From NCBI GenBank assembly GCA_025201805.1, contig MU619374.1:23035-87034 (forward strand): DNA of 64,000 nucleotides, written 5' to 3'. The notes under the pieces are model-generated. The model was not told the DNA's origin. It ran no database searches and saw nothing but the letters and a program-made list of their open reading frames with translations. The translations under genes were made by a program, and so were the position numbers. This document shows positions 1-64,000 of this stretch, piece after piece (within the stretch, counting starts at the first letter, position 1; every line of letters begins with the position of its first letter). The stretch comes from Parasitella parasitica NRRL 2501. Lineage: Eukaryota > Fungi > Mucoromycota.

Positions 1-1412
1 GGGTAAGCCAATTTCAATGTTTTCCGCATAACATTGACATCATGTACAAATGTCTGTCCGGTTCGTTCAGACATCTTTTGTCCAACACCATGAATCACAA
101 ACATCAAGTGGTCAATTTTGCGAACTTCTTCCTCGCTATTCTCATTGTCGTAATCCTCGGCCTCGTTTGCTTCCATCTGCTGCTTTTCCTCTTCTTTTGC
201 ATTTAATTCCTCATCAGACGACGAATCTATCTTGTCTTCGTCCGCTGCTGTCGGCACCGCTGCTGATTTGGATGATGTGGCAGATGAAGTTTTTGACTTT
301 TTGGTCAACTCTTCCACAGCTGGGTACCCTCGAATCAGTCGAGTTCCGCCGAGATTTTGCTTGTTTGTAAGTCGAGTGATGATGCTTTTGGCTAATTTAC
401 TGCTTGTGCTATTTCTAAATAGCGAATACTCTGTGAATCGTTTATGATTTCCATCACACGCCGGTACTTACGATAACAACCAAGCGTGGCTTTTGCCTGT
501 ATACACTATATATTGTCCTAGATAAGGGCCCAGCAAATTCCACTGTTTGTCTACCGATTTTTGCGACAGCGACATTTCTAATTTCTTTTCTTCTACAGCC
601 GTCTCTGAAGCTGACATGGGGGTTGTGTTGCTGGTCGCAGACACTGCATCCTTCGCAGGGGAGACGGCTTGCACAGTCGCTTCTTCCTCAGCTGCAATGA
701 TAGATGTTGTTGCAGCAGTGGGCAAATACGGCTTGTGTTTACTGTAGGAATCCGCATATTTCAATCACATTGCACTCTGATATCGATTGTTACCACTTAC
801 TAATAACCCAGTTCTATTTGCTCTGCAACATTTTCTTCACAAGGAACCCACCCGTCGCTTTGCATGAACCATGTAGCTCTACGCACCTCGTAACTGGGAC
901 CTTCCCAGTACACTGGACTGATCGTGCGTTGCGTTACATCCACCTCGAACAAGTGATCTTCGTTTACAGGCACTTTAGCTCTCACGTCATGATTCTATAT
1001 GACGCTGTCAATAGTTTTGTTTATTTCTGATTCATGCCTGGATGGACTTTTTACCTGATAAGCTTTTTCAAGGGCAGCAGAGTCACGCTGAGAGAAAGGC
1101 ACCCATTTGGATGAAAGCTTGAGTTTAGGTGTAGACGGACTCTTTGGTATAGGTGTTTTACCCAGGTTGGATGAGCTTCTGGCTCGTCTGATTGATACAG
1201 GGTCTATCACGGGGTTATCAATAGCATGGAACCTATGAGAGAAAGAAAGAAAAAAAAAAAAGAAGTCAATACAATCCAATGTCTGTTTTTTCATTGTTGC
1301 TTTACCATCGAGCTACTAAGGGGGGAACGTCAAGGTCGGGTATCAAGCTCAATGGCCGAGGGTTTCTCCTCTGAAAGGTCATATCCTTCTGTTTAGAATC
1401 CGGCTCCAGCAT
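1..1412 (-). CDS. DDHD-domain phospholipase A1 (DDL1/PA-PLA1-like), multi-exon, runs off the window start
   Basis: Exons encode KWVPFSQRDSAALEKAY and VPVNEDHLFEVDV...ISPVYWEGPSYEVRRATWF, typical of the DDHD family N-terminus; ATG at 1412; GT-AG introns. Confidence 0.8.
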
Positions 1413-1608
1413 ATGTGTGTATCAAAGCTGGCAGAATGAATAGCAGAAAGAAAAAAAAAAAGGCTGTTTACAATGGTGATGATGAAGCTACATTTACCGT
1501 ACATAATAGTGTCCAAAAGCATGAAAGCCGGTCACGAAAAACGAGTTGATTACCCCATTGCATCAACCTCCATCGCTCTACTTTTGCTCTTTTAATAGAA
1601 GGACAAAG

Positions 1609-2118
1609 ATGGGTAAATGGACAGACAAATTATACATTACGCACTCTGAATGGAGCGGTGAAGTGGGTCAGCACTCTGCCTCGGGCGGTATTTCTGGAAA
1701 AACAGCATCTTCCGGCTTTAAACGACTTCCATTCTACTGCTGTTCGCTTTCATTGCAGCCGTTTGAGCACCCAGTTTGCACGGCTGATGGAGTCATTTTC
1801 GATCTAGTCCACATTATCCCCTACATAAAAAAGTATGGCACCAACCCTGTTACTGGCGAAAGGCTCCAGACAAAAGATCTGATAAAGTTGAATTTCCACA
1901 AGAACGAAAAGGACGAGTATCATTGTCCTGTTACGTTCAAAGTATTCACAGACCACACTGCTATTGCAGCCATCAAGACTACAGGCAACGTATTTGCGTA
2001 TGACACCATGGAAAAGCTGAATATCAAAGCCAAGCATTGGAGAGATCTCATTACTGACGAGCCATTCACCAGGAAGGATATCATCATGATCCAGGTATGC
2101 TGTTGCTCCATGAAAATA

Positions 2119-2159
<41 letters not shown>

Positions 2160-3405
2160 CCTTCTACAGGACCCTCATAACTTGGAAAAGCGGGACATGT
2201 CCAAGTTTGACTATGTAAAGACAAACAAAAAGGTAGTAAACGTAGCCGAAGAATTGGAGAAAAGAAAGCCAACGCACAATATCAATGTTGCTGGACTGGG
2301 AAACACCAAGAAAGTGTTGGATGCATTGGCTAGCAAGAAGAACGAAAAAGGAGAGGATGAGGTCAAGAAAACACCTACTACATTTCACCAAACAAAAGCC
2401 AAGCTTCCATACAATGCGGCTCATTATACAACCGGCGAGGCTGCTGAATCGTTTACGTCGACTGCTATGGGAACGTATACACTCGCCACAAGAGCCTTGA
2501 TCGACGAAGACGATTTTATGTACAAGAAAATCAAATCCAAGTCATACGCTCGGATCATCACAAACTACGGCAACATCAATATCGAGCTCTTCAGCGACAG
2601 GGTGCAGCGCACTTGCCATAATTTTGTGCAGCTGGCTAAAACTGGATACTACAATGGCGTTTTGTTTCACAGAAACATCAAGAAATTCATGATTCAAGGT
2701 GGCGATCCCACTGGCACTGGTCGGGGTGGACAGTCTATTTGGAAACATGATTTCCCTGACGAGATCAAGACTACGCTAACGCACAACGCCCGCGGTATAC
2801 TCAGCATGGCTAACAAGGGGAAAGACACCAACAGTTCTCAATTGTAACTAGTTGCACCTATTTTCATTTTCATAGTGACTAACATGACTTGTAGCTTTAT
2901 TACCTATGCACCAGCGCCTCAATTAGATGGGAAACATACAGTCTTTGGAAAAGTAGTTGGCGGACTAGATGTACTAAAAAAACTGGAGGCAATCCCAGTA
3001 GACGAAAAGGACAGGCCAGAGAGAGACATCAAAATCAAGCAAATCCAAGTTTTTGTTGATCCATTTGAAGAGTATCAAACTCGATTGAAAAAGAAGCTTA
3101 GTCATGAGGCTAATAGAGAAGCAGAGGATGAAGAGGCGCGACGAAAGAGGGAAAAAGAGGACAAAATGGGATGGTTTGGGCCAAGTATATCAAAAAAAAC
3201 AAGTGCTGATGCCGATGCCGGTGCTGGTGTTGGCAAGTATTTGCAACCTACTGCTTCTGTTGACGCACCCAAGAAAAGAAGTGCTGATCGTTTGGATCAA
3301 GATGAGAATGCAGAGGAAGAAATTGGTGTATCGCAAAAGAAGCTTAAAGCATTGCAGCAATCATCACAAAAGAAATCGTCCTATGGCAATTTTGACAATT
3401 TCTAA
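1609..3405 (+). CDS. PPIL2: U-box/RING plus cyclophilin peptidyl-prolyl isomerase (PPIL2/Cyp60-like)
   Basis: [15 protein letters not shown] start, U-box [12 protein letters not shown]...KYGTNPVTG, cyclophilin [22 protein letters not shown] and [14 protein letters not shown]; introns 2095-2169 and about 2844-2894. Confidence 0.93.
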
Positions 3406-4992
3406 TCAAATAAAAAGCTTCAAGCTTTTGTATTAGTGATTTTATAGTATAGAAAATAATTACCAGATAAAACGCTTTTCATTCGAGCTACATACATTCC
3501 AGTAAGTTACTCTCCTCAGGTCATCTTGGTTGTCGGAAACACTATCATCTATATAGTATTGAGCTTGCCATTGCAAAGTTGTGTCTCATAGATAGCACTC
3601 TAATCAGCATGGTGCATTTCTAACTTGTTTTGTAATGCTCTTTACAGTACATGTTTTTAAGATCATTCAAAATTGTAAACATATAGCCTGCCACTTTCAA
3701 AAGCCTTCTAGTATGTACAATATGCTCAGATATGGATCTAAAACTGGCGCAAACACTTGATGAAAAAACTGCTCTTTATAATGTACTGCACGGACACAAA
3801 CAATACTTTATCTCAAAAGTCAAGAAAATGTATGTGATAGCAATGTACAGGTAGATTTGAAAAATTATGCAAGCGCAACAAATGGACATTTCGCATTGTT
3901 TCATCAATGGCAACAATTGCTCATTATAATGTTTCAAAAAAACAAATGATCCTGTGAATTATTCTCAACAATGATTCAGCAAGACCGGAGGAAGAGCAGA
4001 TTGTCAAATCATGATGGCTGATGAGACTAACCCTGAGAAAAATTGTTCATGATGTATTGGTTCAAATGAAGCTACTATATACGATCTCTCATTTTTCTCT
4101 GCATAACAGAGCATTCCACAAACTTGGCCATATAAAAATAACAGATACTCAAAAAAGTCTCCAATGTGATGTGACACCTAGAATTGCATGAAAAACCCAG
4201 GCCTAAAAACTACACGCCCAATCAATGTATTACAGATTTCTCAGGGGTGATTCGAATGTGTGGCGCGGCTTCACGGAAAGCCTCGTTCTGTCATTCCAAT
4301 ACACGTAATGTCCTGATCAAGTAAAATGACAAATCATCGCTAAACTCGTTTGCTTGACTGTTGCTTATTAAGTAATCCCATAGCTTCTTAGGCGATAAAA
4401 ATCCTTTTGTTCAATCTTTCTTAAATCCCGATAAATCGACAGCTTGGTAACGAATCGTAGAATAATATGGAAAGAGCCAGAACAATGGATGCCAATTACA
4501 GAAATGGGAGCAACCCAATGGAATCGGAGTTGTGCAAATGTATCTGATCTTTGGACGACAATAATTAATAATCAACCACAATACATCTCATGTATTAGTC
4601 ATAAAAGGAGTCATTGGATTTGTTTTTCGCATGAAGAGCATTTCATTCGACGAATCCTATCCAAAAATTCACAAATACATGATTGAAATCATGGTTATTT
4701 ACAATCAAATGCCCAATATCGATATATCTAATTTCAAACAGAGAGCTTCAAAATAGGATGGATGAGTCAATTTCGTTTTCGGAAAGGGCCAAAACGTAAT
4801 ACTAAATTCCATTTTGGGAACAGAAAAAATTTAGCCTGTTAATGAGAGCCTAGCGTAGATTTGTATATAGAATACCGAGAAAAAAATTATGGATGGTGCA
4901 TTTTGGTTGATCATTTTGAGAACATTTTTTGTTCATCATAGTGACACTTTTGTTTGGGAACAGGAATATTTCCTTTGTGGGAAGGTTAAACT

Positions 4993-5008
4993 TGTTGCCA
5001 TGGCAACA
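4993..5008. promoter_or_regulatory. RFX-type X-box palindrome TGTTGCCATGGCAACA
   Basis: Perfect 16-bp palindrome containing the RFX consensus GTTGCCATGGCAAC, about 480 bp upstream of the C2H2 gene. Confidence 0.6.
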
Positions 5009-5301
5009 GGGTCACACCCGTTTGGTGGGCTTCATTATGAATCAAAAAAAAAAAAGCAATCATTTGTAACACAAACAATAGGGGATATTGTTTTCTTTTG
5101 AGTTAATGACTATTAAGTCAGGTTTATCTTGAAATGAAGATAGAATATCTTGATTTCAAGTCTACATTGATCAAATCCATTGTAATAAAATCCTTAAACG
5201 TTGATGAGAATGAAATTGATCCGGAAGCACACGTCAAAGTTACTCAAATCCAAGCATTTTGAAGTTTCAGAATTTAGCAACCGACTTCATACGAATGGAA
5301 A

Positions 5302-5321
5302 ATGGTTGCCATGGCGACCAT
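5302..5321. promoter_or_regulatory. Second X-box-like palindrome ATGGTTGCCATGGCGACCAT
   Basis: One mismatch to the X-box; TATAAATA follows at about 5405. Confidence 0.55.
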
Positions 5322-5489
5322 CCGCGAGTCACAACGCAGCGTTAGGATGACAAATTTCTAAATGACCCCTTGATTCTGGCTTCTTCTATCAATCAAAAAT
5401 TAATATAAATAGGACGATAGTTTTCAATATTTCAACTCTTTTTTTTTCTTTCTATTTTTATCACATTTATTATTTTAGAAATTTAAACC

Positions 5490-6512
5490 ATGTTTACATA
5501 TAACTCAATGCAATACAATACCAACTCTATGCAAACTTCACCTTCAATGGCAACACCTTACCTGGAATCATCTAATATTGACACACCATATCTCGACAAT
5601 TATAATGCAGAGACACCACCCTTCTTTGACACTGGATCAGACATCTCGCCTTACTTGGTGTATGCATCGTTTGCTAATAATCATCCACAGAATATCAACT
5701 CCAAGGACGTCTTTATTGCTGGCTATTTAGATGGTCATGAGAATAGTGACATTGCCAAATTGACACATGATCCTATAAAATTCAATGGTGACCCAAGCGT
5801 TTTGCTAATTGACAAATCAAAGTCATTGCATTTATCTTACCCTTCTCCAGCCGCCGCAGAATCAAAGCCCTCTCCCACAGTTAAATTGGAGACTGTGACC
5901 GAGGAAGGCCCTGATTCATTGTTTCCTCCTCTTAATTCTTCTCAACAATCCATGAGCACTGAAAATCAACCAACACAAGATGTATCCTTGGATCAATTGC
6001 TAGGCTTCGATCCCTCTTCTCCTCTTAGTGAAGACGACTGCGAAGACTGTACTGATCAAGAAGCCCAACCGATTGAGGAGCAGGAAAAGCCTGTGGAGCA
6101 ACAGCATGCCAGGAAAAGAAAAGCCCCTGACACCGCAGCAGCATCGGGTCGTTCGTCCTCCAAGAAAACCAAGACTACCTCTCCCAAGAATGGCTCTGTA
6201 GCCAAGATTCCTAAAGAAACCAAGCTTTATCAGTGTCCTTTGTGTTCTCATGTATCGAAGCGAAGATACAATTTGTCAACTCATATCAAGACTCATAACA
6301 AGGACAGGGTCAAGGAATTTGATTGCCTCCATCCACATTGCCAGAAGAGCTTTGACCGTCGCCATGATAGAGATCGTCATCTTGCCACTGTTCATCGTGG
6401 TGAGCGTTCATTCACCTGCACAGATTGCAAGTCTCATTTCAGCCGCAGAGATGCCCTCAACCGCCATTTAATTCAAAAGCACGATTATGACGAAGAGGGT
6501 TTCGCCGAATAA
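5490..6512 (+). CDS. C2H2 zinc-finger transcription factor (three fingers)
   Basis: Intronless ORF with C-terminal CPLC..HIKTH, CLHPHC..HLATVH and CTDC..HLIQKH fingers, a basic NLS and an acidic N-terminus. Confidence 0.92.
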   Translation: MFTYNSMQYNTNSMQTSPSMATPYLESSNIDTPYLDNYNAETPPFFDTGSDISPYLVYASFANNHPQNINSKDVFIAGYLDGHENSDIAKLTHDPIKFNGDPSVLLIDKSKSLHLSYPSPAAAESKPSPTVKLETVTEEGPDSLFPPLNSSQQSMSTENQPTQDVSLDQLLGFDPSSPLSEDDCEDCTDQEAQPIEEQEKPVEQQHARKRKAPDTAAASGRSSSKKTKTTSPKNGSVAKIPKETKLYQCPLCSHVSKRRYNLSTHIKTHNKDRVKEFDCLHPHCQKSFDRRHDRDRHLATVHRGERSFTCTDCKSHFSRRDALNRHLIQKHDYDEEGFAE

Positions 6513-6975
6513 GTCTTTATTTTTCAACATAGAACAACACAAACTATACATTTACCTTGCTTCTTGCTTCGATCGATTGGAATATTTTAAAAATGACAGC
6601 ACGACACTTTTGCCTGCACATGGCCAGCTTGGTAGACCTTCCCTTTGTTTTTATGATTACTGATATTGATATCCACCCCACTTTTCTGTATAATCAAACT
6701 TAATTTTGTCTACCTTCTCTTCATTTGAATAACACTGTAATAATCAAAGTATTATTATACTTGTTCGCTACCACTCCACTCTTTCTTTTTTTCTTCTTTT
6801 CCTATTTCTATTTCACAAAACATAATACTAGTTTTATTTAAATGTATCCAGAGTTTAATGAAAAATAAAAAATAAAATGAACCTTTCATATAAAATATGC
6901 CCAAAATTATACCTTGGCATCTGTTTCTCTTTTTAATTTTTGCTGTCTTGAGAAATGAGATCATATTTTATGCAT

Positions 6976-8556
6976 TTATTGATAACGCTGAACAACGACA
7001 CTGTTTAATAGACCAGCATCTTTTACTGTTTGATTATCATCCCCAAGTTCCTTGACCGGAAAGGTCGTTTGTAAAACATATGATTTTGAGGCAGGGTGAG
7101 TTCTATGAAACAGAAATGATGTGATCGGTTAGTAGTTCAACATGCTAATTAATTAATCACACTTACGATTCAATGTATTGGCGCAAATCAGCAATGGTAT
7201 GAGTGTGATTCAACTTGGCAACTATCCTAGACCCATCTCCAAGACGAATTTGAATGTTTGTAGTGGGCTGGCTTTCATCCACGGCTGGTGCAGCAGCATT
7301 GGAAGAAGAGCTACTAGGAAAAGTACCCGGCGCAGGGCTTGGCTCTGTGTAGACTGAAGAGCTACCAAGACGATTACCAACGCCCTCAAATGGCTTTGGG
7401 GGGGCCTTGGGAGGGGGAGTATAATCTTCATCAATACGCTTAACCACAACTTCCACAGGCTGACCAGGACGGACGTTAAGCAATGATAACGGTGCACGGC
7501 TATAGCAAATAATTAATATACAATCTTCTCCGCCGGCCTGACCACGGTGTTCTTACCCGCTATTGATAGCTGTCAACATCTCCTGATTAGCAGGATCAGA
7601 GAAAGAGTATAAACGCCCATCGTCCACACTAAATCCATTGCGCCAGAATGTCAAATGGCGAGTAGTCTTTTATGACACATTAACAGCCCAATTGAGTAAT
7701 GCTATTCTTTTTCTACTTACAGGCTCCATATCATCTGCAGTAGAAGAGGTGGCAGAGGTGGCAGAGGTGGCAGAGGTGGCAGGTTGAGCCAAAGAGGATG
7801 GCTCGTCATCACTACCTAATCTGTATCCTGATCCTGTATAGTAAATAGGCTTCTTCTGAGGTGTTTCTTCGTCAGGAGCAGCTCCGCCTCTGATTTGATT
7901 GAGCGTTAATATACGAGTTTACGTGTCTATTTAAATGATACACCTACTCGGCTGCCTTTTTCAGAATTTGATCGACAAGATTATTATTGTTACTACCGCT
8001 TGCACCGCCACGCTTGTTAGGTCCTTGTACAGCCATACCACTTTTTTTTTTGTTAACGCTTCATCTTGAATCCCATTAATGAATACATACGATTTTTCAC
8101 CGCCAGCGTACAGGTTCTCATGATCGTCGTCATCTGAATTGTCGTTTTGACCAGATGAATTGATGTCGCTCAATGTGTGAAACTTGGAGCTATACATACC
8201 AATTGAGTCTCGAATAATTTGTAAATATCGGGTCAACTTACAAAGAAGCGGTAGTTTTTCTCTTTGTAGGCGTAGCTGAGCCTGAGCCTGGGCCTGAGCC
8301 TGAGCCTGAGCCTGTCGATGTATTTGACTGGGGATCAAAAGGTTCTGACGATTGTCTATCAGCAGTGGCACCGTCGAAATACTGGCTTAGGGCCATCTTT
8401 TGATAAACGGTTAATAAGCATTTGATGCATAGTTTGGATTGACTACTGGTGTACCTCTAGGTTCCAGTTGGCTGCTTCTAGATAGAATTGTGCTTGGTTT
8501 TCAGTGGCACCTGTCGTGGCGACAAACTGCTTGGATAACTCGCTCTGATCACTCAT
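6976..8556 (-). CDS. SHP1: UBA-SEP-UBX protein Shp1/p47 (Cdc48 cofactor), multi-exon
   Basis: N-terminal [38 protein letters not shown] domain [16 protein letters not shown] domain [13 protein letters not shown]. Confidence 0.92.
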
Positions 8557-8842
8557 GGTTGGAAAGAATGTATCTATTAAAAGTAAAGAAATGCATACGT
8601 AAACATGGGGTTTAGTTTGGCGACCTCGAGTATGCAAGCTAGCAGATCGAGTCACATTGAAGCCAAGCGATCAAACATCAGCACTGCTTAGTGGTGTCTG
8701 TATCGTAGTTCAAAGAGCATGTTGATGCACTTTTTTGGAAATCATTTTTACAGAGAGTATACGCATATTTTGGACTCGAAGGATCTGTGATAATACGCTA
8801 GATTGCAATTTTTTTTCTAGCTCCTCCTTTATCTATTCTTAC

Positions 8843-9640
8843 ATGCCTAAACTGCGATACAAAGAACACGAGAAGAAAGAAAGGAAGGAGAGCTGCCATG
8901 GAAAAAAGCACAAATCATCATCAAAGGGCAGCAAGAAAAAGTATTACACGCCACCGACGTTGTACGAGCAGGAGGACGGTTGGGAAGCTCCATCCAGTTC
9001 GTACAAACAAGACGAAGCGGCGTGGCGAGAACATCTTTTCGACGCCATGATAGAGGATGAGGGACAGGATCCATTTTACACTTCCTATCAGCAACCTACA
9101 CCGGCTGATGTCATGACCGAAGAAGAGTACCGTCAGCATATAGTCAACGGCATGTATCGACGTACTCATGCAGAGGACATTGCTGCAGAGGAAAAGCGAC
9201 AAGCACAAAAAGAAAAGAAGCGACTAGAACAAGAAAGGGCCAAACTAGAACAGGAAGAAAGACATGCCGAGCAGATACGATTACAGCAGGCCTACAGCAG
9301 GCTAAAAGCTGTTAGTAGCAGCAAAGCGGATTATGCAGAGAAATGGAAGAAATTAGACGCATTGGAGGTTGTCCACAAAAAGGACATCCCTTGGCCTCTT
9401 GTCGGCAAGGAATTCAGCCTGGACTCAGTGCGATCTTTTGTTGTTGAGGCTGGCGCAGAAAGCAGCGAAATCAAGAAAAATGTGCGAAAGGAGCAGACAA
9501 GATATCATCCTGACAAGTTTATTACAAGATACATGAAGAAATTCAAAGGATCAGAAAAAGAACGGCAGAGAGTCCTGACGCATATTAACGAGATATCAGG
9601 CTGGTTGAATGAGATATGGACACAGCTAAATAAAAACTAG
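8843..9640 (+). CDS. NFKBIL1-like coiled-coil protein with C-terminal RYHPDKF motif
   Basis: Intronless ORF with MTEEEYRQHIVNGMY, DIPWP and RKEQTRYHPDKF, the pattern seen in fungal NFKBIL1-like proteins. Confidence 0.7.
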   Translation: MPKLRYKEHEKKERKESCHGKKHKSSSKGSKKKYYTPPTLYEQEDGWEAPSSSYKQDEAAWREHLFDAMIEDEGQDPFYTSYQQPTPADVMTEEEYRQHIVNGMYRRTHAEDIAAEEKRQAQKEKKRLEQERAKLEQEERHAEQIRLQQAYSRLKAVSSSKADYAEKWKKLDALEVVHKKDIPWPLVGKEFSLDSVRSFVVEAGAESSEIKKNVRKEQTRYHPDKFITRYMKKFKGSEKERQRVLTHINEISGWLNEIWTQLNKN

Positions 9641-10852
9641 TCTTGGACTAATTTCCAGATACGCACGAGACCATCGTCGCCCACTGTGGATAGCCAGTCT
9701 GCATGTTGTTTGCTGGGGAACCATGAAACGCCGTTAATATCATAGACACCGTGAGCATCCTTAAAGGTAGTTGTGTTTTTCCATGATGGCGCATCATCGC
9801 CTGTGGAGGTCTCCGAATCCTGCGCATGATTTCTTTCAGTATGCATGCACGCATGCAATTGAAAAACTCACAGATATCTGCTTACCTTTTCAAAAATACG
9901 AATGCTATTATCGCCACTGACACTTGCAATGTATCCATTCACCTTGGACCATGACACGGAATAGATGCATCTCTCATGGAAGCCCGATAGTGTACAGATG
10001 GTCTTCCATGTTGCCTCTCCGTTGTGTGTTGGGATCCCTTGCGGATTGTCGGGTTTGTACATTTTCCAGATGCGCAGGGTTTGGTCGTCAGAAGCAGACA
10101 CTGTGCCATACTAAACATTAGTAAACGTAACGTAACAAACAACACCTTTGACATTATTGTACCAATTTGGTCTCCATCCGCATTAAAATCGAGCGACCAC
10201 ACAGTAGATGTATGGCCCTCCAGAGTATCGGCACAGTACCAGTCGTCTTCATCCTCCTTCCAAATCTTGATTGTATCATCGTAGCTAGCCGAAGCCAAGA
10301 TCTCCAGCTTGGGATGCCATGCCACCATCTTGACATCTTGTGTATGTTCCTGCAACACACTCAAGCATTCGAAATCGTTGTCTGACTCCACCTCCCAAAT
10401 CCAAACACTTTTATCTCGGCTACATGTCGCCAACAATGCGCCAGTTGAAGACCAGGAAACCGATTTGATTTCATTTTCATGCCCTTCCAAAGTGGCTACA
10501 CATTCCCAGTCGTTGACTCGAGGGTCGTTTTCCCATATTCCAGTAGTGGCATCAAAACTAGCCGTTGCCAACTCATTACCTGTAGGAGACCAGGCAACGC
10601 TGCGGATAGTGCGTTTGTGGGCTCCTCTTAATGTCTCTACGCAATGCCATTCTTCAAAATTTTCAACTGAAGCTGGTTTCCACAGGCGGACGGTTTTATC
10701 ACCCGAGCAAGTTGCCAGTAACGTCTTTGTGGGATGCCAAGAAGCCTGCCAGACTCGGTCTTGATGGCCTGTTGCTCTTTGTCAGTATGGGCAGTCTGCC
10801 AGTATATTTAATTTTTACCTTCCAAGGTAGCGAGTAATTTGAGGTATGGCAT
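9637..10852 (-). CDS. CIA1: Cytosolic iron-sulfur assembly WD40 protein Cia1, multi-exon
   Basis: [69 protein letters not shown]. Confidence 0.95.
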
Positions 10853-10992
10853 TATTTAGTGTCAACAAAACAACAAGGCGGAGAGACTCAATGTAACATT
10901 AATAATCCAGTCAAATCGAGAGAGATAGAGAGGATGACAGAGGGTTTTGTGTAGATGATAAGCCACTACTTTTTTTTTTTTTTTTTTTTTTT

Positions 10993-11027
10993 NNNNNNNN
11001 NNNNNNNNNNNNNNNNNNNNNNNNNNN
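10993..11027. other. Assembly gap (others at 22211-22220 and 61428-61437), each next to a homopolymer run
   Basis: Runs of N. Confidence 0.99.
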
Positions 11028-11940
11028 CCTAGCTTCTTTATGGTTAAATGCGTTTTATAAATGTTTGTATAAACATATAAATCATATGCTGTGTGTGTGT
11101 GTTTTTTTAGGAGGCTTCGAATTACCGTAAAAGCTAAACTTGGATATTAATTTGCTATAGATATACAATTTAATGACATTTCTCCATATTTTCGATAAAG
11201 GAGTAGTCTCCATTTTTTTAATATGAAAATTACTGCAGATTAGCAGCTGCAGGCTTTGTCATATACGGCATCGACCATAAAAAAAAAGCCCGCCAAAACT
11301 TGGTTCAAAATGCCTCCTCATTTTTCCTTGCCCCCCCCCCCCTGAACCCGTATCATTTGATTGATTTTGTCTGAAAGGGGAGCAAAAGATGTATGTGTCA
11401 ATAATAAAGGAGATGCGTGTTCATCATTTTATGAAAGGGGAAAAGGGACTAGTCTTTTTACTCCTTTGACCATAATGAATTGGATGGGGGGATTTTTGCC
11501 CGCGCGATCAAAGAACATAGACAATGACAGACGTGAGCAATTTCATTGTCTTTTAAGAATTATAAACGGCAAGGATCAGCATTAATTAAAACCCTGACGA
11601 TACATACAGCGAATCTTGGCCATCACGACCGTATTAGCGTTTTTTCGTGGGTTTTGCTCGTATAAATTGATGATACACGACTATTTCTCACACAACCTCC
11701 TTACTTTTCTGTTTATACAACACATTCCCTCCTTTTTCAATATTAAGGGGACCACCAACAACAAAAGAGCCATAAATCAATAAAGGCCTTCGTTTTGCTT
11801 CTTTTCTCTTTTTTCCTCTTCTTTTCTCTTTCACTTATCTCCTTGAAATTTAATTTCTGCTGTCAAAACTAGATCAAATTTTTAACCCAAAACGTAAAAT
11901 TTTTAGACATTTTTTACTAGAGAAAATATATGAATAAAAC

Positions 11941-13143
11941 ATGACTATAGATAGAGAAAATTTATCTGCTAGTTCATTCGTTGTAAGCATTTTCCCATCA
12001 CGTAAAAATTGCTGGTTTTATTAAAAAATGTGTCAATCTAGATGGAGCCTCTGTATGAACAGCTATTAGCACAGAAATTCACTTCCAGCGTAGACGCCAT
12101 TGAATTTTGTCGCGAAGCATGCCAAGATTACGGATTTTCGATCAAGCATGAAACCAACGCAAATCGAGTAAGTAGTATGTAGGAAATGTGTAAAGAGGAG
12201 GGACTCTGTATGTTCTAACACTTGTCAGAGCATCTACATTTGTTGCTCGCACGAGACCCAATCTGATGGCCTTGAACAACAAACACCACCTTTGAGAAAA
12301 CGACCATCTTCTCTGAAAAATGCCGCTACTGCCTCGCTAGAGTGCAAATGGAGAGTCGTCTTGAGTGAAAATGAAATGACCAATGAGTGGACTTTTCGAA
12401 AATCACTGAACCCACAAGCGTCTGAACATAACCACATGCTGGATGATAATGAACCATCAATCTGGCCGCAAGAAGTCTATAATCGCATTATCCAGTTAGC
12501 GCGTCAAAAGAATATGCAGACGGATGAAATCCGTGATACTATCAAGCTGCAGTTCCCTGATATCACCTGGAACGACCGTCGGTTTTCAAATCATTTGATG
12601 GAAGAACGTAAGAGAATGAGCCAAAAGAGTGTTACAGACAAGGTCCAGCGTTTGGTCATGGCTTCTACTCGCTTGTGTTCTGTAGTCGCTGCAAATGAAG
12701 ACTGGGCTTCGTGCGTTGAAGGGGAATTGGTTAAAATGTTGGAGAACTACAAGCACTTATTAAGAATCCCAAGCCAACAGACAGTTGATTCAAATGTAGA
12801 TTTGCAGTTGGATATGATACATTCGGAAATCGACAAAACCAAAAGGCCTACTTCCAAGCAGCAGCATCAAGATGACGATATGTTTAGCAAAAAGAGGAGA
12901 GCAAACTCTGCTGCCGCCGCTGCTTTGCGCGATAATGGCATCCAGGTTATGTCGGTTCCGAGCTGCACACTTTATATAAGATCTCAACCGCTGAGGTCTT
13001 TGTCTGAACCCTCTTCACAGAGCAGAAGAGCTTTTACTGATCTGATTGCCGCTTCATCTGCATCAGCTATACCACAGCAACATCACCACCAGCAACAACT
13101 ACAGCAGCAACACCACCACCAACAGCAACAGCAACAACAACAG

Positions 13144-13196
<53 letters not shown>

Positions 13197-14121
13197 GCAG
13201 CAGCAACAGCAACATCACCATCACCATCACCATCACCATCACCAACACCAACAGCAACCAATTCCATTTGGTGTTAGCTCTGTTTTCACGCTAACATCTC
13301 CTGTTTCATCTTCATCTTCAACATCGTCATTACAGCAACGTGTAGACTACAGTGCCTATCGAAACAATAACAATAATGACATGCTTCAGTCACCACCTAT
13401 TCCAGAATCGACAAACATGATGATGCCTTCAAGTTACAATAGTGGAAACGATGGTAAGCAAGAGCTAGGGTGGGTGGTTTAGGGCTAGGGCTAGGGTCAG
13501 GGTTAGGGTTTGGGCTTTGATTGCAAGGAGGGTAAAGGGAGCGTTTACAAAGTGGCTGAAAAAGAGAAAACAACTAACTCATCCTGTTCAGCTTATGCTC
13601 CACATCCCCCAACACCTTCCTCAAACTACAACGGGTCTGTAGCCGCAGCGGCTGGAGATATCAATTTCAATTTTGACCCAAATACACCACCGTACCCTCA
13701 GCACGTACCTGCTTCTCCTGCACCAGTTATGATTCATCGTCAACACCAACATCCGCATCAGCAGCAGCATCAGCATCATCATCATCAACAGCAGCAGCAA
13801 CAGCAGCAGCAACAACAGCAACAGCAACAGTCCAGCGCAGAGAGAATGGCAGGCTATCCTACTTCAATGGGCTATTACTCTAATTCGTCGTCTTCCATTG
13901 GACGTGAATCACCACCATCGACCACATCTATTCAGCAGCGCATCATGCTACAGCAGGAATACGAAAATCAAAGACATTTACAGCAAATGGAATCCTCATC
14001 AGCTAATGTTCATTTGCCACTGATTCGCTCTAATTCGCCATTAAGCACAAACATCGTTCAGCATCAACAGCAACATCTTGGGTCAAATTTAAATCCAAAT
14101 CATTCGCAAAATTGGTCTTGA
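11941..14121 (+). CDS. Q/H-rich transcription factor with FAR1/AFT/WRKY-GCM1-type DNA-binding domain, multi-exon
   Basis: Spliced N-terminus F.SSVDAIEFCREACQDYGFSIK...YICCSH...CKWRVVL...EHNH, then long polyQ/H tracts; introns about 11983-12041, 12168-12228 and 13454-13591. Confidence 0.72.
13075..13260 (+). repeat. Coding CAG/CAA and CAT/CAC trinucleotide tract (polyQ, polyH)
   Basis: Directly visible; a second tract lies at about 13740-13830. Confidence 0.95.
13465..13514 (+). repeat. Telomere-like (N)TAGGG array in an intron
   Basis: CTAGGG TGGG TGG TTTAGGG CTAGGG CTAGGG TCAGGG TTAGGG TTTGGG. Confidence 0.75.
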
Positions 14122-14219
14122 ATTTTCAAGGAGAAACACGCATTGCCCTTCATTTTCTACCTCCTCTGTATCTCTTCGTACACTCTTTCCTCTCTATTAT
14201 CATAACCATTATCATTATT

Positions 14220-14250
<31 letters not shown>

Positions 14251-14560
14251 TTTCGTAACTTTTCTAGTAATTTCTATACTTATTTTCCATATATTTTTAT
14301 CCTTTATTATCAACTCCAATACACACTCTGTAAAATAATAATATTATAATATAGCCAATTCATTAATGATGATTGAAAACAATAAAAATTAGAGTAATCT
14401 TGCGCTGTTGGAGAACTACAACCTTACAACAGCGTTTGATTGCGAAAAATAAGAGAATTGCAGGCTGATTAATAGAATGTGTTGCAGAAATAATTTGGAA
14501 AGGCTATTAATAGGGGAGGGGGGAGGGGGTTTATTATAAATACAAACGAACAACCAACTG

Positions 14561-15526
14561 CTAGGCATTTTTCTCGATTTCCACCTTAATATATCTACAA
14601 AGCTCACTCGTACCCACTTCTCGCTTCATTATGAGCCAGTTGTCCAATAAATCTGTCAGTAAGGTACTTTTAAATTTGCCAGTCGAAGTCCCTAATAACT
14701 CGCATGTTCTCTGTACTGCACAATCGACATGATTATCCCCCAAAATCTTGCCGACAAAAGCAGCGCCCATCAAGTCAAAACAAGCGGATATACTATAAAA
14801 CGTCAGTTGCTGCGTTTGTTGTGATTGATTTGCCAACAGTTTGTATCCGGTGTATTCCAAAAATGCTTTTATGTTATCTGCCAACGTATACGTGATTTCG
14901 CGACAATAGGAAGGAAAGGAGGCATCTAGTTTGATCAAGAGGCGCACCATGACTACAGCCAATGCACGATGTGCATCACTATCATTTGTTTTTCTTGTTT
15001 CTGTACTACTTGGCCAAGAGGAAGTATTGGGAGGGCAACCATGACGACAACGGATAATAGCAGATACGAATACCGCGTGATGAAAGATTAGATCGACAGC
15101 AGTGCGAATACGATTCCGTATATCAATGTCTTCGATCAGCACATACTTGTGTTTGTATGAGGATATACCACTAATGACTTTCTGGTGCAGTGCCTGTTCT
15201 TTTTCGTTATTGCATCCAACGACTGTCAAACAATTTAGTTTGTTACTGTCTGCCTGTTTTTTAGTGTCGTTGGTTATGGGGAATTCGACAATCTGCTTGG
15301 ATATTTCCTGTAGCGCTATCAATGCCGTCCTGCATTGCACTTTCATGCTGGATTTTATATCAATTTTCCATGTCGTTCGAATTACATTGGATGCAAATAT
15401 TCGAAGTTCTGAACTTGCTTGATAAAGACACCACAAATCTTTCAAATCAAGAAAGTTTACCAAAATATACATGACCAATTCATTTGGTAGTTTTAATAGA
15501 CCAATACGCTGGATATCAGTGTTCAT
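14561..15526 (-). CDS. F-box-like protein
   Basis: N-terminal LLKLPNELVMYILVNFLDLKDLWCLYQAS F-box motif in a 321-aa intronless ORF. Confidence 0.75.
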   Translation of the reverse strand: MNTDIQRIGLLKLPNELVMYILVNFLDLKDLWCLYQASSELRIFASNVIRTTWKIDIKSSMKVQCRTALIALQEISKQIVEFPITNDTKKQADSNKLNCLTVVGCNNEKEQALHQKVISGISSYKHKYVLIEDIDIRNRIRTAVDLIFHHAVFVSAIIRCRHGCPPNTSSWPSSTETRKTNDSDAHRALAVVMVRLLIKLDASFPSYCREITYTLADNIKAFLEYTGYKLLANQSQQTQQLTFYSISACFDLMGAAFVGKILGDNHVDCAVQRTCELLGTSTGKFKSTLLTDLLDNWLIMKREVGTSELCRYIKVEIEKNA

Positions 15527-15857
15527 TCCCTTTCTTTATCGTATGATTTTATAATGCGATGTCTTTAGCTCTCTCTCTCTCTCTCTCTCTCTCTGTCTTT
15601 GTGGTATGTCGTCTCTCAAAAGGGTATTGTTGTCAAGTAAGCAATGCTATTATTTTTGTTATTTATTGACAAATAAACAAGTATGATGGTTGAAAAAAAA
15701 AGGTATCTGAAGAGAAAGAAAGAAGAGAGAGAGAGAGAGTAAAGAAAGTGAGTTGAAAAAAAAAAGGAGAAAATGTAAGTATCCCCCTTCATCATGCCCC
15801 TCTAATTTACTATAACCATATATTCTCACACAACTACAATCAGACCTTATTTGTCAT

Positions 15858-17720
15858 TTATTTACAATGATTTTTCACTATGGTATAAGAACGTTTGAGC
15901 GACTCACTTATAACGGTGAATCCGCTTGAATCAAGCTTATCAATCACTTGCTTTCCAATGGCCCAGTTCTTTTGATGGCAGCATTCATCTAGCATTAGGC
16001 TCCAAGTGTCTTTTGTGGGACTCAACCTCATGTTTAGCATATAGTTCAAACAAGTATAGGCATCCTCAAGTCGGTCATGGTTCAAAAACCCGACTATCAT
16101 AAAGTTAAATGTTGCTCTATCAGGCTGAATGCCACTTCTCAACATGTTCTGAAATGTTTCCATTGCTTTTCCCAACTGCATATGTTTGATGTAGCCCTGG
16201 ATCAAGTTGGTGTACGTATGGATGGTTGGCTTCAGCTGCGATTTCCTCATCAAATCCAGTGTTTTTTCTGCTTGATTCAAATTGTCGCTTCCGATCCAGC
16301 CATTGATAATGGCATTGAATGTATAAATGTTCGGTGTCATGCCTATTTGTTTGATAATCTCAAGCATATTCTCTGCCGATTTTGGTGCTTTTGTTTTGAA
16401 AATATTATCAATCAATGTAGTAAATGTAACAGTATCCGGCTCCATCCCCAGCTTAAACATGTCCGTTATAATTCCAGCAGCCGATGCCATGTCCCCTGCC
16501 TTTGTGTACCCTTTCAGCATTGTGTTGAATGTAATCATATCTGGCTTGAATGACGACTGAATCATTTGATTGTATAGTATCTTTGCAATGTTGAATTCTC
16601 TATTGATGACAAGCCCGTTGATCATTGTATTCAATATTACATCGTTTACTTTGAGGCGAGGATCTTTTTCGATTTCCTGGTAGGCTAGAAATGCCTTGTG
16701 CGATAGTCGACATTTGAAATAAACTTTGATGAGGTTGTTGTACAAAACTTCGTCTGGTATGTGTCCACCAAGAATAGTGTCTCTGACAACTTGTTCTGCA
16801 GAAATAACGTCCCTTGAATGAGCATATACTGAAAGCATACTGCTGCAAATATAAGCATTGGGTTTCACGCCGTGACGCTGCATTTCCTTGTACATGTGAG
16901 TGGCTTCACGCATCAATCTTGCATCAGTGTACCCCTTAATGAGAATATTGTATGTTGTTATGTCCAGTTTTTTGCCTTTCTGTTGTTCATAGATCCATCT
17001 AACGTCATTAAACTTCTTTTTTTCAATGAATTGAATCAAGTTATTGTTTAGTGCGAGGGTGCTTTTTAACCCATGCGTTAAAATTAATTCTTTAGCTGTT
17101 CGTCGTATTCTAGTTTCTTTGGGCATGCATCGACTCATGGTGCGATCAAAATCTCGGATGCTTGGTACAATATCGTGTTTAGTGTTGGAATCTTTGATCA
17201 ATTGAATTGCTTCTTCGATATTGTCCAAGCTGATATAGGTTGCCAATATGGCATTAAACGATCCAGTGGTTAATTTCAATTTAGATTCTTGAAAATCGCC
17301 CAAAAACATATCCAGAACATCGGCATATTGCATTTTGAATAATTTAGCTGTAAAATACTCGTTGTATTCGTTTATTGTCCATTCCAAGCCTACGCTTTTC
17401 ATGTCATCCAGCACCTGCAAGATTTGATCTTCAATGCACCAGTCATAGCGTCCCCATAAATCTGCTCGTATCTGTAAGAAATCGTCTCGGCTCAATTTTT
17501 TCAGCTGTTCCGGTTTGAATTCTTGATAATTTTTCCATTCTAATTGTCCATCTAAAATAGTGGACGAAGCGACCTTTGGGTTTTTCGCTGTAAGTGAGGG
17601 TGTTGGTGCGAGTGAGCTGTAATTGAGGCAAGGAAGTGACCTTTTGATTTGCTTTTGTATTGCAATGTCATTATTTACCATTATGCGTGGCATACGGCAA
17701 ACTCTAAAAAGCCGTTGCAT
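15858..17720 (-). CDS. Pentatricopeptide-repeat protein, probably mitochondrial
   Basis: Many 35-aa repeats such as TYNILIKGY..A..MYKEM..GVKPN and TFNTMLKGY..GMEPD; basic N-terminal presequence. Confidence 0.93.
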   Translation of the reverse strand: MQRLFRVCRMPRIMVNNDIAIQKQIKRSLPCLNYSSLAPTPSLTAKNPKVASSTILDGQLEWKNYQEFKPEQLKKLSRDDFLQIRADLWGRYDWCIEDQILQVLDDMKSVGLEWTINEYNEYFTAKLFKMQYADVLDMFLGDFQESKLKLTTGSFNAILATYISLDNIEEAIQLIKDSNTKHDIVPSIRDFDRTMSRCMPKETRIRRTAKELILTHGLKSTLALNNNLIQFIEKKKFNDVRWIYEQQKGKKLDITTYNILIKGYTDARLMREATHMYKEMQRHGVKPNAYICSSMLSVYAHSRDVISAEQVVRDTILGGHIPDEVLYNNLIKVYFKCRLSHKAFLAYQEIEKDPRLKVNDVILNTMINGLVINREFNIAKILYNQMIQSSFKPDMITFNTMLKGYTKAGDMASAAGIITDMFKLGMEPDTVTFTTLIDNIFKTKAPKSAENMLEIIKQIGMTPNIYTFNAIINGWIGSDNLNQAEKTLDLMRKSQLKPTIHTYTNLIQGYIKHMQLGKAMETFQNMLRSGIQPDRATFNFMIVGFLNHDRLEDAYTCLNYMLNMRLSPTKDTWSLMLDECCHQKNWAIGKQVIDKLDSSGFTVISESLKRSYTIVKNHCK

Positions 17721-18222
17721 TTCTAAAAAAAAATCTATAAGAGAGGTATTCTACAAAAAAAAAACAAGTTTAGTTCTGAACTATTTACCAGGGCCAATTC
17801 AAGTGTATGTAGCTTGACCTAGTCACTCAACTTTGCAGTCGTTAATGCAACTTGGAGTTTTTTTGACACTGCCATCAATGACAAAAGTGCTTCTTATATT
17901 TGTGATTAAAAGTATTGCAGTGGGAAATGTGTGTGTGTGTGTGTGTTTTTGCGTTTAACATATGTGTAGAGAAGAGATATATGCTCCCCGCTTTGAGCAC
18001 GTTGGGTTCAGCAATGATAACTGATTAGCGGGTCCGAAAAAGCCCACTTCTTCCATTGTACCAAGTAATATTAGTGCGCGCAGGTTCGGCCAACTGCCAT
18101 TAGATGCTATTTAAACTCCAAAGTATGATTAGCGTACCTTTTTCATTCGAAATAACATTCAAAATTGCCAGAGAATATCGATACATCATTTCTTTCTTCA
18201 TTCTTGATAAAAACGATTTCCT

Positions 18223-19201
18223 ATGGTCTCCTACCTTAAAAAATCGCTAGGTTCATTGGCAGGCTTTGGGTCTCCAGATCTTTTGCCTCCTCCCGAATAT
18301 CTGGCTTCTACTGTTCAACATTGCGAAAATGATGAATTGGATGATTGTACCGGATGTGCGAGTCCATGTTCAGAACACCAAGAATACCCTTCTTATCTCA
18401 ATATTGAGATGGATTTCCCTATCCTGGGTAGCGTGAAGCCTTATGGACGACACATTTTAATTGCTACTGGTGTATCGGATTGGCCCAAGAAGATTGAGCA
18501 TGATAAAGGTTCATTTGCACGCACCCTATACAATGTAGAATACAATAGGAAATCAAATCCATGGAAAACCCTGGTTACCAACGCAGCTATGACTTCTACT
18601 CACTCAACTATACCTGATAGCTGTGATGTATTGATCTTTCCTGACAATATTTTGGTGTCCAATGTCATTTGTGCACAAGCAGATGATTTCTACGATTTGT
18701 TTCTAGCTACATCATTACCCGAGGAACCCATGGATATTGAATTAATAAAACGAGACGATCGCATAGGACTAATGAACATAACGAAATGCCCTTTCAAGAC
18801 ATTAATGCTATTGTGCTCGCACAGAAAGCGAGATAAACGGTGTGGTGTAACGGCTCCTATATTGGCCCAAGAGCTTGACCATGTGTTAAGAGAGAAGGAG
18901 CTAGATGAAGAAGATGCTGCTGTTATTATGGTTAGCCATATTGGAGGTAAAATCTGCAGTGAACGATAAAATATTTGATATCACTGATTCTGTATTGATA
19001 GGTCATAAAATTGCTGGTAATGTAATCTGTTACATTAATGACGGAACTCGTGGCATATGGTATGGTCGAGTGAAAACCTGTCATTGCCGCCGAATAATTG
19101 AGGAAACAATAATAAAAGGAAAGGTCATAAAAGATATATATCGTGGGGCAATGGACAATAGTTTCCAGAACCAGGCAAAAAGGACCACTTTGAAATGGTA
19201 A
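18223..19201 (+). CDS. APD1: Sucrase/ferredoxin-like 2Fe-2S protein (Apd1/Aim32 family)
   Basis: LLCSHRKRDKRCGVTAP, SHIGGHKIAGNVI, GIWYGRV; intron about 18948-19001; C-terminal Trp. Confidence 0.85.
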
Positions 19202-21355
19202 TAATAAAAAATTCTTATATTATAAGTAAATATTTTATCATAGTATCCAGTAATTAATATACTTCATAAATCTACTTGAAAAGTAATGGCACCCAAAAAG
19301 GTATCAGGAAATAATAGTCCAATAATGAGCTATTTTTTGTTTAGGATATGAAGGCTAAGCGATATGGTTGGAGTATCATATTCTAAATATTATGTGTGGA
19401 AGTTGTTATAGAGGGATGAAGAATAATTAGTAACGAGAGCATCGTATTAAGGTGTATGCTACAAAATTAAGAAAAAAGGCGATAGAAAAATAGAATATAC
19501 GCTTCTTAATGTTAGACGAAGCCCAATCTAGCTCATCGAACTTCGACCTATTTAAAATTAAAGCAAAAGTATAATACAAGCTACTAATGTAATTAGAATA
19601 CAGCAGACAATTCAACGTGGAATAGAGTTTATAAATACTTTTGTTTGGTTTTCTCAATTACATTTGTTGCGTTAAATCAAGAAAATACACTTATTTTCAA
19701 AATAGAATACTTTACTTATAAAAAAAAAATTGTGTATGCAACAAAGCGTGAAATAAATGACAATGTATTTTCATTTGAAATGCAAGCTCTTGTAGAGTTA
19801 ATGTTGTCGAAGTCGATCCAAATAGCTTGAATTTCTCGAAATTGGGCATGGTCTAACGAAAAGAAAAAGAAAAAAAATCGATTTTTTATTTAATAATATG
19901 TTAAACTTGATCTTGAGCAAGCAATGCTTGATTAACGTGGAGCATGAATTATGCAATCATCTTTAAACGTATAATAATATTAATAATGGTATAATTCGTA
20001 TTATTTACGCTTTATTATTAGGGTGTTAGTTAATAACCAAGAACTGCTTACTGATTCAATACAATGCGTGTACTTCACATCACCAGTTTAGCCTGTCAAT
20101 TTGGCGCTACTGGAAGGTGCCATGCCTGGGAACAAACTTCTCGGTTATTCTCCTTGTGATAGAGTACAATTATCTAGTAGTACAAGGGTAGTATGATATA
20201 CTATGTAAATGTCAAGCATTCCTAATCGCTAACATTGCTATCCGGTCTATTACATACTATATAATATATGTGGGTATTACAGGACAAGTAGTAATTGACA
20301 GTAATGTATGCAAGTAAGTTAATGGTGATAAACTCCTCTATGATGATAGATTTTGATCAGAAGTGGTAGATCAATTGTGATAGTAAAACTAGTTAGACTT
20401 TTGATTATAGTAATAATTAACTTCAGAATAAGAAGAACTAGAATTAGGCAGATATTTTCAATTCTGTTCCAATATCTGGTAAGAGTTGAACCTGTTTATA
20501 ATAATTGGATGTTTCATGTAAAATGATACATCATGTAACGTGAATCGTCTAACCCCTCCTCTTAGTTGCAACTAATCCTACGTTGTTTATACGAGTATTT
20601 TCTGTATTATGAAAATTGTTGTTTTCTACTGATAACTTAGTATGTATATTTTTTTGCCTTCGTATATGTTTGTATCAGATACCACTAGTGATTCAATAGC
20701 CCAATGTTTTCCAAGTTTGATTTACTTCCGCTTTACTCTTTAATTATGATGATGATGATGATGATGATGAAGTTAGTAAAAATTGTAACGAATAAAGAAA
20801 ACATCTTCAGAGCATTGACTCAGACATATATCGAATACATCAACTGTTTTAAACTGAATTGCTCGTTCCTTTGACCGTCTGAATGCTGAATTTCAGCTTG
20901 ATTATCATCTTTAAGATAATTTCTCTTCTACCTTTTTTTTACAAGACTACTTCCTATGAATATATTAAAACATTGTTTTCCCTCATTATTATGACATTCA
21001 AGTGCTTCAAATAAACGTAATATAATGAAAATCGTCTTGTAGATCAATGTTATCACTAGATTCTTGTACATGGCAGTTCTATTAAAAGGAAAAAGCAGTG
21101 GTCCCAACAATAATTTATGCATTATTGTAATTATTGCCCATATTTTTATTGGTCATTATAATTTAGTAAGTGTGTGCTGGTATCTTCTGTTGTCACTTCT
21201 TTATAGACTATTTCATCATGAAATAATGAAATTTCATGTATATTATACATATATATAAGAATGACAAAAAATGGTATATGTAATTGAGATTCTATAATTG
21301 GCGCGAAGCATACTAGGGATATATGCGTACAATAGCATAATGTATACGTACTATA

Positions 21356-22220
21356 TTAAAAGCCCAAAAACACAGATCTTTTCTTGCCAGTAGGGTAAAT
21401 GACAAGGTTAGCTAAAAAGAGACCCAGTGTCAAAGAAAGAGCAATGCCTAGCACTTGAAATACAAATTCACTGCCACTTCCGTTATTAGAACCATCAAAT
21501 AAATGTACTGCTCCCTTTACACCAATACTTCCGGGCACAAGAATAATGACACCACCCATAATTGGTACAAATGCTAAGCGTTTGGTTAAACGGGCATACA
21601 AATTACCACAGCACCCTAACACAAATGCACCTGCACTAGGTGTTATGACAGAGGAAGAGCCGGCGTACCTAGCAACAAAGTAATAAACAGCATAGCCTGC
21701 TGCACTATCTCCAACCATAGGCAGCCATTGGTTTAAGCTAGCACCATAGACAACTCCAAAGCCAATTGTGGCTAACGGAAGAATAAGAAAGATCCACCAT
21801 GGATTGACACTGTCGTGACATGCGCCTAGAACATCAATGGTTTGGTCTGGATGCGCTAATCGCCAAATAGAACACCCGTAGCCGATGCCGAAAGCAAGAA
21901 ACAAGACATACATCAAGGCATACACCAAATGTACGGTACCGCTAATTAGATTTTTAGCAGCCAACTCCATCACAGAACATGTTAGCGAATAACCTGGTAG
22001 AGCAATCACAATCTGTGCAACATTTTTTAGTTGAATATGCTGGAAACCAAGAGGATATTACTTACAGCAGCCATGGCGACAGCAGCAAAACATACATGAG
22101 GGTGTAACGCAAGGGTAATAACAGCAACAGGGATAGTAACGACCATTTCAAACACATTGCCAAACATGGGCAGCTTCTCTGAGACGTAAGTCAAGATACC
22201 AACTTGTAGCNNNNNNNNNN

Positions 22221-22253
<33 letters not shown>

Positions 22254-23458
22254 TCAGCAACTATATGATTTGGTGCAAAAAGTATTAATCTTACCACATA
22301 GACCAAAAATAGCACTAACCCAACAATCTGTCCAGGATCCGTTATAAAAAAGAGGTGCTACGAATGCAGATGTTGCGATATATCCAAGAATAACAATAGA
22401 CGGGCTCCAAGTGGGTGGCTCATTTATAATACCATCCAAAAGAATCGTCGCTTCCTGTAGACAGAGTTCTCCCTTGGCAATTCGATATGCAATGACGTTT
22501 GATCTCTCCAGTTTTCCAATATCTAGTGAACGTGAACAGCGGATCAGATGGGTTTCGGAAGTGTGCGTCTCTACATCGCCAAAAGTAACGATAATCAATC
22601 CTGGTAAAACTGCATAGCTACCATCAATTTCAAGACGTTTGCCGACTTTTTCCATGGCTGCTTCCTGACGACATGCATGTATTTAGTCATTGATCTTGAA
22701 AATATATATATATTTATATATAAATAAAAGCTTACAATTCGATGCGACGGTGCACCTGTTCTAACAAGAGATTTTCCCAGTTTGATAATAAGATCTTGTC
22801 TCTGGAGAATGTCTGCAATTTCAGATGCAATCGCCATACGATGAGCAGCTACGGATACATCATCAGTGATACCGAGTTCAGCCTTGTGTAAATCTTCAAA
22901 ATACATGCTACTTCGAGCAGACTGGGGGGATACACCTACAGTTTGTAACAGTGCTCTACTGGAAGCAATGGATCGCAGCTGGTACGTAGGGCGAGAAGTG
23001 TGTGGTTTTTGCTGCTGTAATGATATAGAGGAGGTAGAGCCCGCCTTTGGATGTAACAAATGTGGTAGGTGAGTAGCAGGAGCAGCAGATGAAGACCCTT
23101 GTTGACGTTGTCGGCGAGTCTTTTCTTCAAATAAGTCCAGTTTCAACAGATTAGACAAAATCCCACCTCTGCTTGGCCTACGCCTGTTGTTGTGTTTTGT
23201 CACAGCATCTACAAGGTGAATTGCATGGTCTGCATGGCTTATTCTTCTTTGGACTGTGTTACCATTGTTGGTCGATGAAGAAGATGCTGAATCCACTGTG
23301 ATGTCCACTCGTTCATCGAAATCTCCGCCTAGAGACTTCTCTGAAGTAGACTCGTCATCGTTTGCGGCTTTAAATGAATTTTTAGCGAGCACAGGACGGA
23401 CGCTTGCTAGATCTATAGACGGAGGTGTTTCTGGATCAAGAAACTTGTTTCCCTCCAT
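21356..23458 (-). CDS. PRM10: Prm10 / ThrE (DUF1212) family membrane protein, multi-exon; assembly gap inside an intron
   Basis: LIIKLGKSLVRTGAPSHRI, FGDVETHTSETHL, LPGYSLTCSVMELAAKNLISG, ILVPGSIGVKG. Confidence 0.88.
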
Positions 23459-24956
23459 TTTACTATGTGAATCTGATTGAGAAGACAGAGAAAGAACATG
23501 GAAAATGCGGCGATCATAATGAAAAATTTATTTGAAACCAGTGTCTATTACTCCCACTCGTTTTACCTGTCAAATCCTTTTGCTTTCATTTTGGAACGGA
23601 TACTCAATGATGTGCTGTTATTAATTGGCCAAGTATCACCAAATACCAAAAGCCAAATTTCGTTACTAGCGGACAAAACCATGAGTGATGATTCTTCCAA
23701 TCAAATCTTTCTTCTAATAAGCAGCACTTCCGTGTGTATACGATACAAGACTTTAAGCCAGCATAGTTGTTTTATTCATTTGATTATTCTTATATCAGAC
23801 ATGTAAAAGACAAAAGTCTAAAGGAAGAGTATAAAGCATTCAACCAAGGCTTTTCAACATGTAACAAGCGTGTATATATCAGTTCGACAATATCATATCT
23901 CGACATCTCAATATCTTACATTTATGGTTTGAATTGATTCAAAGTAAAAAAAGAATCTCACAATACACCATCTTATCGATGGGCATACCAAAAATCAGAA
24001 TTCAACCCGTTTTTTCATTTCTGTTGGTCATTTTTACAACTTTAGAAGCTGTTTATGGCCAGAACAGTCTATATACGAACTAGAATTTGCATCACCTAAA
24101 TTTCAAATGATGCTCTGTACCTAACCAAAAAGACCTGGAAGATCTTGGAATTTTCTCTTTTCGAATGAATTACCTCATCACCATAACACTGGCATAACAA
24201 AAGGCGTATTTTCTGCAGCAGAAATGCAAAATTTTCAGCACCATTATCCTCGTTTTGTCTTGATCTATAATAGTTTTACGCTTTGAGAGCAAAAAAAAAC
24301 TTTTTTTTCCCCAGTATATGTGCAAGCAAAGCAAATTATGGCCTCAAAAAGTACTGCATCTCATGGTTCCTTTGTATGATCATTTGCCATAATGAACTAT
24401 ATCGATAAAGGCCTTAAAAATTCCTCAAATTAGCGCCATGATGATGAGGCGCGGATCATATTTTCCGGTAAACAATGAGAACAAAAAGGTTCCAACTGAT
24501 TCCGTATCACATAATAACCTGGATGAATCACAAAAAAGCCTATTTAGTTTCTAATGCAAATGCTAAAAGAGGGGGTTTATGGGAAGGGGGGGGGGAGGGG
24601 GATCATAGAGTGATTTATACCCGCAAGGTAATGATGCTAACAATAATCAACGTACAAGTGAGGTCATTGCAGGTAATAAGTCAGGGTGCCAACTTTTGCA
24701 GCGCATGCCAGCACAAAACTGGGGGATTAACAGTAAATGTGTAACAGGTCGAGTAAGTAACAAAGCAAAGCGGTAGATGGTTTAATTATTTTTATTCATC
24801 ATGTTTAGATAGGTTATACAGCTAATTATAATAGTAATAGATAATAAAGAGAAGAAGCATTATGTACAAAAAGTAGTAGAGAATATATAGACAGGGAAAA
24901 TAAGTATGGTGCTCTTTTCGTGGAAAAATTACAAGGTGATTAATACGTTTAGATGT

Positions 24957-25256
24957 TTAACACATAATGCGACTTGAATTTGTGATGAACGATTGATGCT
25001 GACTTTGCCCGCAAGAAGCGGCTGTTTCCTCTGTTGATTCTTCTATGTATGCAGGGAATGAAAAATATAAATCTTGAAATGGGCTTTTTTCTATTGGTTC
25101 TTGCTTATTGTCATCTTGATTGCTAGTATTTGCAGATGATGGTGTTGAGGATACTAGCAGGAGTAAATTTTTCACAAAAGCTGAAAATGAGTTCCTGCGA
25201 GTAGATGAAGTGGTAGACATGTTGGGTGTTGAAGCGGTGGCAATAGTGGCATTCAT
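24957..25256 (-). CDS. Small hypothetical Ser/Thr-rich protein
   Basis: 99-aa ORF with an upstream TATA-like site (about 25475) and AT-rich downstream sequence; family not recognised. Confidence 0.5.
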   Translation of the reverse strand: MNATIATASTPNMSTTSSTRRNSFSAFVKNLLLLVSSTPSSANTSNQDDNKQEPIEKSPFQDLYFSFPAYIEESTEETAASCGQSQHQSFITNSSRIMC

Positions 25257-25830
25257 TTCTGTGTGTTGATGATATAGCGATAATAAGGATGAGGGAAAAA
25301 AACAGAAGTAAACTGGCTCTCTTTTATATTTTTTTTTCCACTTTTACCAAATCAAGATTTCTACATATGATAACAGGCAGGTACGCCGGCATGATTAGTT
25401 TTGGCCAAAGCGAATAGAGAAAGAAAAAAAAGTGACCCGATCCACATATCTCCATAAGAGGATTTCCTTCTTTAAATATAATGAAAGGAGGGCCTGGACC
25501 ACGTTGTTGAAAACTAGACATGATTTTCTTTATTTAGTTGTTACACATTCTAGTGCTTGCGCAAAAACAAAGATCATAAGCCTTTCAAATAAAATATGAT
25601 CGCCTCCTTGACAACGGGAATTTCGTAGTGTGATGGAGCACTTGAGGGAATCTCCGCACATGTGAGATGTGCTGCTTCTGCTGAGGGCTATTTGTAGTGC
25701 TGTGTCTTGCATTTCGCATTACCATTAGCTTCCTTTTTTTTTTTTTTGCTTTTTTTTTTTTTTAAAAAAAACCATTATTTTCCTTCTAGATCTCTCTGTC
25801 TTTTCTGTATATATACACTCGTGACCATTC

Positions 25831-28800
25831 ATGGCTACAGCGGCTGTTACGTATGTGAACATACAGCTTGAAATGTTTGTTCAAACGACTAAAGAAAAAA
25901 GTATTTATATAGAGTGGCGCTAAGGGTAAGGCCCTTGATACATGCTAATCAAGATGGCTGCAGTATCACTTTTGTAAAAGATGAACCACGAATTATAATT
26001 GGAAACGAGAGATATTTCACTTTTGACTTTGTATTTCCACCCAAAACATCTCAACAAGAGCTTTATGATCACAGTATCCTGCCTCTTGTTGATAGATTTA
26101 TAGAAGGGTAAATTATTTAATACAAATTTGGTACCTGAAAATATTTAAATCTCCGTTTTTATTTTTTGATCCAGCAAAAATGTAGCGATTCTTGCATTCG
26201 GGTAATTACTTGATAATAAAGCGAAATATAGTATCATGCGTCTAATTTAAAGCAGACAAAATGGATCGGGAAAGACGTATAGCTTGGGCACAGGGACTGG
26301 TCAAAGCAACCAACAAGGTAGGTATATAAAGTGATCATGAGCGGGAGTAGAAGTCAACCAGCATCCGCAAACAAAATAGGCATCATACCTCGTTTCGCAC
26401 ATTCGCTCTTTAAACGCGCCGCAGAACTCCAGAGTAATACATTTCAGATATATGCATCATTTTTAGAACTGTATAATGAGGATATACATGATCTTTTAAT
26501 CTCGACGGAAATGACTCATCAGCAAAAAGATCATGCGACGATCATTGAAGATATAGATGGCAAAATACACTGGACAGGTGTAAAAGAACAAAGAATTTAC
26601 ACGGCAAAAGACTTGATGCGGTAAAAAATAAGAATGATTGAATTGTACATTGCGCTAACTTTGGTCATTAGCTGCTTACAAAACGGATCTCAAAAGAGAA
26701 GAGCCTGTTCTTCCTCACATGCGATATTCTCAATTATTCTTACGCAACAAGCTGTAAATTACGACACTGATACCGCCGCTGCCGATACATCAATGCTTGT
26801 TGAGAACATGGGCGTTGCACCGCAAAGTTTAGTTTCCAAGTTTTATTTCGTGGATTTTGCAGGATCAGAAAGAGTGAGTTGTCTTTTTAAAAAACACGAA
26901 AATACTGCCAATGGTAACAATAGCAACCAAAAAAAAATTAGTTGGAACAGTCAAGTGCCATGAAAGATCGACAAAAAGAGATTAATGGTGGACTGCTACC
27001 GCTTGATAGAGTTTTATCAGCGTTGGGAGACAATAAAAAAAGCGGCAGTAAATGGCCCGGACATGTGCCACATAAGGATGGCAAATTGACAAGCTTGTTG
27101 CAGGACAGTCTAGGCGGGAATAGTCATACGCTCATGTTGGCATGTGTAAGTGCATCGAGTTCGGATTACACAGAAACGTTAAACACACTCGAATATGCCA
27201 ATCGTGCCCGTAACATTCGAAATAGAGTTCCAGTCAACCAAGAGTCTTTGAATCCATCTAGACTTGAAAGCCAGTCGCAGACGCTGAAAGATGACGATCA
27301 TCATGATGGCACGACGGAACGATATTCAGGACAAGATACACAGGATATCGAGCCCTTTTCTCGCCAATGGTCTATAGATTTGGCTCAAGGGATAAGCGAT
27401 AGAGATACTCCGTTCCTGGGCAAAGATGCATATCAAGCCCAACATTTGAGGCCACCGCTTGCTGAAACGTGTAACAGCAGCACAGGTCGAGACTTTTCAT
27501 CACGGCTACAGTCACTGCAGCCACAGCGGCCGAAAGTTTCATCCTCTATGGGATTTTTCGATAAAAAAAATTTGTTTGTTGATAGCAATATAACCAAAAA
27601 GCAACAAGGCTCGGTATCTTCAAGCCGTCGTTTGACCAGTAAAAAAAAGCCTGTCATCCAACGAATGAAAACGCAATCATCGCCCGCGCTGAAAAGGAGA
27701 CCGACGCACGAAAACATGGATGAGCTGCTCGCCTTGTTGCGTGAAGAGTACTATGGCGATGATGGCAGATTCAAGGTAAATGTTGGCAACAATCAAATAT
27801 GTGCGAGGGGGGAGATTTTGTTGATTCTAAATTTTACTTAGCGCATATGCAAACTTGTTTATATCTTGGTCACAACAGTCAACATATGAAACGGTATTAC
27901 ATGATGCGTCACATGCCAGCAGGGAAACAACTGCCACCTCTTTAGCGAGCGAAAATAACCTGCTGCTGTCCTGCGAGGCTGAGGATAATAACAAAGTCTT
28001 TCCTGCTCATCAAACACAAAATTACAGCATGCCTGCAGATAGCACCATTATTTGTCCTCCAAGTAACACATTAGAGGACGATGAATTAGAGGCTCTGGTA
28101 AGTTGTCCCTGTGTAGGCGTATCTAAATTACTCACTTTGCGCTACAGGCTGTGCCATGCTGGTCAGACGTGCCAAAATTGCCCTCTGTCAATGGATCCAT
28201 CAAGCGCAAGTCTATATCATTGGACTCGATGTGGGACGATACAGACAGCTCCATGACAACCTCGCGTGTAGAAACCGCCGCCCTGTCGCGCCAACCACAG
28301 CATCACCACCACCACCACCACCAACAAAAAGACATGAGAAGATCCAGCAGAAACTTGCTGAAAATGCTGCATCAGATACAAGCCGATTTGCTAGTTAAGC
28401 GTGAACTGGTGGGTCAATTAGAGAGGTCTGAAGATCAATATACCCAAATGCGAATCAACTATGAGTCGAGACTGAATGAAATGAAGGACCATCTGTTAGA
28501 GATACAGAACCAAAGAGACGCTGCCCTTCGACAATCGGGCGCAACCATTGTGTCACAACTGCCCAAACGACCGCAGACTGTATTGCAATTGCGAGAAAAC
28601 CGACAGGCGCAGGAGGTGAGGTCGCAATACGAACAAAAGATTAAGCGCTTGATCAACGAAAATGCAGAGCTTCGCAAAAAGACCACTCAGTCAACGCAGT
28701 CCGTTCAAGCATCACAAGCAAAAGCAGAGGGCACCATTGGGCGTCTTCGTGCCGACATTGAGGCCCTGAAATTAGACAAGAAACAACTCCATAAAAGTCT

Positions 28801-29119
28801 AAAATTAGAAGCGGATAAAGCACGAGAAGCAGCTGCCGCCTTTGAGAAGGAAACAGCTCAGCTAAAGAGGAAGGTTCTGAGTGCATTGGATGCAAAGAAG
28901 AAGCTCGAGGAGACAAACAATGCTCAAAACCAAGTTTTGGCCAAAAGACACCAGGAAACGTTCGCTGCAAACATGCAGCTGAGGCATCTGACGACCACTC
29001 TGAGAAGAGCTGCGAGCGAAGGAACTTTTTTAAACGAGGTTTCGCTAGAAAAGATATTTACAGATGCTGCAAACTTGAAATCAGCTTCTAGTGCTAATAA
29101 TAACAATAGCCATAAACCG

Positions 29120-29162
<43 letters not shown>

Positions 29163-29200
29163 CTTCTGCTTCAAGGACGCATAGTCCAGCAAATTTATAA
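25831..29200 (+). CDS. Kinesin-4/KIF21-like protein with degenerate motor domain and coiled-coil tail, multi-exon
   Basis: [67 protein letters not shown], then coiled coil. Confidence 0.88.
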
Positions 29201-29548
29201 TAATCAATATATATTATATCACCCTGCATGCTTGTACGTGTGTGTGTATATAGACTGCAATGTCGATCTCTGCTCTTTGCTGCGTTGGTTTCTTTTATGT
29301 GTGCTCCCTGCTATATATTTCAGTAATAAAGAAATCGTCTGATTAACTAAATGGCATGTCTTGTCATAATGTGTTCTTTTGCATGACATTTCACAAATCC
29401 TGTATGTTTGTCTCCTCAGACAGCAACAGGCGGCTGAAAACTGCTCTATTTTTATAGCCATGGGATAGCAACATGATAACATCTATATTATTCAAGATAA
29501 AAGCAAGTTGTTTTTGTAGTAAATAGTGTATATACACTGCTATTTGAG

Positions 29549-31795
29549 ATGAGCACACAGGTAAATCTCTTTTGTTTATTTCTCACATTTCACATGAATC
29601 AAGTTCGTAGTATCTTTCACGAAGAAAAAACTGCCGTAGAATATGAAGATGTAGCATTAGAGGCAATCCCTGCAAATCAGCAGCAGCAGCAGCAGCAGCT
29701 CTCACATACATTACACGCAATAGCAATAACGCCTAGCCCATCTCTTTTATCAATAGCTATCAATGAGAACGGCAGTATGAGAAGATCTCTCTTGTTGAAG
29801 AATGCGTTCCAAGCAGAAGCTCTCTATGATGATTCTGCTCTCACAGCTGTTGGTGCAAGAGTTGGACGAGGAAACTATACCATAAGCATCTGCTGTGTTC
29901 GATTTTTGGGCTACATAAAGAACAAGATGGCATTCAAGCCAGTAGTTCCAGATGACCCTCGGCTACTGTCTCCCTCCAGAAAGAGATTGATTTTGGCTGC
30001 ATTGGCATTGGGAGCATCTCTAAATGGATTTTGTTCTACAGTTTATGTATGCAAGCCTTTGTTTCGTTGTACATACTGCGTATAGTGTTATTACTGTCTA
30101 ACTTTGTATATATTATAGTTCCCTGGGATTCCAGATATCACTTTAGAGCTAAATGCTTCAGAAATTGAGATTACACTTGTCTCGTCCTTGTTCATTTTGT
30201 TTGGTGGTATTGGACCTATATTTTGGGCTTCTGTGTCCGACTACTATCACATAAGAAGGTACATGTGCAAGCTATCAAAACGAGTGTATTTGTGTATAAC
30301 TTTTCTGGCTTGTAAAGGTTCCTTTATCTGATTGCGTTGCTGATTTTCGTTGCTGCTTCAATTGGCTGTGCATTGGCTAGCTCAGTTTATTTGTTAATTG
30401 TTTTGCGCTGTATTCAATCAATCGGTACATCAGGTATATAAACATGTGTATAGAAGTAGATGACACTAAACATAACAAACTTTTATCGATTGCAACAGTG
30501 ACCATGTCGGTTGGAGCAGGCACCGTCGCTGATTGTTGGCAGATTACAGAACGAGGTTCTGCATTTAGCTTTTTATTCGTAGGCCAATTTCTTGGGCCAT
30601 TGATAGGTAAGGCTAGATGATAGCGTAAAATCGACAGTATACGCATGTATATAGACTTATACATCTTGTGAAAAAGGTCCAATTATCGGTGGTGGTATCA
30701 CTACAGCAGCAGGTTGGAGAGCTGTGTTCTGGCTTTGCACAGGTTATGGCGTACTTCTATTTGTATTCTTCTTTATTTTCTTTCCCGAAACATATCGCGT
30801 AGACCATTGTTGGGATCAGCGATTTACAGAATTACCTAGTCAAGCCACGCTCGCTATGAGCAATCCGCCTCGAGGAGATTCTGCGCCTGCACCTCTTCCC
30901 GTTGTCGACGACGTAGCAAATCATTCGAGATTCAATCCATTCAAAAGTTTTGCAATGATGCAGTATGTTTTTGTTTGCTTTATAGCCATTGAAATTGGAT
31001 TCTGTTTCGGTACCATGTTTACATTGGAAACGCTGATTCCAGACATCTACTTTATACATTACGGTTTTGATTCATGGCAAACAGGTATATAAACACTAAA
31101 ACGAGACACAAACGCATTTACTTGAACAAATGTGTATATAATGCGTATAGGGCTAAGCTTTCTTGGTGCAGGCATTGGAAATGTTCTCGGCTCTATAGTC
31201 TCTGGCAGATTGTCTGATTACCTGTTGATCAGATCTAGTAACAGAAGGGGCGGTATATCTAAAGCAGAGGATAGACTAACATTAAATGCATGGTAAAGAT
31301 CATGAGTCCAGCTTATTGTCATGGCTACTTAAATGCTCTTATCGTACATATAGGCCTGGTGGGTTTATTCTTATACCTTTGGGCGTTTTGCTATTTGGCT
31401 GGAGTATTATGGCCGGATTTTCAGTTTGGCCAGCCATCATAGGGTTTAGCATCTTGTGTTTTGGTATGAGCCAAGGTAGGCATTTAATTGCAATCGCGCA
31501 GTTGATGTATTTAAGAAATAGAAAAAAAAAAATAGTGTACACGGCTGGATCTGCGTATTTGGTGGATAGCATCCCTGGGAAAGGAGCATCAGTAACAGCC
31601 GCCTGCAACTTTTTCCGCATGACCACGGCTGCTGTACTAAGTCTTATATCGCCCATTATAGGGTCAGCATTATCCATAGGTTATGTTTGTGTACTACTAG
31701 CCTCCCTCAATGTCATCGGCATGAGTTTGTTGGTTTATATCAAATTTAAAGGCATACATTTAAGAAGAAAAGCTGGGTTTGCTCAATCCAAGTAG
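29549..31795 (+). CDS. MFS transporter, drug:H+ antiporter (DHA1)-like, multi-exon
   Basis: GPIFWASVSDYYHIRR, GAGTVADCWQITERG, GPLIGPIIGG..AGWR, FFPETYR, AYLVDS. Confidence 0.88.
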
Positions 31796-32171
31796 AATAC
31801 GCATACGCGTGTGTAAACATGTCCTTTTTTTTCTCTATTAAAATAGTCGATACAGGATTTAGAGATATTGAAGTATAAAAAATTTGAATAGACTATCAAT
31901 TTCATCCACATTTTCAACTGCAAGTGGTACATTGGCAGTTTATCGCCATTCCCCTCCTGTAGCAGATCCATTGGATTGCATTAACCTTAAACCAGCGATT
32001 ATTATCATTATCAAATGCTTGCGAAATAAGAGTGTACTTGAACAATACAACTCTTATGACAATAATCTCTCAAAATCATGCAGTAGGAATATGTATTAAT
32101 CATGTACATTTCTAAATAAATCTTTATTGTTAATATTGTATACATGAAAAAATGATCAGAAGGGAAACAAT

Positions 32172-32837
32172 TTATCGCTGAGTGTTGTAAGAAACTTGAG
32201 CATTGGCACGGTTTGCTAACGCTTGCTTATGAATTTGCAGCTTCTTTTGCAAAACAGAACTTACGCCCTGGGAAACGTCATATACTTCACCTGCAAATCT
32301 TTCTTCAAAAGATTTTTCTCCACGCTTCTTGGAAGCCTCCAACATCCAAACTATAGCACGACGACGACGTTGACGGTCTCTTAATGCCGTAGGTACATGG
32401 ACAACTTTGGATCCTTTCTTGGTGGAAGATAATTTCAATAAAGGTGAGGCTGTTTCAATAGCATCAAGCAAGACAGTGTAAGGGTCATTGTTGTTTTCGA
32501 GCTTCTTTGAAAGGTGCTTCATACTGTCAGAAATCAATCGTTGTGCTCTGGCTTTTTTCCCATCTCTCATCAATGTATTAACTAGCTGGCTAACTACTTC
32601 GTCATTAGGAACAAGAGGCACATGGCTACTAGCTGGAGTGGTTGGAATGGAAGGTGTAATAGGGATAGCTGTTGATGTTGTGTTGGTAATGGGTGATTTT
32701 AATGTTGCTGCTGCCTTGGTTGCGTCGAAAAGATTGCTTGCAGGAGTGGTGGCTATGGCTCGAATCCAAGTAGGTTGAAACTTACGCAAGGTTACGCTAC
32801 CATTGTGACCGATGGCTTTAAATAAAGTGCTGGACAT
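32172..32837 (-). CDS. RSM7: Mitochondrial ribosomal protein S7 (uS7m)
   Basis: VNTLMRDGKKARAQR, VPTALRDRQRRRRAIVW, KKLQIHKQALANRAN; presequence begins MSSTLFK. Confidence 0.92.
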   Translation of the reverse strand: MSSTLFKAIGHNGSVTLRKFQPTWIRAIATTPASNLFDATKAAATLKSPITNTTSTAIPITPSIPTTPASSHVPLVPNDEVVSQLVNTLMRDGKKARAQRLISDSMKHLSKKLENNNDPYTVLLDAIETASPLLKLSSTKKGSKVVHVPTALRDRQRRRRAIVWMLEASKKRGEKSFEERFAGEVYDVSQGVSSVLQKKLQIHKQALANRANAQVSYNTQR

Positions 32838-33407
32838 TGTGCTTTGTCTAAAGAAAGGACAGCGAGAAAAAATAAGCTTATATAACAAACTGGGGTTCGA
32901 ATGACAGCTAGACCTGGGTAGGCAATGTCTAGAATATTTACAGGATCCGAATCAAGGTCACATTGACCTTTGAACGCTGCCAAGTTGATGGTCTTTAAGG
33001 TACCATATAGCTTATCTTTTACATTGGCGACATAAGGAGATATTGTCGATGCTCTTTTTTATCACAGTTTACTTGTTTTTCACTACTTTGATAGTCTAAT
33101 TCTTACTCTTTCTAGATGCATTTCTACCTAGAGCATTTTTCAACAGTATTTCTGGATTTATTTGGAATAAAAACTACTAACATATCATATATTAGGAGAT
33201 CGGGAGCTTTTTCTAAATTGCTTTACTCTTTATATTATGGTATACATTGAAAGCCAAAAATCGAACATGCAACTGAAGGAGAATACAAAATTTGTATTAA
33301 AAGTCCATAATTTGCATCATTAATAGCAAAAAATGGTGAAAACCAAAGAAAGTTTTCGATTTCATAATTGGCGAACTATGTGAAAATTCATGGCTAATTT
33401 TTTGTGT

Positions 33408-33586
33408 GGAAATGCATTAGATAGCAAATAGAGCCCCGGAAAGTCTTTTAATACGGGTTCAAAATACTTGGACTGGTCATAACGGGTATGAATCCTATCA
33501 AAGTTGTGTAAATCAAGTATATTGGTGGTTACAACGTGTGATATTCAATCAGCTCTTCGGGGCATTTTACTAATCCAATGCTCTCC
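33408..33586. mobile_element. Degenerate MITE-like element (about 180 bp, imperfect inverted ends of about 35 bp)
   Basis: Left GGAAATGCATTAGATAGCAAATAGAGCCCCGGAAAG versus reverse complement of right end GGAGAGCATTGGATTAGTAAAATGCCCCGAAGAG; no clear target-site duplication. Confidence 0.45.
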
Positions 33587-34005
33587 AAGAAACGTTTTTC
33601 TGATATTAAATCGATTGATATAGCTTTTAATTTATCAATAAACGAATTTATTCATAGATACATTATTCATTATGTTTTATTCTTTATACTAATTTAATAA
33701 AAGTTTTTGCCTTGTATCATTGATTTGAAAAAATTTAAATCGGGTTCAACCCCTATTTATGGGTACTTCAGACTATTGCAAGCAAAAGCCCTTCATTAAA
33801 GTGATTACCCCATCAAAAGGGTAATAATCACACATACATTATATGGAAATGAGTCGTCTAATCAAGAGTATCGCTTCATGCAGCGTCAGGAGGGTAGACA
33901 CCCTATTCTTGCAGCCGAAGTTGTTCTTGATATTTGTAGTCCCGCGATTGCCTTTATGAAGGTGCTCGTTTACACTTTCCACATAATTCTTTTTTAACCT
34001 GTGGT

Positions 34006-34952
34006 ATGAATTCTTTATATAACAACGCTTTAAAGCAAAGCCATGCTCTTCAAAAAGATCTAGACAGTAAAATGCTTGAATTTTATGAAAGCCTTGAATT
34101 GCTAGCTGATTTTTTATGCGTATTCTTAGGATTTCAGTCAGGTCAAGACAGTTCAGCTGGCCTACAGGGTACGATTCATCATCATCAGACATACTCGGTA
34201 TTAATAAACTTGGAATAGGCCAAATATCAGTTTCATTCAACGCCTTGCAAAGATCGATTGACGATTATGACAATCTGGCCAAAAGAGAATTAATACCTGT
34301 GAAAAAGGAAACGGCTTTAACGTAAGTGTTTGTATTTGCTGTTTACTCACAAGAGTTGAGATTAACGACGCAAAAGACGGGTATCCAAGTTTAGGCACGA
34401 TTTACAAGATATGAAAATACGTTTTGAGGCTATCAAAAAGCAACAAGAAACCCAAAAACTAGAGCAGAACAGAGATAGTTTATTAAGAAGACCGAATAGA
34501 GGTGCTAATGCCGTAAGTTTATCTCGATATCGAATGAGCAAAAAAAAAAAAAAGCAACCAACAGTTTCGATATAAAAAAAGCCTGAACATCCATATCAAC
34601 CTCTATCTCGAGACGAATTTGCAATACGCGAGCAATCTTTTGCTCGCAACACTGATTCACAGCTGGACGATTTTATTGGCCAAGCACAGAACTTGTTAGA
34701 GAATTTAACAGATCAGCATAGCATTTTAAAGGTGTGTTGAAGGATATTTCAGTGAATTCAGTGATTAGTGATTAAAATAGCTTTGATCAGAAAACGCAAA
34801 AGAAGATTTTGGATACAGCAAACCATTTAGGCTTATCTCAAAACGTCATTCGTTATATTGAAAGAAGATCAGCACAAGATAAATGGATATTTTATGGCGG
34901 CATGATCATTACTGTATTATGTTTGTGGGGTATTGTACATTTTATTGGATAA
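34006..34952 (+). CDS. BOS1: Golgi Qb-SNARE Bos1/membrin, multi-exon
   Basis: MNSLYNNALKQ start, QLDDFIGQAQNLLENL.DQ..ILK, LDTANHLGLSQNVIRYIERRSAQDKWIFYGG plus C-terminal transmembrane helix. Confidence 0.9.
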
Positions 34953-35291
34953 TCACTCTTCATCAGGTAATAAAACCTTGCTGATCCTGTATCGAATGCC
35001 TAAATAACTAAGGTAATCCAATTCTGGGAATACACGTACTTTTGGAACTTTTGGAAAATGACTATCTCGAATATCAACAAATGTACCTTTCGAGAGAATT
35101 GCATTTTCTAATTTCCCATGGTTGACACTGTCTAGTGGAATCCATCGGTAATTCTTGAAGAAAAACCATTGAGCATTTTGTATACGAGGCTTCTTTTTTA
35201 TTTGTTTACGACGGGCGGTATGTTTAGAGGGAGGCAATGGTTTATCTTGAACCAGCACTTTGATTGGAGGTAAAATGATAATGTTGCTCAT
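34953..35291 (-). CDS. Hypothetical protein, possibly WWE-like
   Basis: 112-aa ORF with QWFFFKNYRWIPLDSVNHGKLE, which resembles WWE spacing. Confidence 0.55.
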   Translation of the reverse strand: MSNIIILPPIKVLVQDKPLPPSKHTARRKQIKKKPRIQNAQWFFFKNYRWIPLDSVNHGKLENAILSKGTFVDIRDSHFPKVPKVRVFPELDYLSYLGIRYRISKVLLPDEE

Positions 35292-36052
35292 GATGTGCTT
35301 TATTATGTAAAGGCAATGGAGTATATATCAAGTAGTCTGAGTTACAGTAGGAAAAAAGGGAAAAGAAGGTAAAGTAATTGCAGTGAAAGTCATTCACTCA
35401 TTTTCGAACAACTTTTCTTACACCCAACCCTTTACTGCAAGTTGTACAGGATGTCAATTTTTTTTTTTTTTTTTTCTTTTGCAAGACATATAGGACCAAT
35501 TGGCAACAATTTCAGACGAAAAACTGCCATTAAACATTGCATTTGTTTGTGATAAAATCACCCGTTTAACATTAAAACGTTCTTGAAAGTAAAAATGAAG
35601 CATAGCGTTGTGAATTTGATTGGACAGAGAGTAGCCCGTTATGTTAGTATGTATATCTGAACTCTTTGCTACTACCATTATGCCCTCAAATCGACAACAT
35701 TACATGTAAACCAGATTCAAGGATGAGCATTTCCAGCGGACATTATACTGGATCAGATTTTTAGCTTGTTGAAGAAAGCTTCCATGCTAACGATGAGGCA
35801 AGCGACATTTAGCGAAAATAAGACATGCCTGTTTCTTATGGTATTGCTGGGCTTTTGTATGCAAATCAATTTTTGCCCCTATTTTTGACCCTGATACACC
35901 ACTGAATCGCTCCTTGAAAGTCAAGATGACACTTTGTTCGAGGTGCAAGAAGTGGCTTATAGATTCACAACAAAAATTTTCTTGGATTTTAGTTGATTCC
36001 AACAGGCAAATTTGATGTAACCTCCTCTTTTTCGCTTTAGTCGATTTTAAAA

Positions 36053-36727
36053 ATGTAATGTTAGGAAATATGGTCGGATTGGATACGATTAACTGACACA
36101 ATCTGTTTGTATTATAGGGTCAGTTTGTTGGTCCAAAAGCGTCTCGCTGCCTCCGTCCTCAAGTGTGGTCAAAGAAAGATCTGGCTCGATCCTAATGAGG
36201 TCAACGAGATCTCCAACGCCAATTCTCGTAAGTTTTGTTATACACAATGCCGGTTGATATACTAAATGGGAATATACACAGGTGCTAACATCCGTAAGCT
36301 CGTCAAGGACGGTCTTATCATCCGTAAGCCTGAGATCTCTCAATCTCGTTTCCGTGTTCTCGAGCGTGCTGCTGCTAAGCGTAACGGTCGCCACATGGGT
36401 CACGGTAAGAGAAAGGGTACTGCTGATGCTCGTATGCGTAGCCAAGTTATCTGGATGCGCCGTATGCGTGTCCTCCGTCGTCTTTTAGCCAAATACAGAG
36501 AAGCCGGTAAGATTGACAAGCACTTGTATCATCACCTTTACCTCAAGTCCAAGGGTAACGGTTTCAAGAACAAGCGTGTCTTGATGGAGCACATCCACAA
36601 GGCCAAGGCTGAGAAGGCTCGTGCCAAGACCCTTGCTGAACAAGCTGATGTTCTCCGTGCCAAGAATAAGGCTCTCCGTGAACGTCGTGCTAACAAGAAG
36701 ACTGAAAAGCTTGTCGCTAGTCAATAA
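36053..36727 (+). CDS. RPL19: 60S ribosomal protein L19 (eL19)
   Basis: [54 protein letters not shown]; start codon split AT|G by intron 36055-36117; second intron about 36228-36281. Confidence 0.97.
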
Positions 36728-37325
36728 GTTTTTTTTTGGCCTGTATATCGTTTAATTTCTGATAAATGGTATTAAAAGAAAAGGATTTCTTGTTAATGAA
36801 TTGTGCGTTGTGTGTTGTGTAATGTGTGTTGTGCGTTGTGCGTTGTTTTCAGCCATGAGGGAAAAGCGAGACATTGCAATAGTTTGATTGAAAAGATCTG
36901 GTTCAAGAAAGTACGCAATCAAACAAATTACTTTAATACAGTGTATAGCTATTACTGCAATTAATATCGCACTTACCTCGAAGCATTGTAGGCAAGATCA
37001 GTCATGCCTTGCATTTTCTTGGAAAAATATATGTGGATCAGCAACACTTGCAAAGATAACAATTACGTCGAAAATGCTACCAAAAATATGCAGGTTCTGG
37101 CATCAGCCTCTTTCCTTAACTACAGGGTTTTGAGACGATTTGAAGTAATTTTAGATGAATAAAAAACTTGACGATGATATCCGTATATCAGATCAAGATG
37201 GACAAACTTTAACTTGCATTCGTCTCAACTTTAAATTAGTCTGGATAGCTTTTATTCTTACGACCACCATCTCATAAGCAGAGGTTTACAGAATAAACAG
37301 TTGACAAAAGGGTATAATGCGATAT

Positions 37326-37866
37326 TCAATAGGTCATTTTAGGCTTTTCCGTCGTTATAAACTTTTGATTGATGCCCAACAAAGAGCTAATAACTCGAAG
37401 CTTGTTCTTCATTTTATCTCTCAAAGCGAATAGATCGGCGTCATGATCATTGTGTGCAGGAAATTCATCAATTAACTTTTTAAGAGCTTCTATTTGCTTC
37501 ATAGCTCTATTTAAAAAGATGCTATTAGTAGTCGACATCCCTTTTGCTTTTCGATATTACCTTTGAGGCACAGTTTGGGGGTGTTGTGTTGCTAATTGTG
37601 TCCACATGCTTACGCATCCAGAATAAAACCCAATTTCCTTTCCCAAGTCAAATGCCTTTTCGCAGCCAAAAATGCGACCTTCTAATTCTCCTGATCGTTC
37701 ACCATCTCTGAATCCATCGTCAAATCCATGCTCAGCAAACCTAAAAACACAGCGTCAGCCATATTGCGATTCTACAAAGGGGTTTCGAACACTACATGGT
37801 TTCTAGATAGCACAATGATTCAAGGTCTTGGTTAGGAGGAGGAAGTACTCTCTTGTCTGACATCAT
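37326..37866 (-). CDS. LTO1: Lto1/ORAOV1 (Yae1_N domain) protein, three exons
   Basis: Spliced GFDDGFRDGERSGELEGRIFGCEKAFDLGKEIGFYSG (Gx3 repeats), followed by LIDEFP...DKMKNKLRVISSLLG. Confidence 0.82.
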
Positions 37867-39400
37867 TACTAATATAGGGTGAAAAAGAAAGATGGAAAAG
37901 TTTTTAAATGTGTTTTTGCAGTTCAAACCCACCATTCTGGGCTGCGACTAGGAAACTTTTGGTAATTCATTATGATGAATCTATACAGGCAATGTTTAAA
38001 GAGCTTCTACTTTGAATAAAAATGCATGACCGTATATTTCAAGTTTTTATAATTTTCCAAAGTATCTGAAAATGGGATGCACTTGATTTTATGACGGATT
38101 ACTCGAAAGTCAAGAAGCAGCTGTACAGACATACTTGACCATGCAGACTTGGCCTTCTTGACGCCTATAAGAATGACGAAAAATTAGGACAACATTATGA
38201 AATGCAATTTACCATGTATTTTTTTTACCTTGCCATTCTGTCAATGTATTCCATTTAGTGACAGGGGCACCGCAAATTTTGTTAGCATTTGGCTTTTGAA
38301 GAGGATTGTGGACCTTAATCACAACATTGTTGTCATTTTCATCCTAATTGACACTGTGGTTAGAGCTAACCACAGAGCCTGCGTTACTGTAATGATCACC
38401 CATTTTAGAGCACTGAAGAAAGAAATTTCACTGCTTGTTTTTGAAAACTTGAAGCAAATTGTTCCTTGGAATGGGAGTTCGCTCAGGGCAGCTACACCAG
38501 TGGCAAAGTTGGTTTTTGGAAATATGTTCCCGGCTGTCTGTAGGCAATATGCGTCCAATAACCTTCTACCTCTTTATCCTCTCAAGATAGTTCTTGATGT
38601 ACTTGGCACAGCGTTTTTCCTGGTTTTTATCGATAAAAGGCTGCATTTTATTTTTTGACAACCAAGATTAGTCAATGTAGACTGATATAACCACGTTGTG
38701 CACGAAAAAAAACAAATCAAGACTTGTCAGTCTCAATCAATAACGGAGCAACAGTAGGGATAACAGCAGGGTTATAGAGGCCAAGAAACCGCATTAGCAG
38801 TGGTAAGAGCCAGTTTACAAGCAGGAAGTAGGTGAGGGCGTTTATATGTATTTTGTTTTAAAATACCCTGTTTACGGGCAGATACAAATGATTATGAACG
38901 TGGATTATTTACCAACGACTACGTGGAAGTAGGGATAGAGTCAAGAGAGAACAAGAGGCAAAATTAACAGTGAATAAAAAAAACCAGAATGAATAAATGT
39001 ACTTTATACATGCGTGTTCCCTTTAGAGTCATATATTTGTATACTTTCGCGTATTTCAATGTAGTAGCGACGAATCTTGCATGATACATCTATCCCAAGT
39101 TATAGACAGTTGTTAACATCAACTGTCTTGCCATGAAGCCGTTATGCGCATATAATATCAATCAGCTTGCTTGGATGCAGTCAAAGGACGAATGTTGATC
39201 TATTTATCAGAAAATACATTGTATGGATTAACTAAGGTTCTTTTAAACGCAATCGCTCTGATAACTCATGGGTACTCAGGAAAGTGCTTCTGCTTCTCAC
39301 TCTATTCAAACCCCTCTTGGATGTAAATTAAGCTTATATTAACTCTTCCTTTTCAACTTTTTTATTACAACTTGCTTTTTATTTTTATTTTTCAAATACC

Positions 39401-42400
39401 ATGGCATCTTCCAATTTGGCGTTTGAGTTGTTTACTCTTCCTACACGAGTGGATAACAGCGCTTTTTGGGCAAATGTTAAAGAAAACAGTTGCTTTATAT
39501 TGCAGCAAACAAAGACACAGAGAAGCGGCCTTATGAGAAGTGTGCTGGGCACCTTACAGAATGTGTATGCTGTTTGTATTTCGTTCTATCTGTGCAAATC
39601 TAACCATAAGCGATAGGCTGGATACAAAGCAATCTCCTTATCGCATTTTGTTTCGACGTGTAAACGGCACAAACCTACAAATTGCAGTTGCTGAAACAGA
39701 AAAAAAGGCAGAGATAGTGTGGGGCTGGATCGAATGTAAGATTCGAAGAAATGACTAGAAATTTTAGCGGTATTAATGTAGCGTACAGTGAATTTGCTGC
39801 CGTCGCTTGATAATCTTGATATGGAGGATTCGGAGCCGTTTGTTGTAACAAAGATAACCTCGATCGTTACACGCAGAGGTATTTTTTTTTTCACGCCTTG
39901 TAGTACATTTCTTCTAAACACCTGCATAGATTCTGGCACAGATGAAATCTCTACAGACGAGAAAGTCAGAAAAGCATCAAGAAGCTTTAGACAAACATTC
40001 GATGTATCTTCCTCTGAGCGACTTGTCAACTGTAAGCGTTGCGACCAAATAGGAGGCAAAATCGAATACTGATAGTCTGTTTACTTAGATTACTCTAGTG
40101 CGTATCATACAAATCGATTCACTAGTCAAGGATGGCTTTACATTAGCGAAAACTATCTTGCCTTTTATTCATTTTTGCTTGGCTATGAAACAAAATTGCT
40201 GTTGGAGCTGAAAGATATACAGGATATCAAAAAGGAGCGATCGAAACGTGGTGTGTTTTCAGATGCGATAAAGATTTCCCTAAAGGATAAAAGTGAAGTA
40301 TGTGAATCTGTATAAAAAAAAAGGGGGGGGGATTATACATTATTATCCGTTAAACTAACTTGGGCGCTCGCTAGCATTTTTTCTCCAATCTTTTCAAAAG
40401 AGATGAAGTCTATGACATTTTGGTTCAATTGACAGGATTAGCCATGCAACGAGTTTTAAAGAGTACAGCCTTAGAACACGCACCAGGAAGCGATGTATCG
40501 ATCGACATTAAGGATAGCGATATTGATGCGATTAAAGATTCAGAAGTATCATCCAACAAAATCGCCTCTCTGCCTGCTGCTGAAATCAGGAAATTAATGC
40601 AGCCTCTCAAAACCAATCTGGCAGCCCAAAAACGTGATGAACGATATAGAGCTAAATTTCGATTACCACCAACCGAACATTTGATTTATTCATTTAGTGC
40701 TGTTCATCCTGTCGACGAGGAGGCTAGTGATTCTGCTGCTACTTCCAGCAATAACCATGAAAGAAAGACTACGAATTATAATGGCGTACTGTGTTTATCA
40801 GAGGCTTACCTGACATTCAGCTCCACAGATCCAGGCTGTTATTTTGAAGTGGTCATGCCACTGTATACCATCCGCCGGGTAGAAAAACTATCAGATAGGC
40901 CTGATACGTTGCCTATCAAAATTGTCAATTGGCACCAATCTGAATCAGTGTATTATTTGAATGTGTAAGTACTGTATACAATTCGATTTACAATTCGATT
41001 TAGTGCAAACACTAACAATGCAAACAGCAATCCAAAAGAGTACGATGATTTTTCAGCTACATTGACCACTAGCTTGAGAAACCAAATCAAGCACATGAGA
41101 ATGATGAAGCAGTTTTTGACCACATGTGCGTCTGAGGCTGTGATTGGAGAAAAGACATATGAGGAAATGAACACGATACCTGGCGGCTTGGGCTTGCAAT
41201 TTGATTTTCCTGGCGATCCAAAAAAGCTAAAGGAAAAAAGCAAAATGAAGCTCTGGAAGAAATATTTGAATGGTATATTGATATAGGGCGCTATTTTGAC
41301 CTCAATTGCTGATTTTTGCATTAGAATATGGACGCAATTTGACTATCTCAAAGACGCCTCGTTTCGCCAAGTTGATCAGAGTAGGGTTGCCTAATAGATT
41401 GCGTGGTGAAATATGGGAGGTGTGTTCTGGAGTTATTTTTGAGCGATTCATGAATCAGGGATTATACAATCGAATTTTGGAAGAAAACAAAAATAGAAAC
41501 TCTTTAAGTTTGGAAGAGATAGAGAAAGATTTGAACCGATCTTTGCCGGAATACAAAGCATATCAACATCCAGAAGGCATCAACAGTTTGAGAAGAGTGC
41601 TAAGTGCCTATTCTTGGAAAGACCCTGAGTTGGGTTACTGTCAAGCAATGAATATTGTTACATCTGCGATCCTTATGTAAGGTGATTGAAGGGCCATATT
41701 GCTTAGTACTAATTAGATGAACTGTAGCTATATGAGCGAAGAGCAAGCGTTTTTTACGCTTAGCGTCTTGTGTGATGATTTATTGCCTGGTTATTATAGC
41801 ACGTCAATGTATGGCGCACTTTTGGACCAGATCATTTTTGAACATTTGTTGGACAAGACAATGCCCAAATTACATGCACATTTCAAAGAAACGGATATCC
41901 AACTGTCAGTTGCATGCCTGCCATGGTTTTTGAGTCTGTACATCAATTCAATGCCTTTGCTGTTTGCTTTTAGAGTGTTGGATTGTTTCTTCATGGAAGG
42001 ACCCAAGATTTTGTTTCAAATTGGGTAGGTAGTGCCGTTTTTTTTGTATTTGCGAGTGCTTTTAACTAATGTTACGCTTTAGACTTGGTAATAAAACATG
42101 TTGGTCAGACCAAATGAATTTTACGCTAATGTTTGACTTGCAGCTATTCTCAAGATTAATGGAGATGAACTATTGAAAGCAACAGATGACGGTGCTTTTG
42201 TGAACATCCTCAAGGATTACTTCAGTCATCTTGATAAACCTCTTTATCCCGATTCCGAGAATCCAAAAGCCAAGAACTTGACAGTAATGTTACACATTGA
42301 CCTCTTTACGCTTTTCTACTAACACCTCTTGTCTAGAAATTCAACGAGCTTTTACTAGTGGCATATCGTGAATTTAGCAGTGTAACAGACGAGTTAATTC

Positions 42401-43667
42401 GAGAATTAAGACAAACCCATCAATTAAAAGTTGTAGCAGGCATTGAATCATTCACCAAACGATCGGCTGTACGTAACATCGAGAATACGGCAGGATTAGA
42501 CAAGGCAGAGCTAGGCATTATTTATGACAAATTCTATAATGTATTATACTACAAGCAACAGAAACGAGCGGAACGCAATGACTCCAAAATGGACCTGCAA
42601 TCATTTGAAATCTTTATTGGATCGCTTGCTTCATGGGCCAAGATTGAATCCGAAGACTATCAATCAGATCGACAAAGACAACTCAAAGTCGCAAAGAACT
42701 TTTTGAACCAATTGTTTCATGTATTTGACAGACAACATTCGCAAAACCTCAGCCTTCAGGTATGTATTCAAGCCGCACATATTGCTGGACCTCTCTTGAA
42801 TTGAAACTGCCTCTATAGGATATCATCATTGGCGTTGGCTCTATTCATACGGGTGATTTAAACTCACAAATCAAGCTGTTTTTCGATTTGCATGACGTTG
42901 ACAAAGACGAATGCCTTAATAAGGATGAAGTGGTGCAATTCTCGGAAACGTTACTTTGGATATTTAGAAATACGCAAGATGAACATCATTTAAACGCTGT
43001 ATCAACGTTTTTGCATAATGCGTTCGAATATGCAGAAAGTAGAGGTGACGATAAATACTTGTCCTTGGCATCTCTAAGGTACGTGATTACTTTCTTACAC
43101 ACATATATATATATTTATAAAACACTGTATTGATAACGCTGGCATAGAATGATAGTGCTCGCTGATGAAACATTAGAGAACTTTTTCGATCATGAATTCG
43201 CGCATTCTGTCAAACTAACCGAGAAAGAAACTGAAAAACAACGAAGTCTTGGACGAGAGATCTTTAATAATCTACTTGCAACAGGTGCTAAACTGGCTTC
43301 AACGACAGGAGTGAGTCGACCTCAATTCAGATCCAAACCTACAGATGCTTCATTGCCTTTATCTGAAACTCAAGCTATAGATTCTAAAGAAAATACCAAA
43401 TCTGATAAGGAATTAGCTACGAAAGAATCGGACAACGGTAAAAAATCAGAAGAGAGCGATAATGATCAAGTTCCTCAAGTTTCTCAAACCACCAACGCTG
43501 ACAGTACTGCGACTAATAAACATGTTATCGGTGATTCTGACGTTTCTGATGATGATGACGAAGGGGAGGAAGAGGAAGAGGAAGAGGAAGAGGAAGATAT
43601 CAGTCCTGATGTCTTGGAGGAGGTAGATAGATTACTGAAGGAATATGATGATGAAGATGAAGATTAA
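39401..43667 (+). CDS. MDR1: Rab GTPase-activating protein Gyp2/Mdr1 (TBC1D8/9-like; GRAM, TBC and EF-hand domains), multi-exon
   Basis: [58 protein letters not shown]-hand [12 protein letters not shown]. Confidence 0.93.
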
Positions 43668-44319
43668 ATAAAGTATTCGCATTTATTATTTTTACTACGT
43701 ACATGATTATTGTCTATTTGAAAGCGTAGTAGAGACATACAGATGAAAGCTATCCTCAAAATCTAATTAGTTTGCTTTTACCAATTGCGACTACATGTGG
43801 GCCTAGCACTTGCCGTACACCAGCATTAAAAAAACAAAAAAACAAAAGTTCTAGTTAATGTAATGCTATACTACTATATCAGAAAATAAATATGTATTCT
43901 ATTGAAATTTACGGCAAGTGTATACAAAAACAACATGCTCTAATTAATTCATTGTTTATTCTGTGCAGACAATATCTCTTTGACATCTCCTAAAAAGGTA
44001 GCCAGTTTTTACACAGTTTAGGTATTGTCGAGTCTATAGACAAAACGCTGTGTTTTTATTAGAAATACCGTAACGGCAACTTTATGATTTACGGCTGTCA
44101 AGGTACCATTAGTTGCTAATAGCCCGGCTTCCTTTTTGTTCAGGAAAAAAAAAAGCTTGTGTTCCCTCACGTGTGTACTTCTATATTCTACTAATAGCCT
44201 GTCCATGTCCTGTATGTTTCCTTCTCTCTTTCTCTCTCTTTTCTCATTTGGCTTTTTTACTAGAGCGGCGAAATTGTATTTCGATATACATGTAAAATCG
44301 AATACTAGTTATTCACCAG

Positions 44320-47300
44320 ATGAGTTTACCACAAACAATTACCACACCCAAGCACTTGAACGACAAAAAGCCGAGCATTTTTCAGAAAAATAGCAGCCAA
44401 TTACTTCAGCATGCTTCTTCAAAATTCGGGCTAAGGAGGTCATTAACAACATCGAGAACCCACCAGCAAAAAGAACTATTATCACCACATCAAATCCTGC
44501 CAAGACCTTCTAGTTCCTCAGTTTCGTTTTCTACGCATACGAATTTAACAAGCAGTAAATGCCACGTTAAGGACATACCACAGCCTACAAAAAACAACCG
44601 CTTTACATCTGATTCAGTAACAAATCACATCTTGGCATCGGCAACAGCATCCTCAAACAAGAAAGTATTGTATCAAGATAACAGCGGCAGGTCATTATCT
44701 GCTATACCCGAAAATAAGCAACAAGACTCATTCAAAATGCCCAAAAGTATGCCTTCCAATCCAACTTACTATCGGGCATTCTTATCCAGCACTGCCCATG
44801 AAATGAAGGGGCGGATCATCACCAGCGACAGAATAAAGAATGGTATTGAATACAGCAATGTTTTTGATGGGAAAGAAGCCATTGTAAGTAGAAAACAAAA
44901 TGAATAACTATTTTGTCTGTATATAATATCATGTCTGCATTCTAGGACAAGCTAAAGGAAATCCTTGGTACTTCAGACCGCTCACTAGCCTTGAGAGTCG
45001 GTAGAGCACTTGAGGCACAGCGAGTTTTTCATGATGTCAATTACGAAAATAGACTAGTCGATGACATTATTGAGATATATCAGTTCAATCAAGTGTTATT
45101 CCACCATAACGACAGCCAAAGTGGGAGTACCACGAGCACAAACAGTAGCAGCAGTGGCAGCGATAATTCTTTTTCTGTTACTTCAACAATTATTGGAAAT
45201 GACGCTAGTGACGATGAGGACGAGGGCAATGACGATGGTAATTCGCTTCACACAAATGCAACGGCAATGACCACCTCCACTACTACTTGTCCGGTACAAG
45301 GACAGATACAGATACAGCAACAGCCACAGCCACAGCCACAGCAGCAGCAACAGCAGCAGCAAATCAACAAGTTGCTTCTTCCAAGTGGTATCTTTACAGC
45401 ATTGACCCACTGTTATACTCCCACTTGTGATAATATAAATCCGTGTTACAGTTACACCTGCCCTAAAAGAGAAAGACTGGTAAGAAATGAAATCAGTGTA
45501 AATTATCCATCTTGTTAACCCCTTCTCAATGGAAAAGAGGAAAAGGCCTCACAGTGTCGATACAAGAGAAAAGCGAGTGACAGCCTACATCTACGAGGTA
45601 GAGAAACACCAGCCATTATGGAGCCAAACCATCGATGACTACATTGTGCTGTCCACACCTGCTACAGAAAGAAAGCGGCAAGAAACCATTTTCGAGCTGA
45701 TATACACTGAGGAAAACTTTATGAATGATTTGGACTATGTTGTTAAACTTTGGATTGATCCTTTAAAGAATAGCGATATTATTCCAATACAGCGCAGGGA
45801 GAGATTTGTGGACAAAGTATTCTCGAATCTGATAGCCATTCGTGACATTAGTACTGCCTTGACACTAGCGCTTCGAACAAGGCAGTCTGAACATCCAATC
45901 GTGTCGCAAATAAGCGATATTATGGGGCGTTTTGCAGCTGAATTCGAGCCCTTTGTGTATTACGGCGCTAGACAACATCAAGCCAAGCACGTTTACGAGC
46001 ATGAGAGATACAACAACCCCAAGTTTGCGCTGTTTGCCGAGGTAAGCCCAGGTTTTGCGCTATTTTCACTTAATGTCTTTATGGTAACGCTCCTCTTTAA
46101 CAGCAAACTGAAAGAAACGCAGCCTCTCGGAAATTGGAGCTGAACGGATATCTCACAAAACCGACGACTAGACTGGGCAGGTACACTTTATTGCTGGACA
46201 AGATACACTCTCGAACAGCAGCAAACCACCCTGACAAGACAAACATCCCGCCCATCATCGCCGCCATTAAGCATTTATTGCAAAAAGTAAATAACGCTGC
46301 GGGAGCAGCTAAAAACCGATTTGATTTGGAACAAATTCATCGCCACCTAACCTTTAAAAATAAAAAAGATGTCATGGATCTACGGCTTCTGGATCAGGGA
46401 AGAAGCATTATCAAGCAAGGCACACTGAAAAAGACAGGAAGCATGAATTCCACCGAGTATCAGGCTATTTTATTTGATCATTACTTGGTTGTCGCCAAAG
46501 TCAAGGTGCTCAATGCAGTGGAACATTACCGCATACAAAAGAAGGTAAGTTTGCACAGTTTGGACGCATTCGAAAACTGACATATTGTGCCATGCACAGC
46601 CAATTCCCATCGAGTTGCTGGGTGTCCGCTTGCCGCCTTCACTGGAACTCAGCTCAGGTGGGCTGTATCGGAAAAAATCATTTAGCCCAACGCTAACGCC
46701 AACGCCTACAAATACACCTAACAAAGTATCGCCCTCCGTAAACAACCAAATCTTGGACGGCGGCCCCAGGCTAGGTTTGCCCATCACTTTTTTCCATCAA
46801 GGTAGAAATCTGGATGGCACTTTAACACTGTTTGCTCCAAGCGAGCATAATCGAAAGACGTGGGATCAAATTATACAGAGGCAAAGAGACATCAAGTTCA
46901 AGCGAAAGCCTCTGTTTGACGTTGTAGACAGTGTTAAGCGATATGAGTTTTTTGCAGAGATCCGAGTCCACCATATGATTATTTTTGGTAAGTATGGTAC
47001 TCTTGCTCAACTCTGGGATGCACACAAAAAGACTGACTCTATGCAGATCAAGGCCAGTCGTATCTGTTGGCTACAGATAATGGACTCTATATTGGACCAA
47101 ACAACGGTACAGGCATTCCACGCAAGATCTTGCCGCTGGAAAAAGTGCACCAAGTGCATGTGCTGGAAGATTATCAGCTACTGCTTGTTTTAGCAGATAA
47201 TACACTATGGCAGTATCCGCTAGATATTACCATTAACGGACGACCTGATGGAAACCAAAGCATTCAGCATTTTGGGAGAAAGATCCAAACCCATGTTTCC

Positions 47301-48164
47301 TTTTTCCATGTGGGCGAGTGTCTTGGCCAAACTTTGATCTGTGTGCCTAATCCATCCTCTGTCAACGGCACTGAAATCAATCTGTACGAGCCCTCCATGC
47401 CAAAGACCGAAATGAAAAAAAGGAGTCTGCTGGGCAGGCTATCCATTCGATCTGCCAGCTCACTCTCGCTCATGAACACGCAAGTGACACATTTGAAGCC
47501 CATCTACAGCCCTTGTGATGTTTGGGCCATCGATAACACCAAATCCATGCTGCTGTTGACTACACCTGTAGGTATTATTGCTGTTGACATGAAGACAAAA
47601 AAGGCTGATGGACTACTTGATCCATCAGACAAGCACCTAGAGTTCATCACCAAGTACGAAAAGATTGATGAGCAAATGAAGATGAGTCCAGTTATAAAAC
47701 GTATCGCTGTGTTCCAGGTGCCAAACGGAGACTATTTGATTTGCTATGATAGTGAGTGCTATTCACTGCAACTCTTGTTGTTATGATATCGATTAACCGT
47801 TGGCTATAGAATTCGCGTTTTTTATCGATAAAAAAGGTAGGAGAATCCAACACGACTTCAAGATTGAATGGGAAGGACATCCCACAGCATTCGCATTTCA
47901 TTACCCACACGTGATTGCATTCGAACAGCAGTTTATTGAGATAAGAAGTGTCGTTGATGTAAAGAACAGAGGCTATTTCGTCGATTTATATGTACCATCT
48001 AATGCGTTTTTTAGGGAAATTTACAACAAGTAATACAAGAGAAAAACGTTCATTGCCTGCAAAATGGGCACAAATCGCAAGAATCTCTTATACTTGGTAC
48101 CATGCAGGACAAGTCAAATCCCATCTACCAACAGATATTCAAGCTGCAGCCAGTTGCACTATAA
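44320..48164 (+). CDS. Rho1 guanine exchange factor, Rom1/Rom2-like (DEP-DH-PH-CNH), multi-exon
   Basis: DEP FDGKEAI..FHDVNY, CYTPTC..PCYSYTCP, DH ERKRQETIFELIYTE..LTKPTTRLGRY, PH LFDHYLV, CNH IEWEGHP. Confidence 0.92.
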
Positions 48165-48920
48165 AAAATAAGGGCAACTTTCTCTTTTCTATTTATTCTT
48201 TATTATACCCTTTTTTATACGAATTATAAATATACACTTTCCAATAAAGAAGATGGAACATTATGATGTATTTTAACCATGCTAAACGTAACGAATAGAC
48301 GCCAAATTCGTTATACGACCAACAGAAACAAACTTGAAGAAACTAGGAAGGCAAAGAAAAAAAAATAACAGCATAGAACACAGCACAAGAGAAGAAAAGA
48401 AAATGCATGTATTAGTTTAGCTGAAGTTATGAGCAATATCTGATATTTATGATCTGATATTTATGATCAATCATATGAAAGAAAAAAAACTGTTTTTGCA
48501 GATTTTTGTTAGACACATTGCCCAATGAAAACCAAGTTATGCTCAGATAGCGATGTTTATGCCTGATTCAATGAAGCATAAAACAGGCTTTATGTTGTTC
48601 TTTATCATAGCATAGAAGAGAACAAAATAACAGGTGAAAAAACCCAACACAAGTTGATCTTCATAAAATGACTCCAATGAATAAAATGGCCTTTCTCTGC
48701 AAAAAGTTTGGTGAAATTGGAAATTTGGATCTAATGAGCGATATCATCCCCAAAAGAGGTTCAAACCATGCTTGAAAAAATTCAGTGAGGAGAGTATTGT
48801 TTCATCATCATGATGAAATATGACTCCATGTAAAGACTTTCAGCATATATAAAGTGGAGAAGCTTGCCTCTATATGACCTCAAGTTAACCAAAAAAAAAA
48901 AAAAAAAAAAATCTGTTTAA

Positions 48921-49163
48921 ATGAACTCAAAGATCGATCAAGCTGTTGGTGGTATCAAGAAGACCGTCGGAAACGCTATGGGCAACGAAAAGATGAAAGC
49001 TGAAGGTATGGCTCAGAACACCAAGGGTCAAGTTGGTAACCAAATGCAAAATGTCGGTCAACAGGTAGACCATGGCAAGGAGGAGCTCAATAGCCGTTTT
49101 GGTATCAACAGCAACAACAACAATAACAACAACAACAATAACAATAACGATGGTCATCTCTAA
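48921..49163 (+). CDS. CsbD-like small stress protein with poly-Asn tail
   Basis: KIDQAVGGIKKTVGNAMGNEKMKAEGMAQNTKG; TATA box at about 48846. Confidence 0.8.
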   Translation: MNSKIDQAVGGIKKTVGNAMGNEKMKAEGMAQNTKGQVGNQMQNVGQQVDHGKEELNSRFGINSNNNNNNNNNNNNDGHL

Positions 49164-49351
49164 AATAAAACTAGCAATGAAATAAAATTTGTATAAATTA
49201 TTGTAAATAGAATCCCTAAAGTCTGTATATTCATATGATTTCTCGATACAAACATAATACTATGCAGATGTAAAATAAAAACAGTTTGTTTCGGTAAAAA
49301 CGATTATTTATTTCGGAATTGTGGTAAAAAGCAAGGGTGGATAAATTACGA

Positions 49352-52300
49352 TTAATCTGTTTCTTCAGTATGATAGCCACTACGTCTATAGTTGTGAAAG
49401 AAGATTAGTTGAAATATGCACACGATGCTGGACGAAATTCTTACCTCATCTCTGCCAAAACGCGGCGAGCATTTGTCAATTCAGAGTCCAGTTTTAAAAT
49501 CTTTACCTGCTGCTCCATCTCTCTACGCTTGAATTCGTGAACAGACAGCTTGTTGAAATCAATACCAGCAGTTTCACTCTTATTTTGTTCAGCCACAAGG
49601 GTTTTGATTTGCTTGACTAGTTCAGCAGCGGCATCCTTGACACCCTTGGCAGCCATCTCCAGGCGTTCTTGGGTGCGAGACATGAAACTAGACTTGACGC
49701 GAGATGCAGAGACTAATTGGGCAGTGGCAGCAGATACTTCATTTGAAGCAACAATCAGCTGCTCGAGAGAATGTGTCTTGCTAATAACACCATCAGCAGC
49801 TTCTACCAACATGTTGGTAGCAACAGCGACGGCCTTAGCAGCGGAAATCAAACCCTCAGTCCAGCGATTGTGCTTCTTGTAGAAAGCAGCCTTGGATGAA
49901 GAGCCACGGCCTTGAGATACAATCTCTTGCTGCGATGCCGTGGCGCACTTGATCAAATTAGCGATAGCGTTTGTCAAGGCCAGCACTGAGTTCAAAATCA
50001 GTTGATGCACTTGGATATCGGTAGCGGAAAAGGCTGGATTTGCAGGACGACGCATCAAGTCTTGAATTTTGGCAGAGGCTTCTTCGATAGCACGAGCAGC
50101 TCTAGTCATTTCTTGCTCAACAAGATCACCAACATCGCCCTCTGCCATTTTATTCACGTCTGTGGCTCCCGTCAAGATCAAGTCTTCGGTCTTTTGCGAT
50201 AATTTAGTGAGAGCTTCTTGGACGCGCATGTCTCCTTGAATCACAACTTCGGGACGCTGAGCAGGAGGAAGCATCTTGAGATAGGTGGACATCACGCTGC
50301 TGAAATATTGTATACATGATTCAGCAGAACCCTTTCCGAGCTGGACCAATTCCTCGCCATCTTCATCCTTCAAAACAAACTGTGTTATACCCTTGGAATG
50401 CTGAAGTACGTCAATGATGGTGTCAGAGAATTCAAGAGCACGGGTAATAGTGCCAGTGTGGTCGCCAGTGTGGCTGCCATCCAAGAACTTGCTGAAAGCA
50501 GACATGAACTCGACAGATGTAATACTAGCTCTTTCAATCATAGACAGTGCTAATTCGGGTGTCGAGTTTTCGTTGCCATGCGAACCAGGAGCGTCTAACT
50601 CATAAATACTATCGTTGATCTTTTGAACACATGTACTCAGGATACAATCTGTCAAATACGTCAATATTTTTAGATCATTGGTGGATTCTCTGTGTCTGCT
50701 TACCCAAAATCTGATTGAGCTTGTCCGTCTGTGCGTTTATTAAGTGATCAAGTTCCTCTTGCAAATCTTGTTGCTTGTCGTTCTGTCATTGCGTCATAGC
50801 TGTGTTAGATTCCTATCTGTTTCCCTGACATCATCTGTGTAGTCCTACCTGCTGCAACTCGGCGAGTTGCGATAGACATTCGTCCATACCAGCCTGTAAC
50901 ACAGCAATTTCCTCATCCTTCTCCTATCAACATACCGCAAGTTAAGCTTGTGATATATATATATATATATTTATATTTTTGTCTACAGCTCCAAGACACT
51001 ACTTACATGACGGATATGATCTGCTTCGCCTTGCTGGTCCTCGATTTGCTTAAGAAATTCATCAATCAAAGCTTGTTTTTCAATCAAACTGGCCTCCAGC
51101 TCTTGTTTTTCCTTGTTGAACTTGGCTAAAAGGGCACTGACCTCGTCTCCCTTAGACCTGCCCATATTTTGCATTTGATTACGCGCATCGTCCAATTCAC
51201 GACGCAAGCGGTCCATGTCTTCACGTTGATTACCTTGAAGACGAGCCAGTTCATTACGAGCTCTGTCGCGTTCGCGGATCAGATCAGCGAGTTCAATGTT
51301 TTTCGCACGCATGTCAGCTTGAATTCGCTCCAATTTCTCGTTTGCTTCCTGAGCCGAATTTGCCTTGACTTGCAGGGCTTTGTACTTGTTCAACAAATCA
51401 ATGTGTTCCTTTCTTAATTGACTATAGAGCTTGGCCAAAGCTTCGTATTTGGTCTTCCACATCTGGATCTCGTCTATTTATGAAATGTCAAGCCGCAGCT
51501 CTAATAGCCCCTCTTATGCAAAACTTACTTTGAAGAGAACGGATCAATTCATCTTTTGATTGGTCTCTTTGCAACGCATTTGCATTGACAGACGCCAATT
51601 CTTGCTCAAGAGCCTTCACTCTTCTGTCATATTGTTCCAACATCATCTGATTACGTTCAAGTTGGTTACGTCCGTTCAAAAGCTGCATTTCAAGATCGTT
51701 GATTCTACCGTTTTGTTGATTCATCATCTGCTGCCTCATGAGTTCCTCTTGTCTCTGGCGCTCAAGCTCAGCCATTTTTCTTTGTTGGTCCTCATATTCA
51801 CGTTGCTGTTGCAGCTGCATTTGCCTCATTCTTTCCTGCTCGTCTTGTCTTTGCTGAGCTAAGCGGTGCTGTTGCTCGTCGTATTCACGCTGCTGCTGAG
51901 CTTGTTTCTCGGACCAAAAATCAATGACGGGCTCAGGAGACGCTTGGGCTGGAGGAGGAGCCTCAATACGAGCAACTTCAGGACGCTTGGGGAGTTGAGG
52001 CGTGCTGTCATCAATAAGGGATGGTGGGTCGGGAGACAGCTTGGGGACATTGATAAGACTCGTCAAGTATTTGAGACTGGAGCACTCGTAGTAAAACTTT
52101 AAAAGTGCGTAATGTTGAGTGTTGAATTTCTGTCTCAAAGGCGCAAGTGCGTCTGAAGCATCGAGCCCTGTTTGCAATAATCATGTAAGTCCGCTATACA
52201 TGTTTTTTGCTTATGCAGGTTAACTTACTTTGATGCATAGCTCTCATCATGCTGGTAATGAATTTATAAATACCATAGCTTTCCTCAACTAAAGGCACAA

Positions 52301-52425
52301 GGGCAGCGATGCGGCACTCGTTGTTGGAGTGATGGCGGAAACTGCCGAAAACAACCTTTTGGAATCTATCGATATGGTCCTGCAATATCATTAAATCATT
52401 GATAGTTTCGAAACTGAGGCAAAGA

Positions 52426-52464
<39 letters not shown>

Positions 52465-53103
52465 GATTTAGTTTTGCGTTGATAGCCGATTAAAGCACTT
52501 TCTTACCCCTCATTAGGATCGTCGATATTCTTCAAACTGATGTACTCCTCATAGTCAAAAGAACCGTTGAACTCGGGATGCGTGCGATGATATTGAAGCT
52601 TGTGCAAAAGAAAGTCGACATAAGCTCGAATAAGGGTGCCGTAACCACGCATACCATCGCCATTCACACTACGAGCACAAGTCTCTAACCAGCTTGTTTC
52701 CCGGAGGGCATCCTTGATTACCTTTTTTTGTGAGCAAAAATATATATTAGTCCTTCTGCCGCGTGCAAAATACAGAAAGGTGCTTGTGATACTCTACGTT
52801 GGCGTGGCCATCCTTGATGACTTTATGGACAAGGATAAGCGCTTTGAATGCTTGGATTTCGTCAGAGAGTAACGGCTGCACTTTCAATATATTCCAAATG
52901 ATGGCCGAGGTTCGATGATCCCAAGTGTATACGATACATTCTGCAGCACATTTTTTCCTTGCATTAGTATCTTGCTTTTATCCAGGCATAGTATACTCAC
53001 TTCGCACATGCTTTTGCTTGGGTGCAGTTTCCTCGACGCTGCAAGCCTTCTTGATACTCTGAGCGAGCTCAGTTTCTGCTTTTTCAGCAGATAAATAGGA
53101 CAT
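49352..53103 (-). CDS. SLA2: Endocytic adaptor Sla2/End4 (ANTH, coiled coil, I/LWEQ), multi-exon
   Basis: IKKACSVEETAPKQKHVRKCIVYTWDH, WKTKYEALAKLYSQLR, FYKKHNRWTEGLISAAKAVA, EMEQQVKIL. Confidence 0.96.
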
Positions 53104-53539
53104 TTTTTTTTTTCTTTTTTGGTAGTGCAAAAAGAAGAAAGAGGTTTTACTTCTTTCTCGTTACATTTTCGAATTTATCTGCTTCTGCAATTGAATACCC
53201 GAAGACGATCTTCTCAATATCTTGGTTCTTGTGTGCATAATTCTGCTGCAATCTTGGCTGTATGCACACGATGAAACAAAAATTTCGCTCGAATGGTACT
53301 ATGAAAAGAAAAAATAACAGTAAACGTATGTTTAGAGTAATGAGAAATAGTGCTGCATTAACTTGGCTACATCAACAGTAAACGTTGGTAATCTTTTTTA
53401 ATATAGTATGTCGCTTGTAGCTATACTTTCACAGCATACATTGGAAATTTGCCCAGCAAAGTAAGAGATGACGATCTGTTTAACCGGATAACTGTTTCAT
53501 ATAAATTTAATATACACATTGAGTACGCTGACCTAAACC

Positions 53540-54690
53540 AGCACTTTCAAAGTCATGTATCACACACGCTGATCTTTGTACAGACGTACTATGTCAAGTA
53601 AAACCGCAATATTCGTATTCACAACCCTTTAGCAGATATTGAGCATGTGGATGGAGCTACTTTTATCAAAGTTCTTTTCCATACTCGTAAATTGGCATTT
53701 CAGGTCGAAAATGAAAACCATCAATTCAGCAAACAATTGGCTACTGTTCGATCTCAAGTCTTCTGTGGCGGCGCTCCTATGTCAAACGATGGAATCCTGA
53801 ATAACGGAAACAGATGTGCTCATATTATTGTAGGTACACCTGGCCGGGTTCCATCTGTAGCTCGAAGCAAATATCTAAAATCACCCTCTTCCAATCACTT
53901 TGTACTCGATGAATGCGACAAAACACTGGGGTAGATGAAAATGTGCCAAGGTGTACAAGTCATAATTCCAGCAACATCCATCTTCAAGCATGCCATGGTA
54001 TTCCAGCTACACTGACTTGGAGATAAGTTCCGTGTGCAAATCTCTTAAGCAAGCATTCACGGAAATCTACGATGATGATGAAATAAAATCCAAGACCTAA
54101 GAGTTCTTGGCTTCCTTTTTATGGAATAATAAAAACCCCACGTTCTCGTGCTTCACCTTAATCGGTAGTGATTTCACAAATAACTCTCACACTTTACAAG
54201 TTTACGATAATTCTACATGAAGAACAAAAAAACTTAAAGAATCAAGGGCGGGATTATCTCTTGGATCATCAGAATTCAATCAAGTCTGCATATTCATTCA
54301 TTCTATATCTCACGCCAAAGAATTGAATTGTTTATGAATGATTGCAACTTTTTAAACATTTGAATCCACTGCCAAATGACTCGAGATGAACGTATTGAGC
54401 GCTTTAAATTGTTGAAGTCTTTGAAAAAGCACATTTGAGTAGCTACGGATATCTTTAACGTGGCATCGATTTTGAGCGTGTCATGTAATTAATTACAACA
54501 TGCCTGATAATGCCGAGTCTTATCTGCATCGTGTGGGTTGTGCGGGTCGCTTTGTCTCCAGAGGCCAAAGTGTCATATTTTTAGCCAATGAAAAAGACGC
54601 TTGGTTGTTGAGTGATACTCGATGAGAACGCTTCAAAGATTCATAATTAAACTTTTGCTGGGCACAATTGGTTTCAACACATTGTAATCA
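53540..54690 (+). pseudogene. SUB2: Decayed SUB2/UAP56 DECD-box helicase copy, apparently intronless
   Basis: HTRKLAFQV, HIIVGTPGR, HFVLDECDK, VATDIF, NYNMPDNAESYLHRVGCAGRF occur in order, with many stops and frameshifts and a deleted Walker A. Confidence 0.85.
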
Positions 54691-55182
54691 ATTATGTAGG
54701 TTTGCGTCACCGGTATGAGCTGATAATCAAGCCTGGAAATAATAATACATCTCAGGTAAATAGACTGTATTTGAAGAGCATTGCATACGTGCCGTTATAT
54801 CGAATTTCCTCTTGAGTATCAATGTATTGCAGATACCAGCGTGCTGCATTTAGGATTAGATGCTCGTAGTGCTTGATACACCACACAATTATAAAGATGT
54901 CATCCGAAGTAAGCATTGATCCCAATGCGTGAAACGTCTCACAAGGTCGGCATCTAAAGCCATTTTCAGCCTGGTCTCATTGTAAACATTTGTATATTGT
55001 ATGTGACAACATAAATTTTATTACCCATTGTAATTTGTATATCATGTATACACATACGGTTGCTTGTTAGGAGATTTATGAAAATAATCGAGTAGACATT
55101 TTTGTAAGTGCAGTAGGAGAAAAAAAAAAGGTGATTTTTCTGTTGATGGTACAAGTTTATTTTCGTGCAACGTAAACCATGT

Positions 55183-55511
55183 TTACTTGGAATTGTGCTT
55201 CTTTTCCAAAGCCTCTAAGTCTTTCTTGAGAGCAGCAGTGTCCTTTTCTTGCTTGGCCAAGGCTTCACGGATAAGCTTGAGCTTATCGGCATCCTATGGA
55301 AATGTTTAGCATAATGGCGAACATTTTCCCCACACTTTTGATCTCCTGTACTTACGTGAGAACGGGCCCATTGGTTTTCTATGGCTTTTTCTTTTTGGCC
55401 AAAAGAGCCAGATGAAGCAGTAGCACCTTCGCTACCGGTTTGATAAGAAGTGAAGCGTTTAGTTAAACGAACAGACTTGGAGGAAACGCGCTGAACTGAT
55501 TTAAAGAGCAT
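55183..55511 (-). CDS. INH1: Mitochondrial ATP synthase inhibitor IF1/Inh1, two exons
   Basis: SEGATASSGSFGQKEKAIENQWARSH|DADKLKLIREAL; intron about 55295-55355. Confidence 0.85.
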
Positions 55512-57077
55512 TTTGGGGTGAGAAAAAAGTGAAAGAAGATGAGATACCCCCGCCTTTTATCTTGTTTCTAATTGATGAAAACTTGCAGTCTGGCGTCATC
55601 TTTTGATTCAATTTTTGAAACTGTACAGTTACACAACAGACGATATGCGTCGTCCATTTGAGTCATATTGGAAATGTTAATTTTGGATGTGCTGCTGAAA
55701 AGAGAGATTTTACATTACTAACTTTGTTTTGACCTCTTTGCTATAAAAGCCCAGATTTACTCTATACTTGGATCAATATGAAGATCATCGATCACAGCCT
55801 CTTTTCATCAGATCAGCTCCATTGGGACATGTTTGACGCATTGTAGATGTATGATAAAGAGATGTGAAAAATATTTAGACATAATTATAACGTTAACTAA
55901 AAATAAACATTTTATGAGTAACAATGTTTCCTTAACCGTTACCTTGCTCTTTTACGCTCCAAGCAATCCAATAGCAATTGATAAAGCAAATGTGGAGGCG
56001 CTAGAGCAGAAGTAAATGATTCGTCTGTTATTATGAGAAAAAAAAAATTATCTTATAAATACAAATTTGTAGGACATTGCCTTCATTGTGCAAAGATTGT
56101 AGGGAAGCTGGTGTAGAGAATACCTTGAGAAATACAGGGTGTCTAGGAGACAACCTTCCTTTACCAAGATAAAATAAGCTCTAAAGAAGCACTTGATTAT
56201 CCAAGGTCAAAGCTTGCACAAGCAAACTCGAAAATATTCCTCACAAAGCTGCCAATCAAATGTCATAACGCCATTGCGGTACATGTAGTCAAAAAAAGCA
56301 GAACACGTAACCCATGAATTTCTATACAAGCATATTTTGCATTAAAAGAAATGGAGGAAGTTTATCATTGTAGGAAACAAAGTGCTATGTTGAAGAGTAA
56401 AAGATATGAAAATAATCTAGACCTATTTTAACAACAAAATTATTGTCTTAAGACGATGTAAACAATTACATTTTTTGTATGTAGTGAAGTGATTTTTGCA
56501 GCCAATTGATTATGTAATAGAGACATCCAGTGGGAACAAGGTATGGCAAGCATATCACTATTGTTCATATTGCTATTAAAAAAAAAGTCGCCAGTAACAT
56601 TTGTATGACTCTAGGTAAACCAGTGCCTGCTGGTCAATTGTCGCAAGTACTGGGTTGTTTTAATCATTGTATGCATTGTCATCGAATACAAGCGGATAGT
56701 ACCGTAGTATACCTCGAATATATTATGACATATTGCTTACAGTATTTCTTTTATACATTAAAAAAAAACTACTACAGCAGCTGTTTCGCGAGGAATAATA
56801 TGACATTCTTATTTAGTGTTTATTGACAATGCATTAAGATTGCTCTAAATAAACAATATTTTGATCCAGTGTGATATTATAAATAAATGATATCTTGTTT
56901 TTGCCAGTGCATTTTATTTGATAATAAAGATTATGAGTTCCCCCATTATACGGTACTTCGTTTCCGTTGATATTTAACGACGAGCAGCGATCCACGTTAC
57001 AACGTGACTAAATAATAACCGAATTCCTTTTCCTGTTCATCTTTTACAACAAATATATATTATTTTTATTTAATAGC

Positions 57078-59188
57078 TTATCTTCGTTGGGTGGTAAGAT
57101 TACTGTTTGTAGCTGTATCAGTAATGGTAGGAAGTACGCCTCTTAATATACTTGTAGCTGTTTCTAATTGCCGGGTTTGATCTTCATTCAAGTTTATGTT
57201 GTTGTCAAATTTCAAAGTATTTATAACAGATGAGATGTTGGCTATACAGCCATCTATTCTGCTATTAGCAGTTTGGGGAGGCAAAGGATTGATAACAGCA
57301 GTATCTCGTGGTGTTCTTTGTACAGTAGATATAAGGATTGGTACTATTAGAACACATTAGCTCGCTAATCTTTGGGTTTTGACTATAGAATATTACATTC
57401 ATATACCATGAGATCTCTACGGCAACGTTTCAACAAATACATATGCTTGCAAGCTGTTTGGTCCCATTGAACGTCTTGACAAGCGCATGACCGCATTTCT
57501 TCATTTTGGACAATAATTTCATAGTGAGCATCTTCTGTTGTGAAAGATTGTATAGCAAACTTGAGAGTTTCGCTGTCGTTGAGCAACTCTACAACCATAA
57601 GCTCAAGAATCGCGACATTGATTGCTTCAGCCGCCATTTCTCTTTGTCGACGTCTTCTTTCATGAGGTCCCATCCTTCCTATATTTAAGCGAATTCTATT
57701 GGTATTCTGGATAAAATCCGGTTCAATATCATTGCAAGGATGTAAATTAAGCGGTCAATACGTCTGTTACGCTTTCTTCCAAGGTATAATGTTTTAGTTG
57801 GTTATGCCAACTTTCAACGAATTTATTGGTCTCCGTGTTTGTGAACATTTGCGGCTGATATGCAGCGCACCAGTGCTGATACTTTCCTTGCGCAAAGTAG
57901 TATGTGTCCATGTAAATCAAGCATTCTGTGTATTGATGGAACATTACGAGAAAATTTATCATTTTGAGGACAAATGCATCTGGACTCTTTTCCCACATCA
58001 TGCTCTTCAACTGTGCAATCATTGCCCTGTGAACTTGTTGACTCTGAGCCGTGCTACACAGCTTAACGGTGTCTCGTATCTTTGCCATCCAAGCTCTTGC
58101 GACGTGAAACAAGCACCATTGGACACTAACTCCAGGAAATACTTTGTTAATGGCACCATGCTCAGTAGCACTGACATCTATTGTAATCTTTTGTAAGTTT
58201 GGCGCGGTAATTTGTTCTTTTACAAAACGTAAAAAGGCTGCTATTGGTTGCATAGAGTGATCAGTTGTGTACATATATGCAACAGGACATCCTGTACCTG
58301 TATACGGATGCTTAATCACAATACTATACCAGATACCTTGGCTGATACTTGTAACGCAGTGGGTTGCATCTAAGCAAATTGATATTGATGTAGACAATAA
58401 TGCTTTTTGCCATGAAGATGCAAAGCCAAAGGTGTAATTATAGTTGAAATCAGTGCCCAGATAGGTAACATATCCTTTTTGCGAAGATAATTCTTGTAGC
58501 CAAAGTTTTATGGACGCTTTCTGGTCTCTTTCTTTCAAATAAAATTTTTCTTAGATTTTTTTTGTAAATGTTGTAAATCTCATCTGCATGAACCATTTGA
58601 TCTCGATGAATCAGGGAAGAAGTCAAATTATCAAGGCCAGCCAGCACTTGATTCTCTGTAATAAACTTATTACAATTCGTCTGGATGGCAATTCTTGTTT
58701 GCCTTTTGCTGATGCCCTCCTTTAATCGTTGCTCAATTAGTTCTCTTTCGATAATGGCAAATGTTGTAAATCATTCAACCCTCCAACATCGTGATTATGT
58801 TCTCCAGTATAAATGAAGGTTGCATAACCAGGATTGTTCTTGTAATAGATTACTTTGAGTTTAGCACTACAATTAATCTTTTCGCTTGGCTTTTGGAGAT
58901 CACGAACAACTCCTGACGCACCCCCTTTGGTGATTGATCCTTCGGCCATCTTATTACGCTTTTCTTCAGCTGATGGCATTCAAAGGCAGCATACCAGAAA
59001 TAGAGACCAACTACCTTTCTTTTTTTGCCAGGTCTTTCGTCGTTGGCAATTACAGTTTCTCTAGCCTTGACTTTTTTTTTTAATCCATTTCACGCCGTAT
59101 AGTGAAACATTATTTCCAATGTCATCTCCCATTCTGATTCAGGAACGGTAAGCTCAGAAGGAATTGGGCGGTATTGATATAAAGTCAT
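57078..59188 (-). mobile_element. Mutator-like (MULE) transposase, frameshifted
   Basis: C.AKLKV..GEHNH DNA-binding domain, CLDATH (D1), ITIDVS (D2), WCLFHV (CxxH), TNKFVESWHNQLK (E), SWIM finger CACQD..ACKH. Confidence 0.9.
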
Positions 59189-59526
59189 TTGTAAATTAAT
59201 AAAGTAAATAAAAAGTATCAAATCTTTGGTAAACAATGAGGCACCAGCTTTAATGTTTATTATTGAATTTCTTTTTCAAGTACGATAGATCTTTTTTTTT
59301 TCTTTCTTGGAAGTGATCTAATACAAGAGTTGAAAATGGCGGTTGATGGGGACGCAGAAATCCTATGGCAACGAACTTTGATCAAAGTTTAAGATGTCAC
59401 CAATTATTTATTCTAAATGCAGCTTATTTCAGGTCGTGCATAATAACAATCGTTAAAAGGAGACAAGTATGCGCTCCTAATTCCTTCCTCCAATTTATCA
59501 CTTTTATTCTTTTTTATTTGAACCAA

Positions 59527-59829
59527 ATGAAAAGCAGATTATATCTCGCCTCTATTATCACTGTATTACTTTGTTTGCTTGGTGTCTATGCTACAACGGA
59601 TCAGTGTGAAGCAAATAAGAAATTTAAAGCGGACGATGGTTGCAATACTTGCCTTTGTCCCGAGAATGGACTTAAAGCTAATGCTCCTTGTACACGACTG
59701 GCCTGTGCTGTTCAAAACGAGCAGACTTGTATACCTGGGGTGAGGTTCATAAAAGTCTGCAACACATGCCTTTGTCCTCGTAGCGGTTTAAAGGCAGAGG
59801 CACCGTGTTCTAAGATGGCCTGCCTTTAG
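59527..59829 (+). CDS. Secreted two-domain pacifastin-type (MEROPS I19-like) serine protease inhibitor
   Basis: Signal peptide MKSRLYLASIITVLLCLLGVYA and two C-x9/11-C-N-T-C-L-C-x3-G-x6-C-[TS]-x3-C domains. Confidence 0.85.
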   Translation: MKSRLYLASIITVLLCLLGVYATTDQCEANKKFKADDGCNTCLCPENGLKANAPCTRLACAVQNEQTCIPGVRFIKVCNTCLCPRSGLKAEAPCSKMACL

Positions 59830-60488
59830 TTTTTTTTACAACAAAGGTTATGCTATAGTTTTTATATACAGTGCCGCCGGCCATTTTGAAAAGTGGTTTC
59901 TGAAAACTAAATTGAAAAATAAATAACTTTTAGCCAAAGAATAGTTGGCTGCATGTTTTCAAATGATTATCGTTTCAAAACTTTACTTTATCTGTTAAGA
60001 AATAAGGCTATTATAGCTTTTCTAAATGTAAGCAATTGTCAGCTCGTACCTTCTCTGTAACGTTGTATTTGACCAATGGTTAGCCGTACCTGTCTATCTA
60101 TTGAGGCTATGCTTATCAGCCTAATTTTATTCATGTATTTTCTGTATCGCAATCCTTCCTGGAAAACAAAGCTTTGAAAAGCGATGTTGAAAACAAAGAG
60201 GTTCTAAATGCTACTATTTTGGACACTTTTGCAAGAGCAAAAGTCAAAGCCATACTACATTCATTCCCCAACAACTACAAGTTCGAAAAGTATTCCACCT
60301 TTCACGACATAAAACCCAATCCTGAATGCCACTACAAGGCCTTTATGAAAATATTTGAAATCTTTGATTCAGAGGAGTTGCGGCAGTTTTCTTGTTATTC
60401 CATACGAACCACGTTCATCCCTTGTTATACGACTCCCGACTTCATGATTATTTATTAAAATATCGCTTATCTTAAAAAACAAGGCAGC

Positions 60489-61437
60489 ACATCCGACTTG
60501 ACATCTCCAAGATGATCGACGAAGATCAAGTTCACTCTATGTTGTAATTTTCTTTTTCCTTTAGTATTATCTCTTTCCTTCTCCTACTTGTCTTTCTATT
60601 TTTTATTACTACTATCAATATAAATTGCGCCCGCCTCTTGGTTACAGTCTCGCTACTTTAATCTACACGGAGCAAACAATAAAAACCTTTAAAAAAAAAA
60701 AAAGAGTATTGACTCCATTGAAGGGCGAGCCCAGTACCTGTTTTCTGTACAAAGATAGGGCAAAATTTTTGAATTGTGTGCGCTTGGCAAAGGTGGGGTT
60801 TGGGTCGAAACAGGGGAAAGTTACTCCAAACAAAAGGCAACCAAGACCAGCAAGACCAATTGCAAGTGCTGAGACTTGGTGGCGGCGCGTTGTCTTGAAA
60901 GCAATGCGGCATTCGGAATTTAAGCAAAGAAATGAACCAGCTGTTCGCTGTATTTTGCCATTGAGAGCAGCCACAAGTTTAGAGAGCTTGTAGAAGCAGA
61001 AAATACACGTTTGCGACGTAATTATGTTTATTTGTTACCAGTGTTGGTGTATAGCGGTCATGTCGCTGCTGTTTCCAGAACCCACCAAATCGTCTGTGCC
61101 CCCTATATGCGAGAGCCGAATCCGTGTCTACGATCACCGACAAACATAATCCGCTTCTCTGCACCAGAACTCTTTCTCTTTCTCTCGTAAGCTGCTAGTC
61201 TGTCAGAATCTTTTTTGTAAGAGAGTTCCAGCCGTCTTCTTCTTTTTGCCATAGATTGACTGTAATAGAATGAGCGCAACAATGCGCGCGCATTAGTGTG
61301 ATGCTAATAGGCTTGCTCCAAACCATCACCTGTTGAGCCGTGATAAAGGCTATTTTTTTTTCCAAGATCCTTTTCCATCTCCAAAACTATGTACCCGTCC
61401 TCTGTGGTCTTTTTTTTTTTTTTTTTTNNNNNNNNNN

Positions 61438-61503
<66 letters not shown>
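60489..61503 (+). mobile_element. 5'-truncated L1-like non-LTR retroelement insertion (Grem-LINE1-like architecture)
   Basis: 15-bp target-site duplication AAAAAACAAGGCAGC at 60474-60488 and 61504-61518, TT|AAAA site, poly-A at 61438-61509, short sense ORF tail IRLDISKMIDEDQVHSML* at the 5' end; contains an N gap at 61428-61437. Confidence 0.72.
60689..61420 (-). pseudogene. C-terminal half of a second TnpB/Fanzor-like ORF, antisense within the retroelement
   Basis: Across frameshifts: LRSFYYS..MAKRRRRLEL..DRLAAYERK..IMFVGDR.HGFGSRI.GHRRFGGFWK..TLVTN(K)HN TSQTCIFC..GSFLCLNSEC..R(H)QVSALAIGLAG, i.e. RuvC-II, zinc ribbon and RuvC-III in order. Confidence 0.72.
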
Positions 61504-61510
<7 letters not shown>

Positions 61511-63105
61511 AAGGCAGCGCAACAAGTGTCAATGTTGGGGCTCTGGAATCAATATAAATAATAAGGCTTTCAAGAATCAAGGAATAAATAAGTCGCTGCA
61601 TTTTCAGGATACTATGGTGACCGATGGTGTGGACGTGTCTTTAATCAAGAAAATTACTCTTACAGATAGAAAAGCCAAAAGTGCTACAATCCAAGACAAA
61701 GCGTGAGGATTCTGAAGATGTTGTAAGATACATGGAAATTCTGACTCAGAAAGAGCTTAATGAAACTAAGAGTAAGTGCGTCTTGATGGATCCCGGAAGA
61801 CGAGACCTACTTTACTGTAGAAAAGAGACAAGCACTGCGCAGAATAAGCCGGTCATGACTTAAAGATGACAAAAACAAAGCTTTTTAAGGCATTACAGAA
61901 TTCTATGGAAGAAGATCAAGCCTGCCTCGGTCCAGTCATCAGGAGCATAGCTCGCAAAGATTAGGTCATCTTCTGTCAATATTGAAGAGTACGAGATGTA
62001 TATCATGATGAGAGTTTTGGTTGAAAAGGTGCTCTGCTAATATTATGGAAACGAAACATTGCAAACAAAGCAAGCTTATTTTTCAAATTACTGCTTTGAA
62101 AAACAAGGTAGATTTGTACTTTGAGGATTTGGATGATGTTAAAAAAATAAAGTTACTTGAGATTGTAGCAAAAATGAACAAGGAAAATTGCGATCAAAGC
62201 AGTTTAAAGCAGCAGGCAAGTTAAACATTACAAAAGCTACAAGCTTTGCTGTTTCGCAAAATGAAGTTCTCTTCCAAAATGTATCATGATCAAGATGATC
62301 TCGGGTTGGTGAAATAACTCAATCATAAATTTGGCTCTGATTCTGTCCCTTTTCAAGGCAAGTAGTCTGCTCCCATCACAAAATAACAAGGGCCAACATG
62401 AAACAAAGGCTTGATCTAAATGCTATTAAAAAAACTGACTCAAAGATTTCTTAATTGACGAATTTAGAACGTCGTCTTTTTTGTCCTCTATGTGAGAGTA
62501 AGTAGGAGAAATTTAAGATAGTGCAAAATCCAAGATCATACAAGGGAAATACTGGGCCTACTGTTCTCTGTCATGGATTACAACGGTAAAAATGATGATA
62601 GCACAAGACATTAGCAACGAGATTCCTAACTGAGCTATTAGATGCACAAACTCTGACTGCTTAGGACAATAAAAGCCAAGATTGTGGAATCGAGATCTTG
62701 CTGCCATACTGAATTCCAAGAACATTCTAACCAGCTTAAGAGAAATAGGATCTAAATTGTTTACTCGCACAAAAACAGAAGAATCTTTCACCAAGTTTAT
62801 TGCGGGATTGTAGTCAATTTTTGGTCAAGATCGCTTGGTCATCTCATACAGGTATTATCATTTTGAAAAGACAATAATCAATCAAGTAACCATCTTATGA
62901 TGCAGCAGGTTTGCGACATTTTGATATTTGTTTCCAAAACGGCTTATACTTGCTAGTTGCACAGTAACTTGAATAAATTCATCTTGAAGGGTTTGTAGCA
63001 ACACGTATCAAATAACACACAATGTTTAAAGACTTTTGCCACGGCAATATACTATCAACTGTTTATTAAGATTGTCGCCAATAAGTTATCCACACAGAAT
63101 CTTAT

Positions 63106-63312
63106 TTATTCGTCTTGAGTGCATTTATAAACACTACAAGCATAGCCTGTACCATCAGGGCTACACAAGCACAAATTGCAGTCAATCCGGAATTCAGTGT
63201 TGGGTTCACACGTCAATGAGGAGAGGTTGTCATGGGAGTCTTCATCTGATAAAGGCATAGAAAAGGCAATGGCGACGAGACTAGCGGCAAATAAGGTAAA
63301 TGTCATTTTCAT
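63106..63312 (-). CDS. Secreted single-domain pacifastin-type protease inhibitor
   Basis: Signal peptide, acidic spacer and CEPNTEFRIDCNLCLCSPDGTGYACSVYKC; TATAAATA about 40 bp upstream. Confidence 0.82.
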   Translation of the reverse strand: MKMTFTLFAASLVAIAFSMPLSDEDSHDNLSSLTCEPNTEFRIDCNLCLCSPDGTGYACSVYKCTQDE

Positions 63313-64000
63313 TTTGTGTGATAACCGAAAGAAGATGGTTTTTTTTTTCCTATTTATAAAAGTATCTGTATAGAACCCCTCCTAAATACTGAATTCAGAA
63401 AAAGGAGACAGTATTGGTGTGTAAACCAAATAGGCTCCCTCAACGACATGAAAACTAGCTTTCATGCATATAAATACATTTAGAGCTAGTAAAATTGAAG
63501 CCAGTATTTCAGGGTTCTCTTGGAGGCTATCTATTCTATTTTTGAACGCCTTACATGAAAAAATCTGATACATGTTCAAGGGAAACCTGTTGGATTAGGT
63601 GTAGTCGATCATCAAACCACTGTTGAAACTTGGGCCCTGGTGCTCTGTATCTTATATAATAAAATAATGGTGTTTTTACGAATTACTAAAGTTGTGGTAT
63701 ATAGGGGGTATCCTTAGGGATTAGCGCCACGTATACAGTACTAGACGTTGACATTAAAAGAAAGTCTACTGCTAATATCTGGTGCGAACTACCACCATCA
63801 TATAAATCTCACCCTCCTCGCTGTTATCTACCCTTCTCTCATTTTTACCAACAACTGCAATTGGTAAAAATTATCAGGTTCATACAGTTTATTAAACTAG
63901 AAATTACAGTCTATAATTACCCTCAAAAAAGACCCCTCAAATTATATTGTGTAATAAACCTTATAATAAAAGGTACCGAGGATTTGATCAATTTTTTTTT

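Follow-up and report, generated by a model that had tools for sequence, protein, structure and literature searches.

The question raised by this locus is whether a small reading frame in the genome of the fungus Parasitella parasitica specifies a pacifastin, and against whose proteases such an inhibitor would be directed. Pacifastin-like domains have been described in fungi, myxobacteria and CPR bacteria by Rodriguez-Aguilar et al. 2026 (PMC13388995). Their fungal domains comprise 45 detected by structure only and some detected by both methods, and four fungal models belong to the short 'conventional' class. For non-animal pacifastins, horizontal transfer and deep ancestry were both raised, and it was stated that no non-metazoan pacifastin had been assayed (PMC13388995). 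A literature search yielded no paper naming both pacifastin and Mucor. The existence of pacifastins outside arthropods, including those of fungi, is already published, and the gene described here, designated gene 1, is an ordinary new pacifastin of the Mucorales. The present analysis adds that the two-gene locus is conserved, that there is evidence of a transcript, that the long-loop subtype also occurs in myxobacteria, and that the P1 residues do not match the S1 proteases of the fungus itself.

Gene 1 and its predicted signal peptide

Gene 1 is located at 59527-59829 on the plus strand of the window, the term used here for the whole stretch of 64,000 nucleotides that was analysed. It is an intronless open reading frame translated into 100 amino acids with no internal stops. 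A signal peptide, as claimed in the sequence-only reading, is predicted for residues 1-22 (59527-59592, plus strand), which contain two basic residues and a hydrophobic core (9-residue Kyte-Doolittle mean at most 2.8) and terminate in V-Y-A; cleavage would occur after Ala22. The hydrophobic N-terminus is conserved among the homologues, and the layout is the same in the counterpart from Mucor ambiguus, GAN05532.1, once an upstream ATG is used. As deposited, GAN05532.1 (89 aa) begins at an internal Met, and the upstream in-frame ATG leads to a full signal peptide (9959-10270 of the M. ambiguus locus L005).

An in-frame ATG is also present upstream of gene 1, at 59365, which would give an open reading frame of 154 aa. 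This longer version was rejected: positions 59334-59530 are uncovered in an RNA-like sequencing run, and the ATG equivalent to 59527 is where the M. ambiguus counterpart begins. On both grounds, 59527 is the likely start.

Presence and probable transcription of gene 1

The gene 1 stretch is present in seven sequencing runs from six studies, and two DNA runs match gene 1 and its flanks (59254-60517) with zero differences. Along with the synteny in M. ambiguus described below, these matches led us to discard contamination or an assembly artefact as an explanation. In run X7, a single contig identical to the window covers 59569-59896 at a depth of 2152, while the flanking bins have depths of 0 and 1.5. 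That X7 is RNA is a guess, but the run shows GT-AG joints and empty intergenic bins; contig depth is unsuitable for ranking genes. The contig is transcript-shaped, and gene 1 is probably transcribed. Another run, X10, differs from the window at 534 positions between 55000 and 60900. Of these differences, 508 are C>T and G>A and fall on genes as well as repeats, a pattern that a bisulfite library would produce. Because the differences are of this kind and the locus is present in X10, the word share of 0.00 obtained for this run does not mean that the locus is absent.

Pacifastin domains and model fold

The mature part of the gene 1 protein contains twelve cysteines in two blocks of six. Domain 1 (59605-59706, plus strand) has the spacing C-x11-C-N-T-C-x-C-x3-G-x6-C-T-x3-C, and domain 2 (59728-59823, plus strand) the spacing C-x9-C-N-T-C-x-C-x3-G-x6-C-S-x3-C. 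Both fit the pacifastin consensus C-x9-12-C-N-x-C-x-C-x2-3-G-x3-6-C-T-x3-C (PMC2689174), with Ser replacing Thr in domain 2, and the motif scan thereby bears out what had been read from the sequence. The Cys1-Cys2 gaps are 11 and 9 residues, and the loop between Cys4 and Cys5 has 10 residues with Gly as the fourth in both domains. The reactive loops, C-T-R-L-A-C in domain 1 and C-S-K-M-A-C in domain 2, have the canonical arrangement Cys5-x-P1-P1'-x-Cys6. The P1-P1' pairs are Arg57-Leu58 and Lys96-Met97, the P1 residues being those named before. With Cys1-Cys2 gaps inside the range of 9-12 and with pacifastin domains only, gene 1 fits the 'conventional' class of PMC13388995.

The domains are connected by a linker of seven residues (59707-59727, plus strand), which lacks a dibasic pair, as had been noted earlier; the sole KK lies within domain 1, between Cys1 and Cys2. 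The cleavage site of insect-type processed precursors is accordingly missing from the linker, but such a site does not define the family (PMC2689174). Since the linker has no dibasic site, the protein would stay two-headed, like crustacean precursors.

The strict pacifastin motif was found three times in the window, twice in gene 1 and once in a neighbouring gene, compared to no occurrence in 200 shuffled windows. The search with Pfam PF05375, which the earlier reading had proposed, matched two stretches of gene 1 with 55.2 bits in total (E 5.7e-15; cut-off 27.9), the single domains reaching 32.3 and 32.5 bits. All PDB sequence matches of the gene 1 protein are pacifastins. The mature protein was modelled with AlphaFold2 from an alignment of 28 sequences, at a mean pLDDT of 82. 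When each domain of the model was aligned separately using VIA-align, the top 13 rows were pacifastins, with best rmsd values of 1.2-1.6 A over 33-36 residues. Foldseek matches to pacifastins have probabilities near 1.0 and rmsd values of 1.4-1.8 A, with weak E-values of 0.05 or above; the weak E-values and low absolute scores are due to the tiny size of the domains (35 residues). The cysteine register and the superposition suggest disulfide pairing 1-4, 2-6 and 3-5 in each domain.

Alternatively, the protein could be a pacifastin-fold module with a binding or structural role, for instance in the wall or matrix, and no inhibitory activity on proteases; it could also be part of a VWC or fibronectin type I domain. 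Weak profile matches to Fibulin-2, FnI_RECK and VWF (E 0.02-0.04) and matches to FnI and NEL structures point in this direction, as do the acidic P1 residues of many homologous domains from Myxococcota and the fungus Pilaira. However, VWC domains have ten cysteines and each domain of gene 1 has six, and no match to PF00093 (VWC) was obtained in gene 1 at E up to 1. Fibronectin type I pairs rank after the pacifastins in VIA-align, with rmsd values of 6-7 A, and both heads carry a canonical basic P1. The VWC and FnI folds were therefore rejected in favour of the pacifastin fold, as the sequence-only reading had it, and a module devoid of inhibitory function is very improbable.

Gene 2 and the genomic neighbourhood

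A second pacifastin gene, gene 2, adjoins gene 1 at a distance of 3.3 kb on the minus strand (63106-63312). Its product of 68 aa consists of a signal peptide, an acidic spacer and one domain (63121-63210) with Val-Tyr as P1-P1' pair, which scores 33.3 bits against PF05375. The Cys4-Cys5 loop of this domain is short, with 8 residues, and the domain aligns without gaps to locust-type peptides. A possible N-glycosylation site is found at Asn29. Gene 1 and gene 2 were the only pacifastin matches in the genome, the counts being lower bounds.

Both genes are situated among transposon remnants close to the contig end; the fungal housekeeping genes of the window are split by introns. Gene 1 adjoins a decayed Mutator-like (MULE/SWIM/WRKY-FAR1) transposon at 57383-58979 on the minus strand, which shows weak Pfam matches below cut-off and multi-copy depth in the DNA runs. 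The interval between the genes (60150-62870) contains degraded transposon pieces, in which a motif resembling RuvC is found at about 61780-61815; the pieces of this region that were tested gave no Pfam match. At about 61410-61510, a poly(T)/poly(A) run includes an assembly gap. Further upstream, the genes for SLA2/End4 (ANTH, I_LWEQ; 49441-53139, minus strand) and the mitochondrial ATPase inhibitor IATP (55183-55511, minus strand) served as synteny markers. Between them lies a degenerate copy of a DEAD-box helicase, interrupted by stops and frameshifts (53500-54620, plus strand; DEAD match E 2.6e-08), and blastn gave no match to it in the M. ambiguus locus.

The counterpart in Mucor ambiguus

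The closest named relative of the gene 1 protein is M. ambiguus GAN05532.1 (UniProt A0A0C9MQG0), which carries the UniProt name 'Pacifastin domain-containing protein'. Both of its domains are listed in the supplement of PMC13388995. The designation of gene 1 as uncharacterised consequently holds at the bench only, fungal pacifastins being published and its syntenic counterpart being contained in the PMC13388995 data and named in UniProt. In M. ambiguus, the order of genes is the same: SLA2 and IATP are followed by the two-domain gene and then by a one-domain gene on the opposite strand. This synteny agrees with the fungal origin assumed for gene 1. The two-domain proteins also have in common the signal peptide, two long-loop domains and about 52-57% identity. 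They differ in the P1-P1' pairs, which are Leu-Met and Arg-Met in M. ambiguus versus Arg-Leu and Lys-Met in gene 1, and in the Cys1-Cys2 gap of domain 2 (11 versus 9). Domain 1 of gene 1 groups with domain 2 of GAN05532.1, which tentatively suggests domain turnover between the two genes. The counterpart of gene 2 is found at L005 17174-17263 (minus strand) in the same relative place and orientation, with Leu as P1; it is absent from the called genes shown for this locus. Since M. ambiguus also has gene 2, the two-gene pacifastin locus is older than the split of both species.

SLA2 has about 81% nucleotide identity and up to 98% amino-acid identity between the window and M. ambiguus. Compared exon by exon, SLA2 and IATP gave dN values of 0.012-0.029. 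For gene 1, dN is 0.25-0.32, about ten or more times that of the neighbours, and dS is saturated or nearly so. Over gene 1 as a whole, the comparison with M. ambiguus gave no indication of positive selection. Judged by these substitution rates, gene 1 is a fast-evolving gene under purifying selection. The P1 residue differs between counterparts, being Arg, Lys, Leu or Glu.

Relatives and the long-loop subtype

A full HMMER search with gene 1 revealed 182 relatives; a word-indexed protein search, which returned the query alone for both genes, had given a spurious negative. The named relatives include the fungi Rhizopus delemar, R. arrhizus, Pilaira anomala and Choanephora cucurbitarum and, outside the fungi, Symbiodinium, the cricket Anabrus, locusts, lice and the wasp venom protein cvp4. 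Two further loci, L006 and L012, are probably fungal because their neighbouring genes match the genome of the window at 87% and 65%. Both domains of gene 1 are of a long-loop subtype, in which ten residues, P-x-x-G-x-[KR]-x-x-A-x, separate Cys4 from Cys5. This subtype is dominant among the best matches. Many homologues of this subtype have Glu or another non-canonical residue at P1, and part of it may for this reason not inhibit trypsin.

The known systems resemble gene 1 to different degrees. The locust peptides SGCI/SGTI and PMP-C/PMP-D2 (MEROPS I19) have the six-cysteine consensus, Asn after Cys2, Gly in the Cys4-Cys5 loop, the reactive loop between Cys5 and Cys6 and a fold superposable on the gene 1 model. 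In contrast to them, gene 1 has a Cys4-Cys5 loop of 10 residues, two more than the locust-type peptides, and lacks dibasic processing. Long-loop pacifastins of insects (Anabrus, Schistocerca cvp4-like, lice) and multi-domain proteins of Symbiodinium have the 10-residue loop, but are scattered in the tree and are not sister to domain 1 of gene 1. Long-loop repeat proteins of Myxococcota show the same 11-residue Cys1-Cys2 gap with a D-G-C-N motif, the same P-x-x-G-x-[KR]-x-x-A-x loop and up to 61% identity to domain 1. They differ in being bacterial, in having up to ten repeats and in their often acidic P1, and the tree does not resolve them as source of the fungal genes. All 18 bacterial loci matching the long-loop pattern stem from metagenome-assembled genomes, mostly of Myxococcota.

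Repetition and clustering of domains were observed in several relatives. Three loci from metagenome-assembled genomes of Myxococcota and related bacteria (L015, L017 and L020) contain 7-10 tandem long-loop domains with Lys, Leu and Glu mixed at P1, a number exceeding the 1-3 domains in those bacterial entries of the PMC13388995 supplement that were compared. In Pilaira anomala, four annotated pacifastin genes are clustered (L008, 10001-15931), with one more domain at 11750-11851 outside of called genes; several acidic P1 residues and long proteins with degenerate repeats are found there.

A tree of 95 domains over 34 columns was largely unresolved. In the phylogeny of arthropod, bacterial and fungal domains that the earlier reading had called for, domain 1 shared a supported group (97/87) with domain 2 of M. 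ambiguus, with Rhizopus and with the loci of probable fungal origin, and no arthropod origin became apparent. Domain 2 of gene 1 was unplaced. Gene 2 grouped with its counterpart from M. ambiguus, and two insect domains lay nearby. Recent transfer from arthropods is not supported in view of the inheritance within the Mucorales and of a subtype that is common to myxobacteria and dinoflagellates as much as to insects. Gene 1 is a native Mucorales gene, inherited within this order. Of the proposal that it is ancient or horizontally acquired, inheritance within the Mucorales stands, but recent acquisition from arthropods finds no support in the tree. Farther back, gene 1 may trace to ancient descent or to an old transfer, both being compatible with the mostly unresolved 34-column tree.

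P1 residues and possible target proteases

The specificity of pacifastins is set by P1, the second residue after Cys5 (PMC2689174; PMC13388995). Arg or Lys at P1 is directed against trypsin-like, Leu or Phe against chymotrypsin-like, and Gly, Ala or Val against elastase-like enzymes (PMC2689174; PMC13388995). By these published rules, Arg and Lys in the gene 1 loops fit the trypsin-type targets predicted before. K-M, as in the loop of domain 2, is an ancestral trypsin-type P1-P1' pair (PMC13388995).

Two S1-family protease genes with intact catalytic motifs were detected in the genome, an exon-wise count that is a lower bound (G000:C70:132662-133225 and G000:C96:24089-24640, -; loci L013 and L014). 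Their products are divergent and secreted, and their triad motifs are intact. At the position of Asp189 in the S1 pocket, one has Val versus Asp in kallikrein, and the other has Gly by motif count. Neither of these proteases should be trypsin-specific. In the one at G000:C96:24089-24640, the linker is acidic and a hydrophobic tail at the C-terminus resembles a membrane or GPI anchor. Since both own S1 proteases are without Asp189, the Arg and Lys heads would point to foreign enzymes.

The inhibitor could nevertheless regulate the fungus's own secreted proteases, subtilisin/kexin-type S8 and the two divergent S1 enzymes, in wall remodelling, sporulation or autolysis. About 26 S8 matches in the genome, in addition to the two S1 genes, lend such an endogenous role some plausibility; gene 1 is apparently transcribed in run X7, and Val at P1 of gene 2 and Leu at P1 of M. 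ambiguus domain 1 would suit S1 pockets without Asp189. Against it, Arg and Lys misfit both own S1 enzymes, the solved pacifastin complexes that were retrieved are all with S1 enzymes, and P1 varies among Arg, Lys, Leu and Glu, more than one would expect if the inhibitor had a single fixed target within the fungus. Regulation of own proteases is thus considered unlikely.

The sequence-only reading favoured an effector or anti-feedant acting on arthropod or competitor proteases. An effector of this kind would block prophenoloxidase activation in insects or the trypsin-like cascades of a vertebrate host. A small, disulfide-rich protein with predicted secretion would suit this role, as would the location in a transposon-rich, fast-changing region and the elevated dN; the parasitoid venom protein cvp4 is a homologue, and engineered locust pacifastins bind MASP-1 and MASP-2. 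However, the family is spread over mainly saprotrophic Mucorales genera, Mucor, Pilaira and Rhizopus among them, and neither positive selection overall nor an arthropod origin was found. An effector directed at hosts or arthropods is accordingly unlikely.

The explanation preferred here, to which we assign a probability of roughly two in three, is that gene 1 specifies a secreted, uncleaved, two-headed serine-protease inhibitor of MEROPS family I19, whose heads act most likely against foreign trypsins. After removal of the signal peptide, each domain of roughly 35 residues would fold on its three disulfides and offer the Cys5-Cys6 loop like a substrate to the active site of a protease. Arg of domain 1 or Lys of domain 2 would then enter the S1 pocket of trypsin-like S1 enzymes, and the neighbouring gene 2 with Val at P1 would add elastase-type specificity. 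Targets could be trypsins in the gut or body fluids of grazing or host animals, or trypsins of competing microbes.

Significance of the locus

Gene 1 is short, probably expressed and equipped with canonical P1 residues. It lends itself to testing whether fungal pacifastins truly inhibit proteases, and whose. The link of the long-loop subtype to myxobacteria merits a proper phylogeny. More speculatively, and with a rather low probability, the subtype may have been exchanged between predatory myxobacteria and the lineage leading to the Mucorales, and gene 1 and gene 2 may form a small, secreted, fast-changing shield whose Arg, Lys and Val heads ward off trypsin- and elastase-like enzymes, be they from grazers, hosts or bacterial predators. 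If this were true, a fungus would for the first time have been shown to turn an insect-type immune inhibitor against animals.
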